Shown in pieces: positions 1-64,000 of a stretch of 64,000 nt of DNA; the stretch's first letter is position 1, and every line of letters begins with the position of its first letter. The stretch spans positions 337,094,001-337,158,000 of the forward strand of contig OZ024741.1 of NCBI GenBank assembly GCA_964016885.1, read 5' to 3'. The notes below the pieces were generated by a model. That model had not been told where the DNA came from. It saw only the letters and a program-made list of their open reading frames with translations, and did not search any database. Position numbers and translations under genes: made by a program. Source of the stretch: Eledone cirrhosa (Eukaryota).

Positions 1-1099
1 ATTTATATATATGTATATATATACACATACACACATATATATAAAGCCCCCCCCCCCCCCCCACTTCATTCACGAATGACCATAGGAATTGCACCTAGAA
101 AGTCCTCTCCTCTCCAAGGCACAAGTCTGGGCAAGGCTGTTTATGGAAAACCACCAGTCATCCATACATCCCAGTCTCCATTCTCCACACCACCAGTGTT
201 ATCCAGTTCCATGCTAATGGCATCACAACTAATTTACAGAGCTGAGTAAATTGGAGAAAATATATAAATATTTCTGCTGGTATGATGTGTTTCCCATAAA
301 ACGTTTTATCAGGCATACATCATACCATCAGGAATATTTGTTTTTCTGTTGCATTAGCTGGGAATTTTATGTGGTCCTCTTAATTAAATCATGCAAAACC
401 ACAGCTTGTCTGTGAGCTGAAGAGGTTAACAGATGTCTGTGTGATCTTATCTTGTTCGTTTTCTTCCTTTATTTCTTTCTTCTTATCACTTCTGTGGGTC
501 AACACACTTCTAGCCACTGATTTCTGTCCTTTGTGGTAATTTTTACCCGACGTAGTCATTGATGGCATTTTGCTGTTTTAACAGTTATTTTTGCATTATG
601 TTTTTCTTATTATTCTACGAAATATATAAATATGTATAAATAATCCAACAAATGTCAGCATGGAAAATGGATGTAAAACAATGATGATGTATAATATTGG
701 GAATTGGAGGAGTAGCATCAAAACCCACTCAGGATATATCACACATTCAACAAATGATTACACAATAGCTGTCTGATGAGGTTGTATATATACATAATAG
801 ATACCACTGAAATATATATATAACAATAACTACGTAATCAATAAAATAATGTAAGATTCAAATACACTGATTTCTTCTTAATTATTATATATATGTATAT
901 ATAGTCCAACATATGGCAACATGGAAATTGGATATAAAACAATGATATATATATTTATACATGTTCATGGTTGTAAAAGTACTCAATACTAGAAGTAGAA
1001 TATATTTGTTCTTGTACAGCTCCCAGTAGAAAAGACTGACTATAAAAACAAGTGAACCTGCATTTCAGACAGCTTAGTTATGATTGACCAAATGAAATC

Positions 1100-1137
<38 letters not shown>

Positions 1138-2643
1138 ATGTGTATGCATGCATGTGGATACATACATATATATATATATACACATACATATATTTATATC
1201 TATTTATGTGGATATCTATCTATCTATTTATATATAAAGAAATATATATATGTGTGTGTGTATGTGTAAATATACATATTCACACATACAGATACAAGGG
1301 CATATATGTGTGTAAGTGGGGGTATGTGAATATGTTCAAAAACCAAAGATAAACAAAATAAAATAAAATTCAAAATAATTCAGAATTGAATTGAAAATTT
1401 GTGAACATCAAATCAGTTGCTTGCTATATTTCTATAATGTTTCTATTATATTTCTCTTATATTATATTACATATATATATTATTATATTACATATATATA
1501 TTATTATATTACATATATATATTTACATATATATATATAATATTTATATTATTTTTCTATTATTTTTCTGTTATTTATCTATCAAAAATTTTTTTCCATA
1601 GTGATTTCTTCATAACTATTATTTTGCTTTTTATCATTTTTATCTATTCATTTTATTTTTTGTTTCTACTGTTGTTCTGTTGTTGCAAGAGTGAAATTTT
1701 AAGTGAGGCATTACAGATGTTATTTAGCATCCAGTTCTACCTTTTATTGTTTACGCACTAGAGAACATTCCATAGAATGGTAAAATTGTAAAAAGGAAAA
1801 ACAATATATTTTCTGGTTTTAATTGCTATAAAGCTGAAAGAAATGAGAGAAATAGCAAGAGAAAAAACAAATAGATATTATCTTTCCATATATTTTTTTT
1901 AATTCACAACTCAATGTATAGATAATTATATTTAAAGTTTTAAGAATATTAACTCAATAAAAAAATGTGTATGGAGTTTGAATTTCAGTGAAAAATAGCA
2001 TCATCTTAAAAACTATAAATGTATTATCAATTATAGTTAAAGAGAGAAAAAATGGTTTTATTCTCATTCTTTTTCCACCACACCCCAACTCCATATCTGT
2101 TTATTTGTATAAATGTATTTATGTATATAAATGCAAACACACACATACATATATACATACACACACATATATATATATATACATGCATATATTTACATAT
2201 GTATATATATATGCACATATATACATATGTATGTACATGCACATGCACACACATACACACAAATAATATATATATATTTAAATACACCAACACATATATT
2301 GTAATTTAAAAATCTCTAGCATATAAAATGGAAAATTAAAAAAATAGAAGCAGCCAGAACGAATCTGTATCAAGTACACATGTCTGTCCATATAGACAGT
2401 TCTGTTCAATAACTGAAAGTGTATCCATGTGAAAACATATGTACACACAGCAGTTGATAAATATTTATATTCTCATAGATTCTCATATACTCCCCTTTTT
2501 TTCCAAACCTCACTTTCAAATATGTGTAAATATGCAAATGAACACACTCACATACATACAGAAACATAAGCATGCACACATTATCACATGCACATTCTTC
2601 CATTTGTGTATATCAAATCAAAATATATTTGTCAATATGTATA

Positions 2644-2724
<81 letters not shown>

Positions 2725-4756
2725 ATGTGTATATATATATATATAGTGTGTGTGTGTGTGTGTTTGTTTGTTTGCATGTGCATGCAAACATCTACATATA
2801 TATATTTATATTATTTATACACATACAAACACACACACATATATATATCCACAACCATACATATTCATCACACACATATATGCATTTTATTGTTACAAAT
2901 GTATGCAATTTCAATAAACGCAGCAACTGCATCTTGGTTATGTGCAGAATATAATGAAATAAAATTTAAAGAATTGTTTGAGAAACTCATATAAGTGGAA
3001 TATTGTCTGTTACTCTAATTGCCTTCAAAATTGTGTTATAGGTTCATATATTTGTTTTGAAGCAACAAACCTGAGTCTATAACATATAAGTTTCATATGA
3101 ATCTAGCTTAAATAATGACTTAACTCTTTCCCTGCCATATCCATATTGTAATACACTGTCTATGATATTCAAATAATTTCGACAATAATCAAGAATTTTG
3201 AAGGATTTAGTAATATAGCTATTTCATATTTATGCTGATATTTGGAACATAACAGATAGAATTATGATGGAAGTTTTTACATCAATATAAACACTTTAAC
3301 TCTTTTGTTAACAATTTCTAATAAAAGACACTGTCTATCTTCTTCTTCACTCACTTATTCCTGGGAGGGTCATGGGGGTAGGGTTCTGAGATATGCCTCC
3401 AACAGGTCCTGTCAGAAGCAACCATCTCCAATTGATCCGACTGGATCCTCAAGTGAGACCAGCTGAGCTCATGGATGTTATTTAACCATCTTACTTGGGG
3501 TCTACTCCTGGGTCTCTTCACAGTTGGTTTTGTTCATAGAATCTGTCCAGTAATTCTTTCCAGAGACATCCTTTGAAAACCAAATAATTTGAAAGTGAAA
3601 AATATATATGTTTAAAAACAATTAACCCTTCATATCAGGCAAGAAAGATTCAAGTTTATTACATTGCTATCTCTAAAGTGTTACCAGCAAGCTTTTATTT
3701 TTGATTACTAAATATATCAACATTGTGATTTTAGCTTTGTGTCTCCATGCTTGCCTTGGTTGGACAGGTCTTTTTCGCTACAGCTTCCCTCCTCTCAAAC
3801 TGGGATATACAGATATGACTGAGATATATGTCGCCACTAGGATATCTGCTTATCTAGACATTCCTTCCCCCCCCTCTCTCTCTCCTCATCTCTCTCTCTC
3901 TCATTCTCACTCTCTCACACACTTTACCCTCTTCCTCTCTTGCTCTCTTCCCCCTCTCTACCATTCTCATTCTCAGCCTCTCTCACAGACTTTTCCTCTT
4001 CTCCTCTTGCTCTCCTCCCTCTCTCCATAGTGTTTTTATTTCACTTATTTCTCATCCAACATACAGAATTTGAAAATTTATTCATTTAGTAGAGGTTAAT
4101 AATATTTTTTATAATGGCTGATGTGTTTTATTAATCTGGAGTTTCACCTGTGTACACAAGTGAGACTCCAGCATAACAAGACTCATCAGCTAGCCACAAT
4201 AAGAAATATATGTGTGTGAAAAGTAGGCAGAGAAAACAACAGTTCAATGAGGATATATTTTAATTCCACACTTAATATGGTAGTAAAAGTCTTATCGTTT
4301 TGGGCACTAGCCCTTCATCAGTAAATAGAATGAGAAATTAAAGAAGAAAGTGAAAGATAGAGAAGAGTGAACAGGGGCAGAAATGAAAACAAATTTTTCG
4401 AGAAAGCTCAGGTCTGTTCATTTCGCCACCTCTTGGAAACCATATAAGAAGTGAAGCATACTTATTTTAGTTACAGCTAAAATACATTTGTTAGTCATTT
4501 CCTATAACCAGTCAGTTGTACCTGCCATTCATCTTTCTTGGTCATGATATATGGGAGATAATTATTGCAAAGTAGATAATTAAAGAAAAAACATACTGCT
4601 GATCAGACAGAAAAAGAGAGACCACATACTAATAAGTTATCAAACTAACGAGAAGTGATTATTAACATCCTGCTGTAGAATGTGGTAGTTGAGTCTTTTA
4701 TAATACCCCCATAAAACTTAATGGGTCAATGGGTTGCCATAAAGCATTTTATCTTT

Positions 4757-5010
4757 ATCATCATCATCATTGTTTTTACATCCGTTTTTCCATACTTGCA
4801 TAGGTTCGATGGGTCCTTCTCAGCACAACGTCTCTCCAATTATCATGTTCCTTCATCAGAGATTTGAGGTCAGCTCTTACCACTTTTGTCCTAGTCTTTC
4901 TTGGTCTACCTCTACTGCAGCTTCCTTCCACTGGGATTTCTTGGCATTTCTTCACCCAGATGTCATCATCAATGTTCATCAGGTATCATACCAACACAGT
5001 CTTCTCTCTA
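4757..5010 (-). mobile_element. RTE LINE 3' fragment
   Basis: DDIWVKKCQEIPVEGSCSRGRPRKT followed by a (GAT)n tail. Confidence 0.85.
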
Positions 5011-8000
5011 CTGTTAATAATTAGTTTTAGGAAGCATTGTTAGAACATCAAACAAAATGCTTTGCCGTATTTTGTTATAGTATCTTACATTAGTAATCCC
5101 ACCAAGGTCAACTTTAACAGTCATCCCATTCCAATGTCCATATAACGTACCATTTAATCAACTTTTTTTTTCTCCCCAAAATTGCTGGCTCTGTGCCAAT
5201 CTTAGAATTATTTTGCTTCAGATCGAGATCAGAGAATTGGTAGAGCCTTTACAATGTCAAATAAATGCCCCAGTAGTTGTGGTTCTTTATGTTTTGAGTT
5301 CAAATACTACTGAGGTCAACTTTACCTTTCATCCTTCTGGGGCTGATAGAATATAGTACCAGTTGAGATTTTTTGGGGGGAGCTATATAGTAACTTCTTT
5401 ATATAATTACTTCTCCTCCCTGCACAAAATTTCTGGGCTTGTAACAAAAATTAGAAACCATTGACCAAAAATTAGAAAGATTAAACTGAAATTAGATAAG
5501 TCTCAGATCAATTCTGATTGAGCACAGCTATGTTTCAGCTGTGACCATCTCATCTTTTTATATATTATGCAATAATGATGTTTCCATGTTTTCTTTTAAG
5601 ATGATATTTGAGGTAAAAATTAAGGGAAGTTTGGCTGCTAATTTTAGCAGGCCAAGTGACCATGCAGAGGTTACTTTATTGGCTCTGAGTTAGTTCCAGT
5701 TAAACAAACCTGTGATTAAAGTCATTCTGTCACAATCGGTTCAACTTTTGTTACATTTCAGACAAGAAAATTTAATTCTTAATATCCTGTAATGATTTAG
5801 TAGAAAATATCTTAAAACACAGGTTTGTTGATCCATATGTTTATTGTATCTTTACTAGTGGACAGATCATTATGAAAATTGGTAGTATTAGCTTAAAGAT
5901 GTGATTCAGTCATAGTGTTGTTTCATTTAGCTTGTTGATTCAAATGTTTATTGTATCTTTACTAGATCATTGTGAAAATGTGCAGTAAACTAAAGATTTA
6001 ATTTCTAATTTATATATTTGAACCTAAAGCTTCAACTTCTAACTGGCCCCAATTAACTTTAACATCCTCTAAAGATTTAACAGAAAATATCTAAAAGAAC
6101 TTGTTTGTTAATTCAAATGTTTATAGTATCTTTATTAGTGGACAAATTGTTGTGAATCTTTGCAGTAAATTAAAGACTTTTGGTTTATAGTATTGCGGTA
6201 CTAATGCTGTTTTATACTTTTCAAGAATGTTTTGCTAATGTTCCATGTTAAGAGGTAATGTGTCCTTCCATTATTCAGATAACTAGACATAAATGATCAG
6301 AGATTTAAATACTATATCTAACATGCCAATCAACAATACAGAGGCTTCGTTGTTGGCTCATATCAAAATGAATCCTGCTTGAAGAATCTTGTTAATCTAA
6401 AACCAGAAACTAGGTTTATTTTAGGCATGCAGTTTGCCCATTTTAACCTTTTCTTTACCATATTCCCAAATGAAAAAGATTGTCTATGATTTTCAAATCA
6501 TTTCGAAAATAACCAAAAATTTAGAGGAATTTAGTAATATATAACTAATGTTCTCATTATTAAGCTGGCACTTGAAGCATAGCTTGATAAAGAAATAGTC
6601 TGGTGTATTCTTGTATATAAACTTGTGTATAATTTTGGAGGGGAGAATATGATATTTGCCTGTGTGCCATTATAGTGAAACGATACCTTGTGTGTATTAT
6701 ATTACTGCTACTATGTTGCTGTTTTGCTGTTTAGCCTTAGGCCAGTCTTGGTTGTAATGACCTATCATTAAAGGTGCTCCAGTAATGCCCATTCTGTCTT
6801 TTCTTGTAGACACCAGAATGAATCTCCATCAATTTTGGTTCTCAGTTCTTTGTTCAACTGAACAGTCTGCTCACTAAAATTCATATGTAAGTCACTGAGC
6901 AATTGACCGACTCGTGTACCCTTAATGTAATTATCACAAAAATTCAGTGTAACACCATATGTGTGACAAGGCTGGAGGACCTTTTACTTACAAGCAGGGC
7001 CTATGAGAGGGGGTGGGGTCTAGCTGGTACTTTGTTCCAGGGACCAAGAGCTAAGCAGGCCCCACAGCAACCATGCAACATCTATTTCTCTTGGAGGACC
7101 TGCTTACAAGTACAGCCTATTTGTAAGGCCTCCAGACAGTTTCCATTTACCCAATCTCACTTAGATGGTATAGGTCAACCCAAGGTTATGATAAAAGACA
7201 CTTGCCCAAAATGCCATGCAGTGAGTTCTAACTCAGAACCTAACGATTGTGAAGTGAACTTCTTAACTATTTGGCTATGGTTTTAGATATATTGTATGTA
7301 GGATATCATTCTCCAATTTGTTCATTTTTTTTTAAAGACAGTATGCTATGATCTGAAGGGGATTTGGGCTGCTATTTCTAGCATATGAAGCAACTACAGA
7401 GAGGCTTCCCTCATTTGCTCCCAAATATATATATCTGTGTGTGTGTGTCTGTGTATATGTGAGTGTGTATGTGTGTGTTTATGTGTGTGTATATGTGTGT
7501 GTGTGTGTGAGTGTGTCTGTGTTGTTGCTTAAACTCAGATGTGGTTTTCTTGAGCAGATCTATGAAAGAAGATATTTTAGCAATGAAGATCTCATTTTGA
7601 TTATATAGGACTATGTTGGCCTATACATCCATTCTTTTTGAAAGACAGTAATTAAGGTGAGATTTGAAGAAATTCTGGCTGTTATATCTAGCATGTAGAT
7701 ATAGTCTGAACTACCGCATAGATACTTTCTTCATTAGCTCATATATATATGAATAAACTACAAATTCCTACTTATATATATGCCAAAGCATACATATATA
7801 TATAGTATTCACCACCACCACCACCCCGCCCTCACATCATCTCTCATGAAGACAGGTTGTTACATACATCCAGGGAAGCCCACACTGGAAAGTGGTCATG
7901 ATGGGGTCACTGCAAAAAGCACCCAGCCCACACTGTAAGGTGGTCGTGTAGGAGTCATGATGAAAAGCACCCAGCACACACTCTAAATGAGCTTGGCGTT

Positions 8001-8499
8001 AGGAAGGGCATCCAGCCGTAGAAACCAAGCTAGAAACAGTTCTATGTGAGCAAGACAGTCATCTGACAACTTGCCTCTAACGGGACAACCCGTCTAACCC
8101 TTCCTAGCGTTGAAAAATGGATGTTAAATGATGATGATGATATATATATATATATATATGTGTATATATATATATATATATACACACACCAGATGTAGGG
8201 AATAAAAGCATCTGTTCAACTGTAATAAAATTTACAGTATCAATTATGACAATGGAAACTAAACTATAGGATATCAATATCAAATATATCCAACATTTAT
8301 TTTATTTTCATTTGCTTAGATGCATTTATATTATGTGATAAATGGGTCGCCTGTCTGTTTTGGATGCTTGCATATACCCTTGGGTCCTAAATAATAGAGG
8401 GGGTGGAATAAGCAGGAGTGGGGTGGAAGAAGTGAGGGGAGTGGAAAATCAGTAACTTTCCCATCTTCAAAATTATCACAACTATTATTATTATTTCCA

Positions 8500-8682
8500 G
8501 GGCGGTGAATTGGTAGTATCGGTTGAAGGTCGGATGCCATGCTTTCCAGCATAGTTACGTCCTTTACGGTCTGAGTTCAAATCCCGTCAATGTTAACTTT
8601 GCCTTTCATCCTTATGGGGTTGATAAAATAACGTACCAGTAACATACTGGGTAATTGCTGGCCTTGTGCCAAAAGTAGAAAC
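8500..8682 (+). mobile_element. tRNA-derived SINE family 1 (octopus OR-like), full length
   Basis: A box TGGTAGTATCGG, B box GAGTTCAAATCC, 3' end GGCCTTGTGCCAAAAGTAGAAAC. TSD attattatttcca at 8487-8499 and 8683-8695. Confidence 0.9.
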
Positions 8683-9170
8683 ATTATTATTTCCATTATT
8701 TAACCTATGCTAGCATGGGAAAATGGATGTAAAATGGTGATGATGATGATGATACCATTATTTTATAAGCATGTAAGTGCCAATATGTGCACTATTAAAA
8801 TAGTCAACACCTCACTCCATTCCCACCTTAACCACTAGATGTAACCCACCACCATTCATTCATTTTCTCAATCCCTTTCTTCTTTCTACATCTCTTCCCC
8901 TCTCCTACTTCTTCACATATTTTTTCCCCCACAAAACAACAAAGCAAAACAAAGAACAACTGACCACCCCAAAAGAACAGATATATATTTTAACACTGTA
9001 TTCTCAAACATTCCATCATTAAGCAAACTAGTCTCATGAGCTTTTGATTCCAAAGTCGACCCCGATCATTTGAGATCCAACCTTGAGTTGATCAATCATG
9101 AAACATGAGTCACAGTTGAATAAACTTAATGAAACTTTGACACCTCGTCCATACTTATTATTAATATTAC

Positions 9171-9707
9171 GGGCGGTGGATTGGCAGTATCGGTGGAGGG
9201 TCGGACGCCATGCTTTCCAGCATAGTTACGTCCCTTTACGATCTGAGTTCAAATCCCGCCGAGGTTAATTTTGCCTTTCATCCTTACGGGGTCGATAAAA
9301 TAAAGTACCAGTAATGCACTGGGTAATTGCTGGCCTTGTGCCAAAAGTAGAAACAATTATTAATATTACGGGCGGTGAATTGGCAGTATCGGTAGAGGGT
9401 CGGACACCATGCTTTGACGCATAGAGTTACGGCCCTTGCCATTCTGTGTTCAATTGCTGCCGAGGTTTACTTTGCCTTTCATCCTTACGGGGTCGATAAA
9501 ATAAAGTACCAGTAATGTACTGGGATAATTGCTGGCCTTGTGCCAAAAGTAGAAACAATTATTAATATTACGGTTGGTGGATTGGCAGTATCTGTAAAGT
9601 GTCGGACGCCATGCTGTCCAACATAGAGTTACGTCCCTTTACGGACCGAGTTCAAAGTACCAGTAATATACTGGTTAATTGCCGGCCTTATGCCAAAAGG
9701 AGAAACG
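9171..9707 (+). mobile_element. Head-to-tail trimer of SINE family 1
   Basis: Copies at 9171-9355, 9370-9557 and 9572-9707 (internally deleted), each bounded by attattaatattac. Confidence 0.9.
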
Positions 9708-11117
9708 ATTATTAATATTACACTCTACTTAGTACAACCCCAAAGTATATACTGGAGACTATGCACCGAATTCTTACTGTGGTGAAACAACAGCAACTTG
9801 ATGCTACAACCCGTATATATAAATGTAGTATATTTATGATAATATTGGGGTTTTCCAATATAGATCCTGGTAAAGGTGAGAGAAGCTCAATGCAGTTGAC
9901 TTTCTTTGATAAACCAGTAATTCAAAATCGGCTGAGGATTTTTCACAGCCATTGGAGATTCTGTTGTAGACTGTGTTAGGCTACATGCTGCAGAGCTCAA
10001 ATTTTATTAATATAGAGAGAATAACCAAGTTATACTTAAGACATAATTTTAATTCTACATATGTTTCAATGTTATATATACATATACATATATATACATG
10101 TACAATATATATATATATCTCAGAATGAATGGAGGCAGTAAAAACCAGTTAGACTATTACTCACCAGAGTATTTGATACTTCTGGTATTAGAGTGGGAAA
10201 TATGAAAAATTCAAAACGCCGACAATGTTGAAATGGCCAGAGCTCAGCCGTTGGATGCTGAATTTTTTCAGATATATATATATATACATATATATACTAT
10301 ATATGTGCATATATGCATATATATATATGTAAACGTATATAAATATATGTATACATAACTGCGAGTGAGTGTGTTCTGTGATTAATTCTGGCAATGTTAT
10401 TACACAAATATGACCCTCCCCAAGTATATATATACAGATATTTATATATTACGAGCAAGACAACCAATCTTGCCTCAAGTGGGACAATTCCCGTCTAAAC
10501 CCATGCTAGCATAGAAGATGGACGTTAAACGATGATGATGATGATGATGTATCATCATTTTACGTCTGGTTTTGCCTGCTTATATCTGTGTGTATATATA
10601 TACTATATATATGCATACAGTACATATATATATATATATGTATATACACATATATGTATATATATATATGTATATACACATATATGTATATATATATATA
10701 TATATAACACAAAGTAATTAATCCCATATACAAAACGCAATATCCATATCAAACACGCTCTCTTTAAGATAAGCATATTCGTGCTATTTTAAAATAATTA
10801 ATACAATATTTTAATTAGATATTTATTTTAATTACAATCATGATATCATAATAAATATCTAATTAAAACCATTTTTTATATAGAAAACTCTGATAAACTT
10901 TTTGTTTACATGCTAAGAATTGTATATATATATATCATCATCATCATCGTTTAACGTCTATCTTCCATGCTAGCATAGGTTAGATATGGGTTAGCATGGG
11001 TTATATATATATAAGAAAGAGAGAGAGAGAGAGTGGGAAAACATTTGTTTGAATTACATTAATTGAAAGAAGCTCTATTTAGCATGAAACTTAGTCATTG
11101 GATAATAATAGAAATAA

Positions 11118-11162
<45 letters not shown>

Positions 11163-11248
11163 TATATATAATATATATATACACAATAGAAAATAAATAA
11201 AACCATAGAGCAAATATTTATCTATCTTTTATTTTAATATATATATAT

Positions 11249-11811
11249 ATTAGGATTGGTGCTCTGAAATAGCGATGTATACATGAATGTATGTATAGTA
11301 TATTTTTCCATATATCATGTTTAATTAAAAACATTTTGAAGATCATACCCTATCGGTTTTAAAGTAGTGACTATGTCACTTACTTCTTACTAATTATAGA
11401 CGCTGGATTCTTATAGAATTCCAGTAATAATCAGGAGCTGATTATATAGAGCGATTGGCGGTCCAGCAAAAATTAGGTATTAGGATTGGTGCTCTGAAAT
11501 AGTGATGTATACATCAATGTATGTATAGTATATTTGGCTCCTGATTAATACTGGAATTCTATATGAATCCAGCTTCTATAATTTTCGGCGGAAGCAGGGG
11601 GTGCATGGCTCTGGTGATCGCCAAACAGCGTGAAACAGACTGTTAGCTTCTCTCCCTTCTTTCACCAAAAAGAAGTAAGTGACATAGTCATTACTTTAAA
11701 ACCGATAGCGTATGGTCTTCAAAATGTTTTTAATTAAACATACGGTATATTGCCAAATATACTATACATACATTCATGTATACATCGCTATTTCAGAGCA
11801 CTAATCCTAAT
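11249..11811. mobile_element. Fold-back element with nested inverted and direct repeats and a hammerhead-like motif
   Basis: Outer IR 11249-11388/11670-11811, inner IR 11392-11438/11537-11583, direct repeat 11479-11535 of 11249-11305, TA flanks. A related stub lies at ~19535-19625. Confidence 0.8.
11607..11648 (+). ncRNA. Type I hammerhead-like motif with variant core (CUGGUGA)
   Basis: GGCT-CTGGTGA-tCGCcaaacaGCGt-GAAA-CAGaCTG-TT-AGCT. All three stems pair, and stem I can extend (gaag..ggggg / tctct..cttc). Confidence 0.6.
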
Positions 11812-12554
11812 ACACATATGCACATATATATAGAGAGAGAAAAAGAGAGTAAGGGAAAGAGGAGAGAATTATTGAGTGACTAAATGATGGATAAATACAA
11901 AGATATATATATACATAGCCACATAATAATTGTTTCTACTTTTGGCACAAGGCCAGCAATTACCCAGTGCATTACTGGTACTTTATTTTATCAACCACAT
12001 AATAATATAAACATATGTAAATATAGTTAGCTATTTGAAAATCTGGGTATTAAAAAAATGAATTTTATATTAAGTTAATCATAATTTCTATTGAGAGGTA
12101 AGTGAATATATTTTGTTAATATTCCTAAGTAAATTAATATGAAATGGTGGCTTCAGTATCTTCTCATGTCATCCTCAGGATAATAGTTTTCTGTGAATAT
12201 ACATTAACACTTTTGATACCAAACCACCTGAAGCCACCCTTGGTTCTATGATACAAAATATTTTATTTTAATGTGTTCACTTTTATCTGAAAGCTTTCCA
12301 TCATAATTTTATGTAAGAACGTTTGTTAAGCTATGTTCCAAACCACCTGAAACTATCCTTGGTACTATGATACAAAATGGTTTACTCTAAAGTGTTTACT
12401 TTTATATGAAAACCTTCCATCATAATTTTATGTAACAACCTTTATTAAGCTATGTTCTAAACCACTTGAAACTACCTTTGGTTCTAAGATATAAAATGGT
12501 TTATTTTTATTTAAAAACCTTCCATCATTCTTTTGTACCCTTCTATCATTATTG

Positions 12555-12740
12555 GGGGATTGGCAGTATTGGTAGAAGGTCGGACACCATGCTTTGCAGC
12601 ATAGAGTTAGGCCCCTTTATGATCTGAGTTCAAATCCCACTGAGGTTCACTTTGCCTTTCATCCTTACGGGGTCGATAAAATAAAGTACCAGTAATGTAC
12701 TGGGATAATTGCTGGCCTTGTGCCAAAAGTAGAAACAATT
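12555..12740 (+). mobile_element. SINE family 1
   Basis: Same A/B boxes and 3' end as 8500-8682. Confidence 0.9.
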
Positions 12741-13174
12741 ATTTTATGTAATAACCCACATGAAACCACACTTTTTTCTGTGATGCAAAATGGTTTATTT
12801 TAAAGTGTTTACTTTTATCTAAAAACCTTCCAAATGTTGCATCATAGGTAAGTGTCATTTACCATAGCTTTAGATCTATCTATGCCTTGCGAGTAGAATT
12901 GGGTGATTGGAAAGTGTTTAGAATTTTATCGGATAGACTGTACCAGTAATTCAAAGAGCCTGCCTTATTATTCTGAAATCTCCCAGAGAATTATGTTAAA
13001 GGTACATGTATCTACAGAATGCTCAGCCACTTGCACATTGCTTTCATGATCAGACCAATAATGATGATGGCACACACACATATAACTTTTACAAAGTTAG
13101 TAACGTCTGTCAAGGACAAATAACTTTCTGTATGAAAAATATATACATATATATCATATATATATATATACACA

Positions 13175-13223
<49 letters not shown>

Positions 13224-14271
13224 GTACACACACATAAAAATATATACATATATATACATACATTAAATACTTGTTACACCATATGCATTTTCTACTTATA
13301 TTTCCAATGCTTGTGTTATGTGTGAAGTTCACCTTTGCAGTATTCCTCCAATGACATTTTTATGATAACATTTTACAGCTGGATGCTCAATTTCTCCCAT
13401 CTACTGTGACAATTATACCATAATTTGCTGCAATGATGACCAAAAGAGCAATTTTCAGACTAAAAATGCGAAATGAAATGATATTTATTTGCTTTAACAC
13501 AAGAATAGATTTTTTTTTGTTTAATGTGCTTTGTTTTTTTGCATTTATATTTGTTTTCAACCTATCACCTTTAAAGTGTGGTTAGACACTTTTGTTAATT
13601 AACACTTTTTAGATGTAGAGGAAAATATATTGTTTCAATCTAGAGCTAAATGGACATTTCGTTTGTGTGTGTATGTGTGTGATAATAGCATAGAAAAATG
13701 AATGCATGATGATGATACACACACAGATATATATCATCATCATCCTCATCATCGTTTAACGTCTATTTTCCATGCCAGCATGATATATATGTATATAAAA
13801 TGTCAATAAGAAAAAGAAAGTCCACAGAAGATTAATACAATACAACGATGATATATATTAGTTTAGCGTTTGATATAATAAGAAAAGAGTCTTAATATTT
13901 TGGATGTCAATCCTTCTTCGGGAGATTCATGAAAATAAGAAAAAAATGAAAACAGTGCCTCATGTAAGATGGCTCAAACATGACAATCTTACAGGGGACA
14001 CTGGGGGATTTCTGTCATAACACCTGCATGACTACTTTACAGAATGAACTGGGTGCTTTTTCTCATGTCAACAACATGACCGCCTTTCGCAATGGACTTG
14101 ATGCTTCTTCTCATAGCATTAGTCTGACCACCTACCAATGTAAAATGATGATGATGATGATTAGGAATATGATTAAGAACAGTTGCAAATCAAAATACAT
14201 TGTATATTTGTCACAGCCATATTTGGGAGTAAAGCAGGGACCAAATTATCCAATGTGTTCTTCCCTATTTG

Positions 14272-15328
14272 ATCATCATCATCATCATCTTCGTTTAACG
14301 TCCATCTTCCTAGCTAGCATGGGTTAGACAAGAGTTGTCCCACTTGAGGCAAGGTTGGTCAAATGAGGTCACTCATATAGGACTATCTGGCAGATTTTCT
14401 ATGGCTGGATGCCCTTCCTAACACCAACCACATTTACAGTGTGGAACTGGGAACTTTTTACCGTGTTACATACACGACCACATTACAGCGTGGACTGTGT
14501 GTTTTTTTGTCGTGGCACCTACACGATCTCGATCTCATTATCTCATTTATTTGGACTGGTTGTTGTGGTACCAACTTTACAGAGAGAGGGTGGTGTTGGT
14601 GGGAGTGGGAGGATAGGGTAGGGGTAGTGGATTGGGGTGTATATTTGGTTAAGATGTGCCTACTGACTGTAGGTTTCGCTTTGTACATAGGCAAGGGGGG
14701 TCTTCTGTATTACTGCGTAGCCCCAAAGATCTCGGTGCAGTAACATTGTCTTAGAGAGGTGTAAGTGTGTAAGGTCGGAATTTATCAAATCGTCCCAAGC
14801 TTTTCTGGGTGTACCTACTCCGTAACTACCATCAATTATGATCGCCCTGCACTTTTTTATACAGCTCTCGTCTTTCATGCACATCACGTGGCCATACCAA
14901 CGTAGTCTTCTCTCAAGTAAACAGCATCTGATCCCTCTTATTCCTAATTTCTCACTTAGTTTATTTATGCTTTGCCGTTCACGTATTACACATCCAACGG
15001 AGCATGCATGCTTCATTCCTTTCCAGTCTGCGCAGGTCCTCTACACGCAATGCCTATGTCTTGCTGCCATGTTGCATTGTTGTTTGTATACAGGCATCAT
15101 ACAATCTGCCTTTCATTTTTAGAGGGAAACCTTTTGTGGCCAACAGTGGTATAAGCTCTCTGAACTTTTTCCATCCTATTCTGACTCTGGCTACTGAACT
15201 TTCAGAACACTTTCACCACTGCTGATTTTGTCACCCAGGTAACGGAAAGTGTCCACTATTTCTATAGAACCATCTGGGCAATTGAAGGAGCTAGTAACCT
15301 GTGGGCACTTGCTACTTTTTGCACCTGA
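14272..15328 (-). mobile_element. 5'-truncated RTE-clade LINE (decayed RT C-terminus + 3' UTR + (GAT)n tail)
   Basis: Translation includes IEIVDTFRYLGD and KLGIRGIRCCLLERRLRWYGHVMCMKDESCIKKC...GTPRKAW, typical RTE C-terminal motifs. Confidence 0.9.
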
Positions 15329-15354
15329 TTGATATATATATATATATATTATAT

Positions 15355-15578
15355 ATAGTGGTAGAACACAGGAAGGTAATATCCGTAGTGGTAGAGCACT
15401 CAGTCCATGGGACGAGTTAGGTAGAAGTGGTTGCACAACAGTTAGTTCACCATACCGAGAACAATTGTTTCACCTTACCAGATCCTCAGTTCATAATGGA
15501 CCATTACGAACTGAGGATCCGCTAAGGTGAAACAATTGTTCTCGGTATGGTGAATTAACTGTTGTGTAACCACTTCTA
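15355..15578. mobile_element. Fold-back insert in (TA)n, copy 1
   Basis: Near-perfect palindrome 15422-15578 plus a ~65-bp unpaired extension on the left; (TA)n on both sides. Confidence 0.85.
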
Positions 15579-15753
15579 TATATATATATATATTACATCA
15601 ATGTTTACCGTATATATTTATATATATTAGGTATCTTATCAAATATGTTTGATTTTTGTGCTTCAGAGTGCTTCAATATATTGTGTATTTTCTTGGATAT
15701 ATGGTTCTTTCTCTCTCTATATATATACATATATCTTTTATATTTTAATATGT

Positions 15754-16069
15754 ATCATCATCATCATTTTACGTCCGTTTTTTCCCTGCTTGCAAGGGTG
15801 GGACGGGAACTGATTCTGGCTTGATTTCTACAGCTGGATGCCCATTTACAGTGAGTACTGGGTGCTTTTTTTGCCGTGGCACCTCCACGACCACTTTACA
15901 GTGGAATAATATGGACCCCAGTCCCTATCATCTCATTTCTACAGCTGAGTAAACTGGAGCAATGTGAAATAAAGTGTCTTGCTCAAGGAAACAACACATC
16001 ACATGTGAGAATTGAACTCACAACCTTTCGATTACAAGGCCAATGCTCTAACCACCAAGCCATGTGCCT
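15754..16069 (-). mobile_element. SINE family 2
   Basis: Reverse complement of 31337-31668. Confidence 0.85.
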
Positions 16070-16365
16070 TCTTGTATATATATTGTAAATTATGATATAA
16101 GAGATTTTGCTGCTATTTTTACCATAACAATCGACCATATAGTAGCCATTTGATATTGTGTACATTTTTTATTTGTGGCAACTGAGTAGAGAAAAAATTG
16201 ATTATATCCTCTGGTGTCAGTTTTCTATGGGAAATCATGAAATATTTTGGGGCCATGGTAATTGCTCTTAGTTTGTTGCTAATGTCTTCTATTAGTTTGT
16301 TGAAGTTTGGTATTTTTGATTTTCGACATTAATACAGATTTTCAGAATGATCTCCTAATTTTCAG

Positions 16366-16413
16366 GGAACAAACAATTTGACAGAAGATATTTCAGCTTC
16401 TTTTAATGATTTT
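16366..16413 (+). CDS. Candidate small upstream exon of gene A (GTNNLTEDISASFNDF)
   Basis: ctaattttcAG|GGA...TTT|GTATGT, 48 nt. Only the phase-0 frame is open, which matches the phase-0 start of the 27252 exon. Confidence 0.2.
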
Positions 16414-16563
16414 GTATGTTGTGTTATTTTGTTTAGAAGGTCTCTTAAACAATACATATATATATGTGTGTGTGTGAGTGTGTGGGTGTGTGTGTGTATG
16501 TGTGCATGTATGTGTGTGTGTGTATACATATATATATGGCTACATGCATTTATATATATTATA

Positions 16564-16841
16564 TATAATATATATATATATCATCATCATCATCGTTTTA
16601 CGTCCGTTCTTCCACGCTAGCATAGGTTATATATATATATGTACATACATACAAACACACACATCCATAAATAAATATATATATATATATATATATACAT
16701 ATATATATTTATTTATGGATGTGTATGTGTATGTGTGTGTTTGTATGTATGTATGTACATATATATATACAACCTATGCTAGCGTGGAAGAACGGACGTA
16801 AAACGGTGATGATGATGATGATGATATATATATATATTATA
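16564..16841. repeat. Inverted duplication centred on a (TA)n tract, including an RTE 3' stub
   Basis: The stub at 16581-16628 is mirrored at 16771-16824, and the intervening gtacatacatacaaacacacacatccataaataaat is mirrored too. Confidence 0.8.
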
Positions 16842-16955
16842 AAGAACGAGGAATCGGTGTTGCATCATCTCTGCTCTGCACGAGCACCGAGTGCTCAACT
16901 GGCATACCGCCTATGGACGCATTTACCTTGCAACCCTACAACTATATATATATAT

Positions 16956-17248
16956 ATCATCATCACCATTTTAGGTCTGCTTTTCCCTGCTTGCAAGGGT
17001 GGGATGGGTCCTATTCAGCACAGCATCTCTCCATTAGTCACGGTCCTTCGTCATCTCCTCTGTGAGCTTCAGTGATCTGAGGTCAGCTCTCACCAACTCT
17101 GCCCATGATTTTTGTGGTCTTCCTCTACTGAGTCTTCCTTCTACTGGGATTTCTTGGCACTTCTTTACCCACCGGTCATCCTCCATGCACATCACATGGC
17201 CATACCAATGCAGTCTTCTCTCCTGCACACTACAGTTTATCCCTCTTA
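16956..17248 (-). mobile_element. RTE LINE 3' fragment
   Basis: ERRLHWYGHVMCMEDDRWVKKCQEIPVEGRLSRGRPQKSW. Confidence 0.88.
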
Positions 17249-17525
17249 TACACACACACACATATGCCAGCACACATATTGACAATACACGAATTATTTA
17301 AATAATAATAATAATGAAATTATTGTGTACAGTGTTCAGGTGCACAACTCATCAATATATGTTTACCAGATTTAATAGATCCCTCTGCCAAAGTCCACTC
17401 TGTTACAAGCATTAAATCCAAATCTCTGATTTGGGGATAACTTCCTTCTCTCCTCACACTAATCTCCATGGCCTTAAATATTATTGCCCTTTCTGCTCTG
17501 GCTAAGCCAAGAAAAAATACATAAA

Positions 17526-17734
17526 TATGTAGGTCGGCTAAAAAGTTCATATGCTAACCAAGATACTCACATGGAATGACCAAACGAGGTTTATTTTTTC
17601 AACTTAATCTCTGGAAAGAAACAATGCAGTTATTAATAAGAACAGTTGAAATTAATGCATGCAAGATTTCACAGCCGAAGATTTCATGTCACTCCTTTAT
17701 ATTTTTCCTATGAACATTTCAGTTAACCATCGTA
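17526..17734. mobile_element. Second copy of the mariner-type MITE (opposite orientation)
   Basis: The internal sequence is the diverged reverse complement of 63779-63979. Confidence 0.75.
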
Positions 17735-18095
17735 CATATATTTCTCCCTGCATCAGAAAGCTAAATCACAGTTTTACTGTTATTGTTATCTGATTAAGAG
17801 AAAAACCTGAGATTTAATACTAAACTACATTAGGAACATTCTCTGGATGCCCGGCAAATATTGCTAAGAAAAGAATAGAGGTGATGTTAAATCTTATGAC
17901 CAGAGAAATAACAAAAACTGATATAGACTAATCACATTAACCTTTATCTATATAAAGATAGAATAAAGGTATAACTGTTTAGTCCAACAATTTGTCCACT
18001 TCGATACATGTGTACATTGAAACATATATATATATATAGTATACAAAGCCGAATTTTTAGATGTTTGAAGCACTGAGAATATATGTATATATATA

Positions 18096-18280
18096 TAAGT
18101 ATAAAGAAAATGCTCAAGCACAAAAATGCAATGAAGATAGCTTATAGAATAGGGTAAACACCCTTAAAAGATGGAAAAAGAAGTTGCCATCGGCCATTTT
18201 TTCGACTTTTAAGAGTGTTCACCCTATTTTATAAGCTATCTTTGTAGCATTTCCGTGCTTGAGCACTTTCTTTATACTTA
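18096..18280. repeat. Old diverged fold-back between (TA)n and (CA)n
   Basis: ~85-bp arms (taagtataaagaaaatgctcaagcac... / ...gtgcttgagcactttctttatactta) with many substitutions. Confidence 0.8.
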
Positions 18281-18406
18281 CACACACACACACATATGTA
18301 TACATACACATATGCACACACATTCAACAACATAATACTACATTGGAATACATCTATACTTTGTCAATTTTGTCACATATGGATTAACACACACACATGT
18401 GTGTTT

Positions 18407-18455
<49 letters not shown>

Positions 18456-18556
18456 AGCATGGAAGATAGACGTTAAACGATGATGATGATGATGATATAT
18501 GTATGTATGTGTATATATTATATATATATATGTGTATGTATATATATATATATATG

Positions 18557-18624
<68 letters not shown>

Positions 18625-19471
18625 CAATGATAAGGGTTTAGATCAATATCCATGATTTTGATCTTGTTGTTTACAATTTGCTCAACAAATTCATTTGGAG
18701 CATACGCAAAGGAGTAATTGTAATACAACATCCCAGCCAGAAGCCTAAAGCTATGAAAACAACGTAATTAATGTATTGATTGATTAACATATAAAAACGT
18801 TAAAGTACTCACCAATTGAAACAGCCAGTATCTTCCTAGTTCTTCTCATCACTGGCGGCTCGCCTTACTGATGTGTCAGGTGTGCCCATGAAGGTGCCTG
18901 GTTGTTTCAGGGCCTTAGCCTCTCCACACCCGTGGTAATGTTGCAAGCATGTTGGCTTACCTCAAAGTGTCCCATTGACCTCTGTGATGGGTGGCCGATT
19001 GTCGCACTTGCTGTTGAATTGATGGTAATTTTCGTTTTTGTTTCTGCTTCCTTTTTTATTTTACTTCTTTTCTGATATTTGTATAAAGTTATCTATTATT
19101 ACTGTTCTCACTCACACACACACACATACACACACATACCAAGCGATTTAAGGCAATTTTCCCTGCTAAATTAGGGTTTGCTTTTGTGAACGTCATGATA
19201 GATTCTGCCAGGATTAAAATACCCAAGAAATGCCATATGCTATTATGGCGCCCCCATAACTCCATCAGGAGTTATGGGACAAAGTCATACAATAACATGC
19301 TGATAAAACTAAGAGTCATAATACAGAATAATCTTAATGCTACATTAAGCAGTTACACTCTGCTTCAATATTGTGAACCACTTTTAAATTTGAATGGCAG
19401 ATTCACTGAGCCATTGAACACTTTATTTCATATCCATAAGCTTTGTTCCCATGAACACAAACATGAAAATA

Positions 19472-19529
<58 letters not shown>

Positions 19530-19639
19530 TTATAAGTCACTACTTTAAAACAATAGCGTAAGGTCTTCAAAATGCTTTTAATTAAGCATACAGTGTATTG
19601 CAAAATACACTGTATATACATTCATATATATATAATATA

Positions 19640-19975
19640 TATTACTGAGTTCAAATATCGTCGGGGTTAGCTTTCCTTTCATGCTTACGGGGTCGACAAA
19701 TTAAAGTACCAGTCACGCACTGGGATCGGTTTAATAACCTTTCCCCTTCCCTCAAAATTGCTGGCCTTGTACTTAAATAACCATTATTATTATTATTATT
19801 ATTATTAGAGTATCGGATGCCATGCTTTGCAGCATAGAGTTACGTCTCCTTACAGCCTGAGTGCAAATCCCTCTGAGGTTAACTTTGCCTTTAATCCTTA
19901 CGGTGTTGATAAAATGAAGTACCAGTAACGTATTGGGATAATTGCTGGCTTTGTTCCAAAAGTAGAAACAATTAT
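19640..19975 (+). mobile_element. Two 5'-truncated SINE family 1 copies
   Basis: B box and 3' end, separated by (ATT)n. Confidence 0.85.
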
Positions 19976-20186
19976 TATAGAAATGACTTTATAGGGCTAG
20001 AAATGTTTTATTTGTAGGATATTTTCATTGGAATTTTCTGATGATTTCTTACAAATGAAAAAGTTCTAGTCCTGTAAAATCATTTCTATAATAAAATATA
20101 TATGCCTATACTCTACTAACGTATTGAGTACCTTTTTTAACTGTGGTCACCTCCTGCTCCTGATATATATATCATGAATCCACACA

Positions 20187-20221
<35 letters not shown>

Positions 20222-20743
20222 AGAGTGAGAGAGAGAAAGATAAGTCTCCGTTGTTTCCAACGAGTGCTTCAGTTGAATAAATTAATGGAACTTCCTGCTT
20301 GAGTAAGTGTTTTCACATTCCACAGATATGTGCACTTTTAAAGTAATTTTGGGGGAGATTCAGCTTAACAAAATATGTCACAAGGCGGGCCCCTTTAATC
20401 ACAGGTATAGATTTTTTTTGCAAGCAGATTAGACTAGAGCAATGTGAAATAAAGTGCTTTGCTTAAGGTCACAGTACAATGTATAGGCTGGGTTTCAAAC
20501 TCATGAAACCTTATGATCACGAGCCAAACACACAACCCACAAAGCTGCACACCTTCATATATGTCATATAAAATGTGTGACAAAAGTGCATTGACAATTA
20601 ACAAGTAAACAACCATCCAGTTATTAAACTAACTGACAGAAGAATTAGTTCTTAACCAATAATAATGAATTGAAGGAAAACTCAAGTGGTGCATATGTTT
20701 TTATTGGCAGCATGACCCTACTTACAACTACATATATATATAT

Positions 20744-21433
20744 ATTGTCCTAATAACTTATTTTAGTTATTTTCGCACCAACGTGAGGTATATGATTTTT
20801 AATACGATGAAATACCAATGATCGTTGGCAAATCACTGATGAGGGACTCATTTTATAACATGTTATCCATGTGCAACCTGCAGTATTCTTCTCCCGATAT
20901 TTTTCATATATTTACCTAAACTGCGATTCTGTGTTTCTCTCTTTCTCTCTTACTGCTCCCTCGTTCTCTCTGTTTCTCTTACTTTCTTTCGTCCCCTCTG
21001 TCATGTCAGTTAACACTTTCTCTCTACTGACCTCTTCCTCGCACTTCCACTCACTCACTCTCTGTTTCTCCTCTTCTTACTTCCTCCCGCTCGCTACGAA
21101 AACGATTTTCCTTCTTTCTAACATCGGATTCACTAGCGGAAGGTCTGTTTCTAACTCGCACGTATATTCACACAGCTTATGCTGATAGAATAACCATGTT
21201 GCTTGTGTTTGTTTCCATCTTCGGTTAGCTTTCCCCTGTGTTGTTTACTTGTCTCACTCGCTTTACGCGTTTCAATTGTCCTAATAACTTATTTTAGTTA
21301 TTATCGCACCAACGTGAGGTATATGATTTTTAATGCGATGAAATACCAATGATCGTTGGCAAATCACTGATGAGGGACTCATTTTATAACATGTTATCCA
21401 TGTGCAACCATGCAATATTCTTCTCCCCATATT

Positions 21434-21441
<8 letters not shown>
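20744..21441 (+). mobile_element. Insert in (TA)n with ~165-bp direct terminal repeats (pLTR/retrozyme-like)
   Basis: 20744-20910 is repeated at 21275-21441 (period 531). Each copy contains CTGATGAGGGA; there is no credible ORF. Confidence 0.7.
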
Positions 21442-21518
<77 letters not shown>

Positions 21519-21536
21519 TATATATCTACATATATA

Positions 21537-21740
21537 TAGAAGTGGTTACACAACAGTTAGTTCACCATACCGAGAACAATTGTTTCACCTTAGCGGATCC
21601 TCAGCTCGTAAATCCGCTAAGGTGAAACAATTGTTCTCGGTATGGTGAACTAACTGTTGTGTAACCACTTCTACCTAACTCGTCCCATGGACTGAGTGCT
21701 CTACCACTACGGATATTACCTTCCAGTGTTCTACCACTAT
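21537..21740. mobile_element. Fold-back insert in (TA)n, copy 2 (reverse orientation of 15355-15578)
   Basis: Palindrome 21537-21673 plus an extension to 21740. Same ends as copy 1 but a shorter centre. Confidence 0.85.
21571..21608 (-). ncRNA. Minimal type I hammerhead-like motif (second copy at 15507-15544, + strand)
   Basis: CGAG-CTGAGGA-tCCgctaaGGt-GAAA-caattg-TT-CTCG. Stem I CGAG/CTCG, with a palindromic stem III region AACAATTGTT as in dimer-forming minimal hammerheads. Confidence 0.65.
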
Positions 21741-22372
21741 ATATACACAGACATATATATATATAAATATATATGCATACACACACACATATATATATAT
21801 ATTACTATACTCTCATATTGAGTATTGTATTTCTGTTCACATGAATTAATTTTCAGTATACATTATAGTGGAAAATATGTGTGTATGCTATATTGTTTGT
21901 ATGTGTGTGTATGTGTGAATGCATGAATGGACTCATATGCATGTGAATATATTTGTTTATGCACATATGTGTGTTTGCACACACACATATGTGCATAAAT
22001 ATCTGTTTTCTACAATTCATTCTTGCATGGACATTTATAAATACCAGAGACACATAATTCTATACTTTATTCAATAAATATATTTATTTTGCATTTACAT
22101 TTACATATACCTGTATCTATATATGCATACACACATGTGTGTATTTATGTGAGTATGTATATATATTGTTTATATACATACATATACATACCCCATGCAT
22201 ACACATACATTTCTGTCTATTCACATAATGTTGTGAATCTATAACTTTTCAATTATATACATTTATTTGTGTGTGCATGTGTAATGGGAAGTATGTGTGT
22301 GTGTGTGTGCATATATAATGTATGCATGCATGTATAGGTATATGTGTGTATGCATGTGTGTATGCATGTGTT

Positions 22373-22409
<37 letters not shown>

Positions 22410-22441
22410 AATTATGTATATATTTATATATATATATATAC

Positions 22442-22521
<80 letters not shown>

Positions 22522-22667
22522 ATGTATATGTTTGAGCATGTTGGTGTGTGCATATACACATGTGTGTATGTATGTCTTTAAATATATATATATATACATA
22601 TATATGTGTGTGTGTATGTACATATGCCTGTACATTCATTTAATTTTGCTACTCCATTATTTGATAG

Positions 22668-22725
22668 ATGAACTGCTTAAAGAAAGTATTTATGAAAATT
22701 GTGCTGGCAGGCCAGACATTTGGTG
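22668..22725 (+). CDS. Candidate exon ([19 protein letters not shown])
   Basis: Acceptor ttatttgatAG and donor TG|GTAATT, with a YEN tyrosine motif. Its phase does not join directly to 27252, so it is uncertain. Confidence 0.2.
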
Positions 22726-23989
22726 GTAATTTACTGTGACAATCACTATACAATACTTGTGAGTCACTAATGAGCTGAAAGAGAAATGTGTATTGATCTG
22801 CTTGCACTGTATACTGTTTAGCTACTAAGCAAGGCACTTCCTGCAGTTTATCAAAGGACCTGGTGTTTTCCTTTGATGATTCTAATGGCACCTCTGTTAT
22901 GGAGATTCTTTATCATATTCTCACTGGTTAATTACCATAGATTAATAGTTCAACGGAATATTTAAAAGCCCGAAAGGAAACCATCGAAATGGAATCGGCT
23001 CGTGACTCAAGTATTAATTATATCAATCTTGTGAACATGTTTATCATGATTGGTTGCAGGCTAATTGACAAATAGCAAATTAATTCTAATTCTTGCACAA
23101 TTTTTCAACTGCAGATACTATTGGACTTGATTGCAAGAAATTCAGTATTCAGTATGCGTTATTCAGAATGGTCATGTTAATAAAATGAAATAATTGCTTT
23201 GTTGTTCTTCATCGTCGTCTATCTCACATTTGTAATGAAAAAGAATGTTTTTGTATATTTTGGTAGATTGTTGGTAATTTTACTGCTTTTCACACTTTCG
23301 TTAATTTTATAGATTTAACCAAGTCAAGTCAGCAGTTTGTGTTAAAGAGGGTGGTATGGGGTGGGTAGAAGGTCAAGGAATTATTGCATTGCCATAGAAA
23401 CCAGAAAAGTTAATTTAATTTCTTCCAAAGGGGGGAAATTTTAGCATTCCTTGTTTGTTTGACCCCAGTGTTAGCCAAAGACCACACCTTAAATGATAGC
23501 TAATTACTCTAAAGTGAGAATTCTGATCAGGATATATAGCAGATCAATAACCACTGGCTGTCACTGTGGACACTATCATTAAATAGCGAAGTAAATAGCA
23601 CTAAAAAGGGGGTGGAGTACTTAGTTGAGCTTGAAAATCTTTAATTACATCAGATAAAATGACCATGACCACATTTTTCACTTTCTACCATTTCTTCAAT
23701 ACTACTCTGCACTTTGAAGGTGCAGCTCTACTCAATACAGGCTTTATGCTAATGTCTTCTAATTTACAGCTTTTATTCCCACATTCTTTGCCTTATTGCT
23801 TTCCCTCAAACCAACCTACTTGCCTTACATAATTTAAACTCCAGCCACCAGCTTGAATTTTAGTATATCTCCATATATTTCAGATTCTGTTCACTCATTA
23901 AGTTGGAATAATATTGTCAGTGAATTTTTATCGTTAAAACTGTTGTTGTGATTATTATTATTATTTTGCTGTTGTTTTTGTTGTTGTTT

Positions 23990-24027
<38 letters not shown>

Positions 24028-24715
24028 GGGGTGGTGGATTGGTAGAATCGGTAGAGCTTCGGAGCTTTGTGGCATAGAGTTATGACCCTTTACGTTCTGA
24101 GTTCAAATCCTGCTGAGGTTAGCTTTGCCTGTCATCCTTATCGGGTGGATAAAGTAAAAAAGCAGTAATGCACTGAGGTTGATTTAATTGACTTTCCCCT
24201 CCCCCAAAATGATGTCTAAATCAGAAACCATTATTATTATTATTATTATTATTATTATAGAAAGCAGTGGAATGTCAGTATTGGTAGTACGTGGGACGAC
24301 ATGTTTTGGGGCATATAATTACGGCCCTTTACATTCTGAGTTTAAATACTACCAAGGTTAGCTTTGCCATTCAGCCTTATAGGGTGAATAAAATAAAGAA
24401 CAAGTAATGCTCTGGGGTCGATTTAATTGACTTTCCCCTTGCCCAACATTGTTGGCCTTGTGCTTAAATCAGAAACCATTATTGGAAGAACTTATATGCG
24501 GGGTGGTGGATTGGCAGAATTGTTTGTGCAATGGACAAATGATTAGCCAAAATTGTTCCAGCTCTTTATGTTCAGAGTTCCAATTCTGCTGAGGTCAACT
24601 TTGCCTTTCATTCTTCCAGAGTTGAACAAATAAAGTACAGTTAAGTACTGCAATCGATGTAATCGACTTTCCCCTCCCCAGAAAGTGTTGTTCTTGAGCT
24701 TAAATTAGAAATCAT
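24028..24715 (+). mobile_element. Three older tandem SINE family 1 copies
   Basis: Diverged A/B boxes, with the longer 3' variant containing gatttaattgactttcccct. Confidence 0.85.
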
Positions 24716-25199
24716 CATCATCATCATTATTTTTTTTTTTTTTTTTTTACACTGTATCGTCCTGTACCGTCTTTAATGTCTCCTTAATGTGAACAGTGTG
24801 TGGCTAATAAAGAAAGCATTATTATTATTATTATTTCTTTTCATTTAAATTTTCAATTCTTATTCTGTTATTGATTTTGCTTCTTTAAAATAGCCCAAAA
24901 CAAATATAAAATCCCATTTAAATGTCAGAATAGCTGTCCTAGGTAAACATTTCCTTTTTTAATCATAGAATGATTGGCCAACACACTTTGTCTAGCATGG
25001 GTAGAACTGAAATGTCCATATTGTTAAGGTGTAACAGATTTTAGTTTAATGAATTTTTAATTAAAATATAATTGTTTCTACTTTTGACACAAGGCCATCA
25101 ATTACCCAATACATTACTGGTACTTTATTTTATCGACCCCGTAATTTTTAATTAAAATATAATGAAAGCTGCACATACATACATACATATATATATATA

Positions 25200-25636
25200 A
25201 GCAGAAGGGATATTCAATTTGTTGGTAATTCAACAAATATAAATGTTTATAACCGATTCAGAGCACTCGACAGGTTTTCTGGAGTATAATATTCAATGGT
25301 ATTAAATAAATGGAAACTATATTTATAAAGCCATATTTATTCTATTATATATATTTCAAGGGTACCAAAAACTTTGGTACGCTTTCAACAGATAAAATAC
25401 AAAGTGTGTTTTATAAATTTTGACATAGCCAAGGAACATAGCTTAACGGTTGAAGTTTTCCTTGGATAGTCAAGGAAAACTTCAACCGTTAAGCTATGTT
25501 CCTTGGCTATGTCAAAATTTATAAAACACACTTTGTATTTTATCTGTTGAAAGCGTACCAAAGTTTTTGGTACCCTTGAAATATATATAATAGAATAAAT
25601 ATGGCTTTATAAATATAGTTTCCATTTATTTAATAT

Positions 25637-25641
<5 letters not shown>
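25200..25641. mobile_element. Fold-back insert with 171-bp arms
   Basis: 25294-25464 and 25471-25641 are reverse complements with 1 mismatch and a 6-nt spacer GATAGT. ~95-bp unpaired extension on the left; TA flanks. Confidence 0.9.
25536..25597 (+). ncRNA. Type I hammerhead-like motif with variant core (CUGUUGA); mirrored at 25338-25399 on the - strand
   Basis: TATTTTAT-CTGTTGA-AAGcGTACCAAagtttTTGGTACcCTT-GAAA-tatata-TA-ATAGAATA. 8-bp stem I and ~10-bp stem II. Confidence 0.6.
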
Positions 25642-25717
<76 letters not shown>

Positions 25718-25892
25718 TAGATATATAGATATACTGTAGTTACCCCCAATTGAACCCGGGATACACACACACACATGCACACATATATATATATATAGTA
25801 ATAATAATTAAAAAGACCAAAATCTGAAGAGGGCTCAATAAGGATCATATATATATATATAATAAAAAGGTGTATATAAACCCATAGACCAA

Positions 25893-25996
25893 ATATTTAT
25901 TATTAGAACAGATTAAAGTTTAAGCAAAGAATCACTGCTTCAGAAGATCCCGTTAAGCAGCGATTCTTTGCTTAAACTTTAATCTGTACTAATAAT
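25893..25996. mobile_element. Small fold-back insert, right arm interrupted by a SINE
   Basis: 25893-25940 is inverted versus 25955-25996 (+26199-26203). The centre cagaagatcccgttaag matches the family at 58021-58085. Confidence 0.75.
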
Positions 25997-26180
25997 TGTT
26001 TCTACTTTAGGCACAAGGCCAGCAATTACCCAGTGCATTACTGGTACTTTATTTTATCGACCTCGTAAGGATGAAAGGCAAAGTCAACCTTGGCGGGATT
26101 TGAACTCAGATCGTAAAGGGACGTAACTATGCTGGAAAGAATGGCGTCCGACCCTCTACTGATACTGCCAATCCACCGCC
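25997..26180 (-). mobile_element. Young full-length SINE family 1 with TSD
   Basis: TSD ttaatctgtactaataat at 25979-25996 and 26181-26198. Confidence 0.92.
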
Positions 26181-26387
26181 TTAATCTGTACTAATAATAA
26201 ATGTCTATGCATACATGGGAACATATAATTATGGAATATATTTTTATATATAGTCCATGTTATATTTTAAAACTTAATATATATTTTCATTATTTTAATA
26301 TTTCTCTAAGCTGTTTAGCATTTTGAGAAGAGTTATTGCACCTGTGTAAGTATGTGTGACTGTATGATCAGCTTGCATTATATTTTA

Positions 26388-26550
26388 GGGTCGGACGCCA
26401 TGCTTTGACGCATAGAGTTACGGTCCTTGCCATTCTGAGTTCAAATCTTGCTGAGGTTAACTTTGCCTTTCATCCTTTCGGGGTCGATAAAATAAAGTAC
26501 CAGTAATACACTGGGTAATTGCTGGCCTTGTGTCAAATGTAGAAACAATT
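26388..26550 (+). mobile_element. SINE family 1, slightly 5'-truncated
   Basis: Matches the family sequence seen elsewhere in the window. Confidence 0.88.
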
Positions 26551-26917
26551 AGATTTTAATTATATAATATATATACATAAGTTTTACTGTTTTCTAGACG
26601 ATGAGGAATATAGAGCAAAGAATCCTTATAATAATATATACACTCTACTTTTCTTAAGTATTGAGTGCTGAGTAGAATAATGGTCTAATTGAACTCACCA
26701 AGTAATGTCTCACCTATATATAAATGTATATATATATATAGATATTAATAATATACATACATTATACAAGATATAAAATATATATAATATATACAGAAAA
26801 GTAAAGGAAGGTGATCAACAATTTAGTACAACTGGTATATCATAGCAATGAGATTCTCAGAAAAAGAGTTATCAGATTTTTTAAATGGACAATTCAGAGT
26901 TTAGAAGCTGCAAATTT

Positions 26918-26967
<50 letters not shown>

Positions 26968-27029
26968 TATATATAAAAATATATATGTGTGTATGTATAA
27001 ATATATATATCTGCATAAATGTATATATA

Positions 27030-27063
<34 letters not shown>

Positions 27064-27251
27064 AATACATTTTTATGGATATATAATCATGTATATATAT
27101 GTATATATATATATGTGTGTGTGTATATATATATATATATATGTACATACATATAAACACATACTTACATATATGTAGTGACATAAAAACAAAAGAAATT
27201 TAAATAATACTTAGTTTAATTTTTACGATTATCTTCTGCTGTACAACACAG

Positions 27252-27414
27252 ATGTGTATTAAAGAAACACCCATGACATCTGATGGCAGAATTGATAAAC
27301 TGTGTACAGTTATATCCCTTGGCTGCTCCAATGAGTTTTCCACAAAATCACCTCCTGCTGATAATGGGCAGAACTGGAGCGATGCAGATGCTGGACTCTA
27401 TGAAGAATTACCAG
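27252..27414 (+). CDS. Probable internal coding exon of host gene A (MCIKETPMTSDGRIDKLCTVISLGCSNEFSTKSPPADNGQNWSDADAGLYEELP)
   Basis: Acceptor ...tcttctgctgtacaacacAG at 27250-27251, strong donor CAG|GTATGT at 27415. 163 nt open in frame and non-repetitive. Ends in phase 1, compatible with the 37214 exon. Confidence 0.55.
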
Positions 27415-29261
27415 GTATGTACAGAGAAGAACCTTAAAAATGATAGCAATACAATAGGGTTTATTTTCTTCTGTTTTATAACCATTGGTATACACCTATT
27501 TAAGGTGGAGCAGATAATGTTGATAAAACTCAATGCAGCGTTGTAGTGGTAGATCCATCAAGGTAATGCATAAGGTATCTTCGAAGAATGTACACAGGCT
27601 GCAGACTCAATAAAATATGTGTATTTTAAACAATGAAAATTAAACAAAAGGCAGATGTAGGTTGTTAAGAGTACTCAATTGTTTTACATTCGTTTCAGAG
27701 GGCAGATTAATCATGGTAAATCGAATGATTGAACACCAGGTAGTGGTTACATTACTACCTATTTTTAGAGCCGATATTCAAGATCAATCACTCCGTCTTC
27801 CTCAGAAACAATGTTTTATAACCTTCAATTAAATAAACTGAAAAATGGTGGAATTTGTTTTGGTTTTGGTTTAATTTTTTCATGGAGAAAAAACATTACC
27901 CATTACCACTAAAATTTACTGCAAATTATGCGATGAAGATACCAAATAATATATTTCTAGAATAATATTTGAGAAGCATAAACATTAGCGAATATCTTTA
28001 GTGTTCAGCTTTGTACTTCTTGATTCAAACTAAACAGCATGGTAGTAGCTTTTTAATGGCAACCAACCATTTTAAAAGCAACATTTAGCCAAGCACCTGA
28101 ATACCAGAGTTCAATTATTGTTCCAGCTGCTTTATTCTTGCTTTCCACTGTTCAGATTTTTTAAAAAATAATAACAACATTAATCTTTATTATTTATTGA
28201 TTTATAAATTTCTTTTTGCAATAATTCAAACTATATTTTGTTTTATAATTCATATTTTATTCTTTTATATTCTCTGTCGTCTTTTCATTTAAAAAAAAAA
28301 AATCTATTTCATTACATTTTTTTAAAAATATGTATTTTAATTCTTGAAGTTTCTCTAACATAAAATATACTGTCATATATTACTGAAAATGGACAGTCTT
28401 CAGGACAAAGAAGATCAAGCATTACTAATGGAAAACAAAAAAAACTATAAGAGTGAGAAAATGTATCTATTATCTGAATGTGATGTTCTTAGGAACAGTG
28501 GAACTTATATTTCACACAATTGTGCACTGTATTATTTACTTTATGCTCTTTATGTCATACTAGCTTCATACTGTCTGCTTATGAGTTCAATTTACACATG
28601 GGGTTAATTTTGTATTTTCATCTAAAAAGATATGGCAAAATACTCTCTCACATCCCAATTCACCTTCCCTGTCCAACCCATGTCAGTATGGAAGAAAACT
28701 GTGCTCTCTACACTCACCCACATCCCCACATCTCCAGTTCACCTTCCTTGTCTCAGAATGTGAAAAGCCTGTCTAACCCATGCAAGTATGGAAAATAGAG
28801 GTTAAATGGTGGTGGCGGTGGTGATGGTGGTGATGGTGATGATGATGACGGGGTGGAGGAGGAGGAGGAGGGATGTGGGAGGAGGAGGGGGTGGAGGTGG
28901 AGGAAGAGGGTGATGGAGGAGGAGGGGGTTGGAGAAGGATTCTAGTAGATTCAGTTGTTGCTAAACTTTTTACTACAAAATTGAAGTGTTTAACAAATAA
29001 ATCAACATTGACTAAGAGATATTGAAGAAAGGAGAGACCAGTGACAAACATATATTTTTGGAACTATGAAGCTTGAATTGTCATGGGTGTCTCTTTGCAA
29101 CCACTTATGAAAAAAACACAGTTGCTTCTGTGATTCCTCCAGGATAAAGGGTCCTGGAGCTTAAGCTTTATTTAGCTCATAATAAAACTGTGACTGGGAA
29201 GCCTATAGATTTTACTATAAAATAAGTTAAGGTCATAAGAAGTTTAGTAGATTAAAACATA

Positions 29262-29445
29262 ATAATTGTTTCTACTTTTGGCACAAGGCCAGCAATCAAT
29301 TATCCCAGTGTATTACTGGTACTTTATTTTATCGACCCCGTAAGGATGAAAGGCAAAGTTAACATCGGCGGGATTTGAACTCAGACCATAAAGGGCCATA
29401 ACTCTTTGCTGTAAAGTATGGCGCCAGACCCTCTACCGATACTGA
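29262..29445 (-). mobile_element. SINE family 1
   Basis: Reverse complement of the family sequence. Confidence 0.88.
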
Positions 29446-29965
29446 TAATAATGAAGAATACAGAGTAAATGCATGATAGGGATATCATCATTAATAAGGT
29501 CACATATTTTGACAAACTGATGTCTTAATTGAGTATGTTACTAATTATCTCAATACTCTTTGTAAGGCAGATGGTATTTGTAAGAGCACCCAGCCATAGA
29601 AAATATGACAAAAATGTAAGCTCTGAGCAAGACGTGGGGAGTCTTTCCAAATCATGTTAATGATGATGATGATGATGACAATAAATCTTAAGTGAAAAAC
29701 AACCAATACATGAAGTTTGATTATCAATATGACCCTCTCATGGTATAACAATATATGTTTTAAAACAATTTTTCATCAAACATCTTGTAAAACAAATAAA
29801 GTTTGGCAAGACTCACAATAGAAGGAACAACACTATAATAACTCCACTTCATAAAAACAGGCATCTTCTCAAATTCAATCAATTCAAAAGTTGGAAAACT
29901 AAATTTCTCAAAGTATCAAGCCAATACTATTAATATCAATACAATTAACCATAATATATATATAA

Positions 29966-30482
29966 TCATCATCGTCAACATCATCTTCGTTTAATGTCTA
30001 TCTTCCACGCTAGCATGGGTTAGACGGGAGTTGTCCCACTTGAGGCAAGGTTGGTCGGGTGACCATGTCTCGCTCATATAGGACTATCTGGCAGGTTTTC
30101 TACAGCTGGATGCCCTTCCTAACACCAACCACATTTACAGTGTGGAACTGGGAACTTTTTACCGTGTTACCTACACGGCCACATTACAGCATGGACTGTG
30201 TGTTTTTTTGTCATGACACCTACACGATCTCGATCTCATTATCTCATTTATTTGGAATGAATGTTGTGGTACCAACTTTACAGAGGGAGGGTGGTGTTGG
30301 TGGAAGTGGGAGAATAGGATAGGGGTAGTGGATTGGGGTGTATTTGGTTAAGAGGTGCCTACTGACTGTAGGTTTCGCTGTGTACATAGGCAAGGCAGGT
30401 CTTCTGTATTACTGCGTAGCCCCAAAGATCTCAGTCCAGTGACATTGTCTTAGAGAGGTGCAAGTGTGTAAGGTCGGAATCA
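29966..30482 (-). mobile_element. RTE LINE 3' fragment (same subfamily as 14272); a further 3' UTR piece lies at 31005-31260
   Basis: High similarity to 14272-14780. Confidence 0.88.
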
Positions 30483-30642
30483 TATATAGATAGAGCAACA
30501 TAGACTAAATAGAATGGGATTAACCCTTTAGTTACTAACCCCGGCCAAAACTTGTTCTGGTTCAATGAAATGAAACCACCCACCTCAAAGGTTCCCATTT
30601 TAAATTAATATTTTCCAACATCAAGTTCCTATCTTAGTAATG

Positions 30643-30681
<39 letters not shown>

Positions 30682-30967
30682 TTATAGACTTACTATTTAG
30701 CCTTAATAAAATGGATATTTAAAATCTACCTTGACATTGAGTATTCATTTCTCTCAACCATGAAATGGATGGATATATATATATATATATGAGGGTGTTA
30801 ATGGGCGTGAGCCCGAAATATTGGGATTAAATCTCCACTACGGTAACCCTCCTACCTTTGTTTTGTTTTCGTTTTTTCATTTCTCTCAATTTTTACTTTT
30901 CTCCTATTTCTCACTCACTTCCTACCTCGAGAATTCCCATCTGCATTGTTGTGGCTTTCTAAACTAC

Positions 30968-31008
<41 letters not shown>

Positions 31009-31336
31009 TCATCATCATCATCATCATCATCGTTTAACGTCCATATTCCACGCTTGCATGGGTTTGGACGGGGGTTTTCTCACTTGAGGCAAGAGTGGTT
31101 GTCTTGCTCGCATAGGACTGTCTGGCGGGTTTTCTACGGCGCCCTTCCTAACACCAACCACATTTACAGTGTGGAACTGGGAGGTTTTTACCGTGTTGCC
31201 TACACAGCCACATTACAGTGTGGACTGTGTGTTTTTTTGTCGTGACACCTACACGACCTCATTGCTTGCAAGGGTGGGACGATATATATATATATATATA
31301 TGTATATGTACATATATATATGTATAAATATATGAA

Positions 31337-31668
31337 GGCACATGGCTTAGTGGTTAGAGCATTGGGCTTTTAATCGAAAGGTTGTGAGTTCAATTCTCAG
31401 ACCGGTTGATGTGTTGTTTCCTTGAGCAAGACACTTTATTTCACATTGCTCCAGTTTACTCAGCTGTAGAAATGAGATGATAGGACTGGGGTCCCTATCA
31501 TTCCACTGTAAAGTGGACGTGTAGGTGACACGGAAAAAAAAACACCCAGCACTCACTGTAAATGAGGTTGGTGTTAGGAAGGGCATCCAGCTGTAGAAAT
31601 GCCAGAATCAGTTCCCGTCCCACCCTTGCAAGCAGGGAAAAGCGGATGTAAAATGATGATGATGATGA
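31337..31668 (+). mobile_element. tRNA-derived SINE family 2 with RTE-like 3' tail
   Basis: A box TGGCTTAGTGG, B box GAGTTCAATTC, central ccttgagcaagacactttatttcacattgctccag, and tail ...gcaagcagggaaaagcggatgtaaaa(tga)n, which is shared with the RTE fragment at 16956. Confidence 0.85.
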
Positions 31669-31849
31669 TATAATGTAATAAATAAAACAATATAATTATT
31701 TCATTATCCAAGGTTTCACGAGCTAGACAATTCTAACAGAAACGTCTGATATCGTTCATCAGAAGGAATCTTTATTTGGATATATGATATCTTATATCTT
31801 ATATCTTATATATAATATCTTATATATATATGTATATATATAGAAAAAA

Positions 31850-32146
31850 ATAAAATAAAAATGGCGTAAACATTACAATGCAATACAATAGGAGGGAACA
31901 TGATAATAGTACCACTGATGATGTTGCAGGTGTGCAACGAAAGTACTTTGATAGACTATATATATATATATTCATATCTGTATTTTTAACCATTGGTCAA
32001 TTAATGATAAACGTTGATTGCCAAATAAATTAACTATGGAGATATAAAAGATACAGAAACGAAAACCAACCAAACAATGAGTGTGTTGTGTTATTATTTC
32101 TGGCAATATTATTACAACAATACGACCCTCCCCAAATATAACAATA

Positions 32147-32147
<1 letters not shown>
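31850..32147 (+). mobile_element. Solo 3' end (pLTR-like) of the 55.9-57.6 kb PLE family, with a hammerhead-like motif
   Basis: Clear similarity to 57360-57643. Motif CTGATGA-tGTTGCAggtgTGCAAC-GAAA-gtac-TT at ~31915-31948. A shorter stub of the family lies at ~10360-10425. Confidence 0.8.
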
Positions 32148-32189
<42 letters not shown>

Positions 32190-32879
32190 TATCAACAGGA
32201 AATACACACAGAAAATAGTTACATAGGGCAGACAATAACATCTTTTCCTTGTCAGCCACATTGCTGGTGTGCAATTTTCTACATTAATGTGGTATTGCAC
32301 TTGTAATGCCAGTTCACATTTACACACACACACACATAAACACACACACATATATATATATATATATGACAGATTTGTTCTCATTTTCTGTTTCCCAAAT
32401 TGACTCACAAGTGAATAGACATTTATCCCAGGTACCACACAGTGGAATATACTGCATTCATCTTTTAGAGTTAGAAATTTCACAGTTCAATATTCTTTTG
32501 TAGAAACTGAAACAATTAGTATTTAACTGTTTATCTGTTTTTAAATTAATAGAAATAATCATATATTATGTGATAAATAAACATTTCTCAAATTAATCTG
32601 AGAATTAGGATTGGAAGGCTGGCTTTAAGTCTCTTGTTCCCTCTCGTGTTTAACTCTTAACCTGTAATGATTTATCAGAATATATCTATATAACGAATTT
32701 GTTAAATCAAATGTTTATAGTATCATTACTAGGGAACACATTGTTGTGAAAATTTACAGCATTATCCTATAATGATTTAGCAGAAAATATCTAAAAATGG
32801 GTTTGTTAATTCAAATGTTTATGGACAGATTGTTGTGATAACTTGCAGTAAACTAAAGTAAATAATCTATTTCTTAATG

Positions 32880-33965
32880 TTATGGGACCTACTGTGGAAG
32901 GTTCTGCAGAGTATGAGATTGATGGTCAGCTTCTTCTTGCCCTGATGTCTCTATACAATTGCCCGAGCATTTGTGTTTGGATAAATGGTGCTAAATCAAA
33001 ACCATTCAATGTGGGACTCAGACTATGCCAAGATTGCATACTATCACCTTTCCTGTTCATTATTTTCATCAACAGGATTGAGATGTGCAGCCAGGTTGGA
33101 ATAGGGTATCATGACTGGCAGATGTAAAATCAGTCAGCTGGAGCTTTCAGATGACATAGTTTTACTTAACTTGACAGAAGGTGATCTCTGAATTGCACTT
33201 GATAGGTTTGATGCTGAGTTCTGTGAAAACTAAGACACTCATTCTTTCAAGGAAGCCTGTGCTGGGCACTCTATATGTAAATGGAGTGCTACTGAAGCAG
33301 GGGGAGCAGTTCAAATATCTTAGGGCCATGTTCATGAGTGATGGAATGTAGGAGGCTGGATTAAGTGTAAGAATTTCAGGTGCTGGTGCAGTAATGCGTC
33401 AGCTTCAGCATTTGGTAATCAGAATCTTCAATTCTGTATTCATGCCAACTCTTACCTGTGGTCATGAATCTTGTGTAATGGTCAAAAGAATACAATCGCG
33501 AATACAAGCAGCCAGAATGGCGGTCCTCCAAAGGGTCTTTGGAGTAACGTTACTCAATAAAGTGCATAGTTCGGAGATCAGAGAGTCAATCCAGGTAGAG
33601 TCGCTACTTCTCTGAACTGAGAGATCACAACTCCAATACTATGGGCATGTGGTTAAAATATCTCAAGGAAATATCGCTGGACAGATTTTATAGGCAAAAC
33701 TAATTGGCAGGAAGCCCCAGGGGTAGACTCCAAGCAAGATGGTTGGATATCATCCATGAGCTTGGCTGGTCTCACCTGGGGATCCAGCCCGATAGTTGGA
33801 GATGGTTACTTCTGACAGAATCCACTGGAAGGAGTTTATGAGGACTCAGACCCCATGACCCTCTCAGAAATATATGGGCAAAGAAGAAAAGAAGAAAAAG
33901 AAAAAGAAGAAGAAGAAGAAGAAGAAGAAGAAGAAGAAGAAGAAGAAGAAGAAGAAGAAGAAGAA
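32880..33965 (+). mobile_element. Decayed RTE-type LINE of a second family, with RT core and (GAA)n tail; a related 3' end lies at 3340-3575 (-)
   Basis: GLRLCQDCILSPFLF (GxxQG motif), ELSDDIVLL (FADD-like), FKYL, PTLTCGHES and LQYYGHV, with many stops. Confidence 0.88.
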
Positions 33966-35114
33966 TGTGATGTAGTCATATCGTTGTTTTGTAATTTCCA
34001 AGAATTCCTTGTTGATGTTGTTTCTTGTGCTACACGTAGTTAAGAGTTAAACAGAGAGAGGGGGGGGGGGGTTTCAGGACTTCCGAAAGTATCTGTGTGG
34101 AGGGAAATGGGAAAGGTATCATCAAACTGGGGACCTGCTTCAAATGTTTGCCACAGACTAGACTCCGTTAAAGATAGCCAAGAGCCAGCTGGTGGTGTTG
34201 AACTAGGAATGGATTAAGTCTATAACATAAATTGACCACAACAAGACTTAAACTCAAAATGAAAAGTGCCAGAAAAAAAAAAATACAGCAAGGCCTCTCC
34301 TCCACCACCTTAACAATTCTATCAATCCACTGCTCCTGGACAGGCACTTTATTCTATCAGCCTTGAAGAAATGAAAGCCAAACTTGACTTTGGTAGGATT
34401 TGAACCAAAGAGCAGAGAGCCATAACAAATACCAAAAGGCATTTTGTTTTCTTTGTTTTTCAATAAAATTAAGCTCTAGTGTGTAAATATTTAAGATAAA
34501 TCGCCGTTATTAACTTTTTTAATATGAAATTGCCTGAAACTCCCCCTGGTTCTATGATACTTAATTTTATTTCAAACCTTTCACCATAATTTTATGTAGG
34601 AACTTTTCTTAATTTATGTTCCAATGTTCCAAACTCCAACTAAATACTTCCAGATTCTTGTTACTAAATACCTCCAAATTCTTGATTATTTACTAAAGGA
34701 TTTGAAAATTATATGTTGTGTCTTTCATTAGAAATATGGTAATGAAAGAGATGAAATGTTTATATTTAACCTTCCACCATAATTCTATGTAAGAACATTT
34801 GTAAAGTTAATTTCCAAACACTAACTTAATAATGAGAATTAGTTATATTACTAAATCCCTCTAAATTCCTGATTATTTCCCAAAGGATTTGAAAATTATA
34901 TATAGTATCTTTCATTAGAAATCTGGTAGTGAAAAGGTTAAGATTATATAGTTCTCTGGACTAGTTTGAATTTAAAACACCTGATGACAGCCAAGGATAA
35001 AGAAAATTGAAATGAAATGTAGAGCATATATATATATATACATATATATACATACAGTAAACATACACAGAGCATATATATACATATGGTAACATACAGT
35101 ATATATATATATAC

Positions 35115-35493
35115 ATACGGTAAATACAGATGCAATCCAATTCAAGCACTCAACGTCATGTTACTTCTTCAAAATAAGAATGATGGAATATAATTAGAAT
35201 GAGGAATATGTGAAGTTGTACATGTTAAGAAGTCCTTTATTAAAAAAGCTGTGATTATATTTCAATGACAATCATGGTCATTTGATTATTTAACCATTCT
35301 TGTGATCTCATCAGACAGCGACATTGAGTAAAATGTTATGTTTCCAAAGCTATCATCAATGCAAGGGAACGGACAAAAAATTATGTTTTTGTAAGGATTA
35401 CCTGTTCCCTTGTGAGCTTCTCCCAAGTGACCATGATTGTCATCGAAATATATATCAAGGACTTTTTAACATCTACAACTTCACATTTTCCTC
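35115..35493. mobile_element. Fold-back insert carrying the 35248-35319 hammerhead
   Basis: 35201-35284 is inverted versus 35425-35493. The left arm continues to the TA tract at ~35115. Confidence 0.75.
35248..35319 (-). ncRNA. Type I hammerhead ribozyme-like motif with intact core and long stem II
   Basis: Minus strand: GCTGT-CTGATGA-[gatcacaagaatggtta...tgaccatgattgtcatt]-GAAA-tataa-TC-ACAGC. Stem I GCTGT/ACAGC is perfect; the cleavage triplet is AUC. Confidence 0.7.
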
Positions 35494-35495
35494 TT

Positions 35496-35558
<63 letters not shown>

Positions 35559-35586
35559 TCATCAACGTTTGATGATATATATATAT

Positions 35587-36376
35587 ATCATCATCATCAT
35601 CATCATCGTTTAACATCCGTGTTCCATGCTTGCATGGGTTTGGACGGGAGTTTTCCCACTTGAGGCAAGAGTGGTTGTCTTGCTCGTATAGGACTGTCTG
35701 GCGGGTTTTCTACAGTTGGATGCCCTTCCTAACACCAACCACATTTACAGTGTGGGGCTGGGACGTTTTTACCGTGTTGCCTACATGGCCACATTACAGC
35801 GTGGACTGTCTGGCGGGTTTTCTACAGCTGGATGCCCTTCCTAACACCAACCACATTTACAGTGTGGGTCTGGGACGTTTTTACCGTGTTGCCTACACGG
35901 TCACATTACAGTGTGGACTGTGTGTTTTTTTTTCGTGACACCTACACGATCTCATTTGTTTCGGCCTGGATTTTGTGGCACCAACATAACTTTACATTGA
36001 AAGGGGCGGTGTGGATGGGGTGGGGGTGGTGGGACGGGGGTGTATTTTGTTAGAGATGCCTACTGACTGTAGTAGGTTTTACTTTGTATTTAGGTAACGC
36101 GGGTCTTCTCTGTTACTGAGTACCGCCAAAGGTCTCGGTCCAGTGACATGGACAATGACCGATGGGTGAAGAAATGCTAGGAAATCCCAGTGGAAGGAAG
36201 CCACAATAGAGGATGACCAAGAAAGACCTGGGCAGAGTTTGTGAGAGCTGACATCAAATCGCTACAACTGACAGAGGAGATGACAAAGGAATGCGAAAAG
36301 TGGAGAGATGCCATGGTGAGAAGGAACCCTCCAACCTATGCAAGCATGGAAAAGTGAACGTAAAAATGATGATGAT
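35587..36376. mobile_element. Two RTE 3' fragments joined head-to-head (minus 35587-36150, plus 36150-36376)
   Basis: Both outer ends carry (GAT)n tails. There is an internal ~113-bp tandem duplication at ~35690-35920. Confidence 0.8.
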
Positions 36377-36804
36377 ATATGTATTGTGTGAAATAAATGC
36401 CAAATTGGCGTATACCTTCCTAGGTACTCTGAGTTTCCTGAAGCAAGTTGATTTTACTTCATTCGTCAGCCCTGCCTGAATATGTATTTCATACAATATA
36501 GTATATTTACCTCAATATTTACATATTGATGGCTACAGACATGTATATACTTAATTCTCAGACATGTGTATACTTAAATCTGAGACCTCATGATTATGAA
36601 ACAAACTTTTTTACCCTTTCTTTACCATATTTCTAATGAAAGACACTGCCTGAAATTTTCAAAAACATTTGAAAATAATTAAGAATTTAGAGGAATTTAG
36701 TAATATTACTTTCTCACTTTTAAGCTGGTGTTTGGAACATAACTTAACAAAGGTTCTTACATAGAATAATGATGAGAAATCTTTTTTAAATAAATATAAA
36801 CATT

Positions 36805-37052
36805 TTAACCCTTTTGTTACCATATTTCTAATGAAAGGCACTGCTTATAATTTTCAAAAACTTTTGAAAATAATCAAGAATTTGGAGAGATTTTGTAATA
36901 ATTTTTTTCATTATTAAGCTGGTGTTTGGAGCATAATTTAATAAAGTTTTTTTTTACATGGAATCATGTTGAAAGATTTTTGGATGAATATAAACAGCTT
37001 AATATCATAGAACTGAGGATGGGGGTCATGCAGTTTGGTATCAAAATGTTAA
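36805..37052. mobile_element. Second TTAA-type MITE family (relatives at ~3120-3335, 6443-6590, 12205-12530, 34510-34940, 36610-36800, 59880-60141)
   Basis: Ends ttaacccttttgttacca / tggtatcaaaatgttaa, with a recurrent internal gaaaataatcaagaattt..gaggaatttagtaatat. Confidence 0.65.
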
Positions 37053-37213
37053 CTATTCATTCCCACTGCATCCATATGGTAAATATACACTCTAAAGATA
37101 TGGTTAATTGTCAAAACAACTATCATCTTAAAATTGAACCTCAGTTTAATAATTGTAAATGATATTTGATATTTCTGCATTGCTTCTATTTATTATATTT
37201 TTCCTTTTTACAG

Positions 37214-37488
37214 ATGTCTACTCTAGCAAACATAAACAACTTCAGAACACAGACAAAAACAGGCCAGCAGTACAAGTATTAACAAAACCTCTAGACATTA
37301 AACCCACTTCCAGATGTTTCTATCCAACAAAAGTTGACCATAAAAATGATACAAATAATTTAAAAAAGAATTCTGTGAATAGCGACAATCAGAAATCAGC
37401 TTCAGAATGTTGGAATTTACCAGAAAAAAACAGTTTCACATCTTATGCTAAGCCATTTCCATCAGTAGCTAAATTGTCATATGCATAA
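37214..37488 (+). CDS. Probable terminal coding exon of host gene A (DVYSSKHKQL...KPFPSVAKLSYA*)
   Basis: Strong acceptor ttttcctttttacAG at 37212-37213, phase-1 start, ~91 open codons of hydrophilic sequence, followed by ~3 kb almost free of microsatellites. Confidence 0.65.
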
Positions 37489-40400
37489 AGCATATTGCAG
37501 TTACATATTGCACAAAAAGCATGGAAATTAAGCAAAACTTCAATAACAGCAGATATTTTATGAAATATTAAGCACTGTTTGATGGCAAGTATGTATTTAC
37601 AAAATTATACATTCATAGACAAACTACTGAGTTGTTGATTCTTTCACAGATAACATGAAAAAAGTAGTTTGGAAATACTGTAACACAAAGTTATAATGTC
37701 TCATGAATTAAACATATATATGAAATGCCTGTTGGCAAAATGACTTTGCTAAATATAGCAAACAGAAAAAAAGAGGAAAAAAATACAAATGAAAAGTATT
37801 TGGTGAGGGTATTTGAAAAAAAAAATAATGTAAAAAATATAAGAGAAAATTTCAAAGAACAGTATTTATGTTTATTTCAAAAAAGGAAACATTATGCAAA
37901 TAATATACAGATCATTTAAGATCTAGATCTCTATGTCCACAACTCATTGGATGAACAATTCAAGCTACTTCAACAAACTTGTTATGAAGAGATGCATGGT
38001 TGTGATAGAGAAAATTATCTCATCTCACAGCAAAACATCAAAACAAAATAAAACACAAAACAAAATCATTGGAAAATATTTCTAAGTTTTCACCTCAATG
38101 ACAGGATTCATATTTATTATGCTTCTTTTTTTATAATTTATAGTGACAATTCTTTTTGTCACATTTTTACTATACTGATTTTCATCATTTATTTCTCAAA
38201 ATAAACATCTAAATCCTAACCATTTTATGAAAAAATTCTTTTATTTCGTGATTTATTTTGATACATTATCAATAATGACATTTCTCTTCATTTCGTTTTG
38301 AAATATTATATATTTTTTACTTCCAATGCTGATATTATCAGTCATTGTTTACTTGTGTTTGAACTTGAGCATGTTCCTACTAAATTTTTTTATCGCCGAC
38401 CATGAACAATGTAAATTTTCATTTGTGTTAAATATATTGATGTTAAAAGAAATATTTCCTGTTTAGCTATATATTTCTGAGTTGTCTTTTTGTTTTTCTT
38501 TCTATTTTGTTTTAAATGTTTTCATAGGTTTTTACTGATTCAATATAGCTTAATTAAAAACATATTTTTGGAATAACTCTGAAAGAATTTGTTCACAGAA
38601 GTTTCAAGAATGTCATCTGTTAGCTAAAGCTGTATTTCGACATGTAAAGAGAGTTCCATATTTAGAATTTAGTGTATGATTGTATGCTGTGATAAAATGA
38701 ATACTTCATCAAGATGCTGTCAAAAATAAAAGTGAGACAATGTTTGTAGCAAGACATGTTCTTCTCATCTTACAATAGCTTCAATAAAAAGAAGAAAAAA
38801 TTTCATGGGTATTTCTCATTAGGTAGTAGAAATACATATGTAACTCACCAATATCTGATAGGTAAGCAATGAAAGGGAGTTTAAATATAACATAATGAGT
38901 GTCTAAAAAACAAATTGTACCTAACTGGAAATATTTGCCTTCAGGGAAATTCCCTGTAAACATATTGTTATAAAGCTATTGCAAACTAGAAACATTAAAG
39001 ATAGCAAACAGGATCAAAATTGGATTTCGATTGAATTTAATGTCTATTTTTAAATAGTGTTTAATGTGGAATATCGCTTCTCCTTAAATCTAATAGAAAC
39101 ATTTCACTGAGACATAAATTATTCTAATACAATTATAGTTACTGAATTTTAGACAATGATGGTAAAATTCATAAATATTATCATCATCATTTTTATGTCC
39201 ACATTTTCATGCTGGCATGGGTTGAATGGGATGTTTTAACACAAAGTTTTACAGACAGATGCCTTTTCTGATGCCAACCCTTTTAGTCACCTCTTACAAC
39301 ACAAAGGGATACAGTGTACCTATTCTATAAGTAAGGGTACACTCAGCAAATCTCTGAATATTATTTGAGTTTTCTACTGATTATTGATTCTTGTAAAATA
39401 TCAAATACTTATAAGAGTTCAAATTTTCATAGATAGAATATTCATATAATATTTGTTTCCTTTCTTATTTTGGTAAATTTGAAAATATTAGTTATTGCAA
39501 GTTTGCTGTGAATTATCTAAATTTATTAAATCCTTATTATTTTAAAGTATTTGTGGAATGTTTCTCTCAGAAATACATATCTTCATGGAATATCTTGTCT
39601 TGTAGACACAATAAAAGCCACAAAAGAAGAAGAAAACTGATAAAAAAGATATTTAGTCCTCAATAACAGTAAGTCTAGAAGACTACATTTCTATCAAAAC
39701 CTTGTTAATGGCACCCAAAACCTACAGGCACAAGTTCTAATTTTAACTGGAAATTAAATCCATGTCAGATTTACTTCGCTTAATGGAAATATTTTGAGAT
39801 CCACCTTCTTTTAAAAAAACCACTAAAGTGTTTGCATTTAAAAGATTTAAGCTTTTAAATATTTGAGAGAGAATTTCCTCTAATATAGGTCAGATCTTTG
39901 TTTTTTAGAAACTTTTAAGAAACTTTACATGTCACAGCCTCAAATAACTTATAATTATATGAATATTTTTCAAGAACTTATGGTGAAAAAAATCTTATTA
40001 AGATTAATTATGGTGTAACATTATGTGTCTTATTACCAAGTAAGTTTTATATAATATCCCTAATATTTTGACTACATGTATGTTAATATCCACCTTTTTT
40101 CCATTCAGTGGGTTTAAATGCCCCATTATTAGATTATATTAAGCAGTCAAAATATTATGGCAACACTTCTATTTCTATTTCAATTTCAAACTTCACTCAC
40201 TGCATTCTAAACATACTTCCTTTGTTTAAATATCCATTTTTTTAATCAAAAATCCCTTCTGAAAAAAGCAACAAGGTGGACATTTTTGTATTAAAAACAC
40301 CAGAAGTCAGCATTAGCTTATTATTTCTAATCCTGATACATTTCCTGTGAAATTCTCAACCATATAACAATTGGAATTAAAGAATAATTTCAAGGCACAT

Positions 40401-40620
40401 TTGTTTCATTTCGGTTACTTCAATGTTGACCTAACAACTTCCATCAATGGGAACACTCTTCACAATAATTCTTCTTAGAAAGTAATCCAGAGAAATGTTT
40501 TGTCATTTTCCCACAAGTGTTTAATATTTTTGAAAATCAATCAAACTAAAGCAATTAAATAACTTAAGCAATCAAACTAAAAGTATTAGCTATATGGAAC
40601 TTATGGATAAAATTCAAATT
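37489..40620 (+). other. Putative long AT-rich 3' UTR of gene A
   Basis: One of the longest microsatellite-free stretches in the window, directly after the stop codon, with several AATAAA hexamers (near 38725, 38783, 39610). The end point is uncertain. Confidence 0.4.
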
Positions 40621-40838
40621 ATATAGAATAGAAAGTCAATTGAAATAAAACTGTATACACATTTGAAATACACTAAATCAGATGTATAACCTTTATAATC
40701 TGAAATCAATATATATATATATACATATACATATATATGTATGTATATATATATATATATATATATATGTAAAAGGTAAACAGAAATAACAACACAATTG
40801 ATATATATATATACGTACATATATATATACATGTATAT

Positions 40839-40903
<65 letters not shown>

Positions 40904-41509
40904 TATATATATACATATGTATATATACATACACACACATATATATATATATATATATATTCGGATTTTTTAAATATATTCATCAAATAAATAGATTTTA
41001 TTCCATGTTCTCTTTTGAATATTTGAAATACTTCCTGATTATGAACAAAAAGCAGCAAAGCAGCAACTTATTGAAACTACATCACATGTTTACATGAAAG
41101 ATTACTTATAACTTACACAATCTTAGCTTTAAGTTCACTATAATGAAATGGCAGAGGAAAAATATTTGGAAAATAATTCAAAACATATCCAGTTTTTAAT
41201 GAAATCTAAGGAACAGCTTTGTAATAAAATACATAATTTTCAAAGAATAATTCTTTCTTTCGTTCTTTCTTTCTTTATTTATTATAAAGTAACAATATAA
41301 AAGAATATGTTGTTTGCTTCGCATGCACAAAGTTATTTTGAAAATTGCATATTTGGTTGTTCAATAATTCTTAACATTAGTGTTAAATAATGAAATATTT
41401 AGAACCATATGTGATGAATTAACAGCTGAAAATATTTGGCAGAATGCTGATGAATTAAACTTATATTTTAAGAATTGTGAAATTTCAGTACGGCTTTATA
41501 TGATAATGA

Positions 41510-43155
41510 CAATATTAGTTTCTGATTTAGACACAAGGCCAGCAATTTTGGTGGGAAGAGTAAAGCTGATTAAATCAACCCCAGTGCATAACTGGTGCTT
41601 TATTTTATTGATCTCAAAAGGATGTAAAGCAAAACTAACATTGGCAGGATTTGAACTCAGAATATAAAAAGCCATGACATGTCACAAAGCATGTTGTCCA
41701 ATGCCCTACTAATTCTGGTAATCTAATGCTCTCAGAAAAATAGTTTCTCATTTAGGCACAAGGCTAACAATTTTAGACGAGGGAAAATTTGATTAAATTG
41801 GCCCCAGTGTTTGACTGGTACTTTATTTTATTGAATATAGAAGAATTTAGAGTAAAGTTTTAACTTTGGAAGGTAAAGAGGTGGAATAAATACAGCAAGA
41901 TATTCTGTTTAATGCTCTAACAACTCTGTTAATCCACTACTTTAATAATAGTTGTAAAATTAAATGTTTCTAACCTGGGCTCAAAGTGAAATATTGGAGA
42001 AGGACGCTAGCTAGTTGATTAACTCAACCCCAGCAAGGATGAAAAGTGAAGTGAACCTCAGTGAGATTTGAACTTGAGAATGTAAAGAGCTTGAACTAAT
42101 ACCACAAAGCACTTGGCCCAATTCTCTACTAATTAACCATTTAGCATTTACAATACGCTATATATACTATTGTATTTTCGTGGTAAATGCTTTATCTTAC
42201 ATAATTATCTCACATAATATCGAATCTATGAGATTTTGATGTTATTTATTTTGAGAACAATACCTTAATGTGGGTATGAGCGCCCAGTTACAGCCAGCTT
42301 GAACAGAAAGAGGTGAAAAAATTCTGGCTGGATATGGCAGGTTTAACCCTTTAACTTTAATAACAATAATAACAATTGTTTCAACTTTTGGCACAAAGCC
42401 AGCTATTTCCCCAGTGCATTACTGGTACATATTTTATCGACCCCGTAAGGATGAAAGGAAAAGTTTACGTCAGTGGGATTTGAACTCAGACCGTAAAGGC
42501 CCAATAATAATAATGGTAATGAGGTTAGTTTGGAGAGTTTGGGAAAATCAATTAAATTGACCTCCAGTGCGTTACTGGTACTATTTTATTAACCTCATAA
42601 GGATGAAAGGAAAAGCTAACTTAGATGGGATTCGAACTCAAAACATAAAGAGCTGTAACTCTCTGCTTCTAAGCTTGTTGTCTGACACTCTACTGATACT
42701 GCTAATCCATATAATAATTGTTTCTACTTTTGGCACAAGGCCAGAAATTACCCAGTACATTACTGGTACTTTATTTTATCGACCCCGTAAGGATGAAAGG
42801 CAAAGTTAACCTCGGCGGAATTTGAACTCAGAATGGAAAGGGCCGTAACTCTATGCGTCAAAGCATGGCGTCCGACCCGCTACCGATACTGCCAATCCAC
42901 CGCCCTCTAATCCATATAATAATGATAACAGTGATTTCTAATTATAAGGCCAGAATCTTAGGGGATGTGAAAGTTGATTATATTGGCCTCCACTAGAGGA
43001 CTAGCACTATAATTTATAGAGCCCTCACCCCAGAAAGATGAATGGTAAAGTTATCCTTGAGATGATACACATTCAGAACATAAAGAAAGGGCCATAACTA
43101 AATGCCACAAACCATTTTATCAGATGTTCTAATGATTCTGCCAATTCACTGCCCT
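41510..43155 (-). mobile_element. Cluster of co-oriented SINE family 1 copies of different ages, including a young copy at 42719-42906
   Basis: About seven copies. The young copy has TSD ctaatccatataataat at 42702-42718 and 42907-42923. Confidence 0.85.
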
Positions 43156-43719
43156 TGATGATGTCTAATAACGAAAAAGAATAAAGAAAGATACAAAGTA
43201 AGGAGAAAAATAAAGAGTCCAAGTAAAAGAGAGAGAGATAGAAGGAGAAAAGATATATATATATATAGAGAGAGAGAGGGAGAAGGTAATGATGTATATA
43301 TATTTAAAAAATGATTTATTAAATTGCTTACTAATAATGATCACCTGTTCCCTAATTCAATAGAAGAATAATGTTAGATTTATAATACTTGGATAAAACA
43401 AAAGAAAGAATATATTATATGAGTGTAGATGAATTATTCTCAGCAAATATGTATTTATAGGATTTTAAACTGATCCAACTTGCAGCTTAATCTTCTTAAG
43501 TACTAAAAAGCAGAGTTTACTAGTGGCTACAGTAGTTATTACATACACATCATACTAAATGGGTTGGCAGACGACTTTTTCATGTTCACACCATAGTACT
43601 GTCCAAGCTGCTTCCATTACATCAGCAGTAACCATTCAACTCCAGAGACGGATATAGAGCGGCCAGAGAATCAATCCACCAGTCAGATGTTTTTTGGGGG
43701 GTAAGTAACAAAAATAACT

Positions 43720-43830
<111 letters not shown>

Positions 43831-44132
43831 GTATGCATATATGTATGTTGTTCTGTTTGTATATATGTATATATATATATGCATATGTGTATGTTTGGGT
43901 GTTTATATATATTATGAATATATAGAAATCTGTGTATATATACATATTCATATATATCTATAGATAGATAGATAGATGCACACACATGTATGTGTGTAAG
44001 TGAGTAAGAGTGTGTATGTGTGTGGATAATAAAAGTATAAAAGTATAATGGGATTAATTTCATATAAAATGGAAAAAATATTAATCTAAAAATGCATGTA
44101 GAATATTAGTTACACCAATAATATATATATAA

Positions 44133-44183
<51 letters not shown>

Positions 44184-44578
44184 TATATATATATAAAGTG
44201 TGTGTGTTTAATGCTTATTTTCTATTTTATTGTTGTTATCGTTGTATTCAACCTTATCTTATTGTTGTCCAGGGGAATTATTTATCATGTAATCTTAATA
44301 TTTCTTTCTAAAATTGTACAGAGCCAAAACCAGCAGGGGATATTGGTCTGTTTATATGTTTATATATGTTAAATCCATAAAATACTGTGAGATAGTGTTG
44401 GTGTTGTTGTTGTTGTTCGTTAATCACATGTTGAGCTGTTGTACACACACACACAGACACTAACAAATATATATATCATCATCATCATCATCACCGTTTT
44501 ACGTCCGTTCTTCCACGCTAGCATGGGTTAGACGCATATATATATATATTTATATGCGTGTGTGTATGTATTCATGTT

Positions 44579-44639
<61 letters not shown>

Positions 44640-44666
44640 TTGTGTGTATATATATGTTTGAGTGTG

Positions 44667-44742
<76 letters not shown>

Positions 44743-45134
44743 TTTATATATATATTTATACAAAAGCTCAACATGTGATTAATGAACAACAATATCATAT
44801 ATATACATATGTATGTGTATATGTGTGAGTAAGTAAGTATGTATATATATGTATATAGATAAAAATGTATGTATATATATATGTAATATGTAAGTATGTA
44901 TGCGTGATAGTCTGTCCTGCTAAATATAGCCAATGATATCTGTTTAGTGCACTGAGAAATAAACAACAGACGAACTAACATCGTTATATTCCAGACATCC
45001 ATTCATATGTATTTGTGTTAAGGATAGGGAAAATGAAGATAGAGAGACTGTTGGATGGATGGATGCATAGATTGATGGATGTAGTATGATTGTTATATAT
45101 GTGTATGTGTGTGTGTATGTATATGCATATATGT

Positions 45135-45181
45135 GTGTGTCTGTGTAAATATATATGTACATATATGTATGTGTGAGTATC

Positions 45182-45212
<31 letters not shown>

Positions 45213-45247
45213 AAATATATATGTACATTTATGTATGTGTGAGTATC

Positions 45248-45294
<47 letters not shown>

Positions 45295-45321
45295 TTGTGT
45301 GTATATATATGTTTGAGTGTG

Positions 45322-45381
<60 letters not shown>

Positions 45382-45572
45382 CAAAAGCTCAATATGTGAT
45401 TAATGAACAACAATACCATATATATACATATGTATGTGTATATGTGTGAGTGAGTAAGTATGTGTGTGTGTGTAAATATAAATGTACATATATGTATGTG
45501 TGAGTATCTATATATATATATATGTGTGTGTGTGTGTAAATATATATGTACATATATGTATGTGTGAGTATC

Positions 45573-45607
<35 letters not shown>

Positions 45608-45838
45608 AAATATATATGTACATTTATGTATGTGTGAGTATCTCTATATATATATGTGTGTGTGTGTGTAAATATATATGTATATATATGTATGTGTGAG
45701 TATCTATCTATATATATATATATATATGTGTGTGTATGTGTAAATATATATGTACATATATGTATGTGTGAGTATCTATATATATATATGTGTGTGTGTG
45801 TGTGTAAATATATAAGTACGCATATGTATGTGTGAGTA

Positions 45839-45889
<51 letters not shown>

Positions 45890-46126
45890 TTAAATATATA
45901 TGTACATATATGTATGTGTGAGTATCTATATATATATATATGTGTGTGTGTGTGTAAATATATATGTACATATATGTATGTGTGAGTATCTATATATATA
46001 TATATATATATGTGTGCGTGTGTGTGTAAATATATATGTACATATATGTATGTGTGAGTATCTATATATATATATATGTGTGTGTGTGTGTAAATATATA
46101 TGTACATATATGTATGTGTGAGTATC

Positions 46127-46161
<35 letters not shown>

Positions 46162-46198
46162 AAATATATATGTACATATATGTATGTGTGAGTATCTA

Positions 46199-46268
<70 letters not shown>

Positions 46269-46440
46269 AAATATATATGTACATATATGTATGTGTGAGT
46301 AAATACCATTATATATATTTAAAGGATTGTAAATAAACGAGTAAATCAGACAAAGTTGGAATTCCTCTTATTAATATATATATATATATATATGTGTGTA
46401 TGTGTAAATATATATGTACGCATATGTATGTGTGAGTATC

Positions 46441-46477
<37 letters not shown>

Positions 46478-46639
46478 TTAAATATATATGTACATATATG
46501 TATGTGTGAGTATCTATATATATATATATGTGTGTATGTGTAAATATATATGTACATATATGTATGTGTGAGTATCTATATATATATTATATGTTGTGTG
46601 TGTGTGTGTAAATATATATGTACATATATGTATGTGTGA
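45135..46639. repeat. Compound minisatellite: fixed core aaatatatatgtacatatatgtatgtgtgagtatc plus variable (TA)n(TG)n
   Basis: About 20 units running into the assembly gap. Confidence 0.9.
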
Positions 46640-46839
46640 NNNNNNNNNNNNNNNNNNNNNNNNNNNNNNNNNNNNNNNNNNNNNNNNNNNNNNNNNNNNN
46701 NNNNNNNNNNNNNNNNNNNNNNNNNNNNNNNNNNNNNNNNNNNNNNNNNNNNNNNNNNNNNNNNNNNNNNNNNNNNNNNNNNNNNNNNNNNNNNNNNNNN
46801 NNNNNNNNNNNNNNNNNNNNNNNNNNNNNNNNNNNNNNN
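46640..46839. other. Assembly gap (200 N)
   Basis: Run of N. Confidence 1.
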
Positions 46840-47009
46840 TCTCTCTCTATGCATATATATATATATATATATGTGTGTATGTATATGCATATATGTGTGT
46901 GTGTGTAAATATATATGTATATGTACATATATGTATGTTTGAGTATCTATATATATATGTGTGTGTGTGTGTATGTTTATGTATATATATATATATGTAA
47001 GTGTGTGGA

Positions 47010-47095
<86 letters not shown>

Positions 47096-47377
47096 CAATG
47101 GAAAGGGTAAGGTAGGGGAGGAAGGTAGAAGAAAGTATAAAAGCAGAGAAAGAGAAAAATATGATAGAAAGAGAAGTTTATATGTATAGGAAAAAGTAGG
47201 AAAAGTAGAACAAAAAAAATGCATTATATATGTATACGTATATATATATATGTGTGTATGTGTGTATGTATATATATATGTGTATATATATATATATACA
47301 TATACATACACACACACATATATATATATACATATACATATATAATGCATTTTTTTGTTATATATATATATATATAC

Positions 47378-47408
<31 letters not shown>

Positions 47409-47882
47409 ATATAATATATATACTATATACATATATATATATGTATATATATATATTATTATGTATGTATGTGTGTGTATATATAGATCTATAGGTAAGT
47501 AGATAGATAGATATACTGACAGATAGATTGATCGATGCATAGATGCACCTCCTACAATACAGACTGATATATTATGACGCATTTTATTCTACTTCTAATA
47601 GAAAGGTTTAAAAACTATTTGAGACTACAGGAATCCATTGTTGTGTTTCTAAGTTAATCCATCCTGACATATAACTGTAGTAACTTCAAATAGGAACAAA
47701 TGAAAGCAGAATATCAACACAGAGTGTATAAATACTGCTGATGAGTTTGACCATTGCTTCAAGGTAGAATAGTTATGGCTGTTGTATCATTATACTATCT
47801 CGCATCCTCTCCTGTTGACCTTTCCACAACACGAAGCCATGCGCGGTTCATTTAGTTTTACTTTAATCTATCTTAGTTGCCA

Positions 47883-47975
47883 TTAACTTCCTATCATAAC
47901 TGCTGTGGCAGTCTGATTACCTTTGGAACATTTCTCTTTTTTCTTTTCTTGCTTCTCTCTTTTCTTCTGTTTATT
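47883..47975 (-). CDS. Probable terminal exon of host gene B (NKQKKREKQEKKKEKCSKGNQTATAVMIGS*)
   Basis: Strong minus-strand acceptor ccttgtatttttAG, with a phase-0 frame open to TAA, compatible with exon 51211-51336. Confidence 0.45.
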   Translation of the reverse strand, partial: NKQKKREKQEKKKEKCSKGNQTATAVMIGS

Positions 47976-48179
47976 CTAAAAATACAAGGTGGACCATAAT
48001 TAGCTTGCTACCCTGCTCTTAAGAAAAGTGATTAAAAAACAAAACAAAACAAGAACCCACAGTGATATAAAATTTTATTCTAAATGTAATACATAGGTAT
48101 CTCATGTAAGCTTATATATTTACATTAAATGATTTAAACAATGGTTGTTTGCATTAAACCAAGTATACCACTGCAGTCT

Positions 48180-48254
<75 letters not shown>

Positions 48255-49174
48255 TATATATATCAAACAATTTTTCTCACACATATTTCACAATGCGCAT
48301 GCTCAAAATTTTAATGTCTTTTCCTTACATTTAAATTAAATCTGCCATCCTAACAACAACTCATCTTCGATGGGTCTTTTAAGATTTTCACAGGGATACT
48401 CACTTAATAATGGGTTTTTAAACCCCTAAATATCCGGGATTATTAAATTTGCTAGGTAAAGTTCTATCATTATCTTGGCACCTTTAATTTTCTAATGCAT
48501 TGTATGGCTTTTAAAATTATTTAAATTCATATTTCCTATTCAAAAATGATTCAAGCAAACTATAACAACCTGATATATATATAGTGTAAGTGATTCAGTG
48601 AATTACTGGTGGTAGTACCAAAACAAGCACTTTATGCACAAGCAGAGTGTATATATTTTTAAAAAAATGATAGCTTCGCTTACATGTAAACGAAACTACA
48701 TCTAACAATGCAAATGACACAATACATTGAAAATATATATTAGTTTAACGCTTAAACGAACATGAAAAGAGTCTTAACGTTTTAGATACTAGTCCTTCAT
48801 CAAAAGGTAGAATTAGAAATATAAGATAAAATAGAAAGATAAAGAGTGAAAAGATGAAAGAAAAAAAAATGAGAAAAAGACATGCATGCATATTTAGTCA
48901 GACAATATATATATATATATATATATTCATACAAAATTTACAAACAAAAGAAAAGTGTACTCAATAAGTTGATGGATGATCCTGCATCCAGAGTAACAAG
49001 AGTCACAACTTAGCCATAATAAACACTGAGTTTGGAATTTGATGTCAAAACAGCAAGAGTTCAGCTGTCGGGCCCTGACTCTATGATATTTACAGTCACC
49101 TATCCCAAGTATCAAGTACCCTGCTGAATTATGGTCCTACTACTTTTAAACTGATATAATCCTGATCTCTCTCA

Positions 49175-49223
<49 letters not shown>

Positions 49224-49474
49224 TAACTTTGATAGATTTGGGCCAGTGTTGACCTAAGCCATGTCTAACTTAATAGCACCACAGAAGGTGGGCTATAATT
49301 AGCTAAGTAGTTTACTGATAAGAAATGTAAATAATGTTGATATTACACATTATACCCAATGCAATGTAGTACATCGGCAATTCATGTATATTTATATAGT
49401 TTCATGGACTGTTTGTTATATTTAATATGTTGCCTGTTTGCAGGCATCACATTATGTTTTATTATAGGTGGTTT

Positions 49475-50280
49475 GGTAGTAATTGGTAGAGTGTCAGACA
49501 GCATGCTGTGCAGCATACAATTACAGCTGAGGTTAGCTTTGCATTTCATCCTTATGTGGGCAATAAAATGAAGTATCAGTGATGCACTGGGGGTTGATAA
49601 CCATTATTATTATAATTAGGGTGGTGGAGTGACAGTATCGGTAGAGCATCAAACAACATTTTTGTGACATCTAGTTATGGCTCTTTACATTCTGAGTTCA
49701 AATCCCACCACAGCTAGCTTTGCCTTTCATCTTTACAAGGTTGACAAAATAAGATATCAGTAAAACACTGAGGTCAATTTAATTGATTTCCCCTCCCCCA
49801 AAATTGTTGATCTTGTCCCTAAATCAAAAGCCATTATTATTATAATTAGTGTGATGAATTGACAGAATCAGTAGAGCATCAGAAAACATTCTTTGTGACA
49901 CTTAGTTAAGGCCCTTTATGTTCTTAGTTCAATTCCAACGATGGCTAGCTTTGCCTTTCATCATTAGAGGGTCGATAAAATAAAGCAACAGTAATGAACT
50001 GGGATCAATTTAACCCTTTAGCATTTAAGCTGGCCACATCTGGCCAGAATTCTCTCACCTCTTTCTGTTCAAACTGGTCGTAACCAGTCACTTATACAGA
50101 CGTTAATGTATTGTTCTCAAAATAAATAACATCAAAATCTTGTAGATTCAATATTATGTAAGATAAAGTCTTTACCACAAAAATACAACAGTATATATAG
50201 AGAAAAGAAAATACTAAAGGGTTAATTGACTTCCTCCTCACCCTAAAATTGTTGGTCTTGTACCTAAATCAGAAACCATT
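49475..50280 (+). mobile_element. Three old SINE family 1 copies; the third is interrupted by a TTAA MITE
   Basis: Diverged family sequence that resumes at 50226 after the MITE. Confidence 0.8.
50014..50221. mobile_element. TTAA-targeting (piggyBac-like) MITE; diverged relative at ~42135-42355
   Basis: TTAA|ccctttag...ctaaaggg|TTAA interrupting a SINE at its tttaattga site. Confidence 0.8.
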
Positions 50281-50599
50281 TTAATCTGTAATTGTGGCCC
50301 ACCCTGTATTTTTGTTTTTAGCTGACCAAGTTTTCCTAAGAAAAACAAAATGATTTTCATATCTTTTCAAAAGTATTTCTAATTAATTAATTTATAACAT
50401 AATCTTTCATAATAATCTTTATTGATTTGCATATTTATATGTTTATTGAAACTCTTCCAAATGTTTGTATTTACCATAATATTATTATTATTGTTGTTGT
50501 TGTTGTAGTTGTACATTGCCTAACCTTATTCAATTGTAATTTAATCTTGATTGTCTGAATGTTATTGTGGTTGATGTTGTTGTCATTGTCATCATTTCT

Positions 50600-51186
50600 T
50601 ACTACCACCACCACCACCACTATTACCACCATTGCCAACATCGTCATCATCATCACCACCACAACTATTGTCATCTTTATCATCACCACTATCGCAGCCA
50701 CCATAACCACCACAGTCCTTACCAAACCACCACTCCACCAATACCACCATAATCACCAGAACAATCCCCACCAGTGCCCCAACCACTCCACCATCATCAT
50801 AACCACCACCACAACAACAACCACCCCCACCACCATCATCACCACCACCACCACAACAATGATCACCATCACTACCATGACCACGACCACCACCACGACC
50901 ACGACCACCACCACGACCACCACCAACACCATCAACACCACCATCATAACCACCACCACAACAACAACCACCCCCACCACCACCACAACAATGATCACCA
51001 TCACTACCACGACCACGACCACCACCACCACCACAACCATCACCACCGCCCCAACACCATCAACACCACCATCATCACCACCACCACCACCATCACCTCC
51101 ACCACCAACACCACCACCATCATCTCCCTATTACAACCATCAGCACCACCACCATCAGCACCACCACCAACACCACCATCATCATC
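50600..51186. repeat. Degenerate (CAC/CAT/AAC)n trinucleotide repeat
   Basis: Produces the spurious poly-T/H/V ORFs. Confidence 0.9.
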
Positions 51187-51210
51187 TGCCTGTCACAATC
51201 ATCAACTTAC

Positions 51211-51336
51211 AGTGTAGTATGCCAATGTCATAGTAGATAATGGATCTGTTGGTGCCATAGCCAATATTAGATTGTAATATTCATCTGAAGAGTCCTGCTG
51301 CTTTTCATTGTTCCTGACATTATCAGTAATAGAATT
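51211..51336 (-). CDS. Probable internal exon of host gene B (NSITDNVRNNEKQQDSSDEYYNLILAMAPTDPLSTMTLAYYT)
   Basis: On the minus strand: acceptor ttattgctgattAG and perfect donor GTAAGT (acttac 51205-51210). 126 nt open, phase 0-0. An alternative internal acceptor would start the exon at 51284. Confidence 0.45.
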
Positions 51337-52404
51337 CTAATCAGCAATAATCTTTGGAATAAAGTCAGAAACTGCACTCTCAGATCATATTTGCCAGTTT
51401 GAAAAATAAAAATAACATCATATACTGTACAGATAATATCAATTTGAAATCATTTCATATAATCTTATATTATATGAACTAGGTTGTGTTTGTGTGTCTA
51501 TTTTTCAGTCTATCTGTCTGTTGGCTTCTGTGTGTGTAAATGTGAATGTGTGAATGTGTGTGTGTATGAATGTGTGTGTGTGTGTGTGAATGTGTGTGTG
51601 TGTATGAGTGTGTGTGTGTGTGTGAATGTGTGTGCGAATGTGTGTGTGAATGTGTGTGCATGTATGTGTGAATGTGTGTGTGTGTGTGAGTGTGTGTAAA
51701 TGTGCATGTGTGTATATGCGTGTGCATGAGTGGGGGTGCGATTGAAGAAAATGTATATATGTGTGTGTGTTTGTGTGATCTGTGAGTATGTGTATGTGTG
51801 TATGAATGTGTGTGTGCGTGTGGGGGGGGGGGTATTAGAGGAACATTTCTATATGTGCGTGTGTGTGTCAATAAGTAATATTTTGCATAATATATGCATT
51901 TATACAGGGCAGATTATAAGATATACATCAGCACATAAAATATATACACTGTCACATAGATACCAAGCAATTTACCTCCACCCCCACACATATATATATA
52001 TACATATATTGATGTTGGTGGAGATGATGATATATATGTATTCATTATTTTTATGTCAACCTTTACATGGTGGCATGGGTAGGATGGGATATTTTGAGGC
52101 AATGATTTACAGCTGGATGATCTACTTGATACCAGCTCTTTTAGTTATTTCTTGCAGCATGCAGGGATGTAGTGCATCTATTCTAAATCATATATATATA
52201 TATATAACATGAATGGACCTGTTATTTTACTCTAAAATCATTTTTTCCAATTTCACCCCTTCAATCTATCTAATTTATCATTCTTTCTTCTGATAAAGGA
52301 CTAGCATCCAAAACGTTAAGACCCTCTTCCTGCTATTTGAAGCGTTAATCTAATATATTTCTTCCATATACTATACCAATTGTGTTTTTATTTCTGTTTA
52401 CCTT

Positions 52405-52438
<34 letters not shown>

Positions 52439-52440
<2 letters not shown>

Positions 52441-52754
52441 GTAAAAGGATGATTAACATGGATAAGTGTTATAATAAGGGTTTTAAGACAATGAATTAAT
52501 TGATTATTAGGCGATGAAACATGTTAATGCTTGGAGTAAAAACCTAATATATCACTTATCTCTGTTAATCATCCTTTTACCTGTTATTACTACTACAAGA
52601 ATTACTAATCACGGAACTTTCAGCGATCTACCCTCCGAAAAACCTAAATAAACCTCTTGTTGAGTCATCTAGCACCATATGCTAAAGTATTCCTCAGTAC
52701 AGATTACTCGTAACCTGAGCTTAGGTAACCTTAAACCATATCTCGTTTAATTTT
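52439..52754. mobile_element. Fold-back insert in (TA)n
   Basis: aggtaaaaggatgattaaca..gataagtg (from 52439) is inverted versus cacttatc..tgttaatcatccttttacct (to 52582). Unpaired extension to the TA at ~52754; the centre has GAAA-catg-TT. Confidence 0.7.
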
Positions 52755-52971
52755 ATATATATATGGTTGATTTAGAAAGTATTGGAAAATTTCAAAATGT
52801 GTGTGTCCCAATGTAAATAACTACAACACTAGTACCAGTGGTACTTTTTTCAACCAGTATTTATGATTATTTGTGTTAGGATTCACATATTTCACACACA
52901 TATATATATATTTAATACAAATAGTGAAAACAATGAAATTAAACAAAATACATAGTCAAACTCATTATTTT

Positions 52972-53153
52972 TGGATTGGCAGTATTGGTAGAGGGTCGGA
53001 CGCCATGCCTTGATGCATTGAGTTACGGCCCTTGCCATTCTGAGTTCAAATCCCGCCGAGGTTAACTTTGCCTTTCATCCTTACGGGGTCGATGAAATAA
53101 AGTACCAGTAAAACACTGGGGTAATAGCTGGCCTTGTGCCAAAAGTAGAAACA
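52972..53153 (+). mobile_element. SINE family 1
   Basis: Near-identical to other young copies. Confidence 0.9.
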
Positions 53154-53608
53154 ATTATTTTACGATCGTTTCTGGGGCGTAGTTCTCTGTATGTTCATTC
53201 TATTAGTGATCTATGTAAAATATATTACAAATTATCAAAGTAAGAAAATATACATACGTCTTCCCTACCCGCTGTCTTCAGAAATAATGAGTTTTGTTTA
53301 TTGAAGAAAATAAAAAGATGTATGAATAAGTAACCTTTTAAGAACAGGGTTAATATATAGGTAAGAAAATAATAAAATGTGTGTAAGTATTGTATTGTGT
53401 TAGTGAATGAAGTTTTACCTGTAGAGAATTTTATTTTCGAATAAGAAATTTCATTAATAATCTGGTTTTCTTAATAGGTTTTGTTAGAGTGTTGAATATA
53501 ATGTAATATATAGTGCTCATTAATAGTTAATTATTTAAAACAGTTATAGGGGTGAAATATAGGATTGAATCTATGGAGTAATTCTAATGGCAAAAAATAT
53601 ATATACAT

Positions 53609-53670
<62 letters not shown>

Positions 53671-53676
<6 letters not shown>

Positions 53677-53947
53677 ACAGGGAGAAAAAGACGATTATTA
53701 GATATTATTATCATTTGATAATGCATAAAAATACTGAAACCGGTAATAGACAATTATTAAATATATAAATAAATAAATAAATCCCATTGTTAATTAATAA
53801 ATAAATTAACTAATACCTTAACACTTCACACAAAGTAAAATATTTCGTTTTAATCATTTTCTATCCCAGAAAAAAAGAGAGAGAAAAATAAAAAGGAAAA
53901 AAAAAAATTTTTCTTCCTAATAATCGTCTTTTTCTCCCTGTTTTCAT
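53671..53947. mobile_element. Insert in (TA)n with perfect 31-bp terminal inverted repeats
   Basis: atgaaaacagggagaaaaagacgattattag (53671-53701) and its reverse complement (53917-53947). Internal decayed motif ttgataa...GAAA-ccgg-TA. Confidence 0.75.
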
Positions 53948-54002
53948 ATATATATATATATATATATCCTAACTCGTGTGCTCCCTCTCCACATTTTATT
54001 CT

Positions 54003-54038
<36 letters not shown>

Positions 54039-54040
<2 letters not shown>

Positions 54041-54150
54041 CGAGGGGGTTGTGGTAAGGAAACAGATGGACCATAACGCACCAGAGTGGGTAATAGAAAA
54101 AGTATGACCCCGACGGCAGAGCTCTGCCGTCGGGGTCACACTTTTTCCTA
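54039..54150. repeat. GC-rich island in (TA)n with a perfect 34-bp spacerless palindrome
   Basis: tgaccccgacggcagag|ctctgccgtcggggtca at 54105-54138, extendable to 54096-54147, with an unpaired extension on the left. Confidence 0.85.
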
Positions 54151-54169
54151 TATATATATATTTTTTATA

Positions 54170-55015
54170 TCTTAAACAGATATACAGTAAAATTTTCTTA
54201 CTCCACATCGAGCAATATACAACAAAAAATAAGTGCATATAACATCTATAAATGTAAAAAAGCTCCATGTATACCTCTAGCACACCACACACAAACTAAC
54301 TATAATAATACTACAACGCATAACCAGAATATTATTACCTATCCACCAGTTACATCCACTCACTCACCTCACCAACACAATACATCAGCCTACAACCAAC
54401 TACCATCTTCCTCATCCTTAATAGGATCTAAGAATTACATACCCAATCTGACCAATAACTTCCAAAACAACCATGATTCTATAAACACCATATCCCCTAT
54501 AATTTCACCAACTAACAACCCTTCGAGCCATGACCACCCAACCGCAAACCCTTCTCTCTCATATAAAAATGTAAATACAAATACTAGCACTGTTATTGGG
54601 AATATAGCAAGCACATCTGATACCCTATGTACAAACGGTTGTAATTGTAGAGTAAAAAGTAATTGTTCCTTAAATGGAAATTGCTTAATTAATAATATAG
54701 TGTATAAATGTATAATTACCACTAAGGACTCTAATCAATCCTATATTGGATCAACATCTAATCCATTTAAATCGAGATTTTATGCACACACACACAGTTT
54801 TCGAAACACAAGATTAGCTAATACCACTTCTTTAGCGGAAGCAGTTAATAATTGAAAAAAGAAGAAAATTAATTATAACCTAACTTGGAAGATTCTCAAA
54901 AGAGCCATTTCTTATCAGGGCAATAGAAAGGAGTGTGGACTATGTTCCCAATAAATTTTTGAAATTACTAAATCGAAAGAGATTCTATTAAACAAGAAGT
55001 CATTTCTATATGAGA
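54170..55015 (+). pseudogene. Second, unrelated Penelope-like element fragment: RT thumb, long linker and GIY-YIG endonuclease
   Basis: Frame 1 from 54172: LNRYTVKFSYSTSSNIQQKISAYN ... CNCRVKSNCSLNGNCLINNIVYKCIITTKDSNQSYIGSTSNPFKSRFYAHTHSF...W KILKRA...CGLC..LLNKK, with stops at 54853 and 54952. It has no early ATG, so the ORF track misses it. Confidence 0.85.
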
Positions 55016-55028
55016 TAGAAATATTATA

Positions 55029-55822
55029 TATCATCATCATTATTATCACCATCGTTTAATGTGCATTTTCCATGTTAGCATGGGTTAGAAATACTGTCCC
55101 ATTGTGAAACAGCCAAGTCGGAGGACTGTGTTTTTCTCACACAAAAGATTTTGCTTTGGTTTCTATGGCTGGATGTCTTTCTTAACGCCATCCACATTTA
55201 CAGTGTATACTGGGTGTTTTTTGTCGTGATACCAAAACGATCACTTTACTGTGTGGTCTGAGTGCTTTTTATTATGACTCCTACACAACCACTTTACAGT
55301 GTGGGCTCAGCACTTCTTGTTGTGACACCTACATAATCTTTTTTCACTGTGGACTGTGTGCTTATTGATGTGGCCCAATATAGCCACTTTATGGTGTGGA
55401 TTGAGGACTTGCGTGGGGGAGATGCATGGGGAATTGGGACGGCAGATATAGGGGTGGGATAATTAAAACATGGGAGGTGTATGAGAAAGGTGATGGGAGG
55501 GAAGGTGGTGCATACTAGGTGTATGCCTCAGCTTCTGCATATGAGAAAGAGGGACTTCTGTATTACTGCATAGCGCCAGATATAACAGTCCTGTGTCATC
55601 ACCTTTGAGAGGTGCAATTGTGCAAGGTCAACTTTTATCACCTCATCCCAAGTCTTCCTAGGCCTGCCCACTCCATAGCTCCCATCAACTTTGAGTGCGC
55701 TGCACCTTTTTACCTTTTTATACAGCTGTCATCCTTCATATGCATCACATGTCCATACAAACAAAATATCCTCTCCCGCATACTGCATTTGATCCCTCGT
55801 ATACCTAATTTATCTAGCAGTT
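55029..55822 (-). mobile_element. Older RTE LINE 3' fragment
   Basis: DKLGIRGIKCSMRERIFCLYGHVMHMKDDSCIK plus a repetitive 3' UTR. Confidence 0.85.
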
Positions 55823-55869
55823 CATGTATATATATACATATACATATACATATATACACATACATATAT

Positions 55870-57643
55870 GAATTTGTTTGGCGAGGTTTTTGATATGAAA
55901 TCGTGTGTCGAAACAAATATTGTTATAATTGGGGAGGGTCATATTGTTATAATAATATTGCCAGAATTAATAACAGAACTCACTCACTGTTTGCTTGGTT
56001 TTCGCTTCTTTATCTTTTATATCAGTTAATTTATTCGGTCCTCAATGTTTACCATTGACTGACCAACGGTAAAAAATACAGATATAATATAGACACAAAC
56101 ACATATATATAGTCTAACAAAGTTCTTTCGTTGCACATCTGCAACATCGTCAGTGGTGGTATTATGTTTCCTCCTGTTGTATTGTATGTCTCCGCCATCT
56201 TTTTTGAATCTGTTTATTTATTTATTTATTTTTGTCTTCTTCATTGCGCATGCGTTTGCGTGTGTGTATCTCCACTCACACTACGCTAAACCCATGGCCT
56301 CCAAATACCTGATACTCAAAAAACTCAGCAATGTCCAGTAGTGCTAAGTTTAATATTCTGATCGCAGACTTGGTACGAGTGATGAAGAACGTGTCCCGCA
56401 TGTGCGACCCAACAGAAATGGAAAGACACATCCAACACTTCATCAACTGCATGCAGTTCTCTGGCTACAACCAAAGGGACAGAATCAGAGTATACGGAGG
56501 AGCCACGGAGAAGTATAAGACCCTCATAGAACTAGACATGAAAGGAATTTTCCCATTATACAGGAGCAAATCATGGAATAGCTTAGATAGGACTAAACAT
56601 AAGATAGTGAAATCCACCTCATGGTACGACAACCAAAGATACCAGAGTGTCATGTTTGTGGACGCTACCCCTGGAGGGAAATTAGCTAACCAGTGTAGAA
56701 AGGCCCTGAGAAAGACCCACGTAAAGATTAAGGTGGTAGAAAAGCCAGGAACCACCATAAAATCCCTGATCAGCAAAACATACCCTTTTAAGAAAACCCA
56801 CTCTACTAATAGGAAATATATTATATGTAAAGTAAACCCCCGGATAAACTGTAAAACTAGAAACGTAGTCTATAGCATAAGATGTACAGAGGGTACTTGC
56901 AGAAACATGACAACAACATACATAGGCGAGACACCTCGTAGCATAGGTGAAAGGATAGACTAACGCTGGGGGGAACTAAAAGGATGAAAAAACGATTCAG
57001 TACTATACGAACACGCCAGACAATAACATGACGGTAAGATAGACAACAGAAATTAAAATAATATCTAAACATAGAAATGACCCAGCAGACAGGTAAATCA
57101 GAGAGGCCACTGAAATAGAACTTAGAAGGCCAAATCTAAATACAAAAAATGAATGGAATAACAACACCCAAACAAACAATACTGACCTAAGAGAAATATA
57201 AATAAATAAATATATATACACACAAAAATAACAATAAACACATATAAACACACACTAGTAAACTAAGATAGAATACAATAACCAAAACACAGTCACCCAA
57301 ACGCGAACACACATCAAACCTATACACACACGCAAACGCATGCGCAGAGAAGAAGACAAAAATAAATAAATAAACAGATTAAATAAAAATGGCGTAGACA
57401 TACAATACAACAGGAGGAAGCATAATACCACCACTGACGATGTTGCAGATGTGCAACGAAAGAACTTTGTTAGACTATATATGTTTGTGTCTATATTATA
57501 TCTGTATTTTTGACCGTTGGTCAGTCAATGGTAAACATTGAGGACCAAATAAATTAACTGATATAAAAGATACAGAAGCGAAAACCAAGCAAACAGTGAG
57601 TGTGTTCTGTTATTAATTCTGGAATATTATTATAACAACATAT
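55870..57643 (+). mobile_element. 5'-truncated Penelope-like retroelement with an inverted copy of its 3' end; decayed RT C-terminus + GIY-YIG
   Basis: 56270-57160 translates (with frameshifts and stops) to YAKPMASKYLILK-NSAMS...MQFSGY...FVDATPGGKL...KVVEKPG...CKTRNVVYSIRC...YIGETPRSIGERI...R*IREATEIE...LNTKNEW. ~325-bp inverted repeats at 55941-56269 and 57322-57643, with TA-rich flanks. Confidence 0.9.
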
Positions 57644-57653
57644 ACATATATAT

Positions 57654-58088
57654 ATGACGTATTATCTTCGTGTTTTTCGTTCATTGCCAGAGAACGTCTC
57701 TATGAACCACCTAATAGAATGTTATTCTATACGTGGTTTTGTCTTTGCGTGTAATTATTTTTCACCGCTCTAAATAATTGTTTCTACTTTAGGCACAAGG
57801 CCAGCAATTACCCAGTGCATTACTGGTACTTTATTTTATCGACCCCGTAAGGATAAAAGGCAAAGTCACCGCTCTAAATAATGACGTATTATATTCGTTT
57901 TTTTTCGTTCTTTGCCAGAGAACGTTTCCACGAACCAAAGTATCATCTTCCTGTCTTCCTCCGGTTGCAACGTTTTTTGAAATATTCACTTCTGCGTTCA
58001 CAGATTGACTTTGTTAGTTTCAGAAGATCCCGTTAAGGGTGAAAGTAGCGATTCTTTGCTTCAACTTTAATCTGTTATTTTAATAAAT
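57654..58088 (+). mobile_element. PLE-end-like insert with a short direct repeat, decayed hammerhead and nested SINE
   Basis: 57654-57709 is repeated at 57881-57937. Motif cagaaga-tCCCgttaaGGGt-GAAA at 58021-58044. Confidence 0.55.
57779..57865 (-). mobile_element. 5'-truncated SINE family 1 with 17-bp TSD
   Basis: TSD tcaccgctctaaataat at 57762-57778 and 57866-57882. Confidence 0.9.
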
Positions 58089-58262
58089 ATATATATATAT
58101 AAGTATGTATATATATGTGTGTGTGTGTGTGTGTGCGTGTGTGTGCGTGCGTGTGTGTGTGTGTGTGTATGTGTAAACAAGTTTAAATGAGTTGATAATA
58201 CAACCATATAAAGGCAAAGGACATTTTAAAGCTCAAAACAATTTTATAGTCCACAGCAAAAT

Positions 58263-58299
<37 letters not shown>

Positions 58300-58301
58300 C
58301 A

Positions 58302-58420
<119 letters not shown>

Positions 58421-58435
58421 GTATATATATATATA

Positions 58436-58490
<55 letters not shown>

Positions 58491-58621
58491 GAACATACAC
58501 ACATGTATTATTGAAGAAACAATCTTAAAATTCCTCTTGATTTCCTGATTTGGTTCCATCAATCAATTATTATCTTTTTCTTTCTACTTAATCTCTAATT
58601 CCCTTGCCCTCTTTCTCTCTC

Positions 58622-58684
<63 letters not shown>

Positions 58685-59286
58685 TAACTCTTTAAATCAT
58701 TTTCTGTATAGCATTAAGATTTAGTCTCCATAATAAACAATATCTCTCATGTGACCAACGAACACAATTTCAGAAGTTAGCTTTCTCAGAATCACAACAA
58801 GACAAAAAAAATTACATAGGATCAGAAACAATGGCAATATGCCATTTTGCAGATTTGTCCAACCCATGCCAATATGAAAAAAAAAATATAACAACTAAAT
58901 GAAACAGATGTTTAACTTATGATGATGTTGAGGAGGAGGAAATGGGGCAAGTAAAGGAAGCAAGTGAAGTCTGGTGGAGTTTATGATGATGATAATGACA
59001 GCAATGTCAATGATGATGATGTTAACAATGATGACAATAATGGTGGTGAAAACGATGATTATCATAACGTTGATGCTGACTTGAATTTCCAATTGACATT
59101 TTCAGATATCCATTTTTATTTTTGCTCCTTATATAAAGGTTGTGCAGATATTTTATATTATCAACAAAAAAAGAAGTTAGATTTAACACTTAATGTCCTG
59201 TATTGCATGAAACTGTATTAGGAAGACATTTTTGACAAGTACAAAGCAGTATTATAATTGTATCGTACTAAAAATTAAAACTTCTC

Positions 59287-59712
59287 TCCACTAGTAAAGT
59301 TATTATAAACATTTGAATTAACAAACGGATTTTTAGATGCTTTCTGTTAAATCATAACAGGATATTAAGATATAATACTACAAATTTTCACAATAATCTA
59401 TCCACTAGTAAATATATTATAAACATTTGAATTGACAAACGAATTTTTAAATATTTTCTGCTAAATCATTACAGGGTATTAAGAGATAATATTGCAAATA
59501 TTCACAATGATCTGTCCACTAGTGAAGATGTTATAAACATTTGAATTGACAAACCAATTTTTAGATATTTTCTGCTAAATCATTACAGAATATTAATAGA
59601 TAATATTGGAAATTTTCGCAATGATCTGTCCACTAGTAAAGATAACATTTGAATTGACAAACCAATTTTTAAATCTCTTCTGCTAGATTATTACAGGATG
59701 TTAAGAGATAAT
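59287..59712. repeat. ~114-bp tandem repeat, ~3.7 units; dispersed relatives at ~5775-6180 and ~32655-32860 on the opposite strand
   Basis: Unit tccactagtaaa...aacatttgaattgacaaac...ttttctgctaaatcattacag...ttcacaatgatctg. Confidence 0.85.
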
Positions 59713-60799
59713 ATGGAAGTCTACTAAAATAAACAGTAATGACTGATTTATCAAAATATACCCTTATTTTTGTTGTTGCTATTGTTGTTTAGCCCTGACC
59801 CAAAGAAGCTCATGCTTAATAAATGTTTCAGCTGTCACCATTATATCTTTCTATATAGCTAGAACTACACCCTATTTTGTTAATTCTTTTGTTGCCATAT
59901 TTCTCCTGAAAGACATGGCCTATGATTTTTTAAAATCATTTTGAAATAATTGAGAATTTGGAAGGATCAAGTAATATAACTAACTTTTTCATTAGTTATC
60001 TGGTGTTTTGAACATAACTTAACAATGGTTCTTGCATAATGTTATGATGAAAGGTTTTTAGATGTGAACTCTTGAAAATATATGGTTTTGTATTGTAGAA
60101 CTATGGCCAATATCAAAAAGATTTGGTATCAAAGGGGTTAAGAGAATAAAATGTAATTTGAGGGAGATTGATCTGCTTAACAACCACCAAGAGACCCACG
60201 CTGTTGCTGTTGTTTTTGTTGTTATTTAGCCCTAGGTTAGCCTTCAAATGTGATGATAAGTGGTGTTTCAGCCATAACTACCTTGTCATATTTCGATGTT
60301 GTTTCAGGAACAATATATCCCCAACTACAGTATCAAACAGATCTTTTTTATTAAATAGTAGGGTGTAGTTGGATGTGTGGCTGCTATTTCAAGCAGGCTG
60401 AATGACCACATAGAGGTTTTCATGTTAGCCTGGGCTTCCTTGCTGGCTCGTTCATTTTGAGCAACTGGTACTGATAGATAATAAAGATTATGAAATCAAT
60501 ACTTCCTGATTTTAAAATAGACCTGTATTATTATTTTCTCTATGGTTGTAATGACCTTCGATTAAGCAAATGATTTTATCTTGCAATTTGCCTTTAATAT
60601 ATATTTCAGTCATCAAAGTAATTTCCCGTAGGTTTATATCATTCATCAAACAAACGCAACTTGATATACAACATAGAACACCGATTTTTTATTGTTTATT
60701 TACTGAGACGTCATTATGTCCAATATATAGATCCCAGAATTTTCTACTTTTCTGTTTCTTGTTAATCATATAATCATCATCATTATTTTATGTCCACTC

Positions 60800-61175
60800 C
60801 AGAATGGTAGAATTGTTTGGGAGTCAGATGAAATGTATTGCAATATTTCATTACAGCACTTTATGTTCTGGTTTCAAATCATACCAAGGTCAACTTTGCT
60901 TTTCATCCTTCGAAGGTCGTTAAAATAAAATACCAGTCAAGTACTGGGGATTGATATAATCAACTTTCCTCTTTCCTCTTTCCCCAAATTTCTTGTGGCA
61001 ATGTTAGAAAGAATTATTATCAGAAGGCAGTGGATTGGCAGAATCGATAGAGTATCAGACAAAATACATTGTAGTATTTAGTTATGACTTTCTATGTCCT
61101 GCATTCAAATCCTGCTGAGGCCAACTTTACCTTTCATCTTTTTGTTGTCATTGAAAAAATACCAGTCCAATACTG
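60800..61175 (+). mobile_element. Two old SINE family 1 copies (others at ~5030-5460, ~34270-34445, ~62875-63050)
   Basis: Diverged A/B boxes and the aggtcaactttgcttttcatcc core. Confidence 0.75.
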
Positions 61176-61199
61176 GCGCCAGTTTCTCCTCCTTCTGGC

Positions 61200-61420
61200 T
61201 GCTCTTTCTTGTGGCACCAGTATGGCCACCTTACAGGGTAAACTTGGTGCTTTTTTTATCCTAGCACCAGTAAAACCACTTTACAGAGTGGGCTAGGTGC
61301 TTTTTTTTTTGTCCTGGTACCAGTACAACCACCTTACAGAGTAGGCTGGGTGCTTTTTTGTTCTGGCACAAGTACAACCACCTTACAGAATGGGCTGGGT
61401 GTTTTTTGTCCTGGTACCAG
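61200..61420 (-). repeat. ~44-bp tandem units of RTE 3'-UTR type
   Basis: Repeated caccttacagagtgggctgggtgcttttt..ctggtaccag. Similar units occur at ~14000-14130 and ~55200-55400. Confidence 0.65.
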
Positions 61421-63778
61421 CAGTGTGGGATAACAAGTGATGTGTCATGTGTGGGGGTAGCCTTTAGGAGAGTGAGTTGTATGTGACATTGTCACTTTAC
61501 TTTTGTCCCTTTCTCCTGTATATTTCTTGGCATATTACCCTTATAGCTAGTCTATGGTTCACATGACTGGCTTTGACATAAATAAAAAATAATTCCAAGA
61601 GAATTTATGAATACTTGTTATACCTATATTTATATAATCTTTATAATAGATAATACACCACATTGTAGACAGCTTGTGATATCATTGTTAATTATTAAAA
61701 TGATCAAGAACAAGTATTGGAGACATAACTATCAAACAATTATCAGACTTTATGTAGTCACTGAGCCAGTAGTAAAATTGCTATGTGGTCTCATGACTTG
61801 CTTGAAATAACAACAAAATTCACTCAAATCACATGTTCCTGTCTTGAAAAAAAAGAGGAGACATTAAGTAGTTTAATCCTATACACCCATGAAAAGACAG
61901 GATGGTCATGGCCAGAATAGATTTTTGGATGATGTGCTTACTTAAATCATGAGAGACATGAGTTAAACAGCAATAACAAAAATTTCTTGGAATATTAAAT
62001 CCATCCTGTTAGATGGTCATTTAGGTGCTATGATAAAAACTACCCAGTCCACCCCGTTTGATGGTCATTTTGGTGCCACAATAAAAAGCCCTCCGTCCAC
62101 ATGGTAATCTTGTTGGCATTAGGAAGGGCATCCAGCTGTAGAAACCAAGCTAAAATACAGATCTGGTCTCCTGTCTTAACATGTCTCATAATGTGACAAC
62201 CCATCTAACCCATGCTAGCATGGAAAAATAGACATTAAATGATGATGATGATAAATAATGAATAAAGCACATCCTCTCATGGTTGAGGGAGGTGCTCAGA
62301 AATAACTACCAATCTTCTAACCATTTGTTATGTCTTCAGCCTGATTTACTGTCAGGGTTGACTCTCTTTAGCCTTTGCCTCTACACAGGCCGGCACAGGA
62401 AGTGAGGGTTTATGCTTGGAGTTGTCTTTCTCCTAACCTGGCTGCATTCCAAAGCTGCTGAGCCCAGAACACCTCCACAGTTATGCTGCATGGGGACACA
62501 GGGACTTAACGTTTGGCATTCTATTAAAACATGTATCTCAATGTATTAGAATAACATTTCTTTAAAGCATTTCACACTACTTTCAAACAGAAAGTCGGTA
62601 ATGTTATGTCTGGTTTAGGGATAATGTTTCTTTAAATCTTAACTAATGGTACATCCAGAATTGCAATCTGAAATATATCCGGGAACATAAAATCACTGAA
62701 CAAAACAAAATAATATTTTAGCGTATATTTTCGATATATTTTATTCATCTATTTAATTGTGTGCTAGTTGTGGTTATAATTGTTTTTGTTGCAATTGAAT
62801 GAATCCGTCCCAAAAACGTTTGGCCTTTTGCCAATATTAAAAATCATTATTGTTACTAATAACATTATTATTAAAAGTGTGGTAGATAGGGAGAATCAGT
62901 AGTGGATTGTAGAAAATGTCTTTTGCAGTATTTAGTCACAGCTCTTTATGTTCCAAGTTCAAATCCTGCCAAGATCAACTTTTCTTTTCTTCCATCCAGG
63001 GCCAATAAAATAAAATACCCATCAAGTATTGGAAGTTGATAATATTGGCTACTGTGTATATTTGAATACAAACTGAGGAATATGTGACCAAAAAATTAAT
63101 GGTAAAAGGGTGGGGGGAGCGGGGGACTCAGCTTATATACGCCATCTAAATAATGTGTTGATTAGTTGCCTCGGCTTAAAATGGGGTTTGGGTTTTGCAT
63201 ATTTCTCCCCAGCTACTACTGGTACTCACTCACAGGCAAGTGTACTGGAGCAACATGAAAGAAAGTGGTTGCTCAAGAACACAACACACAACTTGGTCCA
63301 AGTATCGAACTGACAACATTATGGTCAGATCATATATCAAACATCCTAACCATTAAGGCCATGTGCCTTCACGCATAACTGACAGAAGTCCAATTAATAC
63401 TACTACTATTTATTTATTTCTTGCTAAAAGCATTTCATGGTTGAAATCCTCCATCCTCCCATCATCCACTAATGTTCAAGCTTCAGCTACCTCACTAATC
63501 CAACAAAATAAACACTCTATTTTGAAGATATCCACTGTAAATATATTTTTAAGTCTTAACTATTCATCACCAGATTTCACTCTCTCCCTCTTTCTCTTTC
63601 TGTCCCTCTCCCTCTTCCCCCTCCCTACCTCTCTTCCTCTCTTTATCTCACTATCTCTATCTCTCTCTCCATCTCTTTGTTTTTCTCTCTCTCGCACGTG
63701 AGTGCATGAGGGTTGTATACATGTATGTGTGATGGTTGTTTACATGCATGTGTGTGTATCTATGGGTGCATGAGCATA

Positions 63779-63979
63779 TACGAAAGTAGGCTGAAAGGTT
63801 CATAGGCTGACTATGAAGGAGTGATGCTAGAGCTGTGAAATCTTGCATGCATTAATTTCAACTCTTCTGATTAATAGCTGAATTGTTTCTTTCTAGGGAT
63901 ATGTTGAAAAATAAACCTCATTTAGTTATTCCATGAGAGTATGTTGGTTAGCCTATGAACTTTTCAGCCCACCCTTGTA
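63779..63979. mobile_element. Tc1/mariner-type MITE
   Basis: Imperfect ~30-bp TIRs cgaaagtaggctgaaaggttcataggct / agcctatgaacttttcagcccacccttg flanked by TA. Confidence 0.8.
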
Positions 63980-64000
63980 TAGGTGTGTGGGTGTGTGTAT

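Follow-up and report, generated by a model that had tools for sequence, protein, structure and literature searches.

The window analysed here is a 64,000-nt stretch of the Eledone cirrhosa genome (contig OZ024741.1, positions 337,094,001 to 337,158,000, forward strand), and positions 11249-11811 of it hold two arms of a single 315-nt unit arranged head to head. Along its 315 nt the unit runs in the order linker (40 nt), segment B (47 nt), hammerhead domain (86 nt) and segment C (142 nt). The right arm, on the plus strand, consists of segment B at 11537-11583, whose inner end is 5'-truncated and forms the head-to-head junction with the left arm, followed by the hammerhead domain at 11584-11669 and by segment C at 11670-11811 (unit 174-315), which has its 3' end at the position that we call site A and gives way to a TA/CA-rich stretch, read from the sequence as a degenerate microsatellite at 11812-11835. 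The domain scores 112 bits with our covariance model R1, a score on the model's own input, since its training sequences include the window copy. The left arm, on the minus strand, contains segment C at 11249-11388 (unit 174-315; 93.0% identical to its right-arm counterpart across 142 nt), segment B at 11392-11438 (unit 41-87; 93.6% over 47 nt), the 40-nt linker with which the unit starts at 11439-11478 (unit 1-40, placed by segment mapping) and, upstream, a 5'-truncated partial copy at 11479-11538 (unit 256-315). This partial copy is 95% identical to the plus arm and forms a 97% direct repeat; its join to the linker is exact, and it makes the left arm longer than one unit. The 3' end of the left-arm segment C is likewise at site A (...CCTAATA) and points outward into (TA)n at 11232-11248, within a (TA)n-rich left flank at 11107-11248 that is likely to be the target microsatellite. 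The 5'-truncated ends of the arms thus meet at 11537/11538, both 3' ends (...CCTAATA) face TA-rich microsatellite, and the B and C segments common to the two arms differ by about 7%.

We read the locus on both strands from 10800 to 12300 and mapped the four segments on the window and on 29 other genomic copies (window coordinates are those of L001 plus 10036). Every segment fell at the position assigned to it in an earlier sequence-only reading, both in the plus arm, with its order B-hammerhead-C, and in the minus arm. A repeat search of the locus returned inverted arms of 72 nt (96%), 74 nt (92%), 62 nt (95%) and 55 nt (89%), together with a 58-nt direct repeat at 11248-11305 and 11478-11535 (97%). 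The hammerhead segment had been described as missing from the left arm, and it is indeed absent, its former site lying at 11389-11391 on the minus strand; the description needs correcting in that the loss is an imprecise deletion of the entire long hairpin (unit 88-173, 86 nt), leaving pieces that correspond to unit 1-87 and 174-315 together with about six filler bases that repeat the neighbouring AGTAAG. The hairpin may have been lost through skipping of the reverse transcriptase (RT) over the base of the stem, or through a later deletion. Loose ends of other copies were found at 11388 in mapped contigs from four sequencing runs of unknown kind (Logan), a source that provides short repeat contigs only, with many repeat-driven joints. 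Internal deletions differ in other copies, L104 being without unit 77-139 and L017 without 154-241, and such deletions may reflect RT skipping over structured RNA. ATG-initiated ORFs overlapping 11241-11819 do not exceed 42 aa, in agreement with the earlier description of the unit as lacking an ORF.

The hammerhead of the right arm is built on a long helix I rod, in which 11582-11610 is paired with 11645-11671. Between these strands lie the core CUGGUGA (11611-11617), helix II (11618-11631), GAAA (11632-11635), helix III (11635-11643) and, at 11644, the U that occupies position H17, and cleavage is predicted between 11644 and 11645. A 26-nt string comprising the core and helix II matches the window once, with one mismatch, against an expectation of 0.00 in 100 shuffles. 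The core carries A6G at 11614, and helix I has two mismatches. Since 26 of 38 aligned genomic copies read CUGAUGA at this place, the CUGGUGA of the window is attributable to decay. The identification of a type I hammerhead made previously is accordingly upheld for the family, both by these 26 copies and by covariation, and has to be qualified for the window copy, which is damaged: the invariant core (CUGANGA ... GAAA ... UH) is found in the correct order in the family and is broken in the window (CTGGTGA). Judged by its letters, the window copy is dead, as its sole ribozyme combines A6G with two helix I mismatches and its other arm is without the domain. Having one mutated ribozyme, it could not release a monomer, and the locus itself is a dead copy that likely has no function of its own.

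The locus is a decayed copy from an abundant, protein-less, hammerhead-carrying mobile repeat of 315 nt. A search of the species' own genome (2.99 Gb) with the 275-nt arm gave 2780 first-look candidates, at 93-96% identity. A second subfamily, first met in L062 (L062:392-706; loci L067-L096), gave 3304 first-look candidates, with copies 93-98% alike. The two subfamilies are equally abundant and 80% alike overall, and have GC contents of 38.7% and 33.3%. The samples described below take the 40 best-scoring hits from each search and are no census of the 2780 and 3304 candidates; with the overlapping loci L022, L026 and L095 excluded, as well as L097, which is the locus of the query itself, they comprise 86 loci, of which 28 are distinct loci of subfamily 1, 29 are distinct loci of subfamily 2, and 29 come from a search restricted to the unit's final 70 nt.

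A repeating unit of about 315 nt had been proposed from the order of segments in the window, and the genomic copies bear this out: by our own reading of the best-scoring loci, the junction leading from C through the linker to B is present in 20 of the 28 distinct subfamily-1 loci, with the pieces mostly abutting. The genome search for tandem copies that was suggested at the same time yielded full tandem dimers in L009, L076 and L082. About two full units are present in four loci (these three and L079) and never more in the best-scoring samples. Long tandem arrays are the textbook form of a retrozyme; none made of the 315-nt unit was seen among the best-scoring sampled loci.

The two subfamilies carry different hammerhead cores. 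In subfamily 1, to which the 38 aligned copies belong, 20 of the 38 retain the full core string including GAAAC and a GUH site; CUGAUGA is followed by UCGC[CAAACA]GCGU, GAAAC, ACA[GAC]UGU and a site that is either GUU or GUC. Subfamily 2 has UUGAUAA, with U3-A8, in 36 of 42 copies and the full string in 32 of the 42; here the core is followed by GUAC[CAAAAA]GUAC, GAAAC, ACAG[AGCU]CUGU and GUC, and minor variants have a helix II of GCAC..GUGC (L078) or the core CUGAGGA (L079:1258-1362). U3-A8 replaces the core pair C3-G8 in a compensatory manner. Positions 10.1-11.1, usually G-C in hammerheads, form a G-C pair in subfamily 2, the loop 3 of which is palindromic (AGCU). Subfamily 1 has U-U there instead, with no pair in 18 of 26 rows, and its helix III is no longer than 3 bp and closes a loop of 3 nt, which makes activity in this subfamily doubtful.

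We imposed the hammerhead fold on 26 aligned natural copies and scored how often partners pair, using slid partners as the control. The proportion of paired cells was 90.5%, against 44-57% when the partners were slid, and the covariation score was 0.252, against 0.054-0.095. Both sides have changed in eight of 30 pairs: the distal part of the helix I rod accounts for four of these and helix II for three, and the eighth is the core pair, which is CG in 19 rows, UA in six and UG in one, and is unpaired in none of the 26. The pair counts from these 26 copies, which mostly represent one clade split, support closed helices II and III with helix I open around the core; the covariation likewise comes for the most part from a single separation of two clades, so that few independent events are counted. 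Between the subfamilies, no segment has diverged more than the hammerhead domain (69.6% identity, against 80.5-85.1% elsewhere), yet its pairing is kept. In the predicted fold of a cleavage-to-cleavage monomer (L009:1609-1923; -83.5 kcal/mol, z = -4.74), the ends of the molecule are brought next to each other by helix I, which closes it.

Rfam searches recover this hammerhead poorly. At the gathering score, the whole window yields no ribozyme and two tRNA-like matches only; no hammerhead appears in window 11100-11950 at E<=10, or in eight other genomic loci at E<=1. The sole ribozyme matches are weak ones to Hammerhead_HH9, both full-length and with a threshold of 52: the canonical L003 copy scores 18.6 bits (E 0.015, 121 nt searched) and the L062 copy 21.6 bits (E 0.0019, 131 nt searched). 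None of the tested copies reaches the gathering score. Scores so far under threshold, like the U-U at 10.1-11.1 in subfamily 1, would suit an account in which Penelope-style copying is real and the hammerhead has no catalytic activity, or no relevance, in the master copies, the long hairpin being conserved, for example, as an RT or packaging signal, with no circular RNA involved and with over-length arms derived from tandem genomic transcripts or template jumps. It would also suit this account that most sampled insertions have a single ribozyme, and so no monomer release, and that Naiad-type Penelope elements spread well without hammerheads (PMC8557442). A plain hairpin, however, would not be expected to keep all the invariant core letters, as the majority of both subfamilies do, nor to have a core pair that co-varies from C-G to U-A with no unpaired row, and loop 2 (CAAACA or CAAAAA) resembles the consensus loop of HH9. 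We consider a dead or irrelevant hammerhead unlikely, and conclude that the type I hammerhead fold is kept in the master copies, where activity is predicted.

Two-armed insertions are common. Among the 86 best-scoring loci, 55 have two arms, and in 47 of these the arms lie in a simple minus-then-plus order with their 5' ends inward; the other 31 loci are one-armed. The outer 3' ends of the same loci (n=131) fall at site A (unit 309-315) in 70 cases, at site B (unit 278-297) in 49 and elsewhere in 12, so that two fixed sites about 27 nt apart, at unit 315 and around unit 288, hold 119 of the 131. (TA)3 occurs within 14 nt outside 94 of the 131 outer ends, compared with 205 of 1720 (12%) control windows in the same loci. 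Inner ends are 5'-truncated at variable positions. Arms sampled through their 3' ends are 78-535 nt long, and those longer than one unit cross an abutting, exact 315-to-1 junction. Our own reading of the best-scoring loci is that two-armed loci usually combine one site A end with one site B end; the window copy, both of whose outer ends lie at site A, is of a minority form seen in three of 17 two-armed subfamily-1 loci.

Taken alone, the window copy could pass for a TA-targeting MITE or foldback DNA transposon bounded by long terminal inverted repeats, as it has inverted ends of at least 74 nt, a length of about 570 bp and TA-repeat flanks. Constant copies made by cut-and-paste do not match what is seen across the best-scoring loci, however: 31 of the 86 are one-armed, inner junctions vary from locus to locus, one arm of a locus usually stops at site A and the other at site B, and 5' truncation gives arms of all lengths, some of them longer than the unit. 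We rejected this reading, which has hardly any probability left to it.

The footprint is that of Penelope insertions. As described by Craig et al. (2021; PMC8557442), these show strong 5' truncation, partial tandems that form pseudo-LTRs and an adjacent inverted, 5'-truncated copy, often with a tail of 30-40 bp at one end only, and are biased towards microsatellites, including (TA)n. Each of these features of endonuclease-bearing Penelope-like elements (5' truncation, partial tandem, adjacent inverted copy, one-end tail and microsatellite bias) was found here, with the tail represented by the approximately 27 nt that separate sites A and B. Mobilisation of the Penelope type had been suggested from the window, and the footprint expected of it, namely two arms, fixed outer ends and (TA)n, is confirmed in the 86 best-scoring loci; the two-armed layout likely reflects copying by Penelope-type retrotransposon enzymes. 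An arm of more than unit length is an ordinary Penelope partial tandem (PMC8557442), and alone is no proof of circular RNA.

Candidate enzymes are plentiful in the same genome, where a search for GIY-YIG gave 10595 first-look candidates, and where Penelope-like open frames of 604-1096 aa with a C-terminal GIY-YIG lie among TA/CA/TG microsatellites. Long ORFs of this kind are located at L061:1775-5062 (+), L062:4809-7622 (-), L063:2488-5019 (+), L064:4722-6629 (-) and L065:5027-6838 (-). The 315-nt unit itself is without the RT and GIY-YIG ORF of an autonomous Penelope-like element, and the eight window ORFs of at least 150 aa have no Pfam match. In this it is unlike the endonuclease-bearing Penelope-like elements of PMC8557442, and lacking such an ORF it can be at most a non-autonomous dependant. 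A parent Penelope was not found among 30 GIY-YIG loci (with 1.5-kb flanks) and six loci of 10 kb, and the five long-ORF loci L061-L065 have no sequence in common with the unit as part of their own element, the inspected Penelope ORFs of this genome having ends unrelated to it. Unit copies do occur in L032/L066 (one locus) and in L062, and look like independent insertions. Model R1, run on the Penelope loci, detected only family insertions and unrelated weak hammerhead-like sites (L055, 22.8 bits).

These searches bear on a further explanation, in which an autonomous Penelope-like element, truncated at its 5' end, has left nothing but its terminal repeat (pLTR) at the locus, and there is no separate non-autonomous family. 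Penelope elements are abundant in this genome, and most Penelope insertions are described as truncated at the 5' end, leaving hammerhead-bearing solo termini (PMC8557442; bioRxiv 10.64898/2026.07.22.740005). The unit nevertheless closes on itself, with the exact 315-to-1 junction in those 20 of 28 loci by our own reading of the best-scoring ones, and arms extend to as much as two units with no coding sequence in between. The sequence-only reading had named the finding that would speak against its own proposal, B-hammerhead-C solely as the 3' end of a coding Penelope-like element; that arrangement, as an element's own 3' end, was seen in none of 36 GIY-YIG or Penelope loci, none of which carries unit sequence at its end, and the C-linker-B junction is recurrent. 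A mere terminal repeat is accordingly a quite improbable explanation, and we retain that of a separate, non-coding family.

Two other hammerhead-like features were observed at the Penelope loci. A minimal core (CUGAAGA...GAAAG) lies about 390 nt downstream of the ORF stop in L064 and L065. An unrelated type I hammerhead, scoring 21.7 bits with model R1, is located at L066:486-567 (C1:267120485-267120566) and has the canonical sequence CUGAUGA GUCC[UUAAUA]GGAC GAAAC with a very short helix III.

Short non-coding units that carry a type I hammerhead and occur in head-to-tail repeats are described as non-LTR retrozymes by Cervera and de la Pena (2020; PMC7229834), and the derivation of such retrozymes from Penelope pseudo-LTRs has been argued, in vertebrates, by Li, Clavereau and Pollet (2026; bioRxiv 10.64898/2026.07.22.740005). 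The present family is best read as a non-autonomous, Penelope-mobilised non-LTR retrozyme. Its non-coding unit of 315 nt, with low GC, falls in the 170-400 nt range of metazoan non-LTR retrozymes (PMC7229834; bioRxiv 10.64898/2026.07.22.740005), and it shares with them thousands of copies, a proposed link to Penelope-like elements, a single type I hammerhead in each unit with helix III short, and head-to-tail repetition, here of up to about two units in the best-scoring loci. It is unlike them in that the sampled copies are mostly arms of 0.3-1.4 units placed head to head, rather than long tandem arrays, and in having U-U at 10.1-11.1 in subfamily 1 and a U3-A8 core in subfamily 2.

Hammerheads with U3-A8 have been reported in Penelope elements of Schistosoma (Cervera and de la Pena, 2014; PMC4209133), and subfamily 2, in which U3-A8 replaces C3-G8, resembles these. 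Subfamily 2 is also like the dimer-acting type I hammerheads of that paper, having a short helix III with the palindromic loop ACAG[AGCU]CUGU, which suggests dimer action. Unlike those of the minimal Penelope hammerhead presented there, helix I and loop 2 belong to the 'canonical' metazoan type, with HH9 as the best Rfam match, and helix I is extended into a rod of about 25 bp. Cephalopods and octopus go unmentioned in PMC7229834 and bioRxiv 10.64898/2026.07.22.740005 by text search, and a literature search for retrozymes in cephalopods or octopus returned incidental co-occurrences only. The family is thus a known kind of element for which no cephalopod description was found in the searchable literature.

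Animal retrozymes are thought to spread via small circular RNAs copied by Penelope-like enzymes. Window 11241-11819 contains head-to-head arms of a non-coding hammerhead repeat in (TA)n, and we consider it probable that they were inserted by a Penelope RT and endonuclease that acted in trans on multimeric or circular RNA. In such a process the endonuclease would cut both strands, making a staggered break in (TA)n, and each DNA 3' end would anneal to a UA-rich patch of the RNA, at site A (...CCUAAUA) or site B (...UUCAUGUAUA), from which it would prime cDNA synthesis. Both cDNAs would end early, and their ends would be joined head to head in mid-element. As arms longer than the unit run through the exact 315-to-1 junction, the template would already have carried that junction, and could have been either a tandem transcript or a circle produced by hammerhead cleavage and ligation. 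With a helix III that is short (3-4 bp) and a loop that is near-palindromic or palindromic, the ribozyme would be expected to cleave most efficiently in dimeric form within multimeric RNA.

A narrower proposal, which we advance tentatively and with more doubt than belief, is that the two-armed copies are genomic footprints of rolling-circle reverse transcription. Both ends of one Penelope endonuclease break would prime on one small circular hammerhead RNA, at sites 27 nt apart, and the core variants (U3-A8, and U-U at 10.1-11.1) would be tolerated through dimer action in multimeric RNA. Priming on circular RNA would enable arms to run past the unit boundary through the exact junction. If true, this would provide a testable mechanism, and an enzyme class, for the long-assumed step from circular RNA to DNA in animal retrozymes. 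The many young insertions, with their fixed ends, two arms and over-length arms, place constraints on the copying step of retrozymes, and the family offers two natural variants of the hammerhead core (U3-A8; U-U at 10.1-11.1) in abundant and apparently successful subfamilies, for which an assay would be easy. For annotation, it accounts for palindromic, TA-flanked repeats that would otherwise be mistaken for MITEs.

Several other repeats are present in the window. The tRNA-like matches at 15999-16066 (-) and 31343-31400 (+), with Rfam tRNA scores of 35.6 and 32.1 bits, have near-identical D and anticodon arms and are probably not tRNA genes but the heads of SINEs derived from tRNA. To the right of the element, 11912-11999 belongs to an extremely abundant repeat, with a summed contig depth of about 8-9 million as against 10^4-10^5 for the element, and 12219-12497 contains three tandem copies, 85-90% alike, of a 119-nt unit. 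To the left, a 46-nt inverted repeat (93%) at 10500-10545 and 10934-10979, with (GAT)n/(ATC)n ends, looks like two opposed copies of another short interspersed repeat.
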